From Octopus sinensis (lineage: Eukaryota), in contig NW_021827925.1 in NCBI RefSeq assembly GCF_006345805.1, positions 1 through 9,489 of the forward strand: DNA of 9,489 nt. Direction: 5' to 3'. The position numbers and the translations under genes were made by a program. This document shows positions 1-9,489 of this stretch, one piece after another (positions within the stretch are counted from its first letter, which is position 1; every line of letters begins with the position of its first letter). The notes beneath the pieces are model-generated. The model saw only the letters and a list, made by a program, of their open reading frames with translations, was not told the DNA's origin and did not search any database.

Positions 1-2
1 AA

Positions 3-341
3 GGTTTTTGCAATATTTCCGCCCACTTTTAACCAAAAGCGCTGGGTTTTAATCTCTAGCGAGATAAATTCGCATAGGTTCCGTTCGATAGTCTTGAGGT
101 TACGTGTCTTGAGATTTTGCAGGTAGTAGATAGTCGTCCCAGTCCCAGGCGTAGAGTTATTTCTCCATTTCAGGTCAAGGGAGCAGTATCCTGGCAATTC
201 GAAGCATTGACCTTCTTTCAGCTTAGACTCGTTGACGACGATTAAGTCAGGATGGCCGCTGTTTACCATCTCAACGAAGTCGAGGTGCCGTCTCTTGACA
301 GATCGGGCATTCACAGCGATGATTTTTAGTGGCGTGGTCAT
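3..341 (-). CDS. ORF2 of element B, N-terminal APE-like endonuclease (partial, open at window edge)
   Basis: Not in the ORF track. Manual translation from ATG at 341 gives MTTPLKIIAVNARSVKRRHLDFVEMVNSGHPDLIVVNESKLKEG...PGTGTTIYY. This matches APE motifs and parallels element A ORF2 (LNIISVNARS...DILVVNETK...GTGTSLFY). Confidence 0.9.
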   Translation of the reverse strand, partial: MTTPLKIIAVNARSVKRRHLDFVEMVNSGHPDLIVVNESKLKEGQCFELPGYCSLDLKWRNNSTPGTGTTIYYLQNLKTRNLKTIERNLCEFISLEIKTQRFWLKVGGNIAKT

Positions 342-350
342 TTTGCTGGC

Positions 351-373
351 GAGCTCCTCTCTGATAGGAGCTC
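351..373 (-). promoter_or_regulatory. Perfect 8-bp hairpin in the ORF1-ORF2 spacer of element B
   Basis: GAGCTCCT-N7-AGGAGCTC lies 2 nt after the ORF1 stop and 9 nt before the ORF2 ATG. Any function is inferred. Confidence 0.45.
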
Positions 374-375
374 TT

Positions 376-1710
376 CTAGCTTCTTGGGTTTGACTCCAGT
401 TTCAGCAGTGCGTCGACACAGCGTTGGTAAAATTCCAACAGAGCATCCTTGTTGTGAGAGTCTACCTTCGCCTGCGTTTTGGCCTGCTGAGTACCGTTCC
501 TTATTGGGCTGACGGGCCTCGGTTTCACAGCCTCGGCGACAGGGGCCTGCATGCTCTGCGCACCAACCTCAACGACTTGCGTCGTCTGGGTATGGGCGTC
601 CGCCACACACGGGGTTATTAGCGGTCCGTACTTTCCAGATAGGCGTGACCGGCTTAGCTTTTACCATTACCATGCGGGTTGGGTTAGGAGACCGAGGCAT
701 TGCTTCTGCGCGGGCGGCCCATTTAGCTGCTGTTGCAGCTTTGGCCGTCGGGCATCCACCATACGAAGCGAGGTGGCCGGGGCGGTCACAATTGATACAA
801 TGCCGACCGCAGGGCTCCACTAGACTTTGTTTGCTGCCTGGGCATTCCCTTCGGTCGTGGTCCTTGCCGCAGTATAAGCACCGGCTTTTTCTTGACAGTT
901 ACGGGACAGGTGTCCGAATCTCTGACAATGGAAACATCGGACGACAGGAGGTCTGAACCATTCACAGGTGATAAGGCAGAAACCAGCTGTGATTCCGGTG
1001 CGGATCAAAGAAGTAGCTTCAGCTCGTGAGTCAAGCGTCAGCTTAGCAACTGGGATGTTGAGACCATCTCGCGTGAATCGCTCGAGAACGAACACCGAAC
1101 TGAGGGTTTCCTTCAGGTGCAGCTCTAGGTCCCGATTGGAGATCCATCGCGGAATCCCCTTTAGGACTAGTGCTGACTTTTGCGGAGTAACTAAGGCAAG
1201 TTTATGGCCGCCTTCGCCAAACGGGTTCAATCTTGCAAGCTCAGCCGAGAATGCATCAGCATCTCCGGGGCTCCTGAACTCAAGAGTGAAGGAGCCTGAG
1301 CGTTGTAATGTAATCCGTGCTTTGGAGGCTGTTGGCGACTTGGATAGGAGGTTAAACCTCTTGATCTTTCCAAGTGCCGGGTTATTAATGCTCAGAGTGA
1401 ATGTGAGGCCTGAGCTGTTAAGGTCAGACCTCGGGGGTTCGGTGGATTCTTCAACTTTGGAGGGCTCTCCTTGAACCATCTGGACCGTCGGAGCACCTCC
1501 ACTTCGACATAGATTTCTTATTGCAGACAATTGTTCGGTGGAATCTTCTTCAACTTTGATGGAAACATGTTGAACCGTCTGATCCGTCAGAACACTCCCA
1601 CTTCGACATAGGTTTCTAATTGTAGACAATTGTTTCCTTGGAACTTTTGTTCTTTTTTGTCCTTCAGTGTTTGCTTTTGCGTTTTCTTTTGAGTTTTTCT
1701 TAGGTGCCAT
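376..1710 (-). CDS. ORF1 (Gag-like nucleic-acid chaperone) of element B, frameshifted; N-terminus carries histone-like segments
   Basis: Starts MAPKK at 1710. Joining track ORFs 820-1761, 569-820 and 376-606 across indels near 860 and 600 gives knuckles CFHCQRFGHLSRNC, CLYCGKDHDRREC and CINCDRPGHLASYGGC (CX2CX4HX4C / CX2CX3HX4C / CX2CX4HX6C). This spacing is typical of Jockey/R1/I-type ORF1. Confidence 0.88.
1441..1635 (-). repeat. In-frame tandem duplication (33 aa + 32 aa) in element B ORF1
   Basis: KQLSTIRNLCRSGSVLTDQTVQHVSIKVEEDST followed by EQLSAIRNLCRSGGAPTVQMVQGEPSKVEEST. Shared DNA blocks include CCACTTCGACATAG and GACAATTGTT. Confidence 0.9.
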
Positions 1711-1732
1711 TATCAACCACAAATTCCAAAAA

Positions 1733-1764
1733 TTGAAGTTTTGAAGTTTTGAAGTTTGCAAGTT
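1733..1764. repeat. 8-bp tandem repeat (TTGAAGTT)x3 plus one degenerate unit in the element B leader
   Basis: Direct reading: ttgaagtt ttgaagtt ttgaagtt tgcaagtt. Confidence 0.8.
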
Positions 1765-1780
1765 TTTCGGGGAAAAAAAA

Positions 1781-1786
1781 TTTATT
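1781..1786 (-). terminator. AATAAA poly(A)-signal-like 3' end of element A1
   Basis: TTTATT on the + strand at the end of an AT-rich tail. The same motif ends the A2 3' fragment at 6798-6803. Confidence 0.55.
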
Positions 1787-1817
1787 AGTTAAGGGAGTTA
1801 AAAACTAACTAAACAGT

Positions 1818-1847
1818 AGACCTTCGGCATCGCTGCCTTTTCAGTCT
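1818..1847 (-). promoter_or_regulatory. Putative 3' stem-loop of element A1
   Basis: AGAC-TGAAAA-GGCA-GCGA-TGCC-GAAG-GTCT, conserved in the A2 3' end although the flanks diverge. Confidence 0.5.
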
Positions 1848-1866
1848 CCATCTCACACACGCCTCC

Positions 1867-4497
1867 CTACACACACCACAGGTTAAGACTTACCGCCTTA
1901 CCTGCCTCCAGAATAATCTTCTCTATTCGGACCTCAGAGAGGCCTTTGAGAGATGATTCCTGGGCGTCGGAGAGCTCAGTCCGGAATCCTAAGCCATAGG
2001 CTAGCCTTATGGCTCGTCTTCTTACTTTTTTAAGCACGTCAACATGCTTATCCCTGTCCTCATAGAGGTACCAAGCGTGGACGCCATAGGTCAAGACGGG
2101 TAACACCATGGCGTTAAACACGCGGAACCAGGCACCTCTGCTCAAGCGGAAAGCACGCAACGCACCTAATCGCTGCATTGCACGCATTTTCGTACGTGCA
2201 ATGTGATCATCAAACTTACCGGACGGCTTAAAGAGCACGCCCAAATAAGTCATCCGATCAACTGCAGCGATTGCTGACCCGCTCAGCAATAACCTAGGAA
2301 CAAAATTAGTGTAACCCCTCGTCCTTTTACAGACTTTAAGGACACTGCACTTGTCCGCGCACATTCTCAGACCCCTACTCCCACACCAGTTTGCAAGTCC
2401 ATCCACAGCAACCTGAAGCCTACGACACGCACACTCCGGTTTCATTGAGTGATCCCAGAGGATAATGTCGTCTGCATAGATTACCATTTCAGTACGAGCA
2501 TTGACTGGCATAGGCGCAGTGGCCATAAACACATTGAATAGTGTCGGACTGAGCACAGAGCCCTGAGGGACCCCGCGAAGGACTGTTGCGACTTTAGAAA
2601 AGACCCCCTGATGCCGCACGACCTGCCTGCGAGATTCAAGAAACCCCGACAGCCAGCGCCTTAGACACGGAGAAACCCCACACGTGGCAAGGGAACTCCG
2701 GAGGCCGTCGTGCCACACCGAGTCGAAGGCCTTTTCAATGTCGAGACTAACTAAAATACCGCATTCCCTTTTCTGGAGGGCGTTCTTCATACCAGACGAC
2801 ACCTTGTGAAGGCAGTCCCCGCATGAGCGGCCCTCCTGAAGCCCCATTGGAACTCAGGGAGGGCGTCTGCAACCATCAGCTCCTCCAGGAGCCTTGGTGC
2901 ATAATTCTTTCTAGGATTTTAGATATCGCGGGGAGCAAGGAAATGGGCCTATATCCCCCGGGGACATCATGTGGCTTCCGGGCTTTCCGATAAGGATTAC
3001 CTCAGCCACTTTCCACCTGGAGGGAATCATCCCAAGTCGCAAGCTCCCGTTAAATAAAACCTTTAGTGCAGTGATTAACCGCGGCGGGGCCTTCTTAAAG
3101 ATGGCCATCGGGATCCGATCCAAACCCGCCGCGGTGTTCTTACTTCGGGAGATTGCTGCCAGAATCTCCGCTTCAGTAATTTCGCCTGCATCGTTCCTTG
3201 ATATGCCCAGCTGGCAGCGCTTGTCCCACGACAATATCTGCTGGACAGTATCAAAGGACGATGTCTCTACGAACTGACTTCCGTCAGTTCCCGAGATGCC
3301 ATTGAGATGGGCTGAAAGTATTTCAACCACCTCAACCGGGTCCGAAGCGAGGGTTCCATCAGAGCGTTTAAGGCGCACTGACTTAGCCCCCCTTCTCCCG
3401 ACAGGCTCTTCAACTGCTTCCAGAAGTCCGGAAAGCGAGGGTCCACCCTTCGGCAGGCCCTCTCCCACCGCGAACTTTCGAGTTCGCGGATTTCTCTTCG
3501 GATCTCCCTCTGAAGCCGGCTAATCCAGCCACGAAACCAAACACGGTTCTCCTCGTAAACGCATTTGTCCCGTAGTCTGGATAGCCGGCGCTTGAACCTA
3601 ATTTTATTTAAGATCCGGTGAGGGAGCGTGGAATGTGCCTGACCCTGCACTGAGTTTGTTTGAAATTATCTCGCATGTAATCAGTCAGGGCAGCATTGAT
3701 TCCATTATCAAGCGCCTCCAACTCACGTATGTTGGCGCAGGTATTCCCCACCAGAAGTGAGGGCAACCTGCTGGCCATGAAACTCTCCAGGTTAGCCCAG
3801 GAACCCACCCGGAGGTCAAAGTATCCTGGGACCCTTTGAGGAACTGGCTCACGGAGTTCGTGCAATAGAGGCAGATGGTCGCTCCCAATATCGGACAATA
3901 AAATAGTTTTACTAACCCAATTTAGAAGACCGGGACTGACCAGAGCAAGCCCTAGCCAGTCACGTCCTCCCCTCGCGTCGACGTGGTTTGGCTCGCTCGA
4001 AGTCCGGATTTCCAGCCCGAGGTCTTCAACCAGCGTCTTCAGAGCCAAACCATGCGAGTTGGTTACCCTGAAACCAAGATCTTGATGCTTGGCATTCAGG
4101 TCCCCAACAACCATGGCCTTCGGATGCTTTTCAAAGAACTCCGTACGTGCCAGGAGCACGCCGTAAAGTTCTTCGAGTACATCCCACCTAGGTAAAATGT
4201 TAACTCGCCTATGCGAATTCTCACTTGGAGGAATTTCACACAGCTACATGAACATATACCTGGACTCTGCAAGGCAAGGTAGGGCTTGTAGAAGAGGCTA
4301 GTTCCTGTGCCACATATTGACCCCTGTTTCCAGGGTATGTGACGACAGTTGTAGCCATCAACTACGTACGGACCCCCCTTTACCTTCGTTTCGTTGACCA
4401 CCAGAATGTCCGCACTCGTGGTGGCCAACATCCTCTGAACGGCGTCCCTTTTTCCTTCCAAGGAACGCGCGTTCACCGATATGATGTTGAGCATCAT
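1867..4497 (-). CDS. ORF2 of element A1: APE endonuclease plus reverse transcriptase, broken by several single-base indels
   Basis: APE motifs SVNARS, VVNETK, VVGDLNAKH and SDHLPL. RT motifs AGLDRIP, WKVAEVILIGKP, (Y)RPISLLPAISKILE, QWGFR, LDIEKAFDSVWH, GVPQGSVLSPTLF, YADD (2478-2467) and YLGV. No RNase H domain was recognised. Confidence 0.95.
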
Positions 4498-6315
4498 ATC
4501 GGTTCTTCGCCAAGGATCTTCTTGGCCTCGGCAACGTTGCAGTGTAGCATTTCCTCTACACTGCAATTCATCTCCCTACAAAATTTTAATAGGGAAACGC
4601 ATAATTGCACCGCAGGACTAATACTGTCCTGCGGTACACGCTCGCCAGGGGCTGAGTGCAATGGCATCTCCACGTATGGAGGACGCTTTTCAGCCCCAGG
4701 TTGTGCGGACGGCGCCGCCGTTAGCCGCCTCAGAAGGCATTGCCGGCTTAGGCAACCAAGCGGACTCGGAAGCTTTCACCTGCTTTGCCAACTTTGTCGG
4801 CGAAGGCTGCACCGACCCACACGTAGCATGGCTCACAGGTTCCACTGTCTTCGCCACCCAAACGGATTTGGAAGGTTTGGCCAGTATCGCCTGCTTGCCA
4901 GGTTTTGGCGCAGGGCGCGCGACGCGACGCGGGCGACTTACTGTTGGGATTACATCCCCACCTACCTTCGGGTTGCCTCCTTGAACTTGGGCAACCTCTG
5001 AAGTTGGCAGTGTGTCCCAACTTACCACAGTTGACACCACTGCCTCTCCTTGGATGGTGAGGGGCACGTCTTGCGACCATGCTCCCCACCGCAAATAAGG
5101 CACTTCGCCTTATCCGGGCACTTTGTGGAGATGTGCCCGAACCCCTGACACCGAAAGCATTGGGTGGCTTTCGGGCGGGGCCAGGCAGCTCTCATCCTAA
5201 TGTAGCCGATCCTGGTACCAAGAAGTACCAGGCGCTCAGCTTCTGCAGGAGATCCCAGTGTAATCTCCACCACTTCAAGAGGGCGATTACCCTGCTTGAA
5301 GCGTGCAATGGCAGAGCAACTGGGGTACTCCTGCTGCAGGTGACCTAGGAGGTCATTATCCTCGAAGTCCCGAGGAACCCCGAGGAGGAGGACACTTACC
5401 TTACTTACCTTACGTTCGATCCTGACAAGGCGATGCATGCCAGGACCGAACGGATTTGACTTCTCCAGCTCCCCTTTGAAGCTGGAGAAGTCATCCTCCT
5501 TCTCCCACCCAAGCAGGAATTGGGTAGGCTCCCTCTTCAGGACTCTGTACAGCTTTGAAGGCTGGATAGAGTCTAACGTACCTAAGATCTTTATGACCGA
5601 GGCCTTCCCACTTGTAGGGAGGACCTCAAGTCGTGCCACAGCACCGAAGGTAATTCTGCCCCCGGCGCCAGTGGTCTTCTTTGGGTGTGCATCCACCTGA
5701 TCGGACACACACCCAGTACCTAAAAACATGGGGGGTTGGACGGCCAGCCGCACGTTTGGGTTTCCCCACCGTGTACCAACCGTCCTCAAGGGCAACCTTA
5801 TTTCCTGCCGTACCCACCGGGACGGCCTCAGGAGACGACACCCTGTTGGCATTAATTGACTTACCTAGGCTGGGTTTGGTACCACTAGACAAACCGCAAA
5901 CACGTGGCGAACCAGCATGCTGTGCGGTTGTGGTGGATACCAAACGATCAGAACCAGTTGCACCTGCAGCTCCCCCGACACCAGCCATAGGGGGAGCAGA
6001 GGAAGAAGTGTCTCCAGTGAGTGCTGAACCCACCTGGGAGGGTCCAGGCTTCGACTTCTCCTTCCTGCTTTCGCCTAGAAAATTAAAGACACCACTAGAA
6101 TAGCCGGAAGCGCGTGGCGGTGAACCACGGCTCCGGCAATTCATCGTAGTGGCACACTGAACCGTCTTGTCCTTCTGGGAGAGCGAGGCGGGAACACCTC
6201 CACTTCTGCATAGTCTTCTTAGTGCAGACAGCTTGCGAGCAGATTTTGCAGACAACTGTTTCCTTGGTACTTTTGCACCAGTAGATTTTCGAGCCGTTTG
6301 TTTTGTTCTAGCCAT
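4494..6315 (-). CDS. ORF1 (Gag-like) of element A1 with an N-terminal histone H3 tail; frameshifted
   Basis: Starts [28 protein letters not shown]. Knuckles are [27 protein letters not shown] and [16 protein letters not shown]. The manually read C-terminus ...[41 protein letters not shown] ends at TGA 4496-4494. Confidence 0.88.
6232..6315 (-). other. H3: Histone H3 N-terminal tail (residues 1-27) in frame with ORF1
   Basis: 22/27 identical to canonical [27 protein letters not shown]. No H3 histone fold follows. Confidence 0.95.
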
Positions 6316-6321
6316 ATTTTA

Positions 6322-6519
6322 TTATTTCCCGGTCAAAAGAATAGCTTGCGTGTTGCCGCGCATGATTGTACCAGAGATCCTCTGTCTTAGCCAAGAAGAT
6401 TCGCTTGCATCCATGTTTCTCCGAGCGATAAGGAGGCAGACGTGTTTTAAGAACTTGGATGTTTGCGGGACAAAGGCTGCGGAGATCTCGAATGCCAAAG
6501 GGACAATTACTAGTTGCAT
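6322..6519 (-). other. 65-aa ORF of unknown status in the spacer between the H2B fragment and the H3-tail ATG
   Basis: Open and identical in both copies, ATG-initiated, and stops 6 nt before ORF1. It has only a weak resemblance to the H3 histone fold. Confidence 0.25.
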
Positions 6520-6578
6520 TTGGATTGTTGAAATAGTTATTTAAAGAACAAATAAATAAAACAATTATTTTTAAAGTG

Positions 6579-6795
6579 TTATTTGTATTCTGTACTTAGT
6601 AACTGCCTTTGCACCCTCTGTATAGCATGTTTTGTTAATTCACCGGGAAGAATCAGACGAACTGCAGTCTGTATTTCACGTGAGGTAATGGTAGCCTTCG
6701 AATTCTGATAGACTAGATTTGATGCCTCGGTTTTTATTTTGTCATAAACATCAAATGTGAAACTGTCCATAGCCATCATAGCCTTCTTTGGAAAT
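6579..6795 (-). pseudogene. H2B: 5'-truncated histone H2B (C-terminal half), divergent
   Basis: IS(KK)[49 protein letters not shown] matches H2B helices 2-3. The N-terminal half is absent, and homology starts right at the A-tail of the upstream element. Confidence 0.92.
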
Positions 6796-6797
6796 TT

Positions 6798-6803
6798 TTT
6801 ATT
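6798..6803 (-). terminator. AATAAA poly(A)-signal-like 3' end of unit A2
   Basis: Minus strand reads ...TTATTAAATAAAAAA|TTTCC, joined directly to H2B sequence. Confidence 0.55.
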
Positions 6804-6844
6804 TAATAATTAATTAGAGAGGCTGTTAGTGAGGTAACATAAGG

Positions 6845-6874
6845 AGACCTTCGGCATTCCTGCCTTTTCGGTCC
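6845..6874 (-). promoter_or_regulatory. Putative 3' stem-loop of unit A2
   Basis: GGAC-CGAAAA-GGCA-GGAA-TGCC-GAAG-GTCT has the same fold as 1818-1847 with a different GNRA loop. Confidence 0.5.
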
Positions 6875-6915
6875 AGCACACACGCTCGCCTCTCTACACA
6901 ACCACAGGTTAGGAC

Positions 6916-7203
6916 TTACCGTCTTACCTGCCACCCAGTCATTATCTTCTCTAGGACCTCAGGGAGGCCTTTGAGGGACAATTCCTGGGCGTTGGAGAGC
7001 TCATCACGCCATCCTAAGCCATAGGCTAGCCGGATGGCTCGTCTTCTTACTTTCTTAAGCGCGTCAACGTGCTTTTCCCTGTCCTCGCAGAAGTGCCAAG
7101 CGTGCACGCCATAGGTTAACACGGGTAACACCATGGCGTTGAACACAGGGAACCAGGCACCTCTCCTCAAGTGGAAAGCACGCAACGCGCCTAATCGCTG
7201 CAT
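6916..7203 (-). pseudogene. C-terminal (post-RT) remnant of ORF2 from a sister subfamily
   Basis: [18 protein letters not shown]... aligns to the A1 ORF2 end with 13 differences in 83 aa and many synonymous changes. Confidence 0.9.
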
Positions 7204-9013
7204 CGTTCTTCGCCAAGGATCTTCTTGGCCTCGGCAACGTTGCAGTGTAGCATTTCCTCTACACTGCAATTCATCTCCCTACAAAATTTTAATAGGGAAA
7301 CGCATAATTGCACCGCAGGACTAATACTGTCCTGCGGTACACGCTCGCCAGGGGTGAGTGCAATGGCATCTCCACGTATGGAGGACGCCTTTTCAGCCCC
7401 AGGTTGTGCCGGACGGCGCCGCCGTTAGCCGCCTCAGAAGGCATTGCCGGCTTAGGCAACCAAGCGGACTCGGAAGCTTTCACCTGCTTTGCCAACTTTG
7501 TCGGCGAAGGCTGCACCGACCCACACGTAGCATGGCTCACAGGTTCCACTGTCTTCGCCACCCAAACGGATTGGAAGGTTTGGCCAGTATCGCCTGCTTG
7601 CCAGGTTTTGGCGCAGGGCGCGCGACGCGACGCGGGCGACTTACTGTTGGGATTACATCCCCACCTACCTTCGGGTTGCCTCCTTGAACTTGGGGCAACC
7701 TCTGAAGTTGGCAGTGTGTCCCAACTTACCACAGTTGACACACTGCCTCTCCTTGGATGGTGAGGGGCACGTCTTGCGACCATGCTCCCCACCGCAAATA
7801 AGGCACTTCGCCTTATCCGGGCACTTTGTGGAGATGTGCCCGAACCCCTGACACCGAAAGCATTGGGTGGCTTTCGGGCGGGGCCAGGCAGCTCTCATCC
7901 TAATGTAGCCGATCCTGGTACCAAGAAGTACCAGGCGCTCAGCTTCTGCAGGAGATCCCAGTGTAATCTCCACCACTTCAAGAGGGCGATTACCCTGCTT
8001 GAAGCGTGCAATGGCAGAGGCACTGGGGTACTCCTGCTGCAGATGACCTAGGAGGTCATTATCCTCGAAGTCCCGAGGAACCCCGAGGAGGAGGACACTT
8101 ACCTTACTTACCTTACGTTCGATCCTGACAAGGCGATGCATGCCAGGACCGAACGGATTTGACTTCTCCAGCTCCCCTTTGAAGTTGGAGAAGTCATCCT
8201 CCTTCTCCCACCCAAGCAGGAATTGGGTGGGCTCCCTCTTCAGGACTCTATACAGCTTTGAAGGCTGGATAGAGTCTAACGTACCTAAGATCTTTATGAC
8301 CGAGGCCTTCCCACTTGTAGGGAGGACCTCAAGTCGTGCCACAGCACCGAAGGTAATTCTGCCCCCGGCGCCAGTGGTCTTCTTTGGTGGTGCATCCGCC
8401 TGATCGGACACACACCCAGTACCAAAACATTAGGGGGGGTTGGACGGCCAGCCGCACGTTTGGGTTTCCCCACCGTGTACCAACCGTCCTCTAGGGCAAC
8501 CTTATTTTCTGCCGTACCCACCGGGACGGCCTCAGGAGACGACACCCTGTTGGCATTAATTGACTTACCTAGGCTGAGTTTGGTACCACTAGACAAACCG
8601 CAAACACGTGGCGAACCAGCATGCTGTGCGGTTGTGGTGGATACCAAACGATCAGAACCAGTTGCACCTGCAGCTCCCCCGACACCAGCCATAGGGGGAG
8701 CAGAGGAAGAAGTGTCTCCAGTGAGTGCTGAACCCACCTGGGAGGGTCCAGGCTTCGACCTCCTGCTTTGACCTAAAGAATTAAAAACACCACTAGAATA
8801 GCCGGAAGCGCGTGGCGGTGAACCACGGCTCCGGCAATTCATCGTAGTGGCACACTGAACCGTCTTGTCCTTCTGGGAGAGCGAGGCGGGAACACCTCCA
8901 CTTCTGCATAGTCTTCTTAGTGCAGACAGCTTGCGAGCAGATTTTGCAGACAACTGTTTCCTTGGTACTTTTGCACCAGTAGATTTTCGAGCCGTTTGTT
9001 TTGTTCTAGCCAT
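7191..9013 (-). CDS. ORF1 (Gag-like) of unit A2 with an N-terminal histone H3 tail; frameshifted
   Basis: Same protein as 4494-6315, with indels at different positions. It ends ...[11 protein letters not shown] across the deletion junction. Confidence 0.88.
8930..9013 (-). other. H3: Histone H3 N-terminal tail (residues 1-27) in frame with ORF1, second copy
   Basis: Identical translation to 6232-6315. Confidence 0.95.
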
Positions 9014-9019
9014 ATTTTA

Positions 9020-9217
9020 TTATTTCCCGGTCAAAAGAATAGCTTGCGTGTTGCCGCGCATGATTGTACCAGAGATCCTCTGTCTTAGCCAAGAAGATTC
9101 GCTTGCATCCATGTTTCTCCGAGCGATAAGGAGGCAGACGTGTTTTAAGAACTTGGATGTTTGCGGGACAAAGGCTGCGGAGATCTCGAATGCCAAAGGG
9201 ACAATTACTAGTTGCAT
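9020..9217 (-). other. Second copy of the 65-aa spacer ORF
   Basis: Identical translation to 6322-6519. Confidence 0.25.
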
Positions 9218-9279
9218 TTGGATTGTTGAAATAGTTATTTAAAGAACAAATAAATAAAAAAACAATTATTTTTAAAGTG

Positions 9280-9489
9280 TTATTTGGTATTCGTGTACTT
9301 AGTAACTGCCTTTGCACCCTCTGTAATAGCATGTTTTGCCAATTCACCGGAAGAATCAGACGAACTGCAGTCTGTATTTCACGTGAGGTAATGGTAGCCT
9401 TCGAATTCTGATAGACTAGATTTGATGCCTCGGTTTTTATTTTGTCATAAACATCAAATGTAAAACTGTCCATAGCCATCATAGCCTTC
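9280..9489 (-). pseudogene. H2B: Histone H2B C-terminal half, second copy (cut by window edge)
   Basis: After one missing base it reads ...LILP(G)[21 protein letters not shown], a canonical-like H2B C-terminus with TAA at 9282-9280. Confidence 0.92.

Follow-up and report, generated by a model that had tools for sequence, protein, structure and literature searches.

Exchange and renewal of the N-terminal region is an established trait of ORF1 proteins in LINEs, and imitation of short motifs from histones is an established trait of viruses. In mammalian L1 families, the 5′ UTR and the ORF1 N-terminal region have been replaced or recombined, and chimeric retrocopies are formed via template switching by the reverse transcriptase (RT).

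Viral histone mimicry involves short motifs of the ARSK/ARKS type, with influenza NS1 and coronavirus ORF8 as examples (PMC11738798). On the host side, Hat2p and RbAp46/48 bind residues 1-12 of H3 atop the WD40 ring and helix 1 of H4 (residues 29-45) in a side groove, where the contacts of Hat2p to H4 are made with Arg35, Arg39, and Arg40 (PMC4052767). The groove of RbAp46/48 is also occupied by imitations of H4 helix 1, which are found in MTA1 (through its KRAARR motif) and in Su(z)12 (PMC4139204).

No report of a retrotransposon protein whose N-terminus is an extended histone-tail copy was found in the literature, for which our coverage is incomplete. Here we describe a 9,489-nucleotide stretch of Octopus sinensis DNA (the window) that holds LINE-like elements of two families, A and B, and compare the histone-like sequences at the start of their first open reading frames.

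Organization of the LINE elements

All features of interest in the window lie on the minus strand, to which every coordinate below refers. The LINE-like elements are arrayed head-to-tail and both window ends fall inside elements. In the direction of transcription these are a copy of family A with an internal deletion, termed A′ (9489-7205), a 3′ fragment from a related subfamily (88%; 7204 to about 6796), then a long family A copy (about 6795 to about 1787), and the 5′ part only of an element of family B (about 1786-1). The elements adjoin without intervening DNA, meeting near 7204/7205 and at about 6796 and 1787 on the minus strand. At 7204/7205, the ORF2 start of A′ is fused to the RT C-terminus with an ATG microhomology, and the 5′ part of A′ is 98-99% identical to A, while the 3′ part is only 88% identical. 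Together, the abutting elements and the mosaic structure of A′ suggest RT template jumping or tandem amplification over independent random insertions.

The overall difference between A and A′ is only about 2% and consists mostly of 1-nt indels in homopolymers, so some of the ORF frameshifts are possible long-read assembly errors. Frameshifts are found in both the A and the B copies, and several frames are broken in the window. When 4490-6790 is aligned with 7195-9489 (A with A′), 61 alignment columns differ, and none of these lies between 6088 and 6562.

Family A ORF2 matches Pfam Exo_endo_phos_2 (1.5e-9), followed by RVT_1 (3.6e-27). Pfam zf-CCHC is matched in both ORF1s, with the B match at 20.7 bits against a cut-off of 20.8, and three CCHC knuckles can be read in each ORF1 (A and B) after an RRM-like region. 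The sole named relative of A ORF1 is a moth protein, “Nucleic-acid-binding protein from transposon X-element”, at 28% identity. Because of the zinc knuckles and this relative, ORF1 was assigned to the Jockey/X-element type (type II). As judged by their domains, the elements are APE-type non-LTR retrotransposons (LINEs) with a type II ORF1.

The 3′ UTRs at 1775-1875 and 6796-6900 (minus strand) share one predicted fold, a GGCA-GNRA-UGCC hairpin with the loops GCGA and GGAA. The hairpin sits in a longer stem with compensatory changes (AGGGAGG/CUCCCUU versus AGAGAGGC/GCCUCUCU), with z-scores of -1.7 and -3.4. This common predicted hairpin probably serves as the stem-loop that the RT of this LINE family recognizes.

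The 5′ part of family B

The 5′ leader of family B (1711-1786) follows directly after the 3′ end of A, whose similarity to the other 3′ fragment in the window stops at ...AATAAA. An 8-nt unit resembling CTTCAAAA is repeated about four times within this 5′ UTR (1733-1766, minus strand). The ATG of ORF1 is at 1710, and codons 1-21 encode a lysine-rich leader, MAPKKNSKENAKANTEGQKRT (1648-1710), which by eye looks like a bipartite NLS. The leader is followed by the octapeptide KVPRKQLS (1624-1647) and two tandem units of 33 codons each. Unit 1 comprises KQLSTIRNLCRSGSV and a linker (1537-1635), with its start overlapping the end of the octapeptide, and unit 2 comprises EQLSAIRNLCRSGGA and a linker (1438-1536).

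The core of B ORF1 contains the RRM-like region and the first CCHC knuckle (823-1437; zf-CCHC residues 258-273). Knuckles two and three are in the remaining part of ORF1, which is read in another frame (569-905), and the frameshift between the two parts is either genuine to the copy or an assembly error. An AlphaFold model of B ORF1 was too poor for use (pLDDT 42). The start of ORF2, the N-terminus of an APE-type endonuclease (1-341), is cut by the window edge; its first 113 amino acids have no Pfam match, and by eye its MTTPLKIIAVNARS... parallels the MMLNIISVNARS... of A.

Short tandem repeats are found at 1645-1697 (minus strand), one of 12 nt encoding SKEN/AKAN and one of 10 nt (GGACAAAA/AGAACAAAA). 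Since the leader holds these 12-nt and 10-nt repeats, part of the N-terminal extension of B has grown by replication slippage.

A first-pass annotation of this DNA had described B as a second, far-diverged LINE family, with an ORF1 that beyond its N-terminus was roughly one-third identical to that of A by eye. Alignment bears this out on both counts: 61 of 190 residues in the ORF1 core are identical between A and B (32%), and the longest identical run is 4 residues.

A histone-like module shared by two families

ORF1 of family A begins with a methionine followed by residues 1-27 of histone H3 (6232-6315), of which 22/27 are identical to canonical H3. Directly after H3(1-27) is a single copy of a motif that is similar to H4 residues 33-43 (6193-6231). 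The same H3(1-27) and motif are present in A′ (8891-9013), with zero differences from A over the stretch. The first 28 residues of A match H3 chains in the PDB (residues 1-30) with an E-value of 2.5e-7, a score reached in 0/2000 shuffles, and the PDB H3 matches to A are confined to residues 1-31. No match to the Pfam Histone domain was found in ORF1 of A or B and, with no histone fold present, the ORF1 proteins are not histones.

Further upstream, 263 nt from A ORF1, is the C-terminal half of an H2B (6579-6795; Pfam Histone, E = 4.5e-6), and it recurs on the same strand at the same distance from A′ ORF1 (about 9277-9489, minus strand). Within this piece one block of 13 residues is intact and the rest is about 58% identical by eye to a standard H2B. 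Neither a histone 3′ stem-loop nor any other Rfam family was found near the H2B fragment. The 5′ end of family A therefore carries three histone-like pieces: the C-terminal half of H2B, H3(1-27), and the H4-like motif; of these, the H2B piece may be part of either the element or a target site. An origin of the H3 start of A from site-specific insertion into an H3 gene was ruled out, as the rest of H3 follows neither of the 3′ ends in the window; this origin is also countered by B, where the module is present without any histone-gene context.

In family B, the part of this sequence that can be recognized begins with KVPRKQLS. This octapeptide is encoded three times in the window (0 expected from 200 shuffles), at 1647-1624 in B, at 6273-6250 in A (codons 15-22), and at 8971-8948 in A′, all on the minus strand. 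The first-pass annotation had reported it to be identical to residues 14-21 of the H3 tail of A, with synonymous differences only, and this was confirmed: 22 of 24 bases agree between B and A, and the two codon differences, gta/gtt and cag/caa, are both synonymous. The duplicated unit that had been placed after the octapeptide is likewise present. B has a tandem period of 99 nt, in which 1634-1546 is 80% identical to 1535-1447, and the two diverged 33-codon copies each open with QLSxIRNLCRSG. A degenerate pattern for the DNA encoding the motif has 4 matches (two in B and one each in A and A′) and no others, with 0 expected. The motif comprises 13 residues common to A and B, and A has the one copy.

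Within the window, A and B carry these sequences 4.6 kb apart and in the same orientation. Against an identity of 32% between the ORF1 cores, with no identical run longer than 4 residues, the shared 8-mer and 13-mer are not due to chance, and the sequence comparison shows the modules of A and B to be homologous. The B N-terminus is, as originally described, a rearranged version of the A module, with H3 residues 14-21 followed by the LCRSGG motif in duplicate. Relative to A, the B tract differs by about 22% in the motif and is without H3 residues 1-13 and 22-27. The leader of B has no significant nucleotide similarity to codons 1-13 of A (p = 0.27). The “RTK” that stands ahead of the B octapeptide was considered as a possible remnant of H3 residues 2-4, left by a deletion from K4 to K14, but we rate this as no more than a possibility, as the 9-nt match sits in the 10-nt slippage repeat and the nucleotides upstream show no significant similarity to A.

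Both families have Val at position 15 and Ser at position 21 of the H3 piece, unlike the H3 sequences in the PDB, which argues for one common origin of the A and B pieces. The alternative is that template switching at the 5′ end gave each family its own pieces, taken independently from host histone mRNAs or from a host gene for an H3-like variant. The three histone-like pieces at the 5′ end of A would fit such a process, as they suggest repeated jumps onto histone templates. However, separate captures would need to have produced V15/S21 in B as in A, joined to the LCRSGG motif at the same point, and B has only 8 residues of H3. We therefore consider independent capture quite unlikely.

Likeness of the module to histones

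By itself, the N-terminal 95 amino acids of B have no match to a PDB histone at E<=10. The octapeptide of B is 6/8 identical to standard H3 and, since B alone gives no histone match, the link between B and H3 runs through A.

The first-pass annotation had also called the motif within the duplicated unit H4-like, and the likeness reached a suggestive level in only some of the copies. The motif of A is identical to H4 at 8/11 positions, with an equal or better score in 0/2000 shuffles for H4 and in 6/2000 when any core histone is allowed (p about 0.003). For unit 2 of B, the corresponding count against H4 is 8/2000 (p 0.004-0.035), while the likeness of unit 1 is not significant by the same shuffles. 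A phmmer search of the PDB returned no H4 match from the N-termini of A or B. Together, these comparisons are suggestive of a resemblance to helix 1 and loop 1 of H4 (AIRRLARRGGV).

The MAPKK start of B (residues 1-22) had been compared to the tails of H2B. Against H2B tails of three species, this likeness gives p-values of 0.003-0.007 for human and 0.018 for yeast and is not significant for Drosophila, so the outcome varies with the H2B tail chosen.

The module is younger than the ORF1 core

For the H3 piece and the motif together, pS between A and B is 0.28-0.39 (dS 0.34-0.56), compared to a saturated pS of 0.76 between the ORF1 cores of the same two elements. The core pS between B and its closest O. 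sinensis relative is 0.67. If the module changed at the rate of the core, synonymous changes as few as these would arise with a probability of 2e-5 to 9e-4, in a test that uses a single B copy and about 18 synonymous sites. Codon usage at identical residues shows the same difference, where 16/22 codons are the same in the module versus 24/60 in the core (p 0.002-0.008). The synonymous comparison of module and core that had been proposed in the first-pass annotation thus places the module far below the saturated core, and by this measure the elements are far older than the module they carry. Part of the low divergence at synonymous sites may stem from constraint at the RNA or DNA level.

The closest relatives of B that were found are three O. 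sinensis proteins, which are up to 64% identical and have unrelated N-termini; these come from automated gene prediction, and truncation of the models is possible. For the closest of them, LOC115231492, the core is 64% identical to B in amino acids and 71% in nucleotides, while the first 42 residues are unrelated. The DNA similarity to LOC115231492 stops at window position 1427, just 3′ of the last codon of the module (1438), so the module edge and the boundary of homology coincide, as in a recombinant or mosaic LINE 5′ module. LOC115231492 (VCDQ01012173.1, 10001-10831) is an isolated ORF1 fragment, annotated as a gene, that ends inside the second zinc knuckle, without an ORF2 behind it.

A profile search with ORF1 against 1.84 billion representative proteins returned 6581 relatives at E<=1e-3, and three of the closest matches are O. 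sinensis proteins. The sequence ARTK, RKQL in an N-terminal position, and the LCRSG motif are all absent from the best 150 of these 6581. One N-terminus, NLSSIKACSKV of P0001, was considered as a decayed motif and rejected, as 1809/5000 shuffles matched equally well (not significant). A word-indexed protein search returned one O. sinensis protein for B ORF1 and nothing for the start of the B endonuclease, an exact look-up of six ORFs from the window found none of them on record, and DNA patterns run against metagenomic, viral, and prokaryotic sequences had no match. These searches yielded no independent copy of A or B.

Because the module is younger than the cores and is absent from the nearest relatives, it is best placed as having entered A and B after their divergence. 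The histone segments had been proposed in the first-pass annotation to be either old and conserved, or repeatedly recaptured or swapped between families. The first option, in which the common ancestor of A and B already had the module and strong selection has since kept it in both, agrees with the equivalent position of the module in the two families, at the N-terminal end of ORF1, and with the conservation of its amino acids. Vertical inheritance would not, however, leave the synonymous sites of the module unsaturated next to those of the core, and it is difficult to reconcile with unrelated N-termini in relatives of B at 64% core identity or with a module present in 0 of the best 150 ORF1 relatives. 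We regard it as very improbable. Swapping between families fits the combination of low divergence in the module and a saturated core.

Constraint on the encoded peptide

Between A and B, changes in the module are biased to synonymous sites, with a dN/dS of about 0.2 (p 0.02-0.06). The two tandem units of B differ from each other with a pS of 0.28, and nonsynonymous change is concentrated in the linker (pN of 0.38, versus 0.09 in the motif; Fisher p = 0.007), from which it follows that the duplication in B is old and that the motif is constrained. These patterns, although weak, suggest that selection acts on the protein encoded by the module.

It could instead be that the conserved stretch is a signal at the nucleic acid level, such as an internal promoter or an element for translation or packaging, with the peptide as a passenger. 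LINEs often have internal promoters at their 5′ ends, and the codon identity within the module is unusually high. A nucleic acid signal would not be expected to concentrate its differences at synonymous positions (dN/dS of about 0.2), nor to let the third positions of the two B units drift while the amino acids of the motif are kept, and there is no Rfam match or notable structure at the module. This explanation, too, has a very low probability in our view.

The first-pass annotation had viewed the histone segments as a feature of the element lineage rather than an accident of the locus. The purifying signal in the module and the old duplication with its constrained motif lend this view indirect support, and the module is found in none of the best 150 ORF1 relatives. 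An accident could have taken the form of gene conversion between the neighboring A and B elements, or of misassembly, so that the module would not be a property of family B. The setting would allow for this, since A and B are adjacent and head-to-tail, only one copy of B was found, and the assembly contains many 1-nt indels. However, the B tract is an imperfect copy of A, with differences at 2/24 positions in the octapeptide and about 22% of the motif, and the codons that flank the octapeptide in A, for H3 residues 1-13 and 22-27, are missing from B. Time since the exchange is also indicated by the duplicated motif unit, with its pS of 0.28 between units, and by later changes that are biased to synonymous sites; the difference of A from A′ is, by comparison, only about 2%. 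The pattern suggests evolution within an active lineage, with selection on the peptide, and not a fresh local conversion; we judge an accident of the locus to be unlikely, though somewhat less so than independent capture.

Proposed history of the module

Our preferred reading, to which we give a probability of about 0.6, is that the module was exchanged between families A and B, or reached them from a common third element, was then rearranged, and acts at the protein level. In B, an ordinary ORF1 core, with an RRM-like region and zinc knuckles, is preceded by a modular N-terminal extension that spans codons 1-94 and consists of the lysine-rich leader, the A-form of H3 residues 14-21, and two 33-residue units that open with QLSxIRNLCRSG(G). 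The exchange between A and B, or the transfer from the shared third source, would postdate the divergence of the cores by a long time and may have occurred via recombination or via template switching by the RT. Template switching would have a precedent within the window in the A′ junction at 7204/7205 and the three head-to-tail elements. In B, the module would then have been rearranged, with loss of H3 residues 1-13 and 22-27, gain of a new leader, and duplication of the motif unit.

As for function, the module may be a basic, histone-imitating tag that takes the ORF1 protein or its RNP to the nucleus or to histone-handling machinery. Any role of the full tail in A may not apply to B, because B lacks H3 residues 1-13. 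The presence of the module in a second family with a core only 32% identical, its younger age, and its signs of purifying selection together argue for a tag that benefits the elements and passes from one to another. Were other copies to confirm it, the module would offer a concrete means of testing how the particles of LINEs other than L1 gain access to chromatin or escape silencing by chromatin, as well as a natural case of a transposon recruiting host histone sequence.

Comparison with known systems

The RRM-like region followed by three CCHC knuckles in A and B is shared with the type II ORF1s of LINEs such as Jockey, I, and X-element, while the histone-like N-terminus sets A and B apart, as it is found in 0 of the best 150 relatives. 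As in viral histone mimicry, a selfish element encodes H3-tail sequence within a non-histone protein. The viral mimics are 4-6 residues in length, whereas family A has 27 residues that run from the initiator methionine; family B also differs from the viral cases, having only H3 residues 14-21 without ARKS or ARTK at a free N-terminus.

A comparison can also be made with the ligands of RbAp46/48. The sequence A[IL]R[RN]LCRSGG keeps the equivalents of I34, R35, L37, and R39 of H4 in all copies of the motif in the window, and family A additionally has H3 residues 1-12, the other ligand of the same chaperone. Unlike H4 helix 1, the motif has lost the equivalents of R36 and R40, and the likeness, with p about 0.003, covers no more than some 11 residues and is below detection by phmmer. 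From this analogy, the N-termini of A and B could be working imitations of newly made H3-H4 that dock onto WD40 chaperones of the RbAp46/48 or Hat2p type, a proposal that we consider unlikely as it stands. If true, A would present both chaperone ligands, while B would keep and duplicate the H4-like helix together with the basic patch of H3 14-21. The LINE RNP could then ride the import and deposition of histones (HAT1, CAF-1) or occupy subunits of NuRD and PRC2, which would provide entry into the nucleus in S phase and access to replicating chromatin, or would blunt silencing. The benefit would be large enough for unrelated LINE families to trade the tag.

The mosaic 5′ ends of LINEs offer the remaining parallel. 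In contrast to those of L1, the module in A and B is host histone coding sequence (the H3 tail and possibly H4 helix 1) rather than a promoter or coiled coil, and the elements that carry it are Jockey/X-element-like LINEs with a type II ORF1. As in mosaic LINE 5′ ends, A and B have a young, exchangeable N-terminal module that is sharply bounded from an old core.

Follow-up and report, generated by a model that had tools for sequence, protein, structure and literature searches.

Element A, a LINE of the APE-RT type, probably obtains its promoter, its 5′ leader, and the start codon of its ORF1 from the histone genes of its host, as judged from sequence comparisons. Three elements lie on the minus strand of the window, a complete contig of 9,489 bases: the short LINE copy A2, the full LINE A1, and the beginning of an element of the related family B. 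ORF1 of A starts with an in-frame histone H3 tail, which the first-pass annotation had put forward as a candidate histone mimic; in our assessment, the element is more interesting for the hijacking of promoters and the serial capture of heads than for mimicry.

Organization of the Elements in the Window

All features described here are on the minus strand. ORF1 of copy 1 (4494–6315) encodes a Gag-like protein with three CCHC knuckles, which PF00098 matches above its cut-off in locus L076, and the ORF1 stop codon overlaps the start codon of ORF2 (1867–4497). ORF2 comprises an APE endonuclease (PF14529, E = 2e-09; PF03372), N-terminal to a reverse transcriptase (PF00078, E = 3e-27). The 3′ UTR and tail occupy 1768–1866; the T-run and C-run at their end resemble the stretch between TATA box and start in the host type-2 H2B promoter, to which the last ~24 bases of A are nearly identical. 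An untemplated or cap-derived origin of the C-run was considered and dropped, since the native H2B promoter holds the same string. A short piece resembling the H2B 5′ leader (1755–1767) lies at the 3′ junction of A, before element B, and a short-read contig of run X2, which comes from the same sample as the run that best covers the window sequence, passes from 1764 into the H2B leader. Family B is represented by its ORF1 with a mosaic head (376–1710, 3′ end approximate) and by the start of its ORF2 (1–341), cut by the contig end.

Copy 1 is preceded by a histone-unit spacer (6329–6577), in which part of a different retroelement, presumably CRE-like, survives as a remnant of its C-terminal coding end, and by the 3′ part (from base 152) of a host H2B gene (6578–6790). 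Both types of histone unit have such a coding-end fragment as a fixed feature between H2B and H3 (also at L004). The possibility that the spacer is a non-coding RNA was dropped in favor of the retroelement relic. The spacer has no Rfam match; Rfam yielded two weak chance matches only on the window and none on seven flank loci. Next comes the 3′ end of family A′ (6791–7203, 86% to A), which serves as the tail to copy 2 (7205–9026), a short, non-autonomous element that consists of the H3 leader, the H3 head (8930–9013), and ORF1 of A, with ORF2 absent. A 460-base direct repeat (6327–6786 and 9025–9489; 97.9% over 466 columns) flanks copy 2, its second unit being another copy of the H2B 3′ part and spacer. 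The same short derivative (A head, ORF1, and A′ 3′ end) also occurs on contigs C13428, C11576, and C10654, and the internal joint of copy 2 is also found in short-read contigs of run X2. The short-read depth of the derivative is close to that of the full element.

ORF1 in the window is interrupted by one-base indels that look like assembly errors; single-base disagreements between the window and the contigs of run X2 are found at 4685, 4705, 4966, 4988, and 5037. Comparison of 21 aligned H3-headed copies (two of 23 were dropped as truncated) reveals that the only indels common to at least 10 of them are +6 and +3, with frameshifts being private or common to at most three. None of the 21 is free of frameshifts, and three have a single break, each elsewhere. 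Since those indels that recur in many copies preserve the reading frame, the tail and the knuckles share one family frame. The earlier statement that the tail continues as ORF1 thus holds for the family frame, but an uninterrupted H3-headed ORF1 is not present among the 21 copies. Frames that run uninterrupted from a histone ATG through the knuckles are found at L076 (579 aa), L127 (513 aa), and L155, the last being a single-copy new fusion behind a native H2B TATA box.

The Histone H3 Head of Element A

The minus strand at 6315–6232 encodes Met and H3 residues 1–27 and continues into ORF1 with no intervening stop; the same start recurs in copy 2 (9013–8930), as had been noticed before. The head of copy 1 is identical to type-2 H3 in 84/84 bases and is preceded by 13 bases of H3 5′ leader (6316–6328), which form the 5′ boundary of that copy. 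In general, the head of A corresponds to the host H3 5′ leader and codons 1–27, all 84 bases of the latter being equal to native alleles: 15 of the 21 exact-length element tails carry the type-2 allele at 84/84, five carry the type-1 allele, and one is mixed. With respect to the full-length H3 gene of the organism itself (PF00125), the tail is identical in 27/27 residues, and the identity of 22/27 given in the first-pass annotation refers to canonical H3.

The exact 26-mer spanning the junction was found 25 times on 17 contigs, compared with 32 native K27–S28 junctions, and a reversed-pattern control gave no matches. The many unrelated flanks of these junctions show that the in-frame fusion of the H3 tail with ORF1 noticed earlier is real, mobile, and present at multiple loci. 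Among the best 30 of 41 matches to ORF1 5′ ends, the histone head is H3 in 27 and H2B in three.

The two codons after K27 (Leu-Ser, 6226–6231) match H3 L20–S21 and represent a remnant of an older H3-derived head, which is longer in H2B-headed copies and in family B. The 34 bases that follow (6192–6225), at the N-terminus of ORF1, match host H4 (A32–V42) at 30 positions, with amino-acid changes at two of 11 codons; the best of 2000 codon shuffles reached 23/34 and none reached 30/34. The sequence beyond K27, which had been described as non-H3, is thus histone-derived as well.

The 5′ boundary of the head is sharp and lies close to the position at which LINE 3′ ends join (−16 to −18). Upstream of the 21 exact-tail copies, there are 20 distinct strings, most of which match the native leader over only 9–21 bases. 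Four H3-headed copies run upstream directly into a native H3 promoter, in agreement with the promoter capture that had been suggested, and these are candidate source copies. On the other side of the element, the remainder of H3 in sense begins none of the 32 distinct 3′ junction strings, in line with its reported absence downstream of the element ends. A single insertion into an H3 gene, named earlier as an outcome that would refute the first-pass reading, is contradicted by both the multi-locus junctions and these 0/32 remainders.

A variant of that scenario, in which one old insertion into an H3 gene was spread passively by unequal exchange and the tail is flanking sequence, is very improbable. 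Many copies do reside in scrambled histone clusters, some of them in tandem units, as passive spread would predict; however, the head reaches non-histone flanks, its boundary 9–19 bases before the ATG is sharp, the duplications are copy-specific, the H3 remainder follows 0/32 3′ ends, and dispersed copies are present on C8697, C12814, C12418, and C11576. A chimera created by the long-read assembly is hardly credible at all: the contig is small and error-rich, and the one short-read contig listed across the junction has only 30 tail letters, below the 31-letter bridging rule, but identical junctions are repeated 25 times on 17 contigs, the sister fusions described below are in frame, and the contigs of run X2 contain the join of the A 3′ end with the H2B leader, as well as the internal joint of copy 2.

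Sister Heads and the Question of Mimicry

Heads derived from other core histones are also present. The H2B-headed copies start with H2B(1–25), identical to native alleles and joined to the same H3/H4 scraps, whereas a form headed by H4(1–52) is found on C8677 (twice), C10743, and C2131, and an A-like related element carries H4(1–49). In family C, the usual start of which is a non-histone sequence, one copy carries H2B(1–52) behind a native H2B TATA box. All five independent joins of a histone coding sequence with an ORF1 lacking its own ATG, namely H3(27)-A, H2B(25)-A, H4(52)-A, H4(49)-A-like, and H2B(52)-C, are in frame, for which the chance is 1 in 243. A sixth join, of H4(70) with a 5′-truncated ORF2, is in frame as well, though selection should not act there. 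The 24 truncated-histone strings comprise these joins, their error variants, full-head joins with their own ATG, and others (an antisense join, deletions, and pseudogenes). Truncated H3 pseudogenes that retain approximately the first 100 bases, with deletions, are recurrent (C10250:36447-36558 and similar).

The mosaic head of family B, which is an older one, consists of an H2B-like start, H3 K14–S21 (about 1621–1647), and two H4 scraps (about 1591–1623 and 1492–1524). Only residues 14–21 of the H3 tail are retained there, at 26/27 bases, and all nine exact matches to the start of family B are B copies. On a tree of 36 ORF1 segments, the bootstrap of which had not fully settled, the H2B heads form one supported clade and the H4 heads another, while the type-1 H3 heads are scattered (six changes for six rows, at least two of them forced).

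Influenza NS1 is an example of the histone-mimic type. If A were of the same type, its H3 tail would be kept for modification or reading, for import, or for tethering, and would aid targeting or evade silencing. Such a role would account for the completeness of residues 1–27 with their native N-terminus, for the prevalence of the H3-headed form (27/30), for the fact that all captured heads are basic histone N-termini, and for the preservation of H3 14–21 in family B. We nevertheless consider it unlikely, and mimicry is not retained as the main reading, because the tail equals host alleles and carries no signal of selection, and because H2B- and H4-headed subfamilies have spread without H3 K4, K9, and K27. 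Furthermore, family C, normally without a histone head, joins the same sites, indicating that the tail is not needed for targeting, and the older H4 scrap is changed at 2/11 amino-acid codons. In a mimic, selection would be expected to maintain the tail-like motif regardless of the histone gene of the host, whereas the heads of A equal native alleles and swap among H3, H2B, and H4. As the tail does not diverge from host alleles, selection on it is unreadable and dN/dS is meaningless. The H3 tail may have a secondary role in import or on chromatin, with mimicry as a side benefit.

Insertion Sites Relative to Histone Promoters

In a set of the 30 best loci of A 3′ ends, picked regardless of flank, a histone ATG follows the T-run by 12–31 bases in nine (about seven events), two of which precede another A head. 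A remnant of the H2B leader is present at a further four loci, and neither feature at 17, so that histone targeting is a preference.

The position of the joins was analyzed in another set, biased to histone contigs by construction, for which all LINE tails with a histone ATG at most 100 bases downstream were collected. It contains 30 strings, and five families (A, A′, B, C, and D) are represented. In this histone-biased set, assessed by eye and with homopolymer indels allowed, 28 of the 30 tail/histone junctions are in sense at +20–22 of a TATA-like box, as counted from the first base of the box; in H4 the box is CATAGG, not TATA. The joins are found at −9/−10 in H2A, −22/−23 in H2B, −17/−18 in H4, and either −31/−32 or −16/−18 in H3, depending on the promoter type. 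Because the sequences at the joins differ among H2A, H2B, H3, H4, and other sites, with no single fixed target sequence, the targeting rule is one of position.

Among 33 strings with tails of the B/C type (one false match was dropped), six precede a histone ATG and three (seven loci) join one site in a dispersed repeat. This non-histone repeat (L179, L199–L217), with 81 exact matches, comprises tandem GCTCGCTGCGCTC units, a TATA box, and a hairpin, and 3/16 distinct upstream strings (20 further copies) carry other LINE-like tails at the site. Located 22 bases past a TATATTTAA box, which also precedes the hairpin, the LINE site of the repeat is joined by three tail types. An interpretation of the repeat as a spliced-leader gene was unsupported.

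In histone genes that are complete in other respects (L019, L021, L022, L028, L049, and L110), further LINE families, whose tails are (CATT)n and (TTCG)n, occupy the place of the promoter, and many of the histone genes sampled have a LINE tail there. Two A copies (L081 and L093) were inserted separately at almost one and the same non-histone position, and so were one A and one B copy (L103 and L191).

Flanking Duplications and the Origin of the Heads

Of the 23 full-length copies, six have a complete flanking duplication, five a partial one, and 12 none in the flanks examined. The complete duplications, with lengths of 277, 341, about 575, about 915, 1233, and 1436 bases, start at the 3′ junction and end at the head; one of the six copies (on C8901) sits in a tandem repeat. 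On C8744, the ~915-base repeat spans from the start of H2B to the next H3 gene, and the head merges with native H3 behind the promoter of the latter. An ideal founder, in which promoter, head, element, and an intact gene for the same histone follow each other, was not found among the copies examined.

The heads might also have been acquired on the RNA level, by a switch of the reverse transcriptase from LINE RNA to histone mRNA or by joining of the two RNAs, with the long duplications being a separate matter. The start of the heads near the inferred mRNA start would fit such an origin, and chimeras of the U6/L1 kind, among them fusions of first-exon mRNA with L1, have been reported (bioRxiv 10.1101/2025.02.02.635956). 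It is, however, an improbable one, considering that the single-copy fusion L155 has a native H2B TATA box in front of it, which is what joining at the DNA level would produce, and that the array on C8744 joins native H3 at the end of the 915-base duplication. A chimera would still need a promoter, which start-site targeting supplies.

Proposed Mechanism

The preferred reading, that A acquires its promoter and head at histone genes by DNA-level joins, builds on the junction positions, duplications, reading frames, and allele identities, all of which are directly observed in the sequences. Insertion would take place at the histone transcription start, a site we infer from the position of the joins, and could be guided to it by the initiation complex or by open DNA. 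The DNA from the join to hundreds of bases downstream is duplicated in some copies, so that the new copy lies behind the promoter and is followed by a copy of the gene. If the 5′ join falls in frame within the histone coding sequence, the histone promoter would drive a histone-LINE transcript, and translation of ORF1 from the histone ATG would give rise to a subfamily with a new head. The head may further serve as a homology arm, with later 5′ joins overwriting it with the local allele; the equality of heads and local alleles would be explained if the head could anneal to native genes. The H3 tail would then be the current product of a capture cycle, with the H2B and H4 heads and the older scraps being others. 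No RNA run carrying the element was present among the sequencing runs listed, and A may instead use an internal promoter, or its ORF1 may start downstream, at a Met near residue 58.

A broader reading, of which we are doubtful, envisages a LINE clade living wholly off Pol II core promoters. The pre-initiation complex or an open start site would position the endonuclease, while duplications on the kilobase scale would preserve the host gene. An ORF1 without its own start would serially capture histone N-termini, the histone TATA segment in the 3′ tail of A could drive downstream sequence, and the captured tails would also provide import of the particle or chromatin binding.

Carrier Organism of the Contigs

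The contigs probably originate from a co-assembled organism with small introns and not from the labeled host. Dicyemids live in octopus, and a dicyemid is a likely identity for this organism. A conventional H2B set, 79–84% to query P0148, is found on chromosome-size contigs (C2, C3, C9–C12, C27, and C30), whereas a divergent set, about 60% to P0148, is found on small contigs only. The presence of the divergent H2B set, the LINEs, and short-intron genes on small contigs argues for a second organism. Proteins that match the element almost completely are labeled Octopus sinensis in databases, where genes of the second organism would thus bear the name of the host. In eight further runs labeled as this species, next to none of the sampled words are present, although this does not prove absence. 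Two apparent GT-AG introns, each 27 bases long, interrupt a gene on carrier contig C8901, and the sampled carrier stretches have 31–40% GC; for Dicyema japonicum, a mean intron of 38 bases, 36.7% GC, and 49% repeats are given in a passage of PMC6736024.

The closest H2B relatives (P0127 and P0209) are a 75% protein labeled as ant, from a 2,255-base contig, and an 83% fragment, which suggests that related organisms are hidden in other data sets. In runs X5, X6, and X7, with other organism labels, low-depth coverage of A and H2B is scattered and does not extend to bases 5848–6201, and the ESM Atlas yielded generic H2B clusters only. The core histones, H4 among them, diverge to an unusual degree, and the C-terminus of H2A is short (L004, L087, and L108).

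Comparison with Known Elements

Element A shares with LINEs of the Jockey/I group a Gag-like CCHC ORF1 and an APE-RT ORF2, a likeness of domain layout; the RT relatives of A are 26–38% identical. For the 579-aa ORF1, a word-index search found nothing and an exhaustive search found relatives, the best outside ones including PRE_C2HC proteins labeled as pseudoscorpion and Drosophila. PRE_C2HC is linked to the Jockey/I group. Histone similarity is present in none of 150 ORF1 relatives (best E 0.09). Jockey/I-group LINEs carry an internal promoter of their own in the 5′ UTR. In A, both the 5′ end, made of a 9–19-base histone leader and histone codons, and the start of ORF1 are host histone sequence. 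No LINE that targets histone genes or bears a histone head was found in a search of largely open-access literature, and the first-pass annotation had likewise been aware of none; histone-gene-associated Tx1 families may be in print, as may an insertion of 297 in the TATA box of a Drosophila H3 gene.

A multicopy gene family offers shelter to A, as such families do to R2, Keno/Tx1, Mutsu, and Dewa. R2 arises by processing of an rRNA co-transcript (title of a reference in PMC5035012), and A would likewise lean on host transcription. Elements of the R2/Keno type have one fixed target sequence, whereas A joins four different histone sequences by position. The targets of multicopy-gene LINEs named in passages of PMC4494074, PMC3706591, and PMC5035012 are rRNA, snRNA, tRNA, microsatellites, and transposons, and the word "histone" does not occur in these papers. 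If our reading is true, the few multicopy refuges known for non-LTR elements would be extended by the histone genes, which are protein-coding and transcribed by Pol II.

With Ty3 and TRE5, A shares a constant distance to a promoter element across genes (28/30 at +20–22 in the biased set, and +22 in the dispersed repeat). Ty3 integrates where Pol III starts transcription, and the ORF1 protein of TRE5 binds TFIIIB (PMC5911963, PMC6673722). Their targets are Pol III genes, whereas those of A are protein-coding core histone genes, joined in sense orientation, and only in A does the coding sequence of the target join ORF1. Ty3 is, unlike A, an LTR element, and TRE5 of Dictyostelium inserts 44–54 bases upstream in opposite orientation, in contrast to the sense orientation of A. 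If true, this would be a case of targeting by an APE-type LINE according to the position relative to the TATA box, and a promoter-seeking APE-RT enzyme that spares its target gene would interest genome engineers.

Flanking duplications hundreds of bases long are also known for Dualen-4b_cRei and rotifer R9, with medians of 900 for Dualen-4b and 126 for R9 (passage in PMC9977147). Dualen has two endonucleases, whereas in A only an APE domain was detected, and that passage of PMC9977147 describes neither promoter targeting nor head capture for Dualen or R9.

The closing comparison is with L1 5′ transductions, such as RAP1GDS1-L1, in which a LINE transcribed from a host promoter moves host 5′ exons (passage in 10.1101/2025.02.02.635956). 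These are rare (17 insertions in that passage), whereas in A the captured part is framed with ORF1 and represents the normal state of whole subfamilies. The nested layers of A, together with one single-copy event, record the gain of 5′ ends and ORF1 N-termini by a LINE from host genes, and they allow questions about the turnover of LINE 5′ ends and the joining of the second strand to be addressed by tests in a single system.

Follow-up and report, generated by a model that had tools for sequence, protein, structure and literature searches.

Probable histone H3 and H4 gene fragments at the start of a retrotransposon ORF1 in an Octopus sinensis locus

The I/Jockey/R1-like non-LTR retrotransposons are said to encode a class of ORF1 protein that combines an RNA-binding domain with CCHC knuckles, a class reportedly described by Khazina and Weichenrieder in 2009. 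LINEs are known to acquire host sequence at their 5' ends, mainly by picking up promoters or exons, and in the literature that we searched, with limited coverage, there was no prior account of histone-derived sequence in a retrotransposon ORF1. On the histone side, Hat2p/RbAp46 binds helix 1 of H4 (residues 29–45) in a side groove and simultaneously holds H3 residues 1–15 on the face of its WD40 domain (PMC4052767). The same groove is filled by the KRAARR motif of MTA1, which imitates R35/R36 and R39/R40 of H4 (PMC4139204), and residues 1–28 of H3 constitute an import signal in which K14 and K23 are the key residues (PMC5677370). Here we describe a retrotransposon ORF1 that opens with an H3 tail followed by an H4-like motif. 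The best explanation, which we consider probable, is that this start consists of gene fragments of H3 (residues 1–28) and of H4 helix 1, related to their donors by descent and acting as a histone mimic.

The window, i.e. the whole stretch of 9,489 nucleotides analysed here (Octopus sinensis assembly GCF_006345805.1, contig NW_021827925.1, positions 1 to 9,489), contains two copies of an element A and a further element B, and all features named below are on its minus strand. Self-comparison and the junctions delimit element A copy 1 as a unit at 1783..6797, running from an H2B relic, which with its spacer is a putative part of the mobile unit, to an A-rich 3' end. Its ORF1 (4960..6315 from the ORF list and Pfam, the lower bound being approximate) has two frameshifts and is laid out as a histone module, about 190 residues rich in Ser, Gly, Ala and Pro, a conserved domain and, behind this domain, three CCHC knuckles. 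ORF2 of the same copy (1867..4566) encodes both an APE endonuclease and a reverse transcriptase (Pfam Exo_endo_phos_2, 1.5e-9; RVT_1, 3.6e-27) and is broken at least four times, by three frameshifts and one in-frame stop. Copy 2 (6800..9489, by self-comparison) is 98% identical to copy 1 in its 5' part and only 86% in its 3' part. It comprises an ORF1 with one frameshift (7665–9013, ORF list), an ORF2 remnant with one large internal deletion (6916–7269, ORF list and self-comparison) and, by sequence comparison, an H2B relic at about 9277–9489 that leaves the window. Element B extends off the low end of the window; its ORF1 (569..1710, ORF list and Pfam) starts at the ATG at 1710, has at least one frameshift and is only 30% identical to that of A in the conserved domain. 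Every element copy in the window is broken. In A as well as B, the zf-CCHC matches fall marginally under the Pfam cut-off and three CX2CX4HX4C units are readable. Short A-rich ends are seen; the elements abut and copy 2 leaves the window, so that target-site duplications are not definable. For the proteins of the element itself, the closest named relatives come from Octopus sinensis.

Translation of 6193..6225 in element A copy 1 gives [11 protein letters not shown], and the coordinates map exactly to residues 31–41 of ORF1 (the feature is labelled [14 protein letters not shown]); the minus-strand translation of 6100–6315 is [41 protein letters not shown]. The presence of an H4-like motif behind an H3 tail in ORF1 is confirmed: as a previous sequence-only reading of this DNA had noted, the motif follows directly after the tail, starting two residues (L and S) past the Lys that is equivalent to H3 K27. 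An identical run of 33 nt recurs in element A copy 2 at 8891..8923. The same reading had found the motif twice in element B, and it does occur there as TIRNLCRSGSV at 1591..1623 and as AIRNLCRSGGA at 1492..1524. The former stands directly after KVPRKQLS (1624–1647), which equals residues 14–21 of an H3 variant in mature numbering, and the latter lies within an internal tandem duplication of about 99 nt. A BLASTP alignment with this second repeat of B exposes a decayed second copy in element A, MNCRSRGSP, at 6118..6144. Tail and motif of A are separated by two codons, Leu and Ser (6226..6231), which on the basis of codon comparison we read as the join between the donors; the Ser codon is one base off the Pro codon that precedes the corresponding segment of an H4 variant introduced below, and the join adjoins a Lys codon (AAG) found in both donors.

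The ATG and residues 1–28 of an H3-variant tail occupy 6232..6315 in copy 1 and, by sequence comparison, 8930..9013 in copy 2, and ORF1 residues 1–30 align to H3 in the PDB with an E of 3e-7. A point against the proposed origin is that our donor comparison rests on one contig, DF945167.1 (hereafter L001, 2255 bp), which is filed under the ant Vollenhovia emeryi. Residues 1–28 of ORF1 are identical to the L001 H3 variant at 28/28 positions, and the 11 nucleotides that differ among 84 are all synonymous, with 0 non-synonymous. Element A has all of the tail lysines K4, K9, K14, K18, K23 and K27, and B retains only KVPRKQLS. In DNA and protein alike the similarity to H3 stops at codon 28, and no histone fold follows the tail. 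Upstream of the ATG, a spacer of 263 nt with 39% GC (6316..6578, as read from the sequence) reaches to the stop of an H2B variant gene relic (6579..6797; Pfam Histone, 4.5e-6), which is 5'-truncated to residues 53–122 of 122 and has one frameshift. Immediately before the relic, the upstream element, copy 2, ends in its A-rich 3' sequence. Its best relative, at 84–87% identity, is protein P0002 of L001; among 5.8 billion proteins P0002 is 84% identical to the relic and every other protein 66% at most. Relic, spacer, H3 piece and H4 piece are all on the strand of the element. Since the relic and its spacer are placed just upstream of the module, the 5' end of the element would be captured host histone DNA or RNA. 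The spacer is without detectable similarity to the spacers of L001, the 17-nt motif that is repeated 5' of every L001 histone gene is not in the window, and an Rfam scan of the window and L001 gave no histone 3' stem-loop.

With AIRRLARRGGV as the canonical H4 segment, as given by a tool alignment, the 8/11 identities previously claimed for the motif are correct, and the assignment of this segment to helix 1 agrees with PMC4052767. The L001 H4 variant, AIRRLCRRGGV, shares 9/11 residues with the motif, Cys included. Upon composition-preserving shuffling of the 211-residue region after the tail, 8/11 to canonical H4 was reached by 3/2000 shuffles (P 0.0015) and 9/11 to the variant by 0/2000. The scores against canonical H4 (33.3) and the variant (42.3) exceed the maximum of 27.3 among approximately 110,000 background 11-mers, which were taken from 120 H2B histones, 150 ORF1 relatives and the six frames of an unrelated 16.6-kb locus; H4 hence outscores a background rich in basic helices. 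Comparison of the DNA with the L001 H4 variant gene showed 24/33 identical positions across the motif, and local alignment of the 102 nt past codon 28 to this gene gave 26/34, which 0/500 shuffles reached, compared to P 0.26 for alignment with the H3 continuation. Single motif sequences being too short for a PDB search, a profile was built from the three motif versions, and its sole match among 177,635 PDB sequences at E<=10 was an H4 peptide (2xyi_B, E 0.63). The phmmer search of the PDB with the post-tail segment of A by itself gave no match at E<=10, that with the element B repeats gave weak unrelated matches only, and Pfam assigned the motif segments to no histone family at E<=10, while the L001 H4 variant matches CENP-T_C and Histone. 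The motif is of a length below what ordinary search statistics handle. Its shortness, the Pfam and single-sequence PDB searches without a histone and the E value of the profile match weigh against an H4 origin. At the position of the Cys, 14/14 ordinary H4 genes in metagenome loci have Ala, as do the PDB H4 chains shown; these 14 genes are a sample from a metagenome scan with the H2B variant, which itself returned only ordinary H2B genes at 50–63% identity. The likeness to H4 is limited to 11–12 residues: past GGV the protein shuffle test and the DNA alignment detected no further H4 similarity, the motif is preceded by an H3 tail in place of the Gly/Lys-rich tail of H4, and there is no complete histone fold. 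Taken together, the shuffles, the background comparison, the DNA alignment and the PDB profile search favour descent from H4 over chance.

L001 has an H2A-like gene together with variant genes of H2B, H4 and H3, the H4 variant being located 380 bp upstream of its H3 gene, and no other contig has close relatives of the remaining histone pieces in the window. Variant core histones of this type are a rare, Cys-rich set, and all three that we checked form clusters of a single member among 15 billion proteins. We regard it as largely shown by these comparisons that a genuine piece of a histone H4 gene is present here, 11 codons long or, counting the Ser in front, probably 12, that its donor was a divergent, Cys-bearing H4 variant rather than the canonical gene, belonging to a compact cluster of H2A, H2B, H4 and H3 variants, and that the fragment was fused in frame behind residues 1–28 of this cluster's H3 variant to give the first 41 residues of ORF1. 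The proposal of a two-histone mosaic at the ORF1 N-terminus is borne out in this respect, with H3 at 28/28, the H4 variant at 9/11 and an H2B relic 263 nt upstream. The order of the genes in L001 is H2B, H4, H3, and that in the element is H2B relic, H3 piece, H4 piece; as the two are not collinear, at least two rearrangements or template jumps are required, which counts against the proposed origin.

Other origins of the motif were considered. It could be a basic amphipathic stretch that arose by chance or, alternatively, residues 29–35 of the H3 variant itself, which end in GGV, with an insertion of six residues. Such readings draw on the motif having 11 residues only, on the single-sequence searches without a histone and on the H3 variant reading ...QLGGV at a near-equal distance from the N-terminus, but they can hardly be correct in view of the shuffle results for both canonical and variant H4, of a background in which no word of 110,000 attains the H4 score, of H4 as the sole match of the PDB profile and of a rare Cys common to the motif and the H4 variant. 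The continuation of H3 in particular is ruled out by the DNA, which past codon 28 aligns to the H4-variant gene and not to H3. It is also very unlikely that the histone sequence is external to the element, as a host variant-histone cluster or chimeric H3/H4 pseudogene that was hit by insertions and whose in-frame fusion to ORF1 would be accidental. The orientation of H2B relic, spacer and H3 start is that of the L001 cluster, the histone-derived part has a host-like low GC, and the 5' limit of copy 2 is beyond the window, so that a common 5' end is not demonstrable; these points speak for an external origin. However, element B has KVPRKQLS and two motifs in its own ORF1, with a different 5' leader and no histone flank, and in both copies of A an open frame of about 190 codons leads from the H3 ATG into the body of ORF1. 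Moreover, the rest of the H3 and H4 genes is absent downstream of either element, and the A-rich end of copy 2 is exactly where the H2B relic of copy 1 begins.

A possibility that we take seriously, while doubting it, is that the H4 fragment is genuine yet functionless, the capture having supplied the 5' end (promoter, leader and the H3-variant start codon) and the codons having been carried along, conserved in appearance through youth or recent exchange between A and B. The DNA of A and B is 85% identical in the module and 44% in the ORF1 body and domain, and identical codons at conserved residues are more frequent in the module (13/19 vs 24/61, Fisher p 0.036); at the end of the module, in the GGV codons, GC rises from 44% to 56–64%. 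The two modules have the same private changes, i.e. the LS prefix and an Arg-to-Ser substitution, in elements only 30% identical, and the module would therefore have been acquired once and then spread or exchanged between lineages. Element B has lost part of the H3 piece and duplicated the H4 piece. The codon data suggest that the module is young and not long conserved, and a young, exchanged module accounts for the pattern of codons and identities no less well than long-term constraint does; conservation hence says little on function. The sequence-only reading had taken the invariant LCRSG as element-specific remodelling under selection, and this is true only in part: the Arg-to-Ser change is private to the elements, but the Cys was inherited, LCRRGGV being present already in the L001 H4 variant, and selection on LCRSG is unsupported given the codon pattern. 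A functionless fragment would also be in line with all copies being broken, with the decay of the second repeat in A and the loss of much of the H3 piece in B, and with documented LINE 5' chimeras that contain first exons and co-opted promoters (bioRxiv 10.1101/2025.02.02.635956). On the other hand, the H4 piece is in frame in both A and B and even duplicated, the five LCRSG codons have synonymous differences only across the three versions of the motif, and the positions that do not vary are the counterparts of R35, L37 and R39, residues in contact with the chaperone groove (PMC4139204). Nor does the spacer have a promoter motif in common with L001.

If the captured fragments act as a histone mimic, as we prefer to think, the module would present itself as a short linear mimic at the very end of an extended N-terminal region that is probably disordered. 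The import signal of H3 1–28, with K14 and K23 retained in A, would allow ORF1p to join the route of histone import and deposition, and H3 1–12 and H4 helix 1 would constitute two epitopes that are bound by one WD40 chaperone of the RbAp46/48/Hat2/Nurf55 type on new H3–H4. The captured region upstream of the H3 variant may in addition provide start signals for transcription or translation. Element A has the pattern of the import signal, with A-K-V at K14 and A-K-S at K23 (consensus in PMC5677370) and V for A past K14, and its H3 1–28 piece could serve as a nuclear import signal of the Kap123/importin-4 type. By analogy, we infer that the motif is a putative ligand of the RbAp46/48/Nurf55/Hat2 groove. 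The positions of R35, L37 and R39 do not vary across the motif versions, that of R40 has Ser in every copy, and that of R36 has Arg in A and Asn in B; with Ser at R40 and, in B, Asn at R36, half of the arginines that form salt bridges in the groove are therefore missing. Element B is without the region of H3 residues 1–12 and without K23, and retains the K14 equivalent. An AlphaFold model of ORF1-B, based on an alignment of three sequences, was unusable at a pLDDT of 35.6, and its helices over both motifs are of that low confidence. This model, the missing arginines, the H3 losses of B, the broken state of all copies in the window and the suggested youth of the module count against a function. 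In its most far-reaching form, the mimic would make ORF1p a bivalent imitation of new H3–H4 obtained by gene capture, with import signal and H4 helix 1 on one flexible tail, the particle being escorted by importin-4 and by RbAp46/48 complexes (HAT1, CAF-1) to replicating chromatin, a scenario that we currently judge to be rather unlikely.

The relatives of ORF1 are numerous, with 8863 at E<=1e-3 and thousands in arthropods and molluscs, and among the best 150 of these 8863 neither the H3 tail nor the motif is present. Neither of the two outcomes that the sequence-only reading had named as refuting, a score against H4 no better than background and a motif in related ORF1 proteins of lineages with no histone capture, was observed in the background comparison and in these 150 relatives. 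The word-indexed protein search gave no relative for the ORF1-A N-terminus minus its tail, and for ORF1-B a single Octopus sinensis protein without module and motif; a metagenome scan with the ORF1 N-terminus gave no relative.

The locus bears on how the particles of non-LTR retrotransposons get into the nucleus and engage chromatin. Here, the part captured at the 5' end is coding and in frame, and the captured segments are exactly those that an import receptor and a chaperone of the RbAp46/48 type see on new H3–H4. If the module is functional, direct molecular mimicry would connect a mobile element with the supply of histones, and if the bivalent reading is true, a histone mimic would be seen for the first time in a retrotransposon-encoded protein and for the first time in a form built from two histones. 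As the donor genes are identifiable, the steps of capture are reconstructable.

Compared to known systems, the elements resemble I/Jockey/R1-like non-LTR retrotransposons in having an ORF1 with a conserved domain followed by three CCHC knuckles and an ORF2 with APE and RT, and differ in the ORF1 N-terminus, as the H3 tail and the motif are lacking from their best 150 relatives. With H4, both canonical and the L001 variant (XP_011867453.1), the ORF1 segment has helix 1 in common at 8/11 and 9/11 residues, sharing the Cys and 26/34 nt with the variant, but unlike H4 it has neither the H4 tail nor helix 2 or 3. Host sequence at the 5' end and in the orientation of the element is likewise what defines the 5' chimeras and transductions of LINEs such as LINE-1, for which upstream read-through or template switching by the reverse transcriptase are the likely routes and a regulatory gain is possible (bioRxiv 10.1101/2025.02.02.635956). 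In contrast to these, the captured coding sequence is in frame and forms the N-terminus of ORF1p, and it is a mosaic of two histone genes with the relic of a third, common to ORF1 lineages that are 30% identical. The KRAARR motif of MTA1 (PMC4139204) is similarly a short, basic and amphipathic equivalent of H4 R35–R40 in a non-histone protein; it is convergent, however, and retains both arginine pairs, whereas the ORF1 motif, a predicted ligand, would be derived from an H4 gene and has kept the R35/R39 pair. Finally, viral mimics of histone tails, such as those of the ARKS type (bioRxiv 10.1101/2021.11.10.468057), also let a parasite protein show an H3-like tail. Viral mimics are look-alikes of four to six residues and viral histones are whole folds (reviewed in PMC9145170), whereas the ORF1 start, in the RNA-binding protein of a retrotransposon and with no histone fold, appears to combine 28 H3-variant residues by descent with a fragment of an H4 helix.

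The first ORF of element A, a non-LTR retrotransposon present in the window in two copies, opens with a methionine and 27 residues matching the H3 tail (E 3e-7 against PDB H3), followed by Leu-Ser and then by 11 residues resembling helix 1 of H4. By translation, this motif occupies ORF1 residues 31-41 in copy 1 (6193-6225, minus strand), and the identical sequence is found in copy 2 (8891-8923, minus strand). The sequence-only reading had placed the motif two residues past H3 K27, counted 8/11 identities to canonical H4 and seen it twice in element B; these observations hold, the spacer being the Leu-Ser, the count being the same against the PDB alignment and the repeats being TIRNLCRSGSV (B1, 1591-1623) and AIRNLCRSGGA (B2, 1492-1524), both on the minus strand within a tandem duplication of ~99 nt. 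BLASTP also revealed a decayed second repeat in element A (6118-6144, minus strand). We consider it highly probable that this module, composed of the H3 piece and the H4 piece, originates from H3 and H4.

Upstream of each A ORF1 lies a 5'-truncated H2B-like relic (in copy 1 at 6579-6797, minus strand, Pfam Histone 4.5e-6), whose closest relative among 5.8 billion proteins is an H2B variant, P0002, with 84% identity, all other H2B reaching at most 66%. P0002 is encoded on a 2255-bp contig labelled as the ant Vollenhovia emeryi (L001, positions 1-2255; GCA_000949405.1, DF945167.1). Four genes for divergent, Cys-rich core histones form a compact cluster there: besides the H2B variant, one is H2A-like, one encodes an H4 variant, and the fourth is the beginning of an H3 variant. 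The three that were checked (H2A-like, H2B and H4) are each a singleton cluster among 15 billion proteins. By tblastn, residues 53-122 of the H2B variant are matched by the relic at 87-100%, and each copy has one frameshift. The ORF1-A start agrees with the H3 variant at 28/28 residues, including five that deviate from canonical H3, while all 11 differences in the 84 nt are synonymous; the motif shares 9/11 residues with the H4 variant, AIRRLCRRGGV (canonical H4 in the PDB alignment, AIRRLARRGGV), Cys included. The proposal that the ORF1 N-terminus is a mosaic of two core histones is thereby supported. In copy 2 the relic spans 9277-9489, and its last 22 residues are 100% identical to the H2B variant but only ~75% identical in DNA; purifying selection therefore acted on the H2B donor until not long before its capture.

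The histone 3' stem-loop is absent from L001 (1-2255), where AATAAA-like signals come after the stops. A ~17-nt motif (TGTGCTTCCGnGAAAAA-like) precedes each of its histone genes (565-699, 1276-1340 and 1920-2000) and, in the interval separating the divergent H2A and H2B genes, builds a long inverted repeat; a microRNA precursor at this repeat was dismissed as an Rfam mis-score far below threshold. The ~17-nt motif was not found in the window.

Could the resemblance to H4 be fortuitous? Single-sequence searches and Pfam find no match for the motif, so the case for H4 rests on combined tests. Among 2000 shuffles of the 211-residue post-tail region, 8/11 or better against H4 occurred in three and 9/11 against the variant in none. 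In the profile comparison suggested by the sequence-only reading, canonical H4 scored 33.3 and the H4 variant 42.3, whereas ~110,000 background 11-mers, drawn from 120 H2B histones, 150 ORF1 relatives and one unrelated locus read in six frames, reached 27.3 at most. A profile built from the three motif versions and run against all 177,635 distinct PDB sequences (E<=10) had a sole match, the H4 peptide 2xyi_B (E 0.63), and the alignment covered precisely the 11 residues of the motif. At the DNA level, the 102 nt past codon 28 match the H4-variant gene of L001 at 26/34, a level reached by 0/500 shuffles, and show no alignment to its H2A or H2B genes; a continuation of H3 was rejected, as no alignment was obtained there (P 0.26). 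Ala stands at the Cys position in 14/14 H4 genes from unrelated eukaryotic metagenome loci, and LCR[SR]G is absent from the 330 kb holding them. The strongest points for H4 descent are that the motif and the variant have the rare Cys in common and that all three histone pieces trace to a single cluster.

Similarity to the H3-variant DNA ends past Lys codon 28 (AAG). The motif segment is preceded by Lys-Pro in the H4 variant and by Lys-Leu-Ser in the element, the Ser codon being one base from the Pro codon, and we infer that the H3/H4 join lies at or beside a common Lys codon. Histone-derived sequence extends as far as GGV; GC is 44% up to there and 56-64% just past it, and element B has a similar step. 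Since L001 has its genes in the order H2B, H4, H3, whereas the element has the H2B relic, then the H3 piece and then the H4 piece, a single rearrangement or template jump would not suffice. The spacer upstream of ORF1-A contains neither a histone 3' stem-loop nor an A-run.

The module probably belongs to the retrotransposon. In element B, KVPRKQLS (H3 variant residues 14-21 in mature numbering, including the Val and Ser private to that variant) runs immediately into the motif; the leader differs from that of A and the histone flank is absent. Element B may correspond to A minus eight residues between two near-identical LSA-coding repeats. The LS prefix and an Arg-to-Ser change are private and common to A and B, which argues for one acquisition, while the ORF1 domains are only 30% identical. 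In an exhaustive search, neither H3 tail nor motif occurs in any of the 150 best ORF1 relatives (pseudoscorpion, Octopus sinensis, barnacle, insects); motif-bearing relatives without histone capture were what the earlier reading had named as an argument against itself. Element B is nearest to Octopus sinensis (64% protein, 81% DNA identity), and that relative and its locus lack the motif. Nearest to the ORF1-A domain are gene models of 1415-3409 aa from the pseudoscorpion Cordylochernes scorpioides (P0124-P0126); each has four matching stretches, so that gene prediction has probably joined several element copies into one model.

Between A and B, DNA identity is 85% over the whole module and 44% over the domain, and conserved residues share the same codon at 13/19 versus 24/61 positions (Fisher p 0.036); it is thus likely that the module postdates the divergence of the A and B ORF1 bodies and was passed between them by 5'-end exchange. 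The LCRSG codons of A, B1 and B2 differ only synonymously. Of the suggestion that LCRSG is element-specific and selected, the Arg-to-Ser change stands as private to A/B; the Cys was already in the H4 variant, and conservation of the module argues only weakly for constraint.

On the minus strand, which carries all features, the three elements follow one another head to tail: A copy 2 (~6800-9489, continuing beyond the window), A copy 1 (~1783-6797) and B (from 1782 downwards, continuing beyond the window). ORF2 of A encodes an APE endonuclease and a reverse transcriptase, and CCHC knuckles are present in ORF1 of both elements. No copy is intact: A copy 1 has two frameshifts in ORF1 and at least three plus one in-frame stop in ORF2, A copy 2 has one frameshift in ORF1 and an internal deletion removing most of ORF2, and B ORF1 has at least one frameshift. 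Within 1783-9489 (minus strand), A-rich 3' ends directly adjoin the next 5' end without intervening host DNA; such an array may have arisen by insertion targeted to the flank of a resident copy, by tandem formation or by duplication at the DNA level. In A copy 2, the first 22 codons of ORF2 run in frame into the C-terminal portion of the reverse transcriptase (6842-7269 versus 1815-2178). The two A copies are 98% identical in their 5' parts but only 86% in their 3' parts, which points to recombination between subfamilies and not to a simple deletion. The B leader (1711-1782, minus strand) carries three tandem 8-nt units (CAAAACTT) just upstream of the ORF1 ATG. Long plus-strand antisense ORFs (4339-5001, 6167-6544 and 8865-9242) overlap ORF1 and the histone module; no family matched them, and composition is their simplest explanation.

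The donor comparison draws on a single contig of doubtful taxon label, and the evidence on one locus with all copies broken. The label Vollenhovia emeryi is at odds with the Octopus-like character of the window's elements, whose own proteins are nearest to Octopus sinensis. Vertical descent of so divergent an H2B, at 87-100% protein identity in ant and octopus, is not plausible; contamination or transfer is therefore probably behind one taxon label.

What the module might do is more speculative. It heads ~190 residues rich in Ser, Gly, Ala and Pro, and is therefore probably an exposed tail. The nuclear import signal of H3 comprises residues 1-28, read via K14 and K23 (PMC5677370), both kept in element A. 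Hat2p/RbAp46 binds H4 helix 1 (29-45) in a side groove and simultaneously H3 1-15 on its WD40 face, a double contact by which new H3-H4 is recognized (PMC4052767), and MTA1 KRAARR occupies the same groove by imitating H4 R35/R36 and R39/R40 (PMC4139204). Equivalents of R35, L37 and R39 are present in every motif version; that of R40 is Ser in all, and that of R36 is Asn in B. Our preferred reading is that the module could be a short linear mimic giving ORF1p access to the histone import and chaperone route, a function that we regard as possible but less likely than not, and the H3 variant gene might also have supplied the element's start signals. Literature searches found no earlier description of histone-derived sequence in a retrotransposon ORF1. 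Captured host sequence is known from LINE 5' ends, and the present case would likewise be a capture, as a new variant; histone mimicry is known from genetic parasites, and the module, if read in this way, could be a new variant of that as well.
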